This document shows positions 1-12,873 of a stretch of DNA of 12,873 bases, piece by piece. Made by a program: the position numbers and the translations under genes. Numbering within the stretch: the first letter of the stretch is position 1; every line of letters begins with the position of its first letter. This DNA comes from a virus (Duplodnaviria > Heunggongvirae > Uroviricota > Caudoviricetes). The notes below the pieces were generated by a model. The model was given only the letters and a program-made list of their open reading frames with translations. It did no database searches and had not been told where the DNA came from. The stretch lies in IMG/VR virus record IMGVR_UViG_2909309443_000005. One strand, written 5' to 3'.

Positions 1-1
1 A

Positions 2-1297
2 TTAATTTTTCATTGCTTCGTTATGGGGCATGGTTGGGGCAAACTCGCTTAACTGTGTATTTAACAAAGCTACCTGTGCATTATTGTTTTCAGACATCCA
101 TTTTCCGTATACCTGAAATACCATTTGCGCATCTGCATGGCCCATCTGGTTTGCTATAAATGCCGGGTTAGCACCAGCTGTCAGCGACCAGCAGGCATAA
201 GTATGTCTCGACTGATATGATTTTCGATGGCGGAGTCCGGCACGTTTTATCGCTGCGTCCCACATCTGCCTTATTGAGTCAACGGTAAAATGGTCACCAT
301 AATTTTTTACTCTCGCTGACACTTCAGGTTGAAAAACAAAGGTGCATTTATGTTTTTCTGTTCTGCCATACTCTCTGAGGTGAACATCAATGATATGCTC
401 TTTGCTCAGTCTCGTTAATGTCATCTGACTCCGGAGAGCGTCGATTGCTGGCTTAATAAGATGAATGACCCGATTGGTTCCCGCCTGTGTTTTTGGGACC
501 GTGAAACGGTCTTTTGCTAAATTTCTCCTGATCATCATTGTTCCATTTTTCAGATCTATGTCCTCCCATCCAAGTGCACACAGCTCACCAGGGCGAACGC
601 CAGTATAAACAGAAACACACCATAAATTTTTGGCTTGCTGATTTCTGCACGCATCGATAAGACGGATGAATTCCTCCCGCGAAAGAGGATCCGGAATGGT
701 TCTTGATTCCTTTAATGGCGAGATCCCCTTAAACGGGTTATCTGCCAGGTAACCGTTATCAACACCAAACTGGAACACGGCGTTAAGATTTGTCATGTAA
801 TTATTTACAGTTACAGCCGATCTCCCTGGTTGTGTAACAATATAGTTACTTTTGGGGATCTGGTATCCAGTCAGTAGCTCTTTACGAACCTCCAGTAATT
901 TTTCTTTATTAATCGATGAGGCAAGATTTTTTTCACCGATTATGCTCAGGATATTTTTGATGACGGCACGGTATGTGTTGAGTGATGTTTTGGCGACTTC
1001 AGTTTCTTTCAGTGCCAGAAATTTTTCAGCCAGTTCTTTTATGGTTAAATCTTGTCGGGCCTCACCAAATTTTTCCAGATTGCGTGAGGAGGGAAACTGT
1101 TTTGCATAGTCGAAAACACCAGTTTTTATTGCGTAACAAACAGAGGAGCGTAGTTCACCTGCAACGCGCCTGTTTTTTGCTGTGTCAGGAACCCCCAGAT
1201 TTTCCCTGACTCTTACGCCTTTATAAACAAACCAGATACGTAATTTCCCTCCATGGTTTTCCACGCCTGTCGGATATTTCATTTCAACTTCTCTCAT
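2..1297 (-). CDS. int: Lambdoid prophage tyrosine integrase (Rac/Qin IntR-type)
   Basis: 431-aa ORF with TAA stop at 2-4. The N-terminus (MKYPTGVE...IRIWF) and C-terminal region (RHRKSYQSRHTYACW...GANP.FIA.QMGH..AQMVF.VYGKWM) match my recollection of Rac IntR and lambda-family integrase catalytic motifs. An alternative start at ATG 1282 (MKYPTGVE) has a better SD-like GAGAGAAG upstream. The 3' end lies at the window edge, so the att site is not visible. Confidence 0.9.
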   Translation of the reverse strand: MREVEMKYPTGVENHGGKLRIWFVYKGVRVRENLGVPDTAKNRRVAGELRSSVCYAIKTGVFDYAKQFPSSRNLEKFGEARQDLTIKELAEKFLALKETEVAKTSLNTYRAVIKNILSIIGEKNLASSINKEKLLEVRKELLTGYQIPKSNYIVTQPGRSAVTVNNYMTNLNAVFQFGVDNGYLADNPFKGISPLKESRTIPDPLSREEFIRLIDACRNQQAKNLWCVSVYTGVRPGELCALGWEDIDLKNGTMMIRRNLAKDRFTVPKTQAGTNRVIHLIKPAIDALRSQMTLTRLSKEHIIDVHLREYGRTEKHKCTFVFQPEVSARVKNYGDHFTVDSIRQMWDAAIKRAGLRHRKSYQSRHTYACWSLTAGANPAFIANQMGHADAQMVFQVYGKWMSENNNAQVALLNTQLSEFAPTMPHNEAMKN

Positions 1298-1316
1298 TAG
1301 TTAGTGTGGCTTTTAG

Positions 1317-1568
1317 TCAAGTAAGATGACGTCTTGGTCTTGCTGATGCCTGGCGCTCAATCCAGCGATCAATTTCTTCCAGGTTGTAAAAGCATGGACT
1401 GTTATCCCATGGCATACCGTCATGAGCGACATGCTTATATTCCCTTCCTTCCATAAACGATTTTTCCCGGGCCTTTTTTAACGTACCTTTTTTTATTCCT
1501 TTCAGCGCAATTAACTGCTCTTCGGATACCCATTTGCCGGGAGAGACAATCATGATTACTTCGCTCAT
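1317..1568 (-). CDS. Excisionase-like small protein (Xis/DUF1233-type) upstream of int
   Basis: 83-aa ORF directly upstream of and co-oriented with int (20-bp gap). Sequence (…SPGKWVSEEQLIALKGIKKGTLKKAREKSFMEGREYKHV…) resembles lambdoid prophage excisionase-like proteins as I recall them. Position is typical for xis. Confidence 0.65.
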   Translation of the reverse strand: MSEVIMIVSPGKWVSEEQLIALKGIKKGTLKKAREKSFMEGREYKHVAHDGMPWDNSPCFYNLEEIDRWIERQASARPRRHLT

Positions 1569-1597
1569 CGATTTCTTTATCTCTTACATCAGACGAG

Positions 1598-1629
1598 CGC
1601 CGGTTGCAGAATACCAGTCACAACCGGCG
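1598..1629. repeat. Perfect 9-bp inverted repeat (CGCCGGTTG ... CAACCGGCG) with 14-nt loop, between exonuclease and xis genes
   Basis: Read directly from the sequence at 1598-1606 and 1621-1629. No U-run follows on the transcribed (minus) strand, so it is not a canonical intrinsic terminator. Confidence 0.5.
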
Positions 1630-1640
1630 ACAGTTGAACA

Positions 1641-3875
1641 TTAAGAATCAGCCTGACTCGGGATCAGTTTTTGCCAGATAGCTGAAACGTATTTTGCCTG
1701 GTAACGGGCGTCATCAAGTGCATTATGGCGCTCACCTTCGAATGGAATAGCCGTTCTGGCATCGAAGTCTATGGCTTTCCCCAGCTCAACGATTGTGCGT
1801 ACATCGCGATCGTTGTAGTAACGCCACGGGCAGGGGATCCCCTGCCGTTCGTATGAACGGCGCAAAATCGTGTTGTCGAAGTTGGCTCCATTTCCCCAGA
1901 CATGAACAAAAAATTCACCGGAGTTTTCGTCGATAAATTCCCGCAATTGTAACAGTGCATCATCTAACGGGATTTCATCGGTCATAATGGCAGATTGCGC
2001 TTCGCGTGATTGTTTAAGCCACCATTTAATGGTGTCCCGATCAATGACTCCGCCAGCAGTTTCCAGATCGATAGTCTTACTAAATTCCGGTCCCATATCT
2101 CCGGTTTGCGGATCGAAAAATATTGCACCTATTGAGATAATCGGGGCATCGGGATTTTTTCCCATGGTTTCAAGGTCGATCATCAGATGAATCCCCGCTC
2201 TGCTGGTGGATGTGAGATTATGATGACCGTTTGCCTTAATTAAGGGATCTGACGCCTCGCCAGTTTCACTATCGCTGGCATGATGCTGATTGCCGCCAGT
2301 GTTCTCCTTGTGCTGATGCGCAGTGCCTTCCATTTCCTCCGGATCATTTTCCTGAACTTCAGGCTGATTCTCTCCATCGAATATTTCCTGGTATGTTGCG
2401 TCACCCATCACCGCACCACAATCAGGGCAGTTGCCGCCACCGCTCTGACCGCAGGCGGTGCAGATCTTTTCCGGTTCCTGTTGCACTACTGGTTCAGGTT
2501 GTTTCGTTTCTGGCTCGTTTTGTTGCGTATTTGGGCTGTTTTGTTCCGCTTTCTGGTCGTTCTGTTCCGTTTCTTGCTGGTTCTGGTTCACAGAATCGCG
2601 GGTCTGGATCCCCTTAATCCATTTCGGATCATTCGGGTCGCTAATCCCTTCAACAAATTCACCACGTGATACTGCAAGCAGTTCATCGGCGTCAGGCTGG
2701 CTGATATTGGCTGCCTGCATAATTTTGTTTACTTCGTCAGCGGTAACTTTTACCGGTTCTGGCTGTGCGGTCGTGTCAGATGCACCAGTATTTTGTTGTG
2801 AACCTGAGCATGTACTGTTTTTGCGGGCGAAATATTCTTCTTTCGTGATTTCAGTAGCCCCGGCAGCCAGCGCCTTATCCAGACCAGAAAGTTTATTTGC
2901 GCGACCGTATTTTTCGCCATCCTTGTCGGTGAAGAGGAAGTAGAACGGCCCCTCACGTTCTACAGATGGTTCGACTTCCACTTTGCATTCGGTTTTTTCG
3001 TTGTCTGGAATTGCCGTTTCCACTGCATCAGTTTCTGGTACTGGCGACGAGAGAGTATCAGTTGCGCTCTGATTTGTTCCTTCATCTTCAAACACGCCCT
3101 TTGTAGTCAGGTATTCAGTAATGTATTTGTTCAGTGCCACAGGGTCTTTGTGAATGTCGATCGGACGTTCACGGACAAGGCCAAAAATAGTCTGGCGGTC
3201 GTAGCGAAGGGCATCAGGCTGTTTGCGCATTGATGCCGAGATACGCTTCCAGTCTTCGCGGTCGTTGTCGATAACTTCATTTTTTGCCCAGCGATGGATG
3301 CTGCCGTCAATGTTTCCGGCATCCACATCACCAGGCCAGAGAGCGTAGGCCAGTTCGTCATCCAGTGTTTTCCATGTCTGCTTGTATTCGCGATGAATGG
3401 CAGCAATGACCGGGTTGATTTTTCCTGTTGAATTTTCAGTGTGCTGTTGATTGGCTCTGGCGCGGGCGAGATCAACAACAGACGTGTATTTTCCGGCTTC
3501 CTTGCGTTCACCTTCGCGACGTTTTTTCCAGATGCGCATCTCTGTCTGAATTTCGGGCCATTTGGCACCAGGCTTACATTTATGCTTAACCCACCCGATG
3601 GCATGCAGCTTAAGCTCCGGATACATAGCGTTAACTTCTGGCATTTTCATCAACGCTTCAACGATATGGCCGTCGAATGTTGCCATGTCTTCCTGCAACA
3701 ATTCCTGTGCGCTAATCACCATATCAACAGTGATGTTTTCACATGTGTCGAACTTAACCATGACAGCGTTCTGTACTTCAGGGGCTAGGTTGTCAAAAGT
3801 GACGTTCATCGGATCGGATTCAGTCTCGACCGGGACAAAGGAAGCAGACGCCTCATCCCAGCGGTTTTCCTGCAT
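1641..3875 (-). CDS. Phage early-region exonuclease with C-terminal DEDDh (DnaQ-like) 3'-5' exonuclease domain
   Basis: 744-aa ORF. The C-terminal ~190 aa carry DEDDh motifs (MIDLETMG; HVWGNGANFDNTIL; HNALDDARYQAKY). The middle has a Q/E/P-rich low-complexity linker and a C-x2-C-x7-C-x2-C zinc-ribbon-like motif (CTACGQSGGGNCPDCG). ATG at 3873-3875 with in-frame stops upstream at 3921-3923 and 3942-3944. Confidence 0.8.
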   Translation of the reverse strand: MQENRWDEASASFVPVETESDPMNVTFDNLAPEVQNAVMVKFDTCENITVDMVISAQELLQEDMATFDGHIVEALMKMPEVNAMYPELKLHAIGWVKHKCKPGAKWPEIQTEMRIWKKRREGERKEAGKYTSVVDLARARANQQHTENSTGKINPVIAAIHREYKQTWKTLDDELAYALWPGDVDAGNIDGSIHRWAKNEVIDNDREDWKRISASMRKQPDALRYDRQTIFGLVRERPIDIHKDPVALNKYITEYLTTKGVFEDEGTNQSATDTLSSPVPETDAVETAIPDNEKTECKVEVEPSVEREGPFYFLFTDKDGEKYGRANKLSGLDKALAAGATEITKEEYFARKNSTCSGSQQNTGASDTTAQPEPVKVTADEVNKIMQAANISQPDADELLAVSRGEFVEGISDPNDPKWIKGIQTRDSVNQNQQETEQNDQKAEQNSPNTQQNEPETKQPEPVVQQEPEKICTACGQSGGGNCPDCGAVMGDATYQEIFDGENQPEVQENDPEEMEGTAHQHKENTGGNQHHASDSETGEASDPLIKANGHHNLTSTSRAGIHLMIDLETMGKNPDAPIISIGAIFFDPQTGDMGPEFSKTIDLETAGGVIDRDTIKWWLKQSREAQSAIMTDEIPLDDALLQLREFIDENSGEFFVHVWGNGANFDNTILRRSYERQGIPCPWRYYNDRDVRTIVELGKAIDFDARTAIPFEGERHNALDDARYQAKYVSAIWQKLIPSQADS

Positions 3876-3944
3876 ATATTCAGCATCCCAGGAATCGAGG
3901 GCAGGGCGGGGTATACCGGGTTTATCCTCGCAAACAAGAAATTT

Positions 3945-4103
3945 ATAAGCGCAGTCCTGAGCAGCCGGATAATGTTCCAGGAATTGCCAGTGAAATTTTG
4001 CGCGGGCGCGACGTTCATCACCGGCTTCAATGGCAGTGGCTACAGTGACGGCACCTTCTTCCTTTATTGCCTGTTCGTCCGGAATGGCGGCGCAAATAAA
4101 GAC
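3945..4103 (-). pseudogene. Possible 3'-terminal remnant (53 codons, no start) of an upstream early gene truncated by IS3
   Basis: Minus-strand frame is open from the IS3 left boundary (4103) down to a TAA at 3942-3944 and reads VFICAAIPDEQAIKEEGAVTVATAIEAGDERRARAKFHWQFLEHYPAASGLRL. Protein-like composition but no start codon, and no family recognised. Confidence 0.3.
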
Positions 4104-4159
4104 TGATCTTACCCAGCAATAGTGGACACGCGGCTAAGTGAGTAAACTCTCAGTCAGAG

Positions 4160-4468
4160 GTGACTCACATGACAAAAACAGTATCAACCAGTAAAAAACC
4201 CCGTAAACAGCATTCGCCTGAATTTCGCAGTGAAGCCCTGAAGCTTGCTGAACGCATCGGTGTTACTGCCGCAGCCCGTGAACTCAGCCTGTATGAATCA
4301 CAACTCTACAACTGGCGCAGTAAACAGCAAAATCAGCAGACGTCTTCTGAACGTGAACTGGAGATGTCTACCGAGATTGCACGTCTCAAACGCCAGCTGG
4401 CAGAACGGGATGAAGAGCTGGCTATCCTCCAAAAGGCCGCGACATACTTCGCGAAGCGCCTGAAATGA
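4160..4468 (+). CDS. insE: IS3 OrfA (transposase N-terminal / DNA-binding protein)
   Basis: 102-aa ORF starting [32 protein letters not shown]..., matching IS3 OrfA from memory; helix-turn-helix plus leucine-zipper-like C-terminus. Confidence 0.95.
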
Positions 4469-5331
4469 AGTATGTCTTTATTGAAAAACATCAGGCTGAG
4501 TTCAGCATCAAAGCAATGTGCCGCGTGCTCCGGGTGGCCCGCAGCGGCTGGTATACGTGGTGTCAGCGGCGGACAAGGATAAGCACGCGTCAGCAGTTCC
4601 GCCAACACTGCGACAGCGTTGTCCTCGCGGCTTTTACCCGGTCAAAACAGCGTTACGGTGCCCCACGCCTGACGGATGAACTGCGTGCTCAGGGTTACCC
4701 CTTTAACGTAAAAACCGTGGCGGCAAGCCTGCGCCGTCAGGGACTGAGGGCAAAGGCCTCCCGGAAGTTCAGCCCGGTCAGCTACCGCGCACACGGCCTG
4801 CCTGTGTCAGAAAATCTGTTGGAGCAGGATTTTTACGCCAGTGGCCCGAACCAGAAGTGGGCAGGAGACATCACGTACTTACGTACAGATGAAGGCTGGC
4901 TGTATCTGGCAGTGGTCATTGACCTGTGGTCACGTGCCGTTATTGGCTGGTCAATGTCGCCACGCATGACGGCGCAACTGGCCTGCGATGCCCTGCAGAT
5001 GGCGCTGTGGCGGCGTAAGAGGCCCCGGAACGTTATCGTTCACACGGACCGTGGAGGCCAGTACTGTTCAGCAGATTATCAGGCGCAACTGAAGCGGCAT
5101 AATCTGCGTGGAAGTATGAGCGCAAAAGGTTGCTGCTACGATAATGCCTGCGTGGAAAGCTTCTTTCATTCGCTGAAAGTGGAATGTATCCATGGAGAAC
5201 ACTTTATCAGCCGGGAAATAATGCGGGCAACGGTGTTTAATTATATCGAATGTGATTACAATCGGTGGCGGCGGCACAGTTGGTGTGGCGGCCTCAGTCC
5301 GGAACAATTTGAAAACAAGAACCTCGCTTAG
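4465..5331 (+). CDS. insF: IS3 OrfB (DDE transposase catalytic domain; expressed as OrfAB by -1 frameshift)
   Basis: 288-aa ORF overlapping the orfA stop in the -1 frame; contains DDE/rve-type residues (…WAGDITYL…[10 protein letters not shown]…SFFHSLKVE…). Confidence 0.95.
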
Positions 5332-5361
5332 GCCTGTGTCCATATTACGTGGGTAGGATCA

Positions 5362-5888
5362 TCCACCCTAAAACTATGACCAAGTATGAGATCGTCATCG
5401 TAACTACAATTGCCGTGAATATGTATGATTTGCTCGTCTGGAACGGCATAGATCTGCTGCAAGGTATTTGTATAATTAAATGAAAAATAGATGCTTTCTC
5501 TTGGTATGGGCGGGATGTATTGCTTAGGATTGTAAGCATCGGCTATGTTAATCCCTTTAACCCAATCAGCGAATTGCTCCTTCAAACGAGCTGACAGCAT
5601 TTGTGTGATTTTATTTACTTCATATTGGTAATCGTGATGATAAGCATCGCTCCAATCATCGGTATTGTATGAAGCCAAAAATATCTCACTGTTTTGAAGG
5701 ATAAGCTCATAATCAATTTCACCTAAAGCATTTTCTAACTCATTCCACTCGTCCCCAGCAGGAATGTATTCTTCTATCGCGTCATATAGATCTTGGTCAT
5801 TTTTTTCTACATACGACTTAAAGTGCTTGTATCCTGTTGGTAAGCCATGACGCATGTCAAATCCATTTCCTATTATGTAAAGCCTCAT
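5362..5888 (-). pseudogene. AbiH-like abortive-infection protein, N-terminal ~175 codons, 3'-truncated by IS3
   Basis: Minus-strand ORF from ATG 5888 (SD AAGGGA 6 nt upstream) encodes MRLYIIGNGFDMRHGLPTGYKHFKSY...SFNYTNTLQQIYAVPDEQIIHIHGNC. The N-terminal IIGNGFD..HGL motif and the FNYT...IHIHG motif are typical of the AbiH family as I recall it. The frame runs into the IS3 right end at 5361, and the last 11 codons of the six-frame ORF (5328-5361) are IS3-derived. Confidence 0.6.
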
Positions 5889-6202
5889 TGTTTTTCCCTT
5901 AGTCGAATTGTATAAAAATACTAACATGGCCTGCTCCACGTTGACTACTATCCCCTCCTTTGAGTAATGCCTTCATCAGATGTAACAACATTTGCGAGCT
6001 TCCACAGTTCGCTCAAAGCGGACTAGAAGGTTAGCTTGCGTCGGACTTGGCGTATTTAAAGAAGTGCTGGTGGAGACTGGTTGTTGTGTTCCATTTCTAC
6101 AGAACAAAATCACAGAAACTATACCCAATAGTTATATTGAATCAATGATGAGACAGCCTCATATTTATCAGGACTGGTGTACGTCCAATACAGGAGGTTG
6201 TC

Positions 6203-6292
6203 GTGCTGGTTCTCAAATGTGCGCTAGCTATTGCGGCTGTAATGGCAATTTATTGTCTTGCTGTTGTTCTTACGGATCGCCTTTCTGATTGA
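6203..6292 (+). CDS. Hypothetical 29-aa hydrophobic peptide (GTG start): MLVLKCALAIAAVMAIYCLAVVLTDRLSD
   Basis: Consensus SD AGGAGG (6192-6197) with 5-nt spacer to GTG 6203; the frame is open for 29 codons to TGA 6290-6292. The peptide is one predicted transmembrane helix with a short polar tail. Absent from the ORF track because of the GTG start. Could be a chance ORF. Confidence 0.25.
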   Translation: MLVLKCALAIAAVMAIYCLAVVLTDRLSD

Positions 6293-6299
6293 TTTTATA

Positions 6300-6328
6300 T
6301 TGGCGAGGTGACGTGAGTTAAGTAGAAT
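6300..6328 (+). promoter_or_regulatory. Putative sigma70 promoter for mok/hok mRNA (-35 TTGGCG, 17-bp spacer, -10 TAGAAT)
   Basis: Sequence-based hexamer match about 120 nt upstream of the mok start, consistent with the long structured leader of hok-family mRNAs. Not experimentally anchored. Confidence 0.3.
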
Positions 6329-6369
6329 TGCTGCGGGTGCTTGAGGCTATCTGCCTCAGGCATGAACAC

Positions 6370-6460
6370 CAAAGGCAGATAGAGAAAAGCCCCAGTTAAC
6401 ATTACGCGTCCTGCAAGACGCTTAACATTAATCTGAGGCCAATTTCATGCTAGACACATG
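6370..6460 (-). ncRNA. Putative Sok-type antisense RNA region (approximate, inferred by analogy)
   Basis: In hok/sok loci Sok is transcribed antisense across the mok translation-initiation region. A weak candidate promoter on the minus strand (-35 TTGCCT at 6486-6491, -10 TAACCT at 6463-6468 in plus coordinates) is the only sequence support. Boundaries are guesses. Confidence 0.25.
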
Positions 6461-6659
6461 TAGGTTAGCCTCTTACGTGCCGAAAGGCAAGGAGAAGCAG
6501 GCTATGAAGCAGCAAAAGGCGATGTTAATCGCCCTGATCGTCATCTGTTTAACCGTCATAGTGACGGCACTGGTAACGAGGAAAGACCTCTGCGAGGTAC
6601 GAATCCGAACCGGCCAGACGGAGGTCGCTGTCTTCACAGCTTACGAACCTGAGGAGTAA
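6447..6659 (+). CDS. Mok (modulator of killing) reading frame, in-frame N-terminal extension of Hok
   Basis: ATG 6447 preceded by GAGG. The 70-aa product MLDTCRLASYVPKGKEKQA-MKQQKAM... has the same architecture as chromosomal MokC of K-12, as I recall it. Confidence 0.6.
   Translation: MLDTCRLASYVPKGKEKQAMKQQKAMLIALIVICLTVIVTALVTRKDLCEVRIRTGQTEVAVFTAYEPEE
6504..6659 (+). CDS. hokD: Hok/Gef-family type I toxin (HokD/RelF-like), 51 aa
   Basis: MKQQKAMLIALIVICLTVIVTALVTRKDLCEVRIRTGQTEVAVFTAYEPEE matches my recollection of E. coli HokD (RelF) and is close to HokC/Gef. SD AAGGAG lies 9 nt upstream of ATG 6504. A GC stem-loop (GGCGAGGG...CCCTCGCC, 6667-6688) follows the stop. Confidence 0.9.
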   Translation: MKQQKAMLIALIVICLTVIVTALVTRKDLCEVRIRTGQTEVAVFTAYEPEE

Positions 6660-6728
6660 GAGACCAGGCGAGGGAGAAATCCCTCGCCACCTCTGATGTG
6701 TCAGGCATCCTCAATGCACCCGCACTTA

Positions 6729-6752
6729 ACCCGCTTCGGCGGGTTTATTTTA
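6729..6752 (+). terminator. Intrinsic terminator downstream of hok (CCCGC-TTCG-GCGGG hairpin plus T-rich tail)
   Basis: Stem 6730-6734 / 6739-6743 with a GNRA-like TTCG loop, followed by TTTATTTT at 6744-6751. Confidence 0.6.
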
Positions 6753-7117
6753 TCTGTAAATATTTTTATAAAAATAATGCCCACACACAGCATAAAACAA
6801 AAAGTATCACAGATAAAAAAGGAGCGTAATGTGCAGATTTGTTGTTTTCCATATTTACTCACTTTAACATAATCAATATTGATATGGTTGTTGTTTTGGT
6901 GGTTTCAAACGAGATGTTATGGTGATCTGGTAAAATTGCATAACATTAAAATTTAATTTATCTAATCGCTTTTAATAATAAGCGTTGTGTTTATCCCAAC
7001 AATCTGTTGTTTGACTTTTATTCCATTAATGTAGGGGCTTTACACTGGAACCAGTTTATTTATACTTTATACGCCAGCCTGAACAACTGGCACCTGCTGC
7101 GCCAGCAGAGACAACCG

Positions 7118-7396
7118 ATGGCGCACGATACCAAATTACACAATTCTGATGATTCTGCCGTCTTTGCCAGCAGGTGCGGACGGCGTTTTCATGCATTCAA
7201 ATCGGACTGGTTCCAGCATCCACCATGCACTGAAGAGCAGGCTGAATGGATAATTCAGTGTTACCGCAGGCGCGGATACGAGGTTAAAAAAGCCCTTAGC
7301 CTCGACTACCGTCACTGGATAATCTCAGTCAGATTGCCTTACTCCGAACGCCCACCGCGTCCGTCCCGTACATTCCAGCAACGCCTCTGGAGGTAA
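7118..7396 (+). CDS. rem: Rem-like small prophage protein
   Basis: ORF from ATG 7118 (MAHDTKLHNSDDSAVFASRCGRRFHAFKSDWFQHPPC...), 92 aa, immediately upstream of ydfU as in K-12 Qin. The six-frame ORF begins at TTG 7007 with no supporting SD. Identity rests on synteny and recall. Confidence 0.55.
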   Translation: MAHDTKLHNSDDSAVFASRCGRRFHAFKSDWFQHPPCTEEQAEWIIQCYRRRGYEVKKALSLDYRHWIISVRLPYSERPPRPSRTFQQRLWR

Positions 7397-7397
7397 C

Positions 7398-8447
7398 GTG
7401 CGGGTATTACTTCGACCTGTTCTGGTACCGGAACTCGGGCTGGTGGTCGTTAAGCCGGGCCGTGAATCCATGCCGGTATTCCACAATACCCGGGTACTGG
7501 TGGAGCCGGAACCGAAAAGCATGCGTAATCTGCCGTCCGGGGTCGTTCCTGCCGTTCGCCAGCCGCTGGTGGAAGACAAAACATTGCTGCCGTTTTTCAG
7601 TAACGCACGGGTAATTCGTGCTGCTGGTGGTGCTGGTGCATTGTCTGACTGGCTGTTGCGCCATATTAAATCCTGCCAGTGGCCACACGGCGATTATCAT
7701 CACAGCGAAACCGTTATTCACCGATATGGTACCGGCGCAATGGTGTTGTGCTGGCACTGCGACAACCAGCTGCGTGACCAGACATCCGAATCACTCGAGC
7801 AACTTGCTCATCAAAACCTGTCAGCATGGATGATTGACGTCATCGGTCACGCAATAAGCGGTACGCAGGAGCGTGAATTATCTCTGGCTGAATTATCCTG
7901 GTGGGCGGTCCGCAATCAGCTGGCGGACGCGCTACCGGAAGCGGTATTACGTCGCTCGCTGGGATTACCAGCGGAAAAAATCTGCTCGGTGTACCGCGAA
8001 AGCGACATCGTACCGGGAGAGCAGACCGCCACCAGCATATTGAAACAGCGCACAAAAAATCTTGCACCGTTGCCTCACGCCCACCAGCAACAAAACCCAT
8101 CACAGGAAAAGACGGTGGTAAGCATCACCGTTGATCCAGAGTCTCCGGAATCTTTCATGAAGCTGCCTAAACGTCACCGGTGGGTTAAGGAGAAATACAC
8201 ACGCTGGGTTAAGACACAGCCGTGTGCTTGCTGCGGTATGCCAGCCGACGATCCGCATCATCTGATTGGTCACGGGCAGGGCGGAATGGGAACCAAAGCA
8301 CATGATCTCTTTGTTTTGCCTTTGTGCAGAAAGCATCACGACGAGTTGCATACGGATACCGTGGCATTTGAAGAGAAGTATGGCTCCCAACTGGAGCTGA
8401 TTTTTCGATTTATCGATCGCGCGCTGGCAATTGGTGTGCTGGCCTAA
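7398..8447 (+). CDS. ydfU: YdfU-like DUF968 protein with C-terminal HNH-like Cys/His motif
   Basis: 349-aa ORF with GTG start 4 nt after GGAGG and 1 nt after the rem stop (translational coupling). C-terminus carries CACCG...[10 protein letters not shown]...[11 protein letters not shown]. Matches K-12 YdfU as I recall it. Confidence 0.85.
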
Positions 8448-8464
8448 TTTTGTGGAGTAAGTTG

Positions 8465-8844
8465 ATGCGTGATATTCAGATGGTTCTTGAGCGTTGGGGG
8501 GCATGGGCGGCTAATAATCATGAAGATGTGACCTGGTCGTCCATTGCCGCCGGTTTTAAGGGATTAATTCCTTCAAAAGTAAGATCTCGTCCGCAATGCT
8601 GTGACGATGACGCGATGATCATTTGTGAATGTATGGCTCGCCTGAAAAAAAAAACAACAGCGATTTACATGATTTATTGGTGGACTATTATGTCGGCGGC
8701 ATGACTTTTATGGCGCTTGCACATAAGCATGGGCGATCTGATTGTTGGGTTGGCAGGATGCTCCAGAAAGCTGAGGGCGTAGTGGAGGGCATGCTGATGG
8801 TGTTGGATCTCCGATTGGAGATGGATGCTGATTGTTCGAAATAA
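8465..8844 (+). pseudogene. Late antiterminator Q (small QuuD/DLP12-type), disrupted by frameshift in an A10 homopolymer
   Basis: ATG 8465 (SD GGAG 8453-8456) encodes [22 protein letters not shown]...CECMARLKK up to the A10 run at 8645-8654. The frame then shifts so that a second frame (8653 onward) encodes [63 protein letters not shown]. Joined, the product is about 125 aa, the size of QuuD. With 8 or 11 As the gene would be in frame. Confidence 0.75.
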
Positions 8845-8856
8845 TTAAAGGAAAAG

Positions 8857-8892
8857 TTGCTGTCTGATTTTCATTAGTCTAACATTTTAAAT
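8857..8892 (+). promoter_or_regulatory. Candidate late promoter (PR'-like) / qut region downstream of Q
   Basis: Position is immediately 3' of Q and about 60-100 nt upstream of a strong terminator, as expected for PR'-tR'. Hexamers are weak (TTGCTG ... TAACAT, or TTGGAA ... TATCAT). Positional inference only. Confidence 0.25.
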
Positions 8893-8943
8893 GTTGGAAT
8901 CGCAACGTAGTTATTATCATATAACAGCTTGTTTCCTGATTTA

Positions 8944-8971
8944 GCCAGCCTCCCCAAAGGCTGGTTTTTTT
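8944..8971 (+). terminator. Intrinsic terminator (tR'-like): GCCAGCC-TCCCCAAA-GGCTGG(T) hairpin followed by T7
   Basis: Stem 8944-8950 / 8959-8965 and T-run 8965-8971, read directly from the sequence. Confidence 0.6.
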
Positions 8972-9189
8972 CTAATAAGTATCATTTCGGGTGGGGATTT
9001 TATTGTTTAACCCATAATAGTTCATTGACATTGAATCCCAACTTTTGAGCGGTACGCACATAGTCTGCTTTTACATTATCTGGAATAGTTTGGGTCCTTG
9101 CCAGAATCCATAGGTATTCTCTGTTCGGACCACTGGTGATGCTGCCAACTTACTGATTTAGTGTATGATGGTGTTTTTGAGGTGCTCCA

Positions 9190-9465
9190 GTGGCTTCTGT
9201 TTCTATCAGCTGTCCCTCCTGTTCAGCTACTGACGGGGTGGTGCGTAACGGCAAAAGCACCGCCGGACATCAGCGCTATCTCTGCTCTCACTGCCGTAAA
9301 ACATGGCAACTGCAGTTCACTTACACCGCTTCTCAACCCGGTACGCACCAGAAAATCATTGATATGGCCATGAATGGCGTTGGATGCCGGGCAACTGCCC
9401 GCATTATGGGCGTTGGCCTCAACACGGTTTTACGTCACTTAAAAAACTCAGGCCGCAGTCGGTAA
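9190..9465 (+). CDS. insA: IS1 InsA
   Basis: 91-aa [48 protein letters not shown]..., matching IS1 InsA from memory. Confidence 0.95.
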
Positions 9466-9887
9466 CCTCGCGCATACAACCGGGCAGTGATGTGATTGTC
9501 TGCGCGGAAATGGACGAACAGTGGGGCTACGTCGGTGCTAAATCACGTCAGCGCTGGCTGTTTTACGCGTATGACAGGATACGGAGGACAGTTGTGGCGC
9601 ACGTTTTCGGTGAACGCACTCTGGCCACACTGGCGCGTCTTCTGAGCCTGCTGTCGGCCTTTGAGGTCGTGGTATGGATGACGGATGGCTGGCCGCTGTA
9701 TGAATCCCGCCTGAAGGGAAAGCTGCACGTTATCAGCAAGCGTTACACTCAGCGCATTGAGCGACATAATCTGAATCTGAGACAACATCTGGCAAGGCTG
9801 GGACGGAAGTTACTGTCGTTCTCAAAATCGGTGGAGCTGCATGACAAGGTCATCGGGCATTATCTGAACATAAAACACTATCAGTAA
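9384..9887 (+). CDS. insB: IS1 InsB' frame (transposase InsAB' made by -1 frameshift from insA)
   Basis: 167-aa ORF in the -1 frame relative to insA, overlapping it around the A6C motif. Confidence 0.9.
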
Positions 9888-9902
9888 GTTGGAGTCACTA
9901 CC

Positions 9903-10252
9903 ATTACTTGCATCATCATTTTTCCTGTTGGACTGGTCAGGTCAATGCCACCCAATGCTAAGCAATGCACTCTGATACCTGTTTCGGTCAGTTGTTCCAC
10001 TGTTTTCCTGATATCCATTGCATTACAACCAAGGCGATCCAGTTTTGTCACAATCAATTGATCACCACATTTCAGGCGAGCAAGCAACCGGTTAAAACCA
10101 GGACGCTCACTGGTTGCTGCTGAGCCGCTAATGTGTTCTTCGATTATTTGCTGAGGTTTGATTTTAAAACCTGCACTTTCGATTTCCCGGCGTTGATTTT
10201 CGGTGGTCTGATCCAGCGTTGATATCCGACAGTAAGCAAAAATTCGAGACAT
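9903..10252 (-). pseudogene. pinQ: Pin-type serine recombinase (DNA invertase), 5' ~116 codons, 3'-truncated by IS1
   Basis: Minus-strand ORF from ATG 10252 encodes [31 protein letters not shown]...[45 protein letters not shown], a serine-recombinase catalytic domain resembling PinQ/PinR as I recall them. The frame runs into the IS1 right end, and the last codons of the six-frame ORF are IS1-derived. Confidence 0.8.
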
Positions 10253-10569
10253 AGTGAGACTCTATTCGAAATTGGTGTTCATATCATAATGCATCTCAGA
10301 AAATAATTATGATTATTTTTGTGCATATTTGTATGTACACGTTCGAAAATAAACGAATGCGTATGCAACCCCGTAATTTTTGGTGAGACCCAAAATCGAT
10401 TTTGTGAAAAATGGCTTTAACTCGGTTTGTTTTTCGAGTTCCGGGCGGGCTCAAGGAAGAAGAATAGTGTTGCGTGTTATTTTAACCAGATTTCAAGTTG
10501 TTTGGACGTGGAAAAGTGGAGCAAAATGTTGTTAAAGTGGAAAAATGATAAAAAAGTAAGTTTATTATA

Positions 10570-10803
10570 TTACATTTTACCATTTAAATTTTGGTTGTCT
10601 TTAAGAACTGATATCGCTGTTTGTAATAATTCTTTGTTATCCAGCCATGATTTTTTCTTTATGTTTCCTTCAATGTAATCAAGCAATGTTCTGGTATTAA
10701 TAGGTCTTCCCTGTTTTGCTACTTCCACTACAGCATCCCCTAGGATAATTCTTACTTCAGGAAGCTGCGCAGGGAACCACTTTAGGGTGTCTTTTGATTT
10801 CAT
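10570..10803 (-). CDS. ydfK: YdfK/YnaE-family small prophage protein (cold-shock-associated), 77 aa
   Basis: ATG 10803 with SD AAGGAA 8 nt upstream encodes MKSKDTLKWFPAQLPEVRIILGDAVVEVAKQ.... The longer 88-aa ORF start at 10836 has no SD. Identity is from recall and from the K-12 Qin gene order (ydfK next to pinQ). Confidence 0.7.
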   Translation of the reverse strand: MKSKDTLKWFPAQLPEVRIILGDAVVEVAKQGRPINTRTLLDYIEGNIKKKSWLDNKELLQTAISVLKDNQNLNGKM

Positions 10804-11631
10804 GAAGATATTCCTTAAAATATTATTGATTTTCATTGCGATATTGTATGTCTGATTCAGGATATGTTGACTTATACATCGGTTTTGTCTGGGTTATTGG
10901 ATATGCCAATCCCTAATTTTATTAGGGCATGACTAAAAATGCTGAATATGATAAGGAGAGAAGTGATTATCAGTATGCTGTTCATATAGCCTCGAATTAG
11001 TAATGTGTTATATATGATATAGTTGACAATTTTTATCTTGGGTGTTTTTAAAGTTCGTAGATAAACATTGTCGTTTCAGGTATACAGGAATGCTAGCAGG
11101 TGGCAGCAAAAATCAGGCGGTTTATGGCGCAAGCTGAAGCGGCAACTGCAAACTATCTTATGCAGAGACTCTACACGGATTGGGTTTAAAAGTATACATA
11201 GATAACAGTTTTTATCTGAAAAAGAAAAATATCAAGGTGATATAGCCTATATGCCTTTGATGCGGAGGAATGACTGTGATGGGAGTGATGTATCTGAATA
11301 GTTGAAAAAACGCAGACACGCCTTATGCAAGAACGTGCTGCGGTTGGCTGGTAAATTTTTCGATAGTGTGAGTATTGAATGATTTCCAGCCGTTCTTGAT
11401 TTTACGCATAAATCCATGAAAAAACTACTTATCTGTTGGGGAGTTTTTTTGGGGCATATATGGGACAGAAATAGGCCCCAGATAGACACTGAGATCGAAC
11501 TTAGGATGCTTTTTAAAAAATGCAACTATCTGAAAAAACCTAGAAAACGCCAAGGAAACCACAGGATGGGAAAAAACACCTGTGAATTATGGATTTCCAG
11601 TTATATTCGCTCGGCGCAGCGTTAGTGTTTC

Positions 11632-12873
11632 ATGAAATATTTTTTTCCTGAATCATCAACGGCAATGGTGTTAATTCTGGCATTGGGAACCTACGGTGCA
11701 GGTTATGTGGCGCGTATTGTCGGAGCATTTATTTTCGGCAAAATGGGCGACAGAATAGGGCGTAAAAAAGTGCTCTTTATTACCATCACCATGATGGGGA
11801 TCTGTACCACCTTAATTGGTGTGTTACCGACCTATGCACAGATTGGTGTTTTTGCACCCATCTTGCTGGTGACGTTGCGTATTATTCAGGGGTTGGGTGC
11901 AGGTGCGGAAATTTCCGGTGCCGGTACGATGCTGGCGGAATATGCGCCAAAAGGTAAGCGCGGAATTATCTCCTCATTTGTGGCTATGGGAACTAACTGC
12001 GGAACCTTGAGCGCAACGGCAATCTGGGCCTTTATGTTCTTCATTCTCAGTAAAGAGGAACTGCTGGCGTGGGGATGGCGTATACCGTTCCTGGCGAGCG
12101 TTGTCGTGATGGTCTTTGCTATCTGGTTGCGTATGAATCTGAAAGAAAGCCCGGTCTTTGAGAAGGTTAACGACAGTAACCAACCGACAGCAAAACCTGC
12201 ACCTGCTGGTAGCATGTTCCAGAGCAAATCCTTCTGGCTGGCAACAGGGCTGCGTTTTGGTCAGGCGGGTAACTCCGGGTTAATTCAGACTTTCCTTGCA
12301 GGCTATTTAGTGCAGACGTTATTGTTTAACAAAGCAATTCCAACAGATGCATTGATGATCAGTTCGATTCTCGGCTTTATGACCATTCCGTTCCTTGGTT
12401 GGTTATCCGATAAAATTGGTCGCCGGATCCCGTATATTATTATGAATACCTCCGCGATTGTGCTGGCATGGCCAATGCTTTCTATCATTGTAGATAAAAG
12501 CTATGCCCCGAGCACCATTATGGTTGCACTGATTGTGATTCATAACTGTGCGGTGCTGGGATTATTTGCTCTGGAAAACATTACCATGGCAGAAATGTTC
12601 GGCTGTAAAAACCGCTTTACCCGGATGGCTATTTCTAAAGAAATTGGTGGTCTTATCGCTTCCGGTTTTGGTCCTATCCTGGCGGGTATTTTCTGCACCA
12701 TGACGGAATCCTGGTATCCGATCGCCATTATGATCATGGCATATTCAGTGATTGGTTTAATCTCTGCGCTGAAAATGCCAGAGGTGAAAGACCGTGATTT
12801 AAGTGCGCTGGAAGACGCTGCGGAAGATCAACCGCGTGTTGTAAGAGCTGCGCAACCTTCCAGAAGTCTGTAA
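11632..12873 (+). CDS. ydfJ: MFS transporter, metabolite:H+ symporter family (YdfJ); 5' end disrupted by a T7-run frameshift
   Basis: 413-aa ORF with multiple predicted transmembrane segments and MFS motifs (GKMGDRIGRKK; RIIQGLGAGAE). Upstream, in another frame, ATG 11589 encodes MDFQLYSLGAALVFHEIFF, the expected first transmembrane helix; it would fuse in frame if the T-run at 11640-11646 were 6 rather than 7 nt, giving a 427-aa protein. Confidence 0.85.
   Translation: MKYFFPESSTAMVLILALGTYGAGYVARIVGAFIFGKMGDRIGRKKVLFITITMMGICTTLIGVLPTYAQIGVFAPILLVTLRIIQGLGAGAEISGAGTMLAEYAPKGKRGIISSFVAMGTNCGTLSATAIWAFMFFILSKEELLAWGWRIPFLASVVVMVFAIWLRMNLKESPVFEKVNDSNQPTAKPAPAGSMFQSKSFWLATGLRFGQAGNSGLIQTFLAGYLVQTLLFNKAIPTDALMISSILGFMTIPFLGWLSDKIGRRIPYIIMNTSAIVLAWPMLSIIVDKSYAPSTIMVALIVIHNCAVLGLFALENITMAEMFGCKNRFTRMAISKEIGGLIASGFGPILAGIFCTMTESWYPIAIMIMAYSVIGLISALKMPEVKDRDLSALEDAAEDQPRVVRAAQPSRSL

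Follow-up and report, generated by a model that had tools for sequence, protein, structure and literature searches.

The stretch of DNA analysed here (the window, 12,873 nucleotides) is almost certainly a piece of chromosome from a lineage of enterotoxigenic E. coli (ETEC), holding a decayed Qin-type lambdoid prophage, inserted in ydfJ beside rspB, in which a deletion of 6.86 kb, its scar occupied precisely by an intact IS3, fused codon 4 of an exonuclease gene to codon 188 of abiH. The whole 12.9-kb window matched ETEC chromosomes with 99.9% identity and 100% coverage, and the matches included E1433, L1_E925, FORC_031, TW10598, and several O6:H16 strains. In the annotated order of strain E1433, rspA and rspB are followed by an integrase, an excisionase, a 3'-5' exonuclease, IS3, and a short 'AbiH family protein'. 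The order continues with hokD, ydfU (DUF968), antiterminator Q, a lipocalin fragment, IS1, and a pinQ fragment, and it ends on the right with ydfK, ynfT, the 3' part of ydfJ, and ydfI. The integrase thus lies beside rspB and the 3' part of ydfJ at the opposite end, with remnants of lambdoid early and late regions between them, which is the layout of a Qin-type prophage.

Qin of E. coli K-12 is inserted in ydfJ and carries dicB, dicF, ydfD, hokD, ydfK, and pinQ. The prophage of the window occupies the same chromosomal site, with rspB on one side and ydfJ' on the other, and its undeleted relatives have ydfA-D, dicB, DicF, hokD/sok, ydfU, ydfK, and pinQ in common with Qin. Unlike Qin, it keeps int, xis, and the gene of an 800-plus-aa 3'-5' exonuclease, and it carried abiH as a cargo gene. 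It also differs from Qin in what it has lost, namely the dicB-immunity-replication block, which went with the IS3 deletion, and another 3.4 kb, lost beside an IS1.

The IS3 element and the deletion at its boundaries

The element between the exonuclease and abiH is a complete IS3 of 1258 bp, which opens with TGATCTTACCC and closes with GGGTAGGATCA (Table 1). Direct alignment of its ends revealed imperfect terminal inverted repeats of ~39 bp with TGATC...GATCA ends. These repeats are too imperfect for the seed of the automated repeat search, and none were reported by that search. The two reading frames, orfA and orfB, overlap, and an A-AAA-G -1 frameshift motif lies at ~4431-4435, just 5' of the overlap, in the slippery string CCAAAAGG at 4429. 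RefSeq annotates the element as a joined CDS with a programmed frameshift. Its length, TG...CA ends, orfA and orfB with a -1 frameshift, and near identity to the reference all place it in the IS3 family. When compared with IS3A of E. coli K-12 MG1655, it was 100% identical across 1255 bp, and its alignment to the second IS3 of strain E1433 had 0 mismatches. IS3A (insE1/insF1; IS3 family, IS3 group) has the same length of 1258 bp, the same inverted repeats, and the same orfA/orfB frameshift motif; it is located between the pseudogenes eaeH' and ykgA', and its annotated left end is 3 bp shorter. The window element is an ordinary, known IS3 in a well-known kind of rearrangement, and no new element type. 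A sequence-only reading made before this analysis had described a complete IS3 with intact terminal repeats, and every coordinate that it gave was correct.

Table 1. Coordinates of features around the IS3 junctions of the window and of the second IS3 in strain E1433 (L002, strain 503829; L007, region of E1433)
Feature	Position	Strand	Basis or remark
3'-5' exonuclease remnant	1641-4103	-	PF16473 Rv2179c-like, 9e-67
Left flank triplet GAC	4101-4103		L002 6362-6364; left deletion end point
IS3, complete	4104-5361	+	1258 bp
IS3 terminal inverted repeats	roughly 4104-4142 and 5323-5361		Repeat alignment
IS3 orfA, 99 aa, helix-turn-helix	4169-4468	+	Pfam PF01527 HTH_Tnp_1
IS3 orfB, 288 aa, DDE/rve catalytic domain	4465-5331	+	rve 5e-28, rve_2, HTH_21
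Right flank triplet TCC	5362-5364		L002 13226-13228; right deletion end point
Truncated abiH	5328-5927	-	188 native codons (5362-5927) plus 11 codons and stop from IS3 (5328-5361)
hokD toxin gene and sok antisense RNA	6335-6659		Intact
sok	6335-6509		Rfam RF01794, 119.9 bits
Second IS3	L007 13083-14340 (E1433 ~1,553,082-1,554,339)		Inverted relative to the window IS3; 136 kb away

Unlike a simple IS3 insertion, the window copy has no 3-bp target duplication, since it lies at a deletion junction. Its flanking triplets are GAC and TCC, a difference to which the sequence-only reading had already drawn attention. A triplet mismatch alone is statistically unremarkable, as random triplets match in only 1/64 of cases. 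The missing duplication is meaningful because two control copies in the same prophage family do carry one: an independent IS3 in strain A19 (L003 7863-9120) is flanked by GTG/GTG, and another in the integrase gene of strain ET565 (L004 7864-9120) is flanked by AGA/AGA. In both strains, the rule invoked earlier, that IS3 makes 3-bp repeats on simple insertion, holds. The duplication is a property of the insertion event and not of the element, and its absence here is explained by the deletion.

The IS3 of A19 lies in the exonuclease gene in the same orientation as the window copy, 65 bp from the left junction (equivalent to window 4036-4038), with a further IS3-family element beside it. Insertions of IS3 may favour the 5' end of the exonuclease gene.

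The reference relative was strain 503829 (L002), whose copy of the prophage encodes the same integrase, is 99.3-99.9% identical in DNA sequence, and lacks the window IS3. Window positions 1746-4104 aligned to 4007-6365 of this relative and 5362-9135 to 13226-16997, each with an identity of >99.4%. The two flanks are therefore collinear in the relative but 6,860 bp apart (6,861 when the ambiguous T is counted: base 4104 is common to IS3 and the relative, leaving the left break ambiguous by 1 bp). The left site of the relative reads AAAGAC/TTTACTCAT, whose minus strand, ATG AGT AAA GTC TTT, is the start of the exonuclease gene, and the right site, GTGACTTT/TCCACCC, is within abiH. The block absent from the window begins with the first three codons of the exonuclease and contains ydfD, dicB, the DicF RNA (Rfam), ydfB, ydfA, both immunity genes (cI-like and cro-like repressors), ydaT, and the two replication-region genes (a 356-aa gene and a DUF977 gene). 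At its far end are a 463-aa orphan gene and the last 114 abiH codons. Since the reading frames of both exonuclease and abiH are completed by these extra 6.86 kb, the difference is a deletion in the window, and an insertion in the relative was rejected on the same ground.

The sequence-only reading had placed IS3 at a deletion or recombination junction and had suggested comparing both flanks with related prophages; the comparison with strain 503829 agrees with this placement and identifies a deletion junction. Its proposal that upstream early genes were lost also stands, but the left junction is not upstream of the exonuclease as it had supposed: it lies inside the frame, after codon 3. Similarly, the 3' part of abiH is indeed lost, but the loss amounts to 38% of the gene (the last 114 of 302 codons) rather than half.

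In the relative, each deletion end point has a copy of the hexamer GACTTT (6362-6367 and 13220-13225), 3 bp off the actual joints. Its presence at both is probably due to chance; it could also reflect target preference or microhomology.

Distribution of the junctions and an IS3-bounded inversion

The survey covered 5,426 complete E. coli genomes. The undisturbed exonuclease-start/ydfD sequence was contiguous in 3,706 of them. A 240-bp segment over the abiH site was found in only 92 genomes and was uninterrupted in 65; 27 genomes held the retained half only, the same number as carried the right IS3 junction, and the lost half of abiH did not occur alone among the matches listed. The junctions of the window, AAATAAAGAC/TGATCTTACC on the left (exonuclease/IS3) and GGTAGGATCA/TCCACCCTAA on the right (IS3/abiH), were present in 26 and 27 genomes, respectively. 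All of these were human ETEC isolates, and the identity of the junctions was 100% in most genomes and 99.6% in three. The carriers include the ETEC lineage references L1 (E925) and L2 (E1649), both O6 and of phylogroup A (lineages assigned from PMC8085198). The simplest reading of this distribution is that the deletion would have been a single event in the common ancestor of L1 and L2, and the two junction sequences provide a stable clonal marker for these lineages. The case that had been named in advance as contradicting a junction, this IS3 between the same neighbours but with a 3-bp duplication, was found in none of the 26 left-junction and 27 right-junction genomes; all carriers show the same junction.

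In TW10598 (record 207,966-211,592), the distance between the two junctions is ~3.4 kb rather than 1.26 kb, and the annotation of this locus includes an IS21-like ISEc62 transposase. The IS3 copy of this strain has probably been struck by another insertion sequence itself.

In the uninverted strain E1433, the second IS3 has a truncated yncG on one side and a truncated ISAs1-type gene (yncI) on the other. It is flanked by TTG and GTA, again with no duplication, and when compared with K-12 it sits at a 4,203-bp deletion of the 3' part of yncG, yncH, rhsE', ydcD, yncO, and the 5' part of yncI. In six genomes, the left and right junctions of the window were 126-138 kb apart and on opposite strands. 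Three more genomes (E66, E1624, and L2_E1649) had one swapped junction only: E66 was without the right junction, and E1624 and E1649 were without the left one. In the inverted arrangement (L005, L006, L008, L009, and L010), exo'-IS3-'yncI is found in one place and yncG'-IS3-abiH' in the other, so that the right flanks are exactly swapped (GAC/GTA and TTG/TCC). Judged from these flanks, the arrangement is the product expected from homologous recombination between inverted IS3 repeats. Inversion by intramolecular replicative transposition was rejected, as the left flank of one copy does not equal the right flank of the other. A flank exchange with the second IS3 was also considered as the cause of the missing duplication and was rejected, as no pairing of GAC, TCC, TTG, and GTA gives one in either arrangement.

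The invertible segment includes dif (28/28 match, E1433 position 1,658,431; L014 14432-14459), which was not in the first 49 kb fetched of the segment and was located in the next block. The window IS3 is thus one arm of a 126-138 kb dif-containing invertible segment and is relevant to comparisons of terminus structure.

The IS1 of the window (9135-9902) is also without a target duplication, with the flanks CGGACCACT and ATTACTTGC, and marks a deletion that, judged against strain 503829, took 3.4 kb (L002 16998-20408) and left the lipocalin and pinQ fragments. In E1624 and L2_E1649, a nested extension has also removed window 6778-9134, with the right IS1 junction unchanged. Such nested deletions are the classic signature of IS1 adjacent deletion. 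The inversion was found on both IS1-deletion backgrounds: 2014EL-1346-6 is window-like, and E1624 and E1649 have the extended deletion. Several uninverted genomes cover 82% of the window only, which suggests that they carry the extended IS1 deletion too. If so, both IS1 states occur among uninverted genomes, and the inversion probably arose more than once or reverted.

In E1433, yneK is split into two parts ~35 kb apart, each beside an IS1 (L013 37051-37950 and L014 24205-24426), and between them the lsr-hipBA-dif block runs opposite to its direction in the K-12 gene order. This arrangement suggests that IS1 has mediated another inversion around the terminus, nested in the IS3-bounded segment.

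Route of the deletion

We lean towards insertion followed by a transposase-made adjacent deletion as the route by which the 6.86 kb was lost. IS3 would first have inserted normally at one of the two sites, making a 3-bp duplication. One end of the element would then have been linked by the transposase to another target on that molecule, at a distance of 6.9 kb, and the interval would have been discarded, leaving IS3 intact with one flank from each site. By this route, the window would show no duplication because its flanks derive from different sites. Three observations favour it. According to PMC8860574, which cites Sekine 1994, IS3 readily makes adjacent deletions of various lengths. In three lines of the long-term evolution experiment, 14 of 14 deletion events of IS150, an IS3-family element, were without duplication, and each was preceded by an insertion at the same position (PMC11708052). 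Furthermore, both of the IS3 copies examined in this genome (2/2) sit at deletions without a duplication, and with both copies at deletions, a route from two copies would need two pairs of close same-orientation insertions.

The IS150 deletions of the Lenski lines (PMC11708052) and the IS3 plasmid deletions (PMC8860574) resemble the window in having an intact IS at the joint, no duplication, flanks that are collinear and non-adjacent in relatives, and a one-sided loss on the kilobase scale. Unlike them, the window event is natural and fixed in a pathogen lineage rather than followed in a time series.

Intermediates were sought with simulated simple-insertion junctions, GGTAGGATCA/GACTTTACTCAT (IS3 right end/exonuclease side) and GTGACTTTTCC/TGATCTTACC (abiH side/IS3 left end). 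Each carried one duplicated triplet, GAC for the exonuclease 5' end/ydfD side and TCC for the abiH 3' part. Neither was found at the deletion sites in the 5,426 complete E. coli genomes, and gapped exact patterns allowing a duplication of 1-8 bp had no match in GTDB representative genomes or JGI metagenomes. Two apparent matches, in A19 and ET565, were independent IS3 insertions elsewhere, each with its own duplication. Thus no genome in the collections searched had a second IS3 at either site, which counts in favour of adjacent deletion; against it, the precursor with a single insertion is as unobserved as the precursor with two. The sequence-only reading had also proposed looking for an IS3 with the complementary flank, and no such copy turned up in any of these three collections. 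None would be expected, because the reciprocal product of the deletion is a circle, which is lost. The absence of precursors is likewise expected if the event was old and unique.

Nested deletions that share one IS end are the classic signature of transposase-made adjacent deletion. No nested IS3-anchored deletions of differing length were found, and both IS3 junctions are common to all 26-27 carriers; it is the neighbouring IS1 that shows this signature. It also counts against adjacent deletion that the IS3 copies of the L1/L2 lineage do undergo homologous recombination, as the inversion indicates.

This recombination brings in the strongest alternative, which we consider credible but less likely. 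Two same-orientation IS3 copies would have been inserted, one at codons 3-4 of the exonuclease with duplicated GAC and one in abiH with duplicated TCC, and RecA-dependent recombination between them would have excised 6.86 kb together with one IS3 as a circle. The remaining IS3 would have its left flank from the first copy and its right flank from the second, a product that fits exactly. Recombination between IS3 copies was the example given in the sequence-only reading, and it stands as far as this fit goes; it is unproven, however, since adjacent deletion gives the same product. The products of the two routes are identical base for base, and sequence alone cannot separate them. The capacity of IS3 copies in this lineage to recombine is evident from the swapped right flanks and the 126-138 kb inversion in 6 genomes, with one swapped junction in 3 more, and other IS3 insertions do occur in this prophage family, one of them (A19) only 65 bp away. 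Recombination between a pair of IS3-type copies has reportedly been proposed for the rbs deletions by IS150 in the long-term evolution experiment. Nevertheless, IS3 would have had to insert twice independently, in the same orientation and within 7 kb, and the other duplication-less IS3 would require another such pair. In addition, the joints that this route calls for, IS3 right end/exonuclease 5' end and abiH 3' part/IS3 left end, were absent from the collections searched.

A one-step event, in which insertion and deletion coincided as IS3 was taken up at a double-strand break or an ongoing deletion, is very improbable. Without a staggered cut, the duplication would never have been made, and no intermediate of any kind was found, although missing intermediates are uninformative for an old, once-only event. 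One-step capture is already a published hypothesis for IS5 and IS481, but all 14 IS150 cases in the same source are explained by insertion and then adjacent deletion (PMC11708052). The GACTTT at both end points could hint at microhomology-guided break repair; however, this microhomology is off the actual joints, TTT is absent from the product, and chance alone would place a shared 6-mer within ~15 bp of two AT-rich sites in ~5% of cases (a rough estimate). If one-step capture were true, this genome would hold two natural examples, the other being the IS3 at the yncG-yncI deletion.

That there was no real rearrangement can be practically dismissed: for an assembly collapse over IS3 copies speaks only the general fact that repeats can mislead assemblers, and it is refuted by the same junctions in 26-27 independent complete assemblies from several laboratories, while a duplication mutated after a normal insertion is refuted by the distance of 6.86 kb between the flanks in relatives, since no point mutation in a triplet could separate them.

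Consequences for the prophage and its truncated genes

The exonuclease remnant has been cut off from its promoter region and ribosome-binding site and has lost the three initial codons (MSK). Its frame extends into IS3 as far as a stop codon 10 codons upstream, and the first in-frame ATG/GTG/TTG of the remnant is at position 3875. A search for a promoter reading from the left end of IS3 into the remnant gave no promoter-like site on the relevant strand, and the region had no more sites than shuffled sequence. The gene thus appears to be deprived of its own start codon, with the early-left promoter region lost. RefSeq gives the exonuclease as an intact 818-aa CDS at 1641-4097 on the minus strand, requiring a non-standard ATT start at 4097. 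This CDS is better treated as a truncated pseudogene remnant.

On the other side of IS3, the abiH product shares a 188-aa prefix with the 302-aa full-length protein and then continues with 11 IS3-encoded residues. It covers positions 1-183 of the 260 positions of PF14253 only, whereas the full-length relative covers 1-258; the window copy therefore falls short of a full-length AbiH profile. PADLOC calls it AbiH. Lacking the C-terminal 38%, the protein is probably inactive. The 199-aa 'AbiH family protein' of RefSeq is the abiH::IS3 fusion and, like the exonuclease CDS, is better treated as a pseudogene remnant.

Judged by gene content, the prophage would have been left without immunity, replication, and host-killing functions (dicB, DicF, and ydfD), and with int, xis, and hokD/sok, the last of which is kept intact just past the truncated abiH. 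One IS3-associated deletion would thus have taken the repressors, the genes silenced by them, the replication genes, and part of a phage-defence gene, leaving a harmless, immobile remnant. Losing the repressors together with the genes that they silence may be a tolerable, and possibly favoured, way to ground a prophage. The finding is already known in kind, as a textbook rearrangement by an insertion sequence; the window offers a clean and well-controlled natural example of insertion sequences dismantling a prophage, and its general significance is small.

In undeleted relatives, the 463-aa gene of the absent block (L002 11402-12793 in strain 503829, minus strand) lies directly downstream of abiH on the same strand. 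The gene had no Pfam or PADLOC match. Given its position, it could be the partner of AbiH in a two-gene defence module.

Follow-up and report, generated by a model that had tools for sequence, protein, structure and literature searches.

The DNA analysed here, called the window throughout, is a 12,873-nucleotide stretch of the Caudoviricetes record IMGVR_UViG_2909309443_000005. It contains a minus-strand ORF that starts at ATG 5888, behind an AAGGG motif and a 7-nt spacer, and runs into the right terminal repeat of an IS3 element at 5361. The native part of this ORF encodes the first 61% of an AbiH-family protein that is Sir2-like and, when complete, 289 aa long. The ORF and its surroundings comprise the following features:

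1641..4103, minus strand: prophage exonuclease gene at the left deletion junction, with codons 1-3 (MSK) and the upstream DNA gone
4104..5361, plus strand: complete IS3, 1258 bp, with orfA, orfB and inverted repeats
5328..5361, minus strand: read-through tail of the abiH ORF inside the IS3 right inverted repeat, as given by translation
5362..5888, minus strand: 5′ fragment of abiH, codons 1-175 plus 2 nt of codon 176
5889..6334, between divergent genes: abiH-hokD intergenic DNA, part of the same variant-specific block
6335..6659, plus strand: hok/sok locus, a fixed landmark beside the abiH slot
6335-6509, plus strand: sok-type regulatory region (Rfam RF01794, 119.9 bits, E = 1.9e-27)
6504-6659, plus strand: hokD, annotated

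The native reading of the stub is MRLYIIGNGFDMRHG...IHIHGNCSYDDDLILGHSFRV, as far as 5362. The codon split by the junction (GA/T) encodes D and is followed by 10 more residues and a stop at 5328-5330, giving a chimeric abiH/IS3 product of 186 aa that includes an 11-residue IS3-derived tail. The same chimeric ORF carries a PGAP annotation in strain 99-3165, as a protein and not as a pseudogene. For the intact gene, the PGAP start at ATG 5927 (a 302-aa protein) was rejected in favor of ATG 5888, because the 13 extra residues are disordered in the structure model, lie beyond the Pfam and PHROG profiles and are missing from many orthologues. At 38.1% GC, the stub lies below the exonuclease gene (49.4%), ydfU (54.0%) and IS3 (53.6%). 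A separate stretch between hokD and a ydfU-like gene (6750-7050) is very AT-rich (29% GC). The intergenic DNA at 5889..6334 is without K-12 homology and presumably holds the abiH promoter; a scan for this promoter returned 5 promoter-like hits, no excess over the 3.2 ± 2.0 found in shuffled sequence.

The 175-aa stub matched the Pfam AbiH family (PF14253) with an E value of 8.6e-48 and 164.1 bits, where the curated gathering score is 30.9 bits. The match covers only profile positions 1-182 of 260, so the stub lacks a complete domain. An intact allele from other E. coli genomes scored 233.3 bits (E = 6.6e-69) and covered positions 1-258 of the same 260, as well as positions 1-288 of 288 in phrog_19951. 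The PADLOC AbiH model (PDLC02345) was matched by the stub at 3.9e-20 and by the intact allele at 1.3e-27, with the best stretch confined to model positions 143-211 of 343. This narrow alignment indicates a distant relationship between the 289-aa form and the longer lactococcal prototype of 346 aa. In RefSeq, the AbiH family name is already attached to the stub as well as to the intact allele.

These results bear on several claims of the initial annotation, which was made from the sequence alone. Its AbiH-like assignment, its account of an ORF that starts at ATG 5888 behind a good Shine-Dalgarno sequence and enters the IS3 repeat, and its remark that the DNA is more AT-rich than the neighboring phage genes (which span 49.4-54.0% GC) all hold. 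The coordinates of the reading were also right, but the quoted protein sequence ends at ...IHIHGNC and 16 more native residues precede the junction. The proposed size was wrong: a protein of 350-400 aa with about half missing had been expected, and the intact protein, read from the ATG equivalent to 5888, is 289 aa long, of which 175 residues (61%) survive and 114 (39%) are lost. A length of exactly 289 aa recurs in many orthologues from Klebsiella, Providencia, Dickeya and Pantoea.

The AbiH of Lactococcus lactis biovar diacetylactis S94 (Prevots et al. 1996) is the founder of PF14253 as well as of the PADLOC and DefenseFinder “AbiH” models. It shares a Pfam family with the E. coli protein, whose match is well over threshold, and both are carried on mobile elements. 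They differ in size (346 versus 289 aa), in host, in phages and in the prophage location; the PADLOC model, which is based on the prototype, aligns strongly with the E. coli protein over the central 70 positions only, and what the window contains is a truncated pseudogene. The same Sir2-like fold is predicted for the lactococcal protein (PMC13064643), which works as a single gene (PMC13064643). A Vibrio AbiH likewise acts as a single gene; its protection amounts to 5.7 logs, and two small phage proteins inhibit it (bioRxiv 10.1101/2024.06.14.598830).

The annotated loci, the K-12 Qin map and the blastn blocks share the gene order int-xis-exo ... hokD-ydfU-ydfT ... ydfK, which identifies the element as a Qin-like lambdoid cryptic prophage of E. 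coli, located between rspB and ydfJ. A tblastn search of 50,697 sequenced phage records gave no abiH match, so the statement that abiH is carried by a prophage derives from this cryptic-prophage context only. The K-12 Qin prophage has the order ydfU, rem, hokD, relE, relB, ydfV, flxA, ydfW, ydfX, dicC, dicA. On the hokD side, K-12 homology starts at window position 6490, 14 nt before the hokD ATG, and the DNA on from that point, abiH included, is variant-specific. Thus, abiH adjoins hokD where relE-relB-ydfV-flxA sit in K-12, and the flanking genes ydfU, ydfT, dicB and ydfD are shared. The cargo is unrelated: a type II toxin-antitoxin pair with ydfV and flxA in K-12, versus abiH and a gene for a 463-aa protein in this variant. 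Orientation also differs, as relBE is co-directional with hokD in K-12 and abiH is divergent from it here. The sok region is present in this variant and absent beside the K-12 hokD, because relBE replaced it. The prophage carries abiH as an AT-rich moron beside hokD.

Elsewhere in the window, an IS1 (InsA/InsB ORFs 9190-9887) lies within about 8450-10252, where blastn against two reference loci (L001 and L002) confines the inserted block to about 8448-9902. Both an antiterminator-like gene starting at 8450 and, on the minus strand, a pin-type invertase (9881-10252) are truncated by it. Strain 99-3165 instead has an IS1 directly after hokD, and IS1-associated deletions therefore differ between near-identical genomes.

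The IS3 beside abiH has the features of its group: a length of 1258 bp, imperfect 39-nt terminal inverted repeats with TG...CA ends (4104-4142 and 5323-5361), and intact, overlapping orfA (4160-4468) and orfB (4465-5331), an overlap that serves a −1 frameshift. In strain 99-3165, which has an identical locus, it is annotated as an IS3-like element IS3 family transposase. Its right end adjoins abiH exactly at 5361/5362, within codon 176. A simple IS3 insertion leaves a 3-bp direct repeat, and there is none around this copy: the left flank ends in ...aaagac and the right flank begins with tccacc..., that is, gac on the left and tcc on the right. The lack of a matching target duplication indicates that this was not a simple insertion.

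A blastn comparison with the probiotic strain G3/10 (locus L002) revealed what lies on the two sides. Window positions 1966-4104 correspond to L002 1-2139 at 96.2% identity and positions 5362-8447 to L002 9001-12086 at 99.6%, with IS3 in place of L002 2140-9000. The missing DNA measures 6861 bp relative to G3/10, which, with no more than 96.2% identity on the exonuclease side, serves as a reference and not as the exact progenitor. Strains 503829, 503025 and others were also rejected as progenitors; they have a different IS3-family element elsewhere in the exonuclease gene and an intact abiH, and so have no link to this event. The gene order in G3/10 is exonuclease, ydfD, dicB, ydfB′, ydfA, cI-like, cro-like, ydaT, a replication gene, DUF977, a 463-aa hypothetical protein and abiH, followed by the divergent hokD, ydfU and ydfT. 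The DNA lost from the window thus includes abiH codons 176-289, the 463-aa orphan gene, the DUF977, replication, ydaT, cI/cro-like, ydfA, dicB and ydfD genes, and the first three exonuclease codons. The start of the exonuclease reads VFICAAIPDE... in the window and MSKVFICAAIPDE... in G3/10. PGAP gives the equivalent of this exonuclease an internal start codon other than ATG and annotates it as an intact protein of 818 aa. Intact abiH occupies L002 8658-9527 in G3/10, and its neighbor that is deleted from the window maps there as:

L002 7177-8568, minus strand: 463-aa orphan gene, directly downstream of intact abiH in strain G3/10 and deleted from the window

From these junctions we infer one of two origins for the structure: an adjacent deletion mediated by IS3, or recombination of one IS3 copy with another. 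Such events in cryptic prophages leave a single IS with non-matching flanks and the DNA between lost, as is seen here; compared with known IS-mediated deletions, the event in the window has nothing unusual.

A megablast search of 5362-6450 against 5426 complete E. coli genomes found the whole stretch in 91, many at 100% identity. An intact abiH occurs in G3/10 and about 65 other complete genomes at the same hokD-proximal locus, with 100% identity over 5362-6450; the stub itself is 100% identical to the intact alleles across 5362-5888. The identity of these alleles at one locus indicates that an ancestral intact gene was inactivated by the IS3-associated event. The abiH cassette was detected in 119 of the 5426 genomes, and 65 of these 119 carriers have at least 80% of the cassette of abiH and the 463-aa gene. 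Truncation at the exact junction of the window occurs in about 26 of the 5426, a count obtained as 91 minus 65 and consistent with 13 of 60 evenly sampled rows. Judging from strain names (O6:H16, TW10598, the E-series, FMU073332), these genomes would be largely ETEC-type strains. In eleven genomes the identity to the 12.9-kb window, over its whole length, is ≥99.8%.

Other disruptions of the gene were also found. In about 24 genomes abiH is truncated at codon 64 (junction at L002 9337), keeping 63-64 codons, and abuts another IS3-family copy in the same orientation (L016 6001-6286 in ECONIH4; L018 3994-4279 in ABWA45). In ABWA45 the deletion extends leftward to rspA, and this junction, too, resembles IS-adjacent deletions. 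The codon-64 lineage could have arisen independently, or the same IS3 could have caused another adjacent deletion. IS1 was detected in abiH at two sites, each with a 9-bp duplication (L002 9270-9278 and 9417-9425; IS1-bearing loci L017 3279-4046 and L025 3426-4193). One copy is in a full-length abiH and the other is inside the already IS3-truncated stub of an O6:H16 strain, which indicates that the stub is decaying further and argues against a retained function.

The locus comparisons allow the remaining claims about the setting to be judged. The placement in a prophage, in the slot that holds relBE in K-12 Qin, agrees with the maps, and the suggested search for an intact copy at the hok-proximal position succeeded, with 100% identical alleles in other E. 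coli. Inactivation by IS3 stands in so far as the event was IS3-associated; the gene was not simply cut in half, as its 3′ part is absent from the window and 6861 bp were replaced. Of the proposed recovery of the C-terminal part and the IS3 target, the missing 114 residues could be retrieved via G3/10, but no target duplication exists.

The 463-aa gene lies on the same strand as abiH and always 89 bp away in E. coli and Klebsiella, where the two genes also occur together in an unrelated prophage context. The protein had no match in Pfam (three sets), PADLOC, PHROGs or NCBIfam, and no PDB sequence-profile match. Its AlphaFold2 model is confident (pLDDT 84.6), and Foldseek hits in the PDB all had E > 0.29. 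An invariant G-D187...E201-x-K203 pattern is PD-(D/E)xK-like; a nuclease assignment is backed by no tool and is not claimed here. A profile search identified at least 679 clusters at 50% identity (E ≤ 1e-3). Homologues occur 16-18 bp downstream of Abi_2 in Pantoea and Rahnella, 17 bp downstream of DUF3644 in Dickeya, alone in a P2-like prophage, and without a partner beside Gabija-like genes in an Aeromonas island. Conversely, AbiH orthologues at 75%, 58% and 43% identity have other neighbors or none, and lack the 463-aa gene. An obligatory pairing was therefore rejected, as each gene is found without the other, and the more distant orthologues make it probable that AbiH is a single-gene system. 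As a lead, we regard the 463-aa family as a candidate defence gene in its own right, or perhaps as a partner that can be exchanged.

An AlphaFold2 model of the intact AbiH, built on a 41-sequence alignment, had a mean pLDDT of 86.9 and a pTM of 0.83, and the predicted model shows a Rossmann-type Sir2 fold. Its fold relatives are KomC, PsSIR2, SIR2-Avs5 and SirTM, with SAMD9 and FAM118B also related. A sequence-only PDB search with the AbiH profile returned only noise, so the Sir2 relationship required a fold search. A 2026 review describes a sirtuin-like fold for the lactococcal AbiH and proposes NAD+ depletion (PMC13064643), and a phylogenetic study places AbiH within an immune SIR2 subfamily (bioRxiv 10.1101/2024.09.18.613514); the model agrees with both. 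The SIR2 NADases ThsA (Thoeris), DSR1/DSR2, Sir2-HerA (Nezha), SIR2-Avs5 and KomC share 9-20% identity with AbiH. Unlike these defence-associated enzymes, AbiH has no fused or partnered sensor domain (SLOG, HerA, STAND). NAD+ hydrolysis is a trait of those enzymes, whereas for AbiH it is proposed only.

In the 289-aa numbering, the model has β-strands at 1-6 (β1), 133-136 (β2), 154-156 (β3), 226-232 (β4), 256-261 (β5) and 281-285 (β6). The break after V175 keeps β1-β3 and removes β4-β6 and four helices. Among the 32 invariant columns of the 41-sequence alignment, 23 fall within the stub and all of these are conserved, including G7, G9, F10, D11, H14, N138, Y139, T140, H158, G159, G170 and H171. 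The nine others (D188, K207, F220, G233, H234, S235, D240, Y243 and W257) are deleted. By motif, G7-x-G9, N138 and H158-G159 resemble the sirtuin G-x-G loop, Asn and His-Gly, and would form a putative NAD site. N138 and H158 are invariant and spaced as the Asn/His dyad is in sirtuins; motif and fold analogy suggest that they are the catalytic residues. In our reading of the motifs, G233-H234-S235 would stand where sirtuins have the G-T-S motif that binds the nucleotide. With half of its Rossmann sheet gone, the fragment is not expected to fold, and lacking β4-β6, four helices and nine invariant residues, the 186-aa chimeric product is predicted to be a non-functional pseudogene. For the intact protein, analogy with ThsA, DSR and Sir2-HerA suggests that phage infection would trigger it, and that it would then most likely destroy NAD+ and so abort infection.

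In combination, we consider it very probable that 5362-5888 is the 5′ remnant of an abiH gene in a Qin-like prophage, in which IS3 replaced 6861 bp and left a non-functional pseudogene of a protein that was likely NAD+-depleting. The sequence of events would be that an intact ancestral abiH was inactivated by the IS3-associated event in this lineage. A simple insertion, in which IS3 split abiH and left both halves in place, would account for a complete IS3 whose right end abuts abiH exactly, and IS1 does behave in this way in abiH elsewhere, with 9-bp duplications. Yet the left flank of IS3 is exonuclease codon 4 and not abiH, the 3-bp duplication is absent, and tblastn of the 114-aa AbiH C-terminus found nothing in the window at E ≤ 10, where a search for the 463-aa neighbor likewise gave only noise. 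In addition, a 143-bp chimeric query joining the abiH 3′ part to the IS3 left end matched none of the 5426 complete E. coli genomes. This reading is thus refuted for the window and extremely improbable as an explanation, and a simple insertion is possible only as a transient ancestor. Very improbable, too, is that the stub persists for some benefit, for example as a Sir2 fragment serving as decoy or regulator, or as a transcription unit out of or into IS3. Its ORF is open with a plausible ribosome-binding site, is 100% conserved in about 26 genomes and is annotated by PGAP as a protein. The stub nonetheless lacks nine invariant residues and one half of the Rossmann sheet, the carriers look clonally related (ETEC-type, with identical junctions), one of them has a further IS1 inside the stub, and another lineage keeps just 63-64 codons. 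Residual expression of the stub is conceivable; clonal descent explains its conservation.

Two further readings concern the ancestral gene. Selection against a costly abiH, for example one with NADase autotoxicity, could explain why an 870-bp gene with 119 carriers has been hit independently by ISs no fewer than three times, and probably four (codon 176 by IS3, codon 64 by an IS3-family element, and two sites by IS1), and is kept intact in only about half of its carriers. The whole cryptic prophage, however, is an IS sink, with IS1 in the antiterminator and pin genes of the window, an IS3-family element in the exonuclease gene of 503829, ISVsa5 in the 463-aa partner gene and IS2 in K-12; AT-rich DNA is a favored IS target, and the genomes are not independent samples. 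Because the prophage is riddled with other ISs, we do not read the recurrent hits as proof of selection, and regard recurrent destruction through cost rather than neutral decay as unlikely. Somewhat more open, though still doubtful, is that the ancestral unit was a two-gene defence system of AbiH and the 463-aa protein, which the IS3 deletion destroyed. The two genes, on one strand and 89 bp apart, co-travel in 65 E. coli genomes and in Klebsiella, and 463-aa homologues sit close behind Abi_2 in Pantoea and DUF3644 in Dickeya (16-18 bp). Against this, each gene occurs without the other, AbiH is a single gene in Lactococcus and Vibrio, and a gap of 89 bp is wide compared with those of the other pairs. 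The single-gene status claimed initially is accordingly likely but not certain, given that the intact allele in E. coli and Klebsiella is always accompanied by the 463-aa gene. Extending this, we tentatively raise the possibility that the 463-aa protein is a new, widespread defence component that pairs with interchangeable Abi-type genes (those found upstream of the family being Sir2-like AbiH, HEPN-type Abi_2 and DUF3644), and that the ancestral Qin cargo was an undescribed bipartite system. If so, the window would preserve only the scar of that system.

The very probable reading, an abiH remnant left by an IS3-associated deletion, makes the stub an ordinary dead gene of a known anti-phage type. 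Alone it matters little, as a further case of a defence gene lost to IS movement within a cryptic prophage. It does imply that automated counts of defence systems that accept an open ORF of 186 to 199 aa will report too many AbiH systems for ETEC-type genomes. The site next to hokD in Qin-like prophages emerges as an exchangeable cargo slot, holding relBE in K-12 and abiH with the orphan gene in this variant. The intact allele of the probiotic strain G3/10 offers a convenient E. coli AbiH for studying the proposed NAD+-depletion mechanism.

Follow-up and report, generated by a model that had tools for sequence, protein, structure and literature searches.

Does the short hydrophobic open reading frame (ORF) directly upstream of a prophage hok promoter encode a protein, and if so, of what kind? 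Hok/sok is the founding type I toxin–antitoxin system and is described as a three-gene unit (hok, mok and sok). In the stretch of DNA analysed here (the window; 12,873 nucleotides), an earlier note had drawn attention to a 29-codon ORF between an AbiH gene fragment and the mok/hok locus, and had left it as a small toxin, a small membrane protein or a product of chance. We find that the frame running from GTG 6203 to TGA 6292 is very probably a genuine protein-coding gene. Its best reading, in which we place moderate confidence, is a constitutively translated single-pass inner-membrane microprotein of the prophage hok cassette, a non-toxic accessory whose function we infer.

A probable small membrane protein gene upstream of hokD

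The window corresponds to a Qin-like lambdoid prophage of E. coli that has decayed. Its gene order is integrase, excisionase, a 744-aa exonuclease, an IS3-family element, a truncated AbiH gene, the small ORF, hokD, a DUF968 gene (ydfU), IS1 and an MFS transporter gene. The features that matter for the small ORF are listed below.

4160-5331: IS3 orfA/orfB, cutting into the divergent AbiH gene
5328-5888, minus strand: AbiH gene truncated by the IS3-family element (PF14253, E=4.5e-48); context, outside the unit
5992-6288, plus strand: TTG-initiated Cys-rich ORF, 98 aa, overlapping the microprotein ORF; judged spurious
6137-6142, plus strand: TTGAAT, resembling a -35 hexamer; part of a putative promoter of the microprotein gene itself, proposed from sequence
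6160-6165, plus strand: -10-like hexamer CATATT of the putative own promoter, invariant in 58 haplotypes
6192-6197, plus strand: Shine-Dalgarno (SD) sequence AGGAGG, 5 nt before the start; spacer TTGTC
6203-6292, plus strand: microprotein ORF, 29 codons, GTG to TGA, encoding MLVLKCALAIAAVMAIYCLAVVLTDRLSD, a predicted single-pass membrane microprotein
6300-6328, plus strand: hok promoter TTGGCG-17-TAGAAT, from a consensus promoter scan
6335-6509, plus strand: hok mRNA leader / sok region (Rfam RF01794, 119.9 bits, E=1.9e-27)
6447-6659, plus strand: mok reading frame, 70 aa; its homologue bears the name MokW or MokC in phages and in Sakai
6504-6659, plus strand: hokD toxin coding sequence, 51 aa (WP_000813254.1)

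Rereading the sequence confirmed the translation signals that had been claimed, with AGGAGG, a 5-nt spacer, GTG at 6203 and, at 6290-6292, the stop codon TGA. The ORF had also been said to end inside the hok -35 region; this proved incorrect, as 7 nt separate the stop from the -35 hexamer downstream. From the ORF end at 6292 to the start of hok there are 211 nt. AGGAGG occurs four times in the window when both strands are counted; a start codon follows 4-9 nt downstream in two of these cases and a hydrophobic ORF in one. None of 300 shuffled windows yielded an AGGAGG-led hydrophobic ORF.

The predicted product begins with a short segment containing Lys5, continues into a helix of ~20 residues with a nearly invariant Tyr-Cys-Leu, and ends in a short acidic tail (D/E-R-L-S-D). 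The best 19-mer Kyte-Doolittle hydropathy of the 29-aa product is 2.56, and the AlphaFold2 model of the family is one helix spanning residues 2-33 (pLDDT 90.5), both of which favour the small membrane protein among the options first considered. One predicted helix, its own translation signals and a constrained peptide are the general marks of a bacterial small inner-membrane protein, and all three are found here.

The description of the ORF as unannotated is accurate for the matching RefSeq genomes, with no annotation at the ORF in the identical genome or in 40 sampled genomes. It does not extend to the protein records, where GenBank/RefSeq hold entries for the 29-aa product and close variants as a 'membrane protein' or 'hypothetical protein' of 29-37 aa. 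One close variant is a RefSeq MULTISPECIES entry. Annotation of the gene is sporadic, and pipelines are inconsistent.

Transcription may start from a weak sigma-70 promoter of the gene's own, TTGAAT-17-CATATT, with a start site near 6172. CATATT lies 36-44 nt upstream of the start codon in 132 of 134 loci, and in 120 of the 134, across at least five upstream contexts and with diverged spacers, it is preceded at 17 nt by TTGAAT, TTGAAG, TTGATT or TTGCTG. The -35-like hexamer varies in 7-8 of 58 haplotypes and is destroyed in 7, and the spacer of this putative promoter varies at 5 of 17 positions. In the hok promoter, variation among the same 58 haplotypes spares the -10 and touches 1 of 6 positions in the -35 and 6 of 17 in the spacer. 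Because the putative promoter scores 8/12, the consensus scan did not flag it. Alternatively, transcription could come from upstream phage operons wherever the upstream gene is co-oriented; in E. coli B, Sakai and the locus of a class D or E relative (L326), co-transcription with such a gene is likely. No terminator separates the ORF from the hok promoter, so a transcript of the ORF should run into the hok leader. A candidate intrinsic terminator inside the ORF (6227-6246) is a weak, G-T-containing stem and was given no weight.

Selection acts on the GTG frame

We name the branches of the family class A (the window), class C (ECs_5710 / XECs145), class D and class E. Across 58 haplotypes of the homologous block, CATATT, AGGAGG (0 of 6 positions variable), GTG and TGA are invariant. 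Whatever the upstream context, a GGAG core is kept 5-8 nt before the start, and classes C, D and E keep one too. Variable sites number 13 of 26 in the 5' UTR versus 10 of 84 in ORF codons 2-29, and heterozygosity at codon positions 1, 2 and 3 is 0.016, 0.020 and 0.073. The ORF is intact in 130 of 130 class A loci. It has no internal indel or stop, with the exception of strain C10, where an 11-nt deletion takes out the stop and adds six residues to give 35 aa.

Substitutions in the GTG frame comprise 23 variant alleles, 12 synonymous and 11 nonsynonymous, where a synonymous fraction of 0.315 would be expected; the within-class binomial P is just 0.03, and sequences this short lend selection tests little power. 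The two other frames give 5/22 and 4/22 synonymous variants (P=0.92 and 0.94). All 11 replacements are conservative (A/V/T, V/I, M/T/V, D/N, R/H and S/T). Distant pairs across six lineages have dN/dS values of 0.18-0.51 and in-frame length differences of +3, +6 and +15 nt, and comparing the window with strain C10 gave a dN/dS of 0.48-0.68. Remnant loci of the L037 type, in which the 5' half of the ORF is gone, carry several non-triplet indels in the surviving 3' part. This speaks against a 3' end that is conserved merely as a flank of the promoter. The conservation and synonymous-substitution check suggested for this ORF came out in its favour, with an intact frame and a synonymous excess in this frame alone. 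Together, these patterns show purifying selection on the GTG frame and on no other.

The ORF and hok travel as one unit

Of 5426 complete E. coli genomes, 1928 (about a third) carry the region containing the ORF, at ~82-100% identity, and for most class A copies identity exceeds 90%. What lies upstream changes from locus to locus: AbiH in the window, a deletion-fused DUF977 gene in E. coli B, SIR2 in strain C10 and DUF551 in strain PapM. Two divergent family members have ORF6N and HigB/HTH as upstream neighbours. In every context, homology sets in ~25-85 nt upstream of the GTG and then continues through the ORF into the hok promoter. There are at least five independent upstream junctions, all of them before the SD.

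We assembled two collections of loci. The first was anchored on the 5' end of the hok mRNA and was blind to the ORF. Its 128 usable loci comprise 51 of class A with an intact ORF, 20 of class B (a different 27-codon membrane ORF), 8 of class C (a 34-codon relative), 24 remnants and 25 others. An intact upstream small ORF is absent from ~38% of hok loci with the same leader, and hok therefore does not need the gene. The second collection was anchored on the ORF, was blind to hok and left out copies at contig edges. A hok promoter and leader followed at a fixed distance in 126/126 class A and 112/112 class C loci (238/238 in total); many loci come from related prophages, and these counts are not counts of independent events. 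Classes D and E likewise precede a HOK_GEF gene (loci L326 and L327). The association is one-directional, in that the ORF was never found without hok and hok was often found without the ORF. The small ORF and the hokD/hokW-type hok/mok/sok locus travel as one unit. Such strict adjacency could reflect merely the physical distance of 7-70 nt, and not function.

A prophage family with a translated member in Sakai

Searches of Pfam, NCBIfam, PHROGs and PADLOC returned nothing above noise for classes A, B and C (for PADLOC, also class D), and a PDB profile search gave no match for the microprotein family. An exhaustive profile search of 1.84 billion representative proteins returned 22 matches, all of them members of this hok-adjacent family. 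Sources named among the 22 are Escherichia or Enterobacteriaceae, and the matches include the intermediates P0075 (MLAALKGFVAILAVVAIYCLVVVLMDRLSD), P0076 and P0079. Queries for homologous proteins were stop-to-stop translations, the N-terminal parts of which are not real protein. Degenerate-pattern scans of viral and metagenome contigs for the DNA of the divergent member P0079 found nothing.

Members share the motif A-V-x-x-[IV]-Y-C-L ... [DE]-R within a single-helix protein of 29-35 aa. Hydrophobicity, Tyr-Cys-Leu and D/E-R are kept across lineages despite DNA identity of 62-65%. Between classes C and A, the DNA is identical to that extent over 23 codons, 13 of 23 residues are kept, and dN/dS is about 0.22-0.36 (permutation P=0.007-0.13). 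On these grounds we assign the microprotein to a small prophage family, seen to date in Escherichia and close relatives alone. The family previously had no name or described function; sporadic annotation and one paralogue catalogued by Ribo-seq were already known.

That paralogue is XECs145 of prophage Sp6 in O157:H7 Sakai, for which ribosome occupancy was reported during growth (Huecker et al. 2017, PMC5597208, S2 Table). In LB, its transcriptome RPKM was 79.1 and its translatome RPKM 346.1, giving an RCV of 4.35 at a coverage of 0.99; short annotated genes had a mean RCV of 1.55 in the same medium (PMC5597208). In the BHI control, the corresponding values were 121.3, 150.1, 1.14 and 0.84 (PMC5597208). 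XECs145 was classed as 'real', as a predicted inner-membrane protein and as a novel small gene, with a published sequence ending ...MSDDISLAMEGALAVIAVVGVYCLVVFLMDRLGN (PMC5597208). The published 162-nt ORF is over-extended at the 5' end and overlaps the 3' end of a neighbouring 27-codon ORF. In the current Sakai RefSeq annotation, XECs145 corresponds to ECs_5710, a 34-aa hypothetical protein of prophage Sp6 directly upstream of mok/hok. These ribosome data (PMC5597208) concern the class C paralogue, which is only 52-55% identical to class A. Since the study set a minimum of 30 aa, the 29-aa class A ORF could not have been reported in it (PMC5597208). Among translatome supplements, those for Sakai alone list the family, and those for EDL933 do not. 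A full-text literature search for the peptide strings found no paper.

Alternative explanations

One alternative makes the peptide a further type I toxin of the locus, pore-forming or depolarising and silenced by an RNA antitoxin in the manner of TisB, ShoB, ZorO and Hok. A 29-aa product with a single hydrophobic helix and a short polar tail fits such toxins, and the ORF adjoins a bona fide type I system in a prophage defence hotspot with AbiH or SIR2 neighbours. Moreover, an RNA antisense to the ORF would arise from a promoter-like minus-strand site (6321 to 6292). This site is not conserved, however: most haplotypes have TGAAAT in place of its -10, TAAAAT, since the plus strand there has TTTCAT. 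The sole Rfam match is sok, which lies downstream on the hok leader, and RNA folds were not significant on either the plus strand (z = -1.49) or the minus strand (z = +0.65). The SD is strong, invariant and exposed on a leader of ~30 nt without significant structure. The class C paralogue, with its RCV of 4.35 and coverage of 0.99 in exponential cells (PMC5597208), ranks among the small ORFs with heavier ribosome coverage and behaves as the opposite of a translationally silenced toxin. The microprotein has no similarity to Hok. Of the marks of type I toxins it shows one, the small hydrophobic peptide; a sequestered ribosome-binding site or a long structured leader was not seen. With no antisense partner found in the sequence, a strong and exposed SD, and a relative heavily translated in healthy cells, the microprotein does not look like a classic type I toxin. 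We consider a second toxin unlikely, and that reading is not supported.

Two further links to the known genes of the locus were considered and rejected. Paralogy with Hok/Gef found no PF01848 match at E<=1, and hhalign of the family profile against HokD gave a probability of 0.9% over 4 columns. A mok-type leader ORF does not fit the position, as the last base of the ORF, 6292, comes before the hok promoter, and the real mok occupies 6447-6659.

It may instead be the act of transcription and translation that matters, and not the peptide. An upstream cistron could occlude or boost the hok promoter, or give a 5'-extended hok mRNA, and so tune hok/sok. Seven nucleotides, and no terminator, lie between the stop codon and the hok -35; the distance from ORF to hok promoter is constant across class A loci, and the A/T-rich 3' end of the ORF and its flank (GATTGATTTTATA) occupy the place of a would-be hok UP element. 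Against this, the amino-acid sequence itself is constrained, with dN/dS of 0.18-0.51 and conserved Tyr-Cys-Leu and D/E-R. The spacing is not conserved family-wide, as class C has a palindrome and about 50 extra nt before the promoter. The probability of this reading is low.

A lower probability attaches to a non-coding conserved flank of the hok promoter, on which the frame and the SD would be fortuitous and kept by close kinship among prophages. The identity above 90% of most class A copies, the weak within-class P=0.03 and the fact that PGAP leaves the ORF uncalled in most genomes count in favour of this explanation. Against it stand the frame-specific synonymous excess, the in-frame indels, an ORF less diverse than its flanking UTR, and the decay of truncated remnants. 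In class C the SD and start signals are independent, the start codon being ATG and the N-terminus different, and ribosome footprints cover this paralogue (PMC5597208). Comparable ORFs arose in 0/300 shuffled windows. Conservation of the signals, frame-specific substitutions, in-frame indels and a translated paralogue likewise exclude chance, which had been among the options for this ORF.

That the real gene is instead the TTG-initiated 98-aa Cys-rich ORF (5992-6288), the longest open frame over the region and open in most class A loci, can be dismissed with near certainty: it has no SD, where it starts and how long it is (36-112 aa, stop to stop) depend on the upstream context, its upstream part has non-triplet indels and stops between haplotypes, only 4/22 variants are synonymous in its frame (P=0.94), and just 8/22 of its residues are conserved in class C. 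The earlier note was right about this ORF, which is the wrong call.

A possible role at the membrane

We return to a non-toxic membrane microprotein as the preferred reading. The peptide would insert into the inner membrane and be tolerated there, and such tolerance would mark it as an accessory of the cassette and not as another type I toxin. Its most plausible task would be to modulate Hok in the membrane or to serve another membrane-level function of the prophage, such as exclusion or lysis timing, though our confidence in any one function is low. That the microprotein acts on Hok is speculation, drawn from the strict one-directional adjacency and from the intramembrane Tyr-Cys-Leu, set beside the Ile-Cys-Leu of the Hok helix. 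A specific version would make it a third, protein-level component of hok/sok, a constitutive membrane partner that binds Hok and sets the threshold or timing of pore formation. Contact might then be made through the conserved Tyr-Cys-Leu facing Hok's Ile-Cys-Leu. We regard this version as rather doubtful. If true, it would place a proteinaceous brake or helper atop the Sok RNA, with relevance to abortive infection and Hok-assisted phage release.

The hokW study reports that HokW helps release of the Sp5 phage (PMC8621323). Release aided in this way indicates only the kind of membrane event that a microprotein could tune.

Prophage versions of hok that are common in E. coli carry an extra conserved and, by homology, translated membrane microprotein gene before the hok promoter, sometimes two in tandem. 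Were the peptide to modulate Hok, a protein layer would be added to a textbook RNA-controlled system and might bear on defence or lysis. Without a role at Hok, it would still be a clean example of an overlooked gene for a small membrane protein, one whose family, signals and genomic rule are defined. The gene belongs among prophage-encoded small membrane proteins. Neither a hok-adjacent microprotein nor its rule of association with hok is mentioned in a recent survey of Hok (bioRxiv 10.1101/2025.08.07.668861) or in the hokW study (PMC8621323).

Comparison with known systems

The closest relative of the class A microprotein is class C, that is, ECs_5710 / XECs145 (34 aa, MSDDISLAMEGALAVIAVVGVYCLVVFLMDRLGN). 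It occupies the same place directly upstream of the hok promoter, has a strong SD, and shares with class A a single helix, the motif ALA(I/V)xAVxx(I/V)YCL(A/V)(V/I)xL(M/T)DRL and 52-55% identity. Unlike class A, it has an ATG start, its own AAGGAGGG SD, a 5-residue acidic N-terminal extension (SDDIS) and an end in GN instead of SD. Between ORF and hok -35 lie a 22-bp palindrome and about 50 extra nt, in contrast to 7 nt in class A. ECs_5710 is also preceded by a tandem 27-codon membrane ORF and lies in a co-oriented nin-region operon, whereas the class A ORF of the window lies by a divergent AbiH gene.

Class B, the 27-aa ORF (MTWPEAFTTVGIAMAVALVVYSICRWG) upstream of hokW in Stx phages, resembles class A in its tiny single helix and its GGAGG SD. 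It stops 10-15 nt before the hok -35 and is under purifying selection (dN/dS 0.13). Its sequence has no clear relationship to that of class A. Unlike class A, it often overlaps the preceding stop (ATGA), sometimes forms the C-terminus of DUF551 proteins, and also occurs without hok.

Within hok/mok/sok loci of the hokD and hokW kind, the microprotein gene sits in the same mobile block as the toxin gene, and Hok and the microprotein are both small single-pass proteins with Cys-Leu in the helix. Unlike mok, the microprotein ORF lies off the canonical hok mRNA, neither overlaps nor is coupled to hok, and is not a target of Sok.

Among type I toxins of E. coli, TisB (29 aa), ZorO (29 aa), ShoB (26 aa) and DinQ (27 aa) each consist of one hydrophobic helix with a short charged end, as the microprotein does. 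Their mRNAs have long structured 5' UTRs and need processing or standby sites, and each has a cognate antisense sRNA. The microprotein differs from them in its leader of ~30 nt with an exposed consensus SD, in that no sRNA was found, and in having a paralogue translated in unstressed cells.

The regulatory membrane proteins AcrZ, MgtS and MgrB of E. coli likewise have a single helix and measure <50 aa; their translation is constitutive or conditional, they are non-toxic and they act by binding a larger membrane partner. The microprotein gene differs from theirs in being prophage-borne and restricted to hok-linked cassettes.

A second ORF family directly upstream of hok promoters

Class B is a family of 27-codon single-helix ORFs lying directly 5' of hok promoters at 20 of the 128 anchor loci, which were collected through the 5' end of the hok mRNA. 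It represents a second ORF family at hok promoters, with no clear sequence relationship to class A, the family of the small ORF in the window. Class B peptides include MTWPEAFTTVGIAMAVALVVYSICRWG and, in the Sakai form, MIWPEAFAITGVAIAIDFLVYVICRWG. The ORF has a GGAGG Shine-Dalgarno sequence and frequently overlaps the upstream gene's stop codon (ATGA); comparison of its two subtypes with each other gave a dN/dS of 0.13. Representative copies are located as follows.

L325:3344-3427, class B ORF, Sakai Sp6
L132, around 2501-2581, class B ORF, phage Min27
L131:2501-2581, class B ORF, phage ArgO145

Phage ArgO145 carries the class B ORF without hok. The Min27 annotation places ORF82 here, on the opposite strand, apparently in error. 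In Shigella and some E. coli, the class B peptide shares a 90%-identity cluster (P0098-P0110) with 'DUF551 domain-containing' proteins of 121 aa; some genomes may therefore encode it not as an independent ORF but as the membrane-tail C-terminus of a DUF551 protein. Such an arrangement would imply gene fusion or fission.

Sakai Sp6 also carries class C, a 34-aa relative of class A. A perfect 22-bp palindrome, CGATATGGGAATTCCCATATCG, separates the class C ORF from the hok -35.

L325:3576-3597, 22-bp palindrome, Sakai Sp6

A direct repeat, GGGTAAAAACG(G)TT, brackets the class C ORF and palindrome, with copies near L325:3422 and L325:3597. This unit resembles a small insert that separates the class B ORF from the hok promoter. 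Among the hok-anchored loci, sixteen retain the palindrome and lack the class C ORF.

Rearrangements around class A ORFs

Of the class A copies, the one in E. coli C10 (L003:2501-2669), which has a SIR2 gene upstream, is the most diverged (82.8% identity). Here an 11-nt deletion removes the stop codon, extending the ORF to 35 aa and into the hok promoter, and an ISEsa1 insertion cuts off hok. In this single case, the ORF change may reflect relaxed constraint after hok loss. In B strains (E. coli B / T7Express, L002:2204-2563), a deletion joins the 3' end of a DUF977 gene to the small-ORF block. As a result, the DUF977 protein annotated there (119 aa) runs ~40 nt into the small ORF in another frame; its stop is the TAA corresponding to window 6240-6242.

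The window prophage lacks the immunity and replication region found in related genomes (L001), and an IS3-family element cuts its AbiH gene down to 186 aa.

2-3875, minus strand, int, xis and 744-aa exonuclease gene
4160-5331, IS3-family element (orfA 4160-4468, orfB 4465-5331)
5328-5888, truncated AbiH gene, 186 aa
~9161-9887, IS1

Promoter variants and the antisense strand

Of the 58 class A haplotypes, 7 have TCTCAT in place of the -35-like TTGAAT at the putative small-ORF promoter, yielding a 17-nt perfect palindrome, TCTCATCAATGATGAGA. On the opposite strand lies a promoter-like site that, judged from sequence, would drive an RNA antisense to the small ORF. Most other haplotypes have TGAAAT as its -10, versus TAAAAT in the window.

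Aligned to 6137-6153, TCTCAT palindrome variant (L175, L176, L178, L181, L191)
6321-6292, minus strand, promoter-like site TTAACT-18-TAAAAT

The Rfam 'sok' model RF01794 matches window 6335-6509 on the plus strand. This strand is sense for the hok mRNA leader and opposite to the one that would give rise to Sok RNA.

What the first reader, a model, noticed from the sequence alone, without database searches (positions are those of the whole stretch)
6300..6760. hok locus with its own mok leader, not the relBE-hokD arrangement recalled for K-12
Seen in sequence: an in-frame mok extension (ATG 6447), the hok CDS (6504-6659), a long leader with a 10-bp inverted repeat (CTATCTGCCT at 6346-6355 and AGGCAGATAG at 6373-6382), a GC stem-loop right after the stop (6667-6688) and an intrinsic terminator (6729-6752). 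Established knowledge: hok mRNAs are regulated by leader and 3' fold-back structures and a Sok antisense RNA. Inference: this copy may be a functional type I toxin-antitoxin module stabilising the prophage remnant; the sok promoter I could find is weak.
Basis: partly seen in the sequence, partly recalled or inferred. Interest (0 to 1): 0.45.

Follow-up and report, generated by a model that had tools for sequence, protein, structure and literature searches.

The report
Complete hokD/mok/sok toxin-antitoxin cassette
This is an intact copy of a well-known small "host-killing" toxin gene, hok, with its own leader and antisense-RNA antidote; it sits in a decayed prophage of E. coli, is the common form of the locus, and the cut-down K-12 version is the exception, so the finding is correct but ordinary.

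Summary
Window 6300-6753 carries a complete hok/mok/sok type I toxin-antitoxin cassette. Rfam's sok/hok-leader model matches 6335-6509 (119.9 bits; threshold 59). Hok (6504-6659) is identical to K-12 HokD and matches Pfam HOK_GEF. An in-frame mok ORF starts at 6447.

Folding reproduces the plasmid R1 switch:
- The nascent 5' end forms a metastable hairpin.
- In the full-length mRNA the 5' tac pairs with the 3' fbi, and ucb covers the mok ribosome site (z = -11).
- In the 3'-trimmed form tac pairs with ucb and the Sok-target hairpin forms.

The predicted antisense Sok is 73 nt (6455 to 6383, minus strand). Its promoter looks weak by consensus, but a 30-nt stretch covering it is identical to a published probe for hokW-sokW of Sakai prophage 5. 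That locus is 94% identical to this one and is an experimentally shown type I system.

The window is a Qin-like prophage remnant without relBE. K-12 homology begins only at the hok ribosome site. The full leader occurs in 4302 of 5426 complete E. coli genomes; the K-12 relE-hokD junction occurs in 1165.

No disabling mutation was found, and mok ATG is present in 72 of 72 alleles. Expression and any stabilising role remain untested. Already known; low interest. One side observation: the Sok-recognition block (6440-6461) is hypervariable.

The parts
6300..6328 (+). hok promoter: -35 TTGGCG (6300-6305), 17-nt spacer, -10 TAGAAT (6323-6328)
   Evidence: Promoter scan, 9 of 12 matches. The -10 is conserved in related alleles; the -35 lies outside the conserved cassette and varies.
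6335..6753 (+). Full-length hok mRNA (predicted, about 419 nt)
   Evidence: The Rfam model starts at 6335. The start lies 7 nt after the -10. Fold z = -11.2.
6335..6346 (+). tac (translational activator element), GGGUGCUUGAGG
   Evidence: Pairs with fbi in the full-length fold and with ucb in the trimmed fold. Identical in 71 of 72 alleles.
6337..6363 (+). Metastable hairpin of the nascent transcript; tac is sequestered by 6353-6363
   Evidence: Inverted repeat 6338-6347 / 6353-6362. The first 34 nt fold into this hairpin at -19.6 kcal/mol.
6347..6382 (+).
   Evidence: Part of the first stem of the Rfam model. Compensatory A-U to G-C changes occur in 5 alleles (pair 15/48).
6387..6395 (+). ucb (upstream complementary box / anti-SD), AAGCCCCAG
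   Evidence: 6389-6395 pairs with the mok SD in the full-length fold. 6387-6393 pairs with tac in the trimmed fold.
6435..6439 (+). mok Shine-Dalgarno, GAGGC
   Evidence: 8 nt upstream of ATG 6447. GAGG is invariant in 72 alleles.
6435..6472 (+). Sok-target (sokT) hairpin: mok SD paired with dcb (GCCUC, 6468-6472); loop CUAGACA
   Evidence: Trimmed fold, isolated fold, and the third stem of the Rfam model.
6447..6659 (+). mok ORF, 70 codons, in frame with hok
   Evidence: The ATG is present in 72 of 72 alleles.
6383..6455 (-). Predicted Sok antisense RNA, 73 nt: 9-nt free 5' tail, long hairpin, U-rich tail
   Evidence: Ends placed by alignment to the annotated K-12 sokC. Fold -30.3 kcal/mol, z = -5.5. 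sokW is reported to have 71 nt of complementarity.
6462..6490 (-). Sok promoter: -35 TTGCCT (6490..6485), 17-nt spacer, -10 TAACCT (6467..6462)
   Evidence: Alignment with the R1, sokC and sokB promoters. Exact match of the hokW paper's oligo YO-597 at 6463-6492, minus strand.
6490..6494 (+). hok Shine-Dalgarno, AGGAG
   Evidence: Read from the sequence. Conserved in 70 of 72 alleles. This is the point where K-12 homology starts.
6504..6659 (+). hok (hokD) CDS, 51 aa
   Evidence: RefSeq protein WP_000813254.1 both in the twin of this window and in K-12. Pfam PF01848. PHROG 251.
6667..6688 (+). 3'-UTR hairpin; likely stop for the 3' trimming (inferred)
   Evidence: 9-bp perfect stem. Conserved, with pair changes GU/AU/GC (helix 17). 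No T run follows, so it is not a terminator.
6696..6708 (+). Segment that pairs with the mok start region (6447-6459) in the full-length fold
   Evidence: Inverted repeat I7, 13 nt, 85% complementary. Helix 6.
6709..6721 (+). fbi (fold-back inhibitory element), CCUCAAUGCACCC
   Evidence: Pairs with tac. The helix is paired in 99.5% of cells across 71 distinct alleles.
6728..6753 (+). Intrinsic terminator of hok mRNA
   Evidence: Terminator scan. The stem is conserved in most alleles.

Best explanation
Window 6300-6753 is a complete, apparently undamaged hok/mok/sok type I toxin-antitoxin cassette. It is the full-length form of hokD and a close relative of hokW-sokW of Sakai prophage 5. It lies in the nin-to-Q region of a decayed Qin-like lambdoid prophage.

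Proposed mechanism, taken from the plasmid R1 model:
1. A modest promoter makes a roughly 419-nt hok mRNA.
2. While the RNA is still nascent, its 5' tac element is held in a metastable hairpin.
3. Once the 3' end is made, fbi pairs with tac. ucb covers the mok ribosome site, so the RNA is neither translated nor bound by Sok.
4. Slow 3' trimming, probably back to the 6667-6688 hairpin, removes fbi.
5. tac then pairs with ucb. The mok ribosome site moves into the Sok-target hairpin with dcb.
6. The short-lived 73-nt Sok RNA binds there through its free 5' tail, and the duplex is destroyed.
7. If Sok runs out, mok is translated, hok translation follows, and the 51-aa Hok peptide damages the inner membrane.

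Shown here: every sequence element, the predicted alternative folds, and their conservation. Inferred: transcription, processing, Sok turnover, killing, and any biological role.
For: - Rfam RF01794 matches at full length, 119.9 bits, E = 1.9e-27.
- Pfam HOK_GEF at 81.6 bits; PHROG 251 'MokW-like host killing'.
- The Hok protein is identical to K-12 HokD, which was toxic as a control in the preprint read.
- The full-length fold shows tac-fbi and ucb-SDmok pairing, z = -11.2.
- The trimmed fold shows tac-ucb and SDmok-dcb pairing.
- The nascent 34 nt form the metastable hairpin. These three states match the R1 model as described in PMC9841398.
- The Sok strand aligns with R1 sok and with the annotated sokC and sokB, giving a promoter, a +1 site and a terminator. 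Its fold shows a free 5' tail plus a hairpin.
- The Sok promoter stretch is identical to that of sokW. The locus is 94% identical to hokW-sokW, which was shown experimentally to be a type I system.
- In 72 distinct alleles tac, ucb, mok SD, mok ATG, dcb, hok SD and fbi are conserved, and this allele carries the consensus state at each.
- 13 base pairs change on both sides, against 5.2 expected; 0 of 500 shuffles reach this.
Against: - There is no expression data for this strain.
- The Sok promoter matches the consensus at only 7 of 12 positions and was not picked up by the scan.
- The terminator T tract is interrupted (TTTATTTTAT), a rare variant among the alleles.
- Chromosomal hokA, hokB and hokC loci tested earlier neither mediated post-segregational killing nor responded to rifampicin (Pedersen and Gerdes 1999, as summarised).
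- The structure tested was derived from this very sequence, and most pairs never vary. The pair counts therefore show conservation more than covariation.
Confidence: 0.85

Rival explanations
1. The cassette is intact in sequence but physiologically silent. It is a hitch-hiking relic of the prophage: it is transcribed and kept off by Sok, but it neither stabilises the remnant nor gives any phenotype.
For: [quoted passage not shown]
- The surrounding prophage is heavily decayed: IS3, IS1, and truncated AbiH, pin and ydfJ.
Against: - All regulatory elements are at the consensus state, and there is strong conservation across 72 alleles.
- The full leader is present in 4302 of 5426 genomes.
- A chromosomal single copy of R1 hok is lethal without Sok (PMC9841398).
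Confidence: 0.3
2. Its evolved role is that of hokW-sokW. In an inducible lambdoid phage, Sok is lost on induction and Hok helps early lysis and phage release. In this dead remnant that role is orphaned.
For: - 94% identity to hokW-sokW, with the same Sok promoter.
- The same position between the replication genes and Q in intact phages such as HannyBb and VT2-Sakai.
- In Sp5, sokW disappears and HokW appears after mitomycin C in a RecA-dependent way, and phage yield halves without the locus.
Against: - Here the early region, lysis genes and structural genes are gone, so the role cannot operate.
- The reported effect in Sp5 is only about two-fold.
- The Sok 5' tail and the Hok C-terminus differ from hokW.
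Confidence: 0.35
3. It acts as an abortive-infection defence. Infection by a lytic phage shuts off host transcription, Sok decays, and Hok kills the cell before the phage matures.
For: - R1 hok/sok on a high-copy plasmid reduced T4 plating by 42% (cited).
- An AbiH-family gene fragment lies immediately upstream, suggesting a defence neighbourhood.
Against: - The preprint found no enrichment of hok near defence systems.
- The AbiH copy is truncated by IS3.
- Nothing was tested for this allele.
Confidence: 0.15
4. The locus is defective because of a subtle lesion not visible by comparison, for example a dead hok promoter, since the -35 lies outside the conserved cassette.
For: - The conserved block starts at 6315/6316, so the -35 differs between alleles.
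- The terminator T tract is atypical.
Against: - The -35 here, TTGGCG, is the second commonest variant (18 of 72 alleles), and the -10 TAGAAT is the conserved form.
- There are no frameshifts, stops or IS insertions inside 6315-6746.
Confidence: 0.07

Closest known systems
hokW-sokW of Sakai prophage 5 (VT2-Sakai), Takada et al. 2021, PMC8621323
   Same: - 94% nucleotide identity over window 6315-6731.
- The same leader architecture.
- The stretch covering the Sok -35, spacer and five of six -10 bases is identical.
- A long Sok (71-73 nt) with an extended hairpin.
- The same place in the lambdoid genome, upstream of Q.
   Different: - The Hok C-terminus is ...FVDYESEK in HokW and ...FTAYEPEE here.
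- The Sok 5' tail and target loop differ: GUUCAGCAUGGAUUGAG in sokW, GUCUAGCAUGAAAUUGG here.
- The hokW locus lacks the hairpin terminator found here.
- hokW sits in an inducible Stx2 phage; this copy is in a dead remnant.
K-12 relB-relE-hokD (relF) operon in the Qin prophage
   Same: - Identical HokD protein.
- 98.4% identity over window 6490-6746: hok SD, CDS, 3'-UTR hairpin, fbi and terminator.
- The same prophage type, with ydfU and Q downstream.
   Different: - K-12 has relE where this window has the hok promoter, tac, ucb, mok start, Sok target and Sok promoter.
- K-12 hokD is co-transcribed with relBE (PMC3598666) and has no Sok.
- The K-12 form is in 1165 of 5426 genomes; the full leader is in 4302.
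hok/sok (parB) of plasmid R1
   Same: The same set of elements in the same order: promoter, tac, metastable partner, ucb, mok SD/ATG, dcb, hok SD, hok, fbi (alignment; folds; model described). mok is in frame with hok and 70 codons long in both.
   Different: - The sequence is distant: 44% amino-acid identity is reported for HokW against Hok.
- This Sok hairpin carries about 17 extra nucleotides.
- R1's copy is on a plasmid with proven post-segregational killing.
K-12 hokC/mokC/sokC (gef)
   Same: About 76% nucleotide identity over the leader and CDS. mok is in frame. The annotated sokC gave the Sok 5' and 3' ends by alignment.
   Different: - The K-12 hokC copy has IS186 directly downstream in place of the fbi region.
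- The sokC -10 is CACTCT and the Sok hairpin is shorter.

Membership tests
[quoted passage not shown] | Small hydrophobic toxin of the Hok/Gef family | tested here: met
   Pfam PF01848 at 81.6 bits (cut-off 22). PHROG 251. Identical to K-12 HokD.
[quoted passage not shown] | mok leader ORF with its own SD that overlaps hok | tested here: met
   ORF 6447-6659, with SD GAGGC at 6435-6439. The ATG is kept in 72 of 72 alleles.
[quoted passage not shown] | Leader RNA with the conserved secondary structure of the family | tested here: met
   Rfam RF01794, model positions 1-157 of 157, 119.9 bits against a gathering score of 59.
[quoted passage not shown] | 5'-3' end pairing (tac-fbi) in the full-length mRNA, with the mok SD covered by ucb | tested here: met
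   MFE fold. Inverted repeats I3 and I14. The helix is paired in 99.5% of cells over 71 alleles. This is prediction only, not structure probing.
[quoted passage not shown] | Alternative tac-ucb and SDmok-dcb pairing after loss of the 3' end; metastable 5' hairpin in the nascent RNA | tested here: met
   Folds of 6335-6700 and of 6335-6368.
[quoted passage not shown] | cis-encoded antisense Sok gene (promoter, free 5' tail, terminator hairpin) overlapping the mok start | tested here: met
   Promoter TTGCCT-17-TAACCT, aligned with R1, sokC and sokB and identical to sokW over the probe stretch. Fold. Met at the sequence level only.
[quoted passage not shown] | Sok RNA is made, is unstable and represses hok; hok mRNA is processed at its 3' end; Hok kills when Sok is lost | not testable with these tools
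   Needs Northern or RNA-seq, a rifampicin chase and genetics. Shown for the 94%-identical hokW-sokW and for R1.
K-12-type relBE-hokD operon | relE directly upstream of hokD, with homology to full-length loci starting only at the hok SD | tested here: not met
   The annotated twin of the window has no relB or relE. The leader is continuous from 6300. K-12 matches only 6490-6746.

The most novel reading that the evidence does not exclude
The 22-nt block 6440-6461 covers the Sok-target loop, mok codons 2-5, and Sok positions -6 to +16. It may be a specificity module under diversifying selection or frequent exchange. If so, each hok/sok cassette in a poly-lysogenic E. coli answers only to its own Sok, and this window carries one of at least 27 specificity types.

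Supporting evidence:
- Pairwise diversity in the block is 0.318, against 0.0225 at four-fold sites of the adjacent hok gene and 0.08 in the rest of the leader.
- Entropy in the block is about 20 times that of the coding region.

Limit of the evidence: co-resident copies differed in 7 of 7 pairs, but chance alone gives that result about half the time.

A similar idea has been put forward for zor/orz (PMC11264685).
Probability: 0.35. Interest if true: 0.4.

Novelty: already known. Interest (0 to 1): 0.15.

Why it matters
The finding matters little in itself. The toxin is annotated as hokD in RefSeq, and the RNA family is in Rfam. A 94%-identical prophage copy has been studied experimentally, and the enrichment of hok in prophages has been surveyed.

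The useful corrections are these:
- The K-12 relBE-hokD arrangement, often taken as the reference, is the derived minority form.
- Automatic annotation of loci like this one omits mok and sok.
- A Sok promoter that looks weak by consensus is nonetheless the functional one in the studied homologue.

The hypervariable Sok-recognition block would be worth a proper population study.

Tried and rejected
- **Promoter scan.** The generic scan did not find the Sok promoter at its 9-of-12 threshold. It was placed instead by alignment to sokC, sokB and R1 and by the published hokW oligos.
- **R1 mok frame.** I recalled R1 mok as being out of frame with hok. The R1-type sequence fetched here shows it in frame, so the in-frame extension is the standard arrangement and not a peculiarity.
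- **Co-resident copies.** I tested whether co-resident cassettes avoid sharing the same Sok-recognition block. All 7 within-genome pairs differ, but the chance of that is about 0.5, so it gives no support either way.
- **Small ORF coordinates.** My first coordinates for the small upstream ORF were off by one, and the calls failed. The correct coordinates are 6203-6292.
- **Small ORF and ORF 5992-6288.** Pfam and PHROGs give nothing for either.
- **Literature.** A search for 'sokD' or 'mokD' found no paper using those names.
- **IS disruption.** I considered IS disruption of the kind seen in K-12 hokC and rejected it. The cassette is collinear with 72 alleles.

Full report
**What is there.**
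- ATG 6447 opens a 70-codon ORF that runs in frame into hok (6504-6659).
- The 10-bp inverted repeat is real, but its first arm is 6347-6356, one base to the right of what was reported. It is the core of a 21-nt imperfect repeat.
- The 9-bp GC hairpin 6667-6688 and the terminator (stem 6728-6745 plus a T-rich tail) are confirmed.
- Rfam's family RF01794, named 'sok' but modelled on the hok-leader strand, matches 6335-6509 over its whole length at 119.9 bits against a gathering score of 59, E = 1.9e-27. The match has one roughly 17-nt insertion in the second hairpin.
- The toxin matches Pfam HOK_GEF (81.6 bits) and PHROG 251 'MokW-like host killing'.

**Where it is.** The window is E. coli chromosome. 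It is 99.9% identical over its full length to a group of human diarrhoeal isolates. In the annotated twin the order of features is:
- rspB, then integrase, excisionase and exonuclease;
- IS3, then an AbiH fragment;
- hokD, a hypothetical gene, ydfU (DUF968) and the Q antiterminator;
- IS1, a recombinase fragment, ydfK, ynfT and a truncated ydfJ.

This is a Qin-like lambdoid prophage remnant. Its Hok protein (WP_000813254.1) is the same as K-12 HokD. There is no relBE. K-12 strains match only window 6490-6746, that is, from the hok Shine-Dalgarno onward. In K-12, hokD (relF) is the third gene of the relBEF transcript (PMC3598666).

**Anatomy.** I aligned the locus with an R1-type hok/sok, with K-12 hokC/mokC/sokC and hokB/sokB, and with K-12 hokD. 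This places the following elements:
- hok promoter: TTGGCG-17-TAGAAT, 6300-6328
- transcript start: about 6335
- tac: 6335-6346
- ucb: 6387-6395
- mok SD: 6435-6439
- mok ATG: 6447
- dcb: 6468-6472
- hok SD: 6490-6494
- fbi: 6709-6721

Thermodynamic folding reproduces the three states of the R1 model as summarised in PMC9841398.
- The first 34 nt form a hairpin that sequesters tac, at -19.6 kcal/mol.
- In the full-length RNA (6335-6753) tac pairs with fbi and the mok SD pairs with ucb. The energy is -178.2 kcal/mol and z = -11.2 against shuffles.
- With the last 53 nt removed, tac pairs with ucb and the mok SD pairs with dcb. This forms a hairpin, 6435-6472, with loop CUAGACA.

These are predictions. 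No probing data exist for this allele.

**Sok.** On the minus strand, alignment with the R1 sok promoter and with the annotated sokC and sokB gives:
- -35 TTGCCT (6490..6485), a 17-nt spacer and -10 TAACCT (6467..6462);
- a start at about 6455;
- a terminator hairpin followed by GGGGCUUUUCU, ending near 6383.

The 73-nt RNA folds into a 9-nt free 5' tail plus one long hairpin, at -30.3 kcal/mol and z = -5.5. This is the same shape as the corresponding RNA of Sakai prophage 5.

However, oligo YO-597 from the hokW-sokW paper matches the window exactly at 6463-6492 on the minus strand. It covers the -35, the spacer and five of the six -10 bases. In that paper sokW RNA was seen by Northern, and mutations at the -10 abolished protection against HokW. 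The authors describe the system as partly dependent on RNase III and Hfq. The VT2-Sakai locus is 94% identical to window 6315-6731.

**Population check.** I retrieved loci by similarity to HokD from one-genome-per-species contigs and from IMG/VR. Among them, 72 distinct alleles of at least 85% identity carry the whole leader.
- tac is identical in 71 of 72.
- ucb, the mok SD, dcb, the hok SD and fbi are nearly invariant.
- The mok ATG is present in 72 of 72.
- This window carries the consensus state at each element.

On the full-length structure, 96.1% of cells are paired. Thirteen pairs change on both sides against 5.2 in shuffles, and 0 of 500 shuffles reach that number. Because the structure was derived from this sequence and most pairs never vary, this mainly documents conservation.

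In the 5426 complete E. coli genomes:
- the leader (6330-6530) is at least 80% covered in 4302, with a median of two copies per genome that has a match;
- the K-12 relE-hokD junction is found in 1165.

The arrangement in the window is therefore the common one. In intact lambdoid phages the cassette sits between the replication genes and Q. The conserved block runs from about 6315 to 6746.

**Function.** The mechanism I commit to is the R1 one, applied to this cassette, with 0.85 confidence that the module is intact and regulated in that way. The biological role is open.
It runs against the negative results for chromosomal hokA, hokB and hokC (summarised).
- The prophage homologue hokW helps lysis and phage release after induction. 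That cannot operate in this remnant, which lacks early, lysis and structural genes.
- Abortive infection is possible but untested. The preprint found no enrichment of hok near defence systems.

**Novelty.** The finding is already known. The gene is annotated as hokD, the leader is in Rfam, and a near-identical prophage cassette has been characterised. The distribution of hok in prophages has also been surveyed. The finding is correct and ordinary.

**Side observations.** The block 6440-6461 is by far the most variable part of the cassette. It corresponds to the Sok 5' tail, the sequence just upstream of the Sok start, and the target loop.
- Entropy is 0.79 bits there, against 0.04 in hok.
- Pairwise diversity is 0.318, against 0.0225 at four-fold sites of hok.
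- There are 27 variants among 96 loci.

This would fit selection for Sok specificity between co-resident copies, as proposed for zor/orz. My co-residence test had no power.

Among the alleles, mok is in frame with hok in 61. In 8 it ends at a TGA overlapping the hok ATG, and in 3 it is in another frame. This suggests that translation of mok matters and its peptide product does not.

A conserved, unannotated 29-codon hydrophobic ORF with a strong SD lies just upstream, at 6203-6292.

Noticed in passing
window 6440-6461: This is the hypervariable block inside an otherwise conserved cassette. It covers the Sok-target loop, mok codons 2-5, and the Sok start region and 5' tail. There are 27 variants among 96 loci. 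Pairwise diversity is 0.318, against 0.0225 at four-fold sites of hok. It may be a Sok-specificity determinant. The co-residence test was not significant.
   Followed up: partly
window 6203-6292 (+): An unannotated 29-codon ORF, VLVLKCALAIAAVMAIYCLAVVLTDRLSD, with a strong SD (AGGAGG) and a GTG start, lies directly upstream of the hok promoter. It is intact, with conservative or synonymous changes, in 10 diverged loci. It is also present in four lambdoid phage genomes, where it is not annotated on that strand. It has no Pfam or PHROG match. It may be a real small membrane protein.
   Followed up: partly
window 5328-5936 (-) and 4169-5331: An AbiH-family abortive-infection gene covers only profile positions 1-183 of 260. 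Its 3' end abuts an IS3 element, so it looks truncated by the insertion.
   Followed up: partly
A3 alleles, equivalent of window 6447-6506: The mok reading frame differs between alleles. It is in frame with hok in 61 of 72. In 8 of 72 it is a 19-codon ORF ending at a TGA that overlaps the hok ATG. In 3 of 72 it is in a third frame. The N-terminal Mok peptide is not conserved, which suggests that translation of mok matters and the peptide does not.
   Followed up: partly
window 6315-6746: The conserved cassette has sharp borders: left at 6315/6316 in most loci, right at 6746. The hok -35 hexamer therefore lies in variable flanking DNA. The cassette behaves like a moron inserted between the replication genes and Q of lambdoid phages.
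   Followed up: partly
window 6642-6645: The Tyr47 codon TAC followed by G (UACG) is invariant in all 72 alleles. The Hok preprint states that hokC, hokD and hokE mRNAs undergo TadA A-to-I editing that recodes this tyrosine to cysteine.
   Followed up: no
window 6447-6459 with 6696-6708: In the full-length fold the mok start codon region pairs with a 3'-UTR segment just upstream of fbi (13 nt, 85% complementary). Both sides vary among alleles, and the helix is paired in 85.5% of cells.
   Followed up: no
L140 (VT2-Sakai) 2900-2960: The experimentally active hokW locus lacks the GC hairpin terminator that follows fbi in this window and in most alleles. Its 3' end must be formed differently.
   Followed up: no

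Follow-up and report, generated by a model that had tools for sequence, protein, structure and literature searches.

The run of 10 adenines that interrupts an antiterminator Q gene in a prophage remnant of Escherichia coli is very probably an ancestral A8 tract that has grown by two bases, and not a programmed feature. The window, by which we mean the whole stretch of 12 873 nucleotides analysed here, belongs to E. coli CP024266.1 (GCA_002741515.1), an ETEC chromosome of 4.88 Mb. The ancestral A8 tract is made up by the codons AAA AAA AAC (Lys-Lys-Asn), at a place where the protein varies, and it would have been expanded either by a homopolymer-length error of long-read assembly or by a private slipped-strand replication mutation. 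As written, the A10 gene would give a 79-aa product devoid of the C-terminal half. A minority leak to a 126-aa Q could arise from RNA polymerase adding one A or from a -1 ribosomal slip on A_AAA_AAA; such leaks, at levels that we infer, would be generic by-products and not a selected mechanism. Moreover, the remnant Q has no late operon to act on, IS1 having deleted the late region. A leaky rescue of Q is physically plausible, but it would be generic and without a target.

An earlier note on this DNA had left the choice between a pseudogene, a slippage-rescued gene and a sequencing error. The answer lies within these three options, but slippage rescue as a selected feature is not supported.

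Identity and frames of the interrupted Q gene

The homopolymer comprises exactly 10 adenines at positions 8645-8654, flanked by ATGGCTCGCCTG upstream and CAACAGCGAT downstream. It is the sole A/T run of 8 or more bases in the window, and the number of A/T runs of at least 10 expected from the base composition of the window is ∼0.05. On the plus strand, the N-terminal Q ORF (8465-8704) encodes 79 aa and matches the Pfam family PF06530 (Phage_antitermQ) over positions 1-66 (E = 5.8e-32). Its biological start is the ATG at 8465 (MRDIQ...), as opposed to the TTG at 8450 in the mechanical ORF list, and it is annotated as a gene in CP024266.1. Only residues 1-62 of this ORF are authentic Q sequence, residues 63-79 forming an out-of-frame tail. 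The C-terminal half (8653-8844, plus strand) reads NNSDLHDLL...MDADCSK and then a stop codon; it matches PF06530 over positions 62-118 (E = 2.8e-13) and lies in the -1 (or +2) frame relative to the upstream Q frame. The mechanical ORF that contains it begins with the ATG at 8629. The A10 homopolymer is the frameshift site, intact relatives having A8.

When the gene was re-translated with tract lengths from 5 to 13, a single ORF was obtained only with A5, A8 and A11, giving proteins of 124, 125 and 126 aa, respectively. The A8-repaired Q matches all 118 positions of PF06530 (1-118, E = 1.4e-50), and the two encoded pieces abut at the tract in the coordinates of the family (1-66 and 62-118). Furthermore, the protein aligns with the structures of phage 21 Q, 6p18 and 6jnx (E = 4.5e-9), residues 8-90 of the query corresponding to residues 20-103 of Q21, an alignment that spans residues 61-63. 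Since the Pfam pieces abut and the Q21 alignment runs through the break, the two halves belong to one gene, and the possibility of two unrelated genes is ruled out by the full-length Pfam match and the alignment across the tract. In the sequence as deposited, however, no uninterrupted ORF covers the whole PF06530 fold, the frame shifting after residue 62. With the C-terminal half of the fold missing, the 79-aa product would presumably be inactive.

To judge from these sequence matches, the gene is an antiterminator of the Q21/QuuD family, the closest named gene being quuD of the K-12 prophage DLP12. Like QuuD and phage 21 Q, the repaired window Q is PF06530 from end to end and aligns to Q21 (6P18, 6JNX) across the break; like them it follows ydfU and precedes a terminator-like hairpin. 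QuuD has 127 aa and the repaired window Q 125 aa, and their N-terminal halves are near-identical. What sets the window gene apart is that a homopolymer change of +2 splits its ORF and that IS1 has deleted the late operon.

Several statements of the earlier note thus hold. It had recognized a Q gene, which the PF06530 match bears out, and had placed the split at an A-run of 10 bases, the length found here. It had also calculated that 8 or 11 As would restore one ORF of ∼125 aa, in agreement with the 125 aa (A8) and 126 aa (A11) obtained. It was right that the C-terminal portion continues in another frame, but this portion, given as two-thirds of the protein, is in fact half of it (63 of 125 aa). 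The note had further allowed that Q homologs might show the halves to be unrelated, which the Pfam and Q21 alignments exclude.

Prophage context and loss of the late region

The region is a Qin-type cryptic prophage that lies within ydfJ and has decayed heavily. The remnant contains, in order, an integrase gene, an excisionase gene, a gene for a 744-aa exonuclease, an IS3 within an AbiH gene, a hok/sok module, ydfU and Q, followed by a terminator-like hairpin, a lipocalin remnant, IS1, a truncated pin, ydfK, ynfT and a ydfJ remnant. ydfU (DUF968; 7398-8447, plus strand), which lies directly upstream of Q in Qin-type prophages, is intact. Approximately 100 nt downstream of Q, a consensus scan detected a terminator-like hairpin (8943-8966) followed by a T-run (8943-8975 in all, plus strand), and its position relative to Q suggests that it could be the promoter-proximal late terminator at which Q acts. 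Scanning for a late promoter near Q by consensus gave weak promoter-like matches alone.

Beyond the hairpin, mapping of the annotation of the sibling genomes E1316 and TW10598 to the window placed a 135-nt 3' remnant of a lipocalin (blc-like) gene at 9000-9134 on the minus strand, cut by IS1. The IS1 copy itself (9135-9902, plus strand), delimited by its ORFs, the sibling annotation and its end sequence, contains insA (9190-9465) and the insB' frame (9384-9887), and is annotated in the siblings as 'IS1 family transposase, programmed frameshift'. A pin-type recombinase remnant devoid of its C-terminus (9902-10252, minus strand) is directly joined to it. The relative ECCWS199 is less decayed: downstream of its Q come the lipocalin gene, ybgA, an HTH gene, the holin gene essQ, a gene for lysozyme, rzpQ and further genes. 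Homology to this intact locus ends at position 9135 of the window, which is the start of IS1. The whole late region has therefore been replaced or deleted by IS1, leaving no late genes for Q. The earlier note had seen the late-gene switch of the remnant at stake; with everything between the lipocalin gene and the pin remnant removed by IS1 (9135-9902), that question is moot regardless of the state of Q.

At 4160-5331 and 5328-5939, an IS3 (orfA/orfB) lies within the AbiH abortive-infection gene, of which an ORF of ∼200 aa is left; the intact AbiH gene of ECCWS199 has 909 nt. In E1316 (NZ_CM180512.1), the IS3 beside AbiH has a GST gene fragment and ansP on its other flank, and the rspAB-integrase-exonuclease segment is found on the other strand at a distance of ∼135 kb. 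Compared with the genome of the window, this layout suggests an inversion mediated by IS3. A hok/sok-type toxin-antitoxin module occupies positions 6335-6659, with an Rfam sok match of 119.9 bits (6335-6509) and hokD at ∼6447-6659.

Tract length among relatives

The earlier note had proposed to compare the length of the A-run in related prophages, and this comparison was carried out with queries of two sizes. A 461-nt query across Q matched 3556 complete E. coli genomes, and its best matches were 99.6% identical, 2 nt shorter, and annotated as an intact 'antiterminator Q family protein'. Short queries of 87 to 90 nt, differing in tract length alone, located the haplotype in 429 complete E. coli genomes, ∼370 of which have exactly A8, one A7 (2017.20.01CC) and one A9 (Combat13F7, where the gene is annotated 'frameshifted'). 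With these same short queries, A10 was found in none of the 429 genomes. All 40 IMG/VR copies of the haplotype have A8. The junction from ydfU through Q and IS1 to pin' is identical in 15 ETEC sibling genomes, with matched lengths 3 or 4 nt below that of the window, and alignment of two of these siblings, E1316 and TW10598, gave A8 in each.

A look-up of exact products extended the comparison to contigs, in which A6 was found in 2, A7 in 77, A8 in at least 1000, A9 in 27 and A10 in 2. In-frame A11 or A5 alleles were considered as a possible sign of selection for the frame, and this look-up returned no contig for either of them, nor for A13. The single cluster member of 126 aa, P0044, was considered as an A11 allele and proved not to be an A11 variant. 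The spectrum of alleles is centred on A8 and falls steeply on both sides with no in-frame alternative, the pattern produced by homopolymer slippage without selection and/or by noise in sequencing. Taken together, these comparisons show A8 to be the ancestral in-frame state and A10 an allele essentially private to the CP024266.1 assembly.

The second A10 contig is a Logan contig of 1533 nt from SRR16612233, with the tract at 285-294. Its haplotype, which differs by 2 SNPs in 775 nt, is nearer to that of Combat13F7 (A9), and its lipocalin gene is intact. Because of this different haplotype and intact lipocalin gene, it represents an independent occurrence of A10, which means that A10 alleles can arise, or be called, elsewhere. 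TW10598 (NZ_CP035846.1) carries a Q frameshift of its own, a change from G6 to G5 at the equivalent of window position 8496, and its gene is annotated 'frameshifted'; this could be either a further long-read error or a separate hit that struck Q, in the same clone, at a different homopolymer.

Conservation of the tract and recoding signals

The Lys-Lys-Asn codons were compared in 80 IMG/VR loci that encode a Q protein with 97-100% identity: 51 have AAA AAG AAC (AAAAAGAAC) and the other 29 AAA AAA AAC. K-12 quuD also carries AAAAAGAAC at the tract, and other members of the Q family have KN or NR at this position. A conserved slippery tract was thus ruled out by the codons of the close homologs, of quuD and of the wider family.

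For programmed transcriptional slippage, a run of at least nine A or T at the junction of two ORFs is present, namely A10 at 8645-8654. Neither the length of this run nor the two-ORF layout is conserved, however, the single-ORF A8 form being the one found in most of the 429 complete genomes and in all IMG/VR copies of the haplotype. For -1 ribosomal frameshifting, the heptamer A_AAA_AAA at 8647-8653 (plus strand), of the X_XXY_YYZ type, is in the right register for a shift into the C-terminal frame, which is a property of the sequence only; the predicted product of this shift is the 126-aa Q in a KKK variant. The layout is not conserved in homologs, and a downstream stimulator was ruled out: the segment 8655-8740 folds at -20.6 kcal/mol (z = -1.19), no better than shuffled sequences, 27 of 200 of which fold as well. 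Upstream of the A10 run, no AGGAGG-like element is visible in the sequence. An Rfam scan of the window detected sok alone and nothing at the Q locus. We conclude that A10 is an ordinary homopolymer length change with no programmed recoding signal. The earlier note had envisaged a rescue by slippage; there is no sign here that this would be a selected feature, neither the tract nor the two-ORF layout being conserved.

Sites at which slippage or frameshifting is programmed provide a useful comparison. Like the A6C site of IS1 insAB', IS3 orfAB, Shigella mxiE and spa13 and the A9 run of Thermus dnaX, the Q tract is an A-rich slippery motif at a -1 frame overlap. In contrast to the Q tract, those sites keep their length and layout from one homolog to another. 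The window itself offers an example, since its IS1, located ∼800 nt downstream, keeps the A6C site (9441-9447, TTAAAAAAC) in the overlap of insA and insB'.

Assembly error or real mutation

CP024266.1 was compared with its siblings over 20.2 kb, from which it differs solely by the change from A8 to A10, a change from T6 to T7 and five SNPs in IS1. No private substitution was found outside IS1 in ∼19 kb of CP024266.1 aligned with the siblings, and the left 5.6 kb of the compared stretch is 100.0% identical, without gaps, to at least 10 genomes. The T7 run (11640-11646, plus strand) is located at the start of the ydfJ remnant, 3 kb from A10, and constitutes a second private homopolymer insertion, all relatives having T6. 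The segment is present in 4781 complete E. coli genomes, none of which has the T7 allele. Because of the insertion, the codons upstream of the run, which in the T6 sibling are CAT GAA ATA, no longer share the ydfJ frame that follows. As for IS1, the five SNPs lie within 43 nt (9396-9438) and separate the window copy from the IS1 inserted at the same site in E1316 and TW10598; this cluster could reflect either gene conversion between IS1 variants or polishing by reads of other IS1 copies.

A later paper (PMC8085198) speaks of the neighbouring accessions CP024265.1 and CP024272.1 as ETEC genomes 'PacBio sequenced by Smith et al.', and from the proximity of the accession numbers CP024266 was probably sequenced by PacBio only. 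NZ_CP024266 is missing from the RefSeq complete-genome set, in which its sisters NZ_CP024232, NZ_CP024260 and NZ_CP024275 are present. The platform and this absence bear on the question only indirectly. A private change accompanied by another private homopolymer indel and by no substitutions, as would be expected of an artefact, is what A10 and T7 present, and two such insertions with zero private substitutions fit the residual consensus errors of long-read data. As in long-read-only assemblies with indel errors, the private change affects the longest A/T run of the region, with a second private +1 in a T6 run; unlike in those assemblies, the change in Q is +2 and not plus or minus one. The second insertion at a distance of 3 kb, together with the probable PacBio-only origin, leans towards an error.

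Consensus errors normally add or remove a single base, and a +2 change is unusual among them, so that a real mutation stays in play. Moreover, A7 and A9 alleles are present in many assemblies from several sources, which indicates that real mutations do occur at the Q tract. The +2 size, the independent A10 contig and this spread of A7 and A9 alleles across many assemblies were all counted against an error. On balance, we somewhat favour an assembly error as the origin of A10, which may well be an artefact, and hold a real private mutation to be a serious possibility.

Alternative readings of the A10 run

If the A10 run is real, a meaningful fraction of the expression of the gene could be full-length 126-aa Q, with activity kept but reduced, produced by +1 transcriptional slippage at the run and/or by -1 ribosomal frameshifting or sliding on A_AAA_AAA. 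The geometry is suitable, the C-terminal frame being reached by exactly one extra A or a -1 shift, with the heptamer at 8647-8653 in register, and the literature lends plausibility to both routes. When transcription errs at A/T runs in E. coli, it mostly inserts a single base, and such errors rise exponentially in frequency with the length of the run (PMC5574713), and -1 suppression that is not programmed can reach 1-10% in E. coli frameshift mutants (PMC10861913). In Shigella, slippage at spa13 yields 25-30% of extended product (PMC5009743), and disrupted ORFs with slippery runs were argued in 2005 not to be true pseudogenes but 'pseudo-pseudogenes' (PMC1088944). The window Q resembles the latter, described by Baranov et al. 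(2005, PMC1088944) for A9/T9 runs, in that it is frameshifted within nine or more consecutive As, that other E. coli strains have an intact single-ORF ortholog, and that an mRNA with one A more would be back in frame; it differs in that its allele is known from sequence alone, belongs essentially to a single assembly and may be an error of that assembly. We nevertheless consider such a rescue very unlikely. The run and the split layout are not conserved, A8 or the interrupted AAAAAGAAC being the rule, the A10 allele occurs on just two contigs, and the heptamer has no downstream stimulatory structure. A transcriptome-wide study found no transcription error that restored a reading frame, which also counts against this reading (PMC5574713). 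Finally, the late region has been deleted by IS1, so nothing is evident for which a rescue of Q would be selected.

Two further readings seem highly improbable to us. The A-run of Q might be a phase-variable contingency tract, that is, a reversible ON/OFF switch of the late genes whose length changes at high frequency in populations, and variants from A6 to A10 do exist in natural isolates of otherwise identical haplotype, close relatives included. However, frequent ON/OFF length variants are not what close relatives display: OFF alleles amount to ∼2 of the 429 complete genomes (about 0.5%) and to 0 of the 40 IMG/VR copies, the in-frame A5 and A11 are absent from the exact-product look-up, and most homologs break the tract with a G. 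A tract of eight As is also short for a classical contingency locus. We give equally little credence to a real A10 allele at which transcriptional or ribosomal slippage would supply a low level of full-length Q, able to modify RNA polymerase at a surviving late promoter and terminator (∼8850-8975) and so to tune neighbouring host genes. If this were true, read-through by Q would cross IS1, run antisense to the pin remnant, ydfK and ynfT and enter the ydfJ remnant, and the switch of a 'dead' prophage would be tuned by the length of the tract.

Significance

The preferred reading, a non-programmed +2 expansion of A8, involves a kind of event that is already known, as are the mechanisms by which the gene might leak. 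Its biological weight is small, and its practical value is that of an annotation and quality flag. For the remnant Q we advise the label 'frameshifted at a homopolymer; check reads', and, to judge from the paired private insertions in an A-run and a T-run, further homopolymer errors may be present in CP024266.1. If A10 is real and leaky, the Q gene of this prophage would be one more 'pseudo-pseudogene' of a known class, whose target operon is already gone.

Follow-up and report, generated by a model that had tools for sequence, protein, structure and literature searches.

Results

Organization of the prophage remnant

The DNA analysed here, a stretch of 12,873 nucleotides that we call the window, contains an 11.6-kb remnant of a prophage at the Qin site, between rspB and a split ydfJ. 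Its genes follow one another in the order int, xis, exonuclease, IS3, abiH′, hokD, a small ORF, ydfU, Q, blc′, IS1, ′pinQ, ydfK, ynfT and ydfJ′. Alignment to K-12 and to Escherichia coli FORC_031 places pinQ and ydfK towards ydfJ and int towards rspB, the arrangement of a Qin-type site. The window is without the lysis cassette and late genes that follow Q in K-12 and in the relative FDAARGOS_1077.

A complete IS1 of 768 bp occupies positions 9135-9902 on the plus strand. Its terminal inverted repeats (IRL, 9135-9157; IRR, 9880-9902) match at 18 of 23 positions. The insA gene (9190-9465) gives full-length Pfam matches to Zn_ribbon_InsA and HTH_Tnp_IS1, the insB frame (9384-9887) a full-length match to DDE_Tnp_IS1, and an A6C −1 frameshift motif read from the sequence, AAAAAAC at 9441-9447, joins the insA and insB′ frames. 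The element thus has the length, the imperfect inverted repeats of ~23 bp and the insA/insB′ plus A6C organization of the IS1 family, and because the Pfam matches of insA and insB are full-length it looks functional. It is a variant, identical to IS1A at positions 1-292 and with 42 differences beyond (~9% divergent). The 9-bp flanks differ, CGGACCACT (9126-9134) on the left and ATTACTTGC (9903-9911) on the right, which means that there is no target-site duplication in the window. A preliminary description of this DNA had reported a complete IS1 at 9135-9902 with non-matching 9-bp flanks, and the repeats, the Pfam matches and the flank comparison bear this out. The absence of the 9-bp duplication is a sign of secondary rearrangement and not an argument against membership in the IS1 family.

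On the left, the Q antiterminator gene (Phage_antitermQ family; 8465..8844, plus strand) was assigned by alignment to the FDAARGOS_1077 locus and by the Pfam match of an intact relative. In the window it is frameshifted (+2) at a run of ten A residues (8645-8654) that has eight in FORC_031, 503829, FDAARGOS_1077, TW10598 and B2C, and the ORF list accordingly splits it into two frames, 8450-8704 and 8629-8844. Either the mutation is genuine and inactivates Q, or the homopolymer was misread in sequencing. Q of TW10598 is likewise annotated as frameshifted, but at another site. About 100 bp past the Q stop codon begins a hairpin followed by a T-run (8943-8975, plus strand), detected in a consensus scan as a putative intrinsic terminator at the position expected for tR′. 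The preliminary description had seen only ~160 bp of post-terminator DNA here. The terminator-like hairpin is there, but the 135 bp at 9000-9134 (minus strand) are the 3′ end of a Blc-like lipocalin gene that is convergent with Q, as judged from the translation, the RefSeq annotation of relatives and Pfam. The fragment comprises the last 44 codons and the stop codon of a 174-aa protein and matches positions 104-146 of the 146 of Pfam Lipocalin_2. The left breakpoint of the deletion described below therefore lies inside the lipocalin gene and not in spacer DNA. The minus-strand translation of the left flank, which ends in TAQKLGFNVNELLWVKQ before the stop codon, had at one point seemed to resemble a recombinase helix-turn-helix, that is, the missing Pin C-terminus separated by a simple IS1 insertion. 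We rejected this reading: by Pfam the translation is a lipocalin C-terminus, and intact PinQ has another ending.

On the right, positions 9903-10252 (minus strand) hold a 5′ fragment of pinQ, codons 1-116 plus 2 nt, as determined by Pfam and by alignment to K-12 PinQ; the earlier assignment of this flank to the interior of a Pin-type invertase gene was correct. Its first nine base pairs, ATTACTTGC at 9903-9911, are the surviving right-hand copy of the original 9-bp duplication, as the comparison with FDAARGOS_1077 tells; the same 9-mer is single in the pinQ of 503829. The fragment covers positions 1-116 of 145 of Pfam Resolvase (PF00239, E = 3e-25), and its open frame extends 7 codons into IS1 (ORF 9881-10252). 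Relative to PinQ, the serine invertase of Qin, the 116 retained residues are nearly identical, with one difference from the K-12 protein (R3Q), and most of the catalytic domain is kept, while residues 117-196 are gone. These comprise the end of the Resolvase domain and HTH_7, the DNA-binding domain found at residues 147-190 of intact PinQ. HTH_7 is needed for activity, and pinQ of the window is a pseudogene that cannot make an active recombinase. According to a published report (PMC12529663), inversion of the e14 P segment by PinQ of Qin blocks adsorption of phage T2. IS1 insertion would abolish this contribution, for which paralogous Pin recombinases may compensate. Since the left flank is a lipocalin 3′ fragment and the right flank a pinQ 5′ fragment, IS1 joins the interiors of two genes.

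An undeleted relative retains IS1 and the missing DNA

A query that combined the 3′ half of pinQ with the 9-mer expected to be duplicated and the left end of IS1 was matched in one piece (99.7%) by E. coli FDAARGOS_1077. This strain has the same IS1 variant inserted at the same nucleotide of pinQ and flanked on both sides by a perfect 9-bp duplication, ATTACTTGC. The corresponding empty site, with a single ATTACTTGC, is found in the uninterrupted pinQ of 503829 and of K-12. Between Q and pinQ the FDAARGOS_1077 locus contains blc, ybgA, a gene for an HTH regulator, the lysis cassette essQ-ydfR-rrrQ-rzpQ, then cspI, ymcF, ynfR, ynfN, gnsB, two small ORFs and the large terminase subunit, and finally a fusion of portal and tail-protein fragments, followed by tfaQ and the 3′ part of pinQ. 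The window aligns to positions 1-1952 (99.9%) and 14211-17948 (99.5%) of this locus (L004), and so corresponds to it minus positions 1953-14210, i.e. 12,258 bp. The FDAARGOS_1077 locus, which retains both IS1 and the 12,258 bp missing from the window, is the pre-deletion state, and the comparison supports an IS1-associated deletion of the lysis, cold-shock and tail-fibre genes, as originally proposed. Of the deleted DNA, the 2.8 kb at the right-hand end are present as a whole in only 11 genomes and in none of the 15 complete genomes of the window type. The search for the missing pinQ 3′ half recommended in the preliminary description, made with this 2.8-kb query, hence did not find it whole elsewhere in the 15 genomes; this half was deleted.

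The FDAARGOS_1077 prophage itself already lacks head and tail genes. Because it has only the portal fragment fused to the tail fragment, formation of particles was impossible even before the deletion, and what the deletion newly removed was the lysis cassette and the cold-shock/gnsB cluster. The suggestion that the IS1-mediated loss left a prophage unable to lyse or to form particles thus describes the window properly, but the failure to form particles predates the deletion.

Comparison with K-12 Qin and a second deletion at IS3

The window resembles K-12 Qin in its chromosomal site and in its ends: the segment ydfJ′-ynfT-ydfK-pinQ is 99.3% and int 99.2% identical. In K-12 the order is ydfJ′...pinQ-tfaQ-stfQ-nohA...cspI-rzpQ-rrrQ-ydfR-essQ-cspB-cspF-ydfT(Q)-ydfU...intQ′, next to rspB, and the order of its late genes is that of the undeleted FDAARGOS_1077 locus. 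The comparison confirms the order that the preliminary description had given for K-12, in which Q and pinQ are separated by cold-shock, lysis and tail-fibre genes. The differences are several. The antiterminator Q of the window is not that of K-12 and is shorter (125 aa, PF06530), the window lineage has a convergent blc-ybgA-HTH module past Q that K-12 Qin is without, and the stretch that reaches from blc into mid-pinQ has been lost. Whereas K-12 intQ is annotated as a pseudogene, the int and xis frames are open in the window.

In addition, an IS3 stands in the window where K-12 has the immunity and dicB region. This IS3 (4104-5361) lies between the exonuclease gene and the truncated abiH, has no target duplication and replaces 6,860 bp relative to 503829 (L002, 9665-16524). 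The replaced stretch comprises ydfD, dicB, ydfA/B, a dicA/dicC-like repressor pair, ydaT, an ORF of the replication region, DUF977 and the 3′ part of abiH, and the IS3 site is a second IS-anchored deletion in the prophage of the window. The same junction is found in FORC_031, M9682-C1, F5656C1 and B2C, and also in TW10598, which has an IS21-family element inside IS3. It is present in the examined genomes of both deletion groups, and IS3 was already in place of the immunity and replication region when the deletion from blc to pinQ occurred.

Distribution and left endpoints

The right junction of IS1 with pinQ occurs in 28 complete genomes, mostly ETEC isolates, and is identical in all. Fifteen complete E. 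coli genomes have both junctions of the window; the strains identified among them are human-stool isolates, namely FORC_031, TW10598, B2C and a series of E-numbered diarrhoeal isolates. At the other end of the element, the carriers of the right junction join the IS1 left terminus (IRL) to five different partners. In FDAARGOS_1077 the partner is the 3′ half of pinQ, with the duplication, and in the 15 genomes it is blc, at window position 9134. M9682-C1 alone has its endpoint downstream of hokD, at the equivalent of window position 6794 (L003, 8001), F5656C1 and ten others have it 17 bp further, at the equivalent of 6777 (L009, 7134), and in 254D-1 it lies in xis, at the equivalent of 1526. In the window the junction is at base 1 of IRL, with a 1-bp ambiguity (G). 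The strains with endpoints at 6794 and 6777 are related and have the same string of IS1 alleles, which suggests stepwise extension of an adjacent deletion. The IS1/pinQ junction and the set of left endpoints provide handy lineage markers for the carriers, mostly ETEC.

Alleles and recombination of the IS1 copies

Genomes of the window type contain at least 40 IS1-matching places each. The IS1 copies at the pinQ site (the window, L001, L003, L004 and L008-L011) vary in patches, at positions 127, 262-304, 345-414, 573 and 677 of the element, a pattern that indicates frequent gene conversion among the many copies. The pin-site marker CACCT at 262-304 is kept in three genomes with the blc′ junction, FORC_031, TW10598 and B2C. 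The IS1 of the window has the common genomic allele TGATC at 262-304, together with the pin-site alleles at 573 and 677.

An additional IS1 lies in xis of FORC_031 (L001, 4351-5118), where it is flanked by a duplication of its own, CTCTTCGGA. In 254D-1 a single IS1 (L006, 5001-5768) combines the left flank and the 262-304 alleles of the xis copy with, in its right half, the alleles at 573 and 677 and the right flank of the pinQ copy. The whole interior of the prophage is lost and int-xis′-IS1-′pinQ remains. Going by its alleles and flanks, this element is demonstrably a product of homologous recombination between the IS1 in xis and that in pinQ, with a crossover between positions 304 and 573. 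The IS1 of the window is base-for-base identical to it. The mosaic composition of the window element, with positions 1-292 as in IS1A and the rest 9% divergent, was considered as a proof of recombination and rejected, as it belongs to a lineage-wide variant present in other copies.

Discussion

We have little doubt that the locus has a two-step history, in which IS1 inserted into pinQ and an IS1-anchored deletion of 12,258 bp followed. In a defective Qin-type prophage located between ydfJ′ and rspB, IS1 entered pinQ at codon 117 by ordinary transposition, producing the 9-bp duplication ATTACTTGC. The subsequent deletion extended from the exact IRL terminus of IS1 to a point inside blc. It removed the left copy of ATTACTTGC, the 3′ part of pinQ, tfaQ, the tail, portal and terminase remnants, the genes gnsB-ynfN-ynfR-ymcF-cspI, the lysis cassette essQ-ydfR-rrrQ-rzpQ, the gene for the HTH regulator, ybgA and 130 codons at the 5′ end of blc. 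The insertion and the deletion can both be read from the loci compared above, and it is the manner in which the deletion was made that we infer. It is IS1-anchored under either of the two mechanisms weighed below.

In our judgement the deletion was probably a transposase-mediated adjacent deletion. In such an event the resident element transposes intramolecularly to a target close by; IS1 and its other junction are kept and no duplication is left. IS1 is a classical source of adjacent deletions, for instance in the gal region. Adjacent deletions with stepwise extension have been described for IS150 in the long-term evolution experiment (PMC11708052). Like known adjacent deletions, the window retains the IS and one junction, and its new junction lies exactly at the IS terminus; it also has no target duplication, and its lineage shows an earlier simple insertion at the site and nested or stepwise endpoints. 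Next to these examples there would be nothing unusual in the window, the transposase route being our reading of the junctions. Some observations can be held against it: recombination between IS1 copies is seen at the same element in 254D-1, and the blc region is a proven IS1 target, with an IS1 junction in a paralogous lipocalin gene 22 bp away.

These observations lead to an alternative that we consider less probable but which deserves serious attention, namely that a second IS1 had inserted in blc, with its own duplication of CGGACCACT, and that a RecA-dependent crossover with the directly repeated IS1 in pinQ left one hybrid element. Recombination of this kind is what the chimeric alleles of 254D-1 document, the copy number of IS1 in these genomes is very high, and the junction in the lipocalin paralogue implies that the site attracts IS1. 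Moreover, the alleles of the window, TGATC at 262-304 and the pin-site alleles at 573 and 677, are those expected from a crossover between 304 and 573. However, the identical blc′ junction occurs with the pin-site CACCT in the three other genomes named above. The simplest reading of the TGATC patch is therefore a later gene conversion, since recurrent origins of an identical deletion would otherwise be required. The CACCT marker by itself only confines a crossover to positions 1-261 of IS1. A simple insertion of IS1 in blc would also have a right junction in which IRR is joined to the 5′ part of blc, GAGTCACTACC being followed directly by CGGACCACTGACAAGAGC. No such insertion, with its duplication, was found in the 5,426 complete genomes, nor did an exact scan of metagenome contigs find this right junction; since only one sequenced genome keeps the pre-deletion region, the absence of a double-IS1 intermediate is weak evidence. 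The alternative also leaves unexplained the endpoints at 6794 and 6777 at the same IS1 end. Two endpoints 17 bp apart would be hard to obtain by recombination between IS elements, and they fit stepwise adjacent deletions.

The case that the preliminary description had named as contradicting an IS1-mediated deletion, a simple insertion of IS1 into an already deleted locus, would further require that the duplication was lost later. Other lineages have indeed lost the region independently, for example 503829 with its araC′-IS1A-pinQ arrangement. A fusion of blc′ to ′pinQ lacking IS1 was looked for and is present in none of the 5,426 genomes, the right junction is identical to that of the bona fide simple insertion in the undeleted FDAARGOS_1077 locus, and the flanks of the window element have no 9-mer in common; we regard this course of events as highly improbable. 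An assembly artefact, in which reads collapsed over IS1 repeats joined unrelated junctions, is hardly credible either. IS1 is highly repeated in these genomes, and the run of ten A residues in Q points to homopolymer-type sequencing noise in the window, but the same two junctions are present in 15 independently assembled complete genomes from several countries, with which the window is otherwise collinear.

Insertion of IS1 in pinQ and a subsequent adjacent deletion, our preferred explanation, follow a textbook pattern, in which an IS insertion and then an IS-anchored deletion occur in a decaying cryptic prophage; this is ordinary, well understood and of an already known kind. RefSeq genomes annotate these genes and the IS as such. 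No publication describing IS1 in pinQ, judged by titles and abstracts, turned up in a full-text literature search. The deletion explains a Qin remnant that has no lysis, cspI, gnsB or tail-fibre genes and in which pinQ and the lipocalin gene are pseudogenes. Its importance is mainly for annotation, and no new biology is implied.

Related loci have undergone comparable events. In 503829 an IS1A that is 94.5% identical to the IS1 of the window (L002, 22574-23341) lies outside pinQ, has no duplication and replaces positions 4230-13835 of the FDAARGOS_1077 locus, a stretch that begins within the HTH regulator gene and ends with tfaQ. This is an independent, convergent loss of the lysis, cold-shock and tail region that spared blc, ybgA and pinQ. 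The arrangement Q-blc-ybgA-araC′-IS1A-pinQ of this strain had been considered as the ancestor of the window, which would then have lost only ~2.6 kb. We rejected it because its IS1A is only 94.5% identical, sits at another site and belongs to an independent deletion.

In a second prophage of the same strains, lying next to ybhC in FORC_031, the order DUF2513-IS1-′lipocalin is found (L005, 9383-10562), the lipocalin gene being a 97%-identical paralogue of blc. The right end of this IS1 joins the paralogue 22 bp from the breakpoint of the window, in a geometry like that of a 22-bp duplication. A junction of this type is also present in FDAARGOS_1077; as the Qin blc of that strain is intact, the junction in the paralogue arose independently. 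It had been examined as the reciprocal product of a single insertion or inversion, a candidate rejected in view of the 97% paralogue and of an overlap of 22 bp and not 9. The junction may reflect an IS1 target hot spot in the lipocalin gene.

Altogether there are at least four IS1-anchored left endpoints in ETEC genomes, in addition to the independent IS1A-anchored loss in the 503829 lineage. A more far-reaching interpretation, which we think unlikely, is that the repeated loss of the Qin late region reflects selection against the Q-driven lysis and late module and that the 22-bp lipocalin sequence GGTATTCTCTGTTCGGACCACT is a genuine IS1 hot spot. This sequence would be a candidate because two paralogous genes of one genome each received an independent hit there. 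If true, the repeated loss of the late region would not be neutral decay.

The locus has changed further in E66, where additional IS1 copies adjoining tehB have taken the place of the left part of the prophage (L008, 885-3382) and an IS5 lies between ′pinQ and ydfK; in this strain, IS-driven erosion of the locus is continuing.

Follow-up and report, generated by a model that had tools for sequence, protein, structure and literature searches.

In the downstream part of the 12,873-nucleotide stretch of DNA analysed here (the window), the sequence shows a Qin-type lambdoid cryptic prophage joined to the host gene ydfJ at attR. The ydfJ remnant beyond the junction is further split by one extra T in a run of Ts, and we think this extra base probably reflects a miscounted homopolymer in the source assembly, like the gain of two bases in the A8 run of the prophage Q gene. 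The junction itself is not new: Qin integrates site-specifically at the 5´ end of ydfJ, with loss of the promoter and of 28 N-terminal codons (Ramisetty and Sudhakari 2019, PMC6379469), and the pseudogene status of ydfJ in strains that carry Qin is likewise documented. The features at and downstream of the junction are as follows.

11583-11585, plus strand: TGA that closes the ydfJ frame; phage-derived, two codons 5´ of the ATG at 11589, and different from the attB of the intact allele
11587-11597, no strand assigned: 11-bp att core TTATGGATTTC in its attR copy, where the crossover joined prophage and ydfJ
11589-11651, plus strand: short ORF of 20 codons, comprising native ydfJ codons 29-47, then a frameshifted Ser and the TGA at 11649-11651
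11632-12873, plus strand: ORF of 413 aa, in which three non-native residues (MKY) precede residues 46-455 of native YdfJ; pseudogene of an MHS-family MFS transporter
11640-11646, plus strand: T7 homopolymer; all references compared have T6 here, encoding Phe46-Phe47, and the added T causes a +1 frameshift

Direct reading and the list of open reading frames bore out the landmarks given in the initial annotation, namely the TGA at 11583-11585, the ydfJ-frame ATG (11589-11591), the ATG at 11632, the T7 run, and the TGA at 11649-11651. Its short peptide was one residue too short: 19 aa were reported, but translation gives 20 (MDFQLYSLGAALVFHEIFFS, then the stop), the final frameshifted Ser having been left out. 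The insertion of a T into the T6 run thus divides the remnant into a 20-codon and a 413-codon ORF, the second of which begins with MKY only because of the extra base and ends with a stop codon at 12871-12873, the final bases of the window. When one T is deleted and translation starts at 11589, the two parts join, as had been proposed, into a protein of exactly 427 aa, whose alignment to residues 29-455 of intact YdfJ is gap-free, with identity at 425 of 427 positions. None of the relatives examined has a gene annotated in the ~600 bp between ynfT and the att core (10986-11586), and an ORF of 69 aa that crosses the junction at 11416-11625 on the plus strand is probably spurious.

The att core was delimited by an alignment of five sequences: the empty site (attB) of strain SCEC020023, the attL sites of E1433 and K-12 W3110, and the attR sites of the window and K-12 W3110. 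Only one stretch, TTATGGATTTC, is identical in attB, attL, and attR. The attB sequence equals attL through the end of this stretch and equals attR from its beginning onward, a pattern that makes these 11 bp the common core. The initial annotation had asked for a matching repeat beyond the left edge of the window, and this repeat is indeed present in E1433, at positions 2954-2964 of a locus (L004) in which window position 1 is position 3001, that is, 37 bp outside the window. The core is therefore a short direct repeat that stands at both prophage ends and as a single copy in the empty site. The prophage boundary, placed near 11589 in the initial annotation, falls there as well, with the refinement that the core does not end upstream of the ATG but overlaps it. 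This ATG is not the native start, but the codon of native Met29 (…GTALEF-M29-DFQLYSL…), from which older annotation starts the gene.

Gene order at the site agrees with this assignment. The empty-site strain SCEC020023 has rspA-rspB-ydfJ-ydfI with a YdfJ of 455 aa, whereas E1433 and L1_E925 have rspB, the 5´ end of ydfJ, the prophage from int to ydfK and ynfT, the 3´ part of ydfJ as a pseudogene, and then ydfI; K-12 is arranged alike, so that the empty site, the relatives, and K-12 together give the synteny of a Qin-type insertion at the ydfJ att site. Site-specific recombination put the prophage into the 11-bp core, within ydfJ codons 28-31. The first 28 codons of ydfJ, with its promoter and ribosome-binding site, are thereby moved to the attL side, beside rspB. 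A promoterless remnant is left, which starts inside the conserved N-terminal LEFMDF motif; from MHS-family topology, we presume that this motif belongs to the first transmembrane helix. The 427-aa ORF, with Met29 as its apparent start, corresponds to residues 29-455 and so has precisely the 28-codon truncation. The suggestion in the initial annotation that the 427-aa YdfJ of K-12 is itself N-terminally shortened by Qin was correct, as it is the 455-aa protein minus residues 1-28 (PMC6379469).

Junctions of this type are common. In a megablast search with a 701-bp junction query, the Qin-type attR flank was found in 2,936 of 5,426 complete E. coli genomes (~54%), and Qin has been found in 48% of strains (Ramisetty and Sudhakari 2019, PMC6379469). 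In the same search, many other genomes, which lack this prophage flank, match only from window position 11583 onward, and we saw no prophage-free ydfJ that matches the window upstream of that position. The O157:H7 genomes, in which the attR flank has ~93% identity and DinI-like and hypothetical genes adjoin ydfJ, suggest that a different lambdoid prophage may occupy the same ydfJ att site there.

A megablast search with the whole window against the 5,426 complete E. coli genomes identified 22 genomes with a coverage of at least 80%. Among the best were two genomes of the ETEC O6:H16 lineage, E1433 (NZ_CM180511.1) and L1_E925 (NZ_LR883050.1), with 99.9% identity over 12,873 bases, which carry the same degraded prophage with the same junction. 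By the RefSeq annotation of these relatives, the window amounts to practically a complete Qin-type prophage, heavily degraded, together with its disrupted target gene. Immediately to the left of window position 1 are rspB and rspA, and the prophage genes follow in the order int, xis, exonuclease, IS3, AbiH, hokD/sok, ydfU, Q, IS1, a pin remnant, ydfK, and ynfT. After ynfT comes ydfJ, annotated as an MHS family MFS transporter that is incomplete and missing its N-terminus, and then, beyond the window, ydfI. The features of the prophage body to which we refer below are these.

1-11586, no strand assigned: degraded Qin-type lambdoid prophage, ~11.6 kb core to core, collinear with E1433 and L1_E925 at 99.9%
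2-1297, minus strand: tyrosine integrase gene int, full-length; ORF of 431 aa here, annotated as 426 aa in the relatives
1317-1568, minus strand: excisionase gene xis, full-length ORF
5328-5939, minus strand: AbiH family abortive-infection gene, annotated in the relatives, directly beside the IS3 insertion
6335-6509, plus strand: sok antitoxin RNA (Rfam, 119.9 bits), overlapping the hokD type I toxin locus
8645-8654, plus strand: A10 run in Q (Q at ~8465-8844), which is A8 in the nearest genomes; Q is frameshifted in the window
9396-9438, plus strand: five substitutions within 43 bp of IS1, the only base substitutions relative to E1433 and L1_E925

The AbiH gene is a defence gene kept in a degraded prophage. 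When the whole window was scanned with Rfam, the sok antisense RNA of hokD was the only hit, and the junction gave none.

Qin (Kim), the cryptic prophage of K-12, has its attR in ydfJ (pseudogene b4600/b1543) and shares the target and, at attL as well as attR, the core TTATGGATTTC. The 60 bp of phage-side flank upstream of the attR core are identical in K-12 and the window, the two sequences are 99.0% identical over 701 bp, and the neighbors ydfK and ynfT and the 28-codon loss are common to both. The prophages themselves differ, however. At ~11.6 kb, compared with ~20 kb for K-12 Qin, the element in the window is a different, smaller remnant, with IS3 and IS1 insertions and AbiH, and without dicABC and the lysis/tail-fibre region. 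Its int and xis ORFs are intact, whereas intQ of K-12 is truncated, and to judge from these ORFs, recombination at the 11-bp core might in principle still excise the prophage and rebuild ydfJ. A further difference is central to what follows: the ydfJ remnant of K-12 has T6 and is open over 427 codons, and the run in the window is T7.

How far does the window depart from its nearest genomes? Compared base by base with E1433 and L1_E925 over 12.87 kb, it differs only in A10 versus A8 in Q, T7 versus T6 in ydfJ, and the five SNPs in IS1. Substitutions relative to E1433 in the ~11.5 kb of unique sequence number zero. With A8, Q is an intact CDS in both relatives, encoding a 125-aa antiterminator. 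Among 429 genomes that have this Q, A10 was unique; the best full-length match, Combat13F7, has A9, and the other matches listed have A8. The IS1 cluster may stem from a different variant of the element, from gene conversion among its copies, or from mixed-copy polishing of this repeat in the assembly. Runs of at least six bases number 30 in the window and make up 190 of its 12,873 bases (~1.5%). Both indels fall in such runs, both are expansions, and A10 is the longest run of all; given how little of the window the runs occupy, this association is not chance. The remaining 28 of the 30 runs agree with the relatives. A separate discrepancy is found in L1_E925, whose IS3 transposase is annotated as frameshifted and has T4 where the window and E1433 have T3 (~8235 of locus L005, window position 5235).

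Among the matching records, the T6 form is the rule at the ydfJ site. The sequence GAA ATA TTT TTT CCT GAA (E-I-F-F-P-E) occurs in K-12 W3110, O6:H16 M9682-C1, E1433, and the prophage-free intact allele, and T6 is also found in L1_E925. A 66-bp query centred on the T run matched 4,716 records among the 5,426 complete E. coli genomes, and no record among these matches was identical to the T7 sequence. All 29 records that share the local SNP background of the window align over a 65-base span with a one-base gap, and hence have T6. Exact matches to a 44-mer with T7 numbered zero in GTDB representative genomes and zero in JGI metagenome contigs. The initial annotation had named T7 in reference ydfJ sequences as the observation that would count against a frameshift; since the references have T6, the frameshift reading holds.

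Among the best-scoring of the 4,716 records, two gave gap-free alignments of 66 bases. In SY3626_hybrid (NZ_CP059283.1), the Qin-truncated ydfJ does have T7, whereas STEC2017-197 (NZ_CP075663.1) has an extra A directly before T6. PGAP labels ydfJ in both as "frameshifted; missing N-terminus." The SNP backgrounds of both differ from that of the window, so these +1 events, or errors, arose independently. Both insertions lie in the Phe46-Phe47 T-run, at ~330-340 of the respective loci (L006 and L007). They could be either recurrent true frameshifts or recurrent error, of the kind made at homopolymers in long reads.

These observations bear on whether the extra T was present in the cell. That it is an assembly error is the reading we prefer: the window has two private expansions and zero SNPs in unique sequence relative to its nearest genomes, all 29 genomes of the same background have T6, the T7 44-mer is absent from two contig collections, and the T4/T3 difference in IS3 of L1_E925 provides a comparable single-base discrepancy in a related long-read assembly. 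Private homopolymer expansions, one of them by two bases, without accompanying SNPs would be the signature expected of assembly miscalls. The initial annotation had suspected homopolymer sequencing error, and that suspicion is strengthened, as the sole differences outside IS elements are A8 to A10 and T6 to T7, each unique in the complete genomes searched (T7 in the exact 66-bp sequence). The agreement of 28 of 30 runs with the relatives implies that the homopolymer error rate of the source assembly was moderate at most, not gross.

The extra T, and with it the A10 of Q, might instead be recent genuine replication slippage, as part of the ordinary decay of a neutral ydfJ remnant and a defunct prophage, an explanation to which we give a smaller but appreciable chance. 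Homopolymer runs are natural hotspots of real indels, both changes lie in such indel-prone sequence and in non-functional DNA, and a dead gene exerts no selection against indels. The +1 insertions at the same site in two unrelated Qin-truncated copies of ydfJ, if true, also speak for slippage and against error, and the A9 run of Combat13F7 indicates that the Q tract varies slightly between strains. However, two private indels against zero private substitutions in ~11.5 kb is an unusual ratio, neither variant occurs in any of the 22 genomes covering at least 80% of the window, and slippage would have to have changed Q by two bases in one step, which is unusual for spontaneous mutation.

Whichever of these applies, we infer that the extra T is without biological consequence, because ydfJ had already been inactivated by the prophage. 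Intact YdfJ matches the MHS-family profile TIGR00883, which includes relatives of ShiA, ProP, and KgtP, over profile positions 1-400 with 462.9 bits and passes the cut-off of 443.45. The 413-aa ORF scores 427 bits, below the cut-off, over positions 23-400, so that the first 22 positions are missing and the ORF is a fragment rather than a working member of the family. On the plus strand, no promoter-like site was found in 10800-11800, which includes 800 bp upstream, and direct reading revealed no Shine-Dalgarno-like sequence before the ATG at 11589 or the ATG at 11632. We considered the latter ATG as the true start of a functional 413-aa transporter and rejected it, given the incomplete profile match, the score below the cut-off, and the lack of promoter and Shine-Dalgarno sequences.

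A functional role for the T7 run, in which a programmed +1 ribosomal frameshift, transcriptional slippage, or a phase-variable switch would yield the 427-aa remnant, strikes us as very improbable. A U run does permit tRNA-Phe to re-pair in the +1 frame, and polymerases can slip at a low level on homopolymer tracts. In K-12, RNA from ydfJ can be detected, and it responds to DicC (bioRxiv 10.1101/2024.09.21.614188). However, a state that requires frameshifting is not conserved: in-frame T6 is the rule, being present in K-12, the intact allele, and all near relatives, and the only other T7 among the best-scoring of the 4,716 records is that of SY3626_hybrid. The tract is also short, at seven bases, and the stop codon of the 0 frame is not adjacent to the slip site. 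Even if made, the product would still be without a promoter, a ribosome-binding site, and its first 28 residues, and would be truncated inside a conserved N-terminal motif. We therefore rejected programmed frameshifting and transcriptional slippage for want of conservation, and a phase-variable locus because the tract has six or seven bases, length variants among the best-scoring of the 4,716 records are limited to one other T7 and one added A, and the promoter and N-terminus are gone.

The practical value of these findings lies in quality control. The two private homopolymer expansions are best regarded as probable assembly errors, and should not be reported as gene-inactivating mutations in ydfJ or the Q antiterminator. 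If real, they would illustrate how a cryptic prophage and the target gene that it disrupted decay neutrally; the biological importance is small in either case. A more speculative version, which we regard as doubtful, holds that T7 and A10 are both real and that the extra T adds a second lesion, an irreversible one, which would keep ydfJ off even if the prophage were lost. This idea has its sense in the full-length int and xis ORFs, since excision could otherwise rebuild the 455-aa ydfJ. Were it true, the +1 changes that recur in two unrelated strains would single out the Phe46-Phe47 T-run as a site at which Qin-silenced ydfJ decays preferentially.

The context of the intact gene offers some indication of what was lost. 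The neighbors of ydfJ are rspA (mannonate-dehydratase-like), rspB (Zn-dependent oxidoreductase), ydfI (mannitol dehydrogenase family), and rspR, and we assume that the rspA-rspB-ydfJ-ydfI cluster serves L-gulonate catabolism; no report linking ydfJ with gulonate was found in the searchable literature. From these neighbors, we infer that the intact 455-aa YdfJ, a metabolite:H+ symporter, likely imports a sugar acid.
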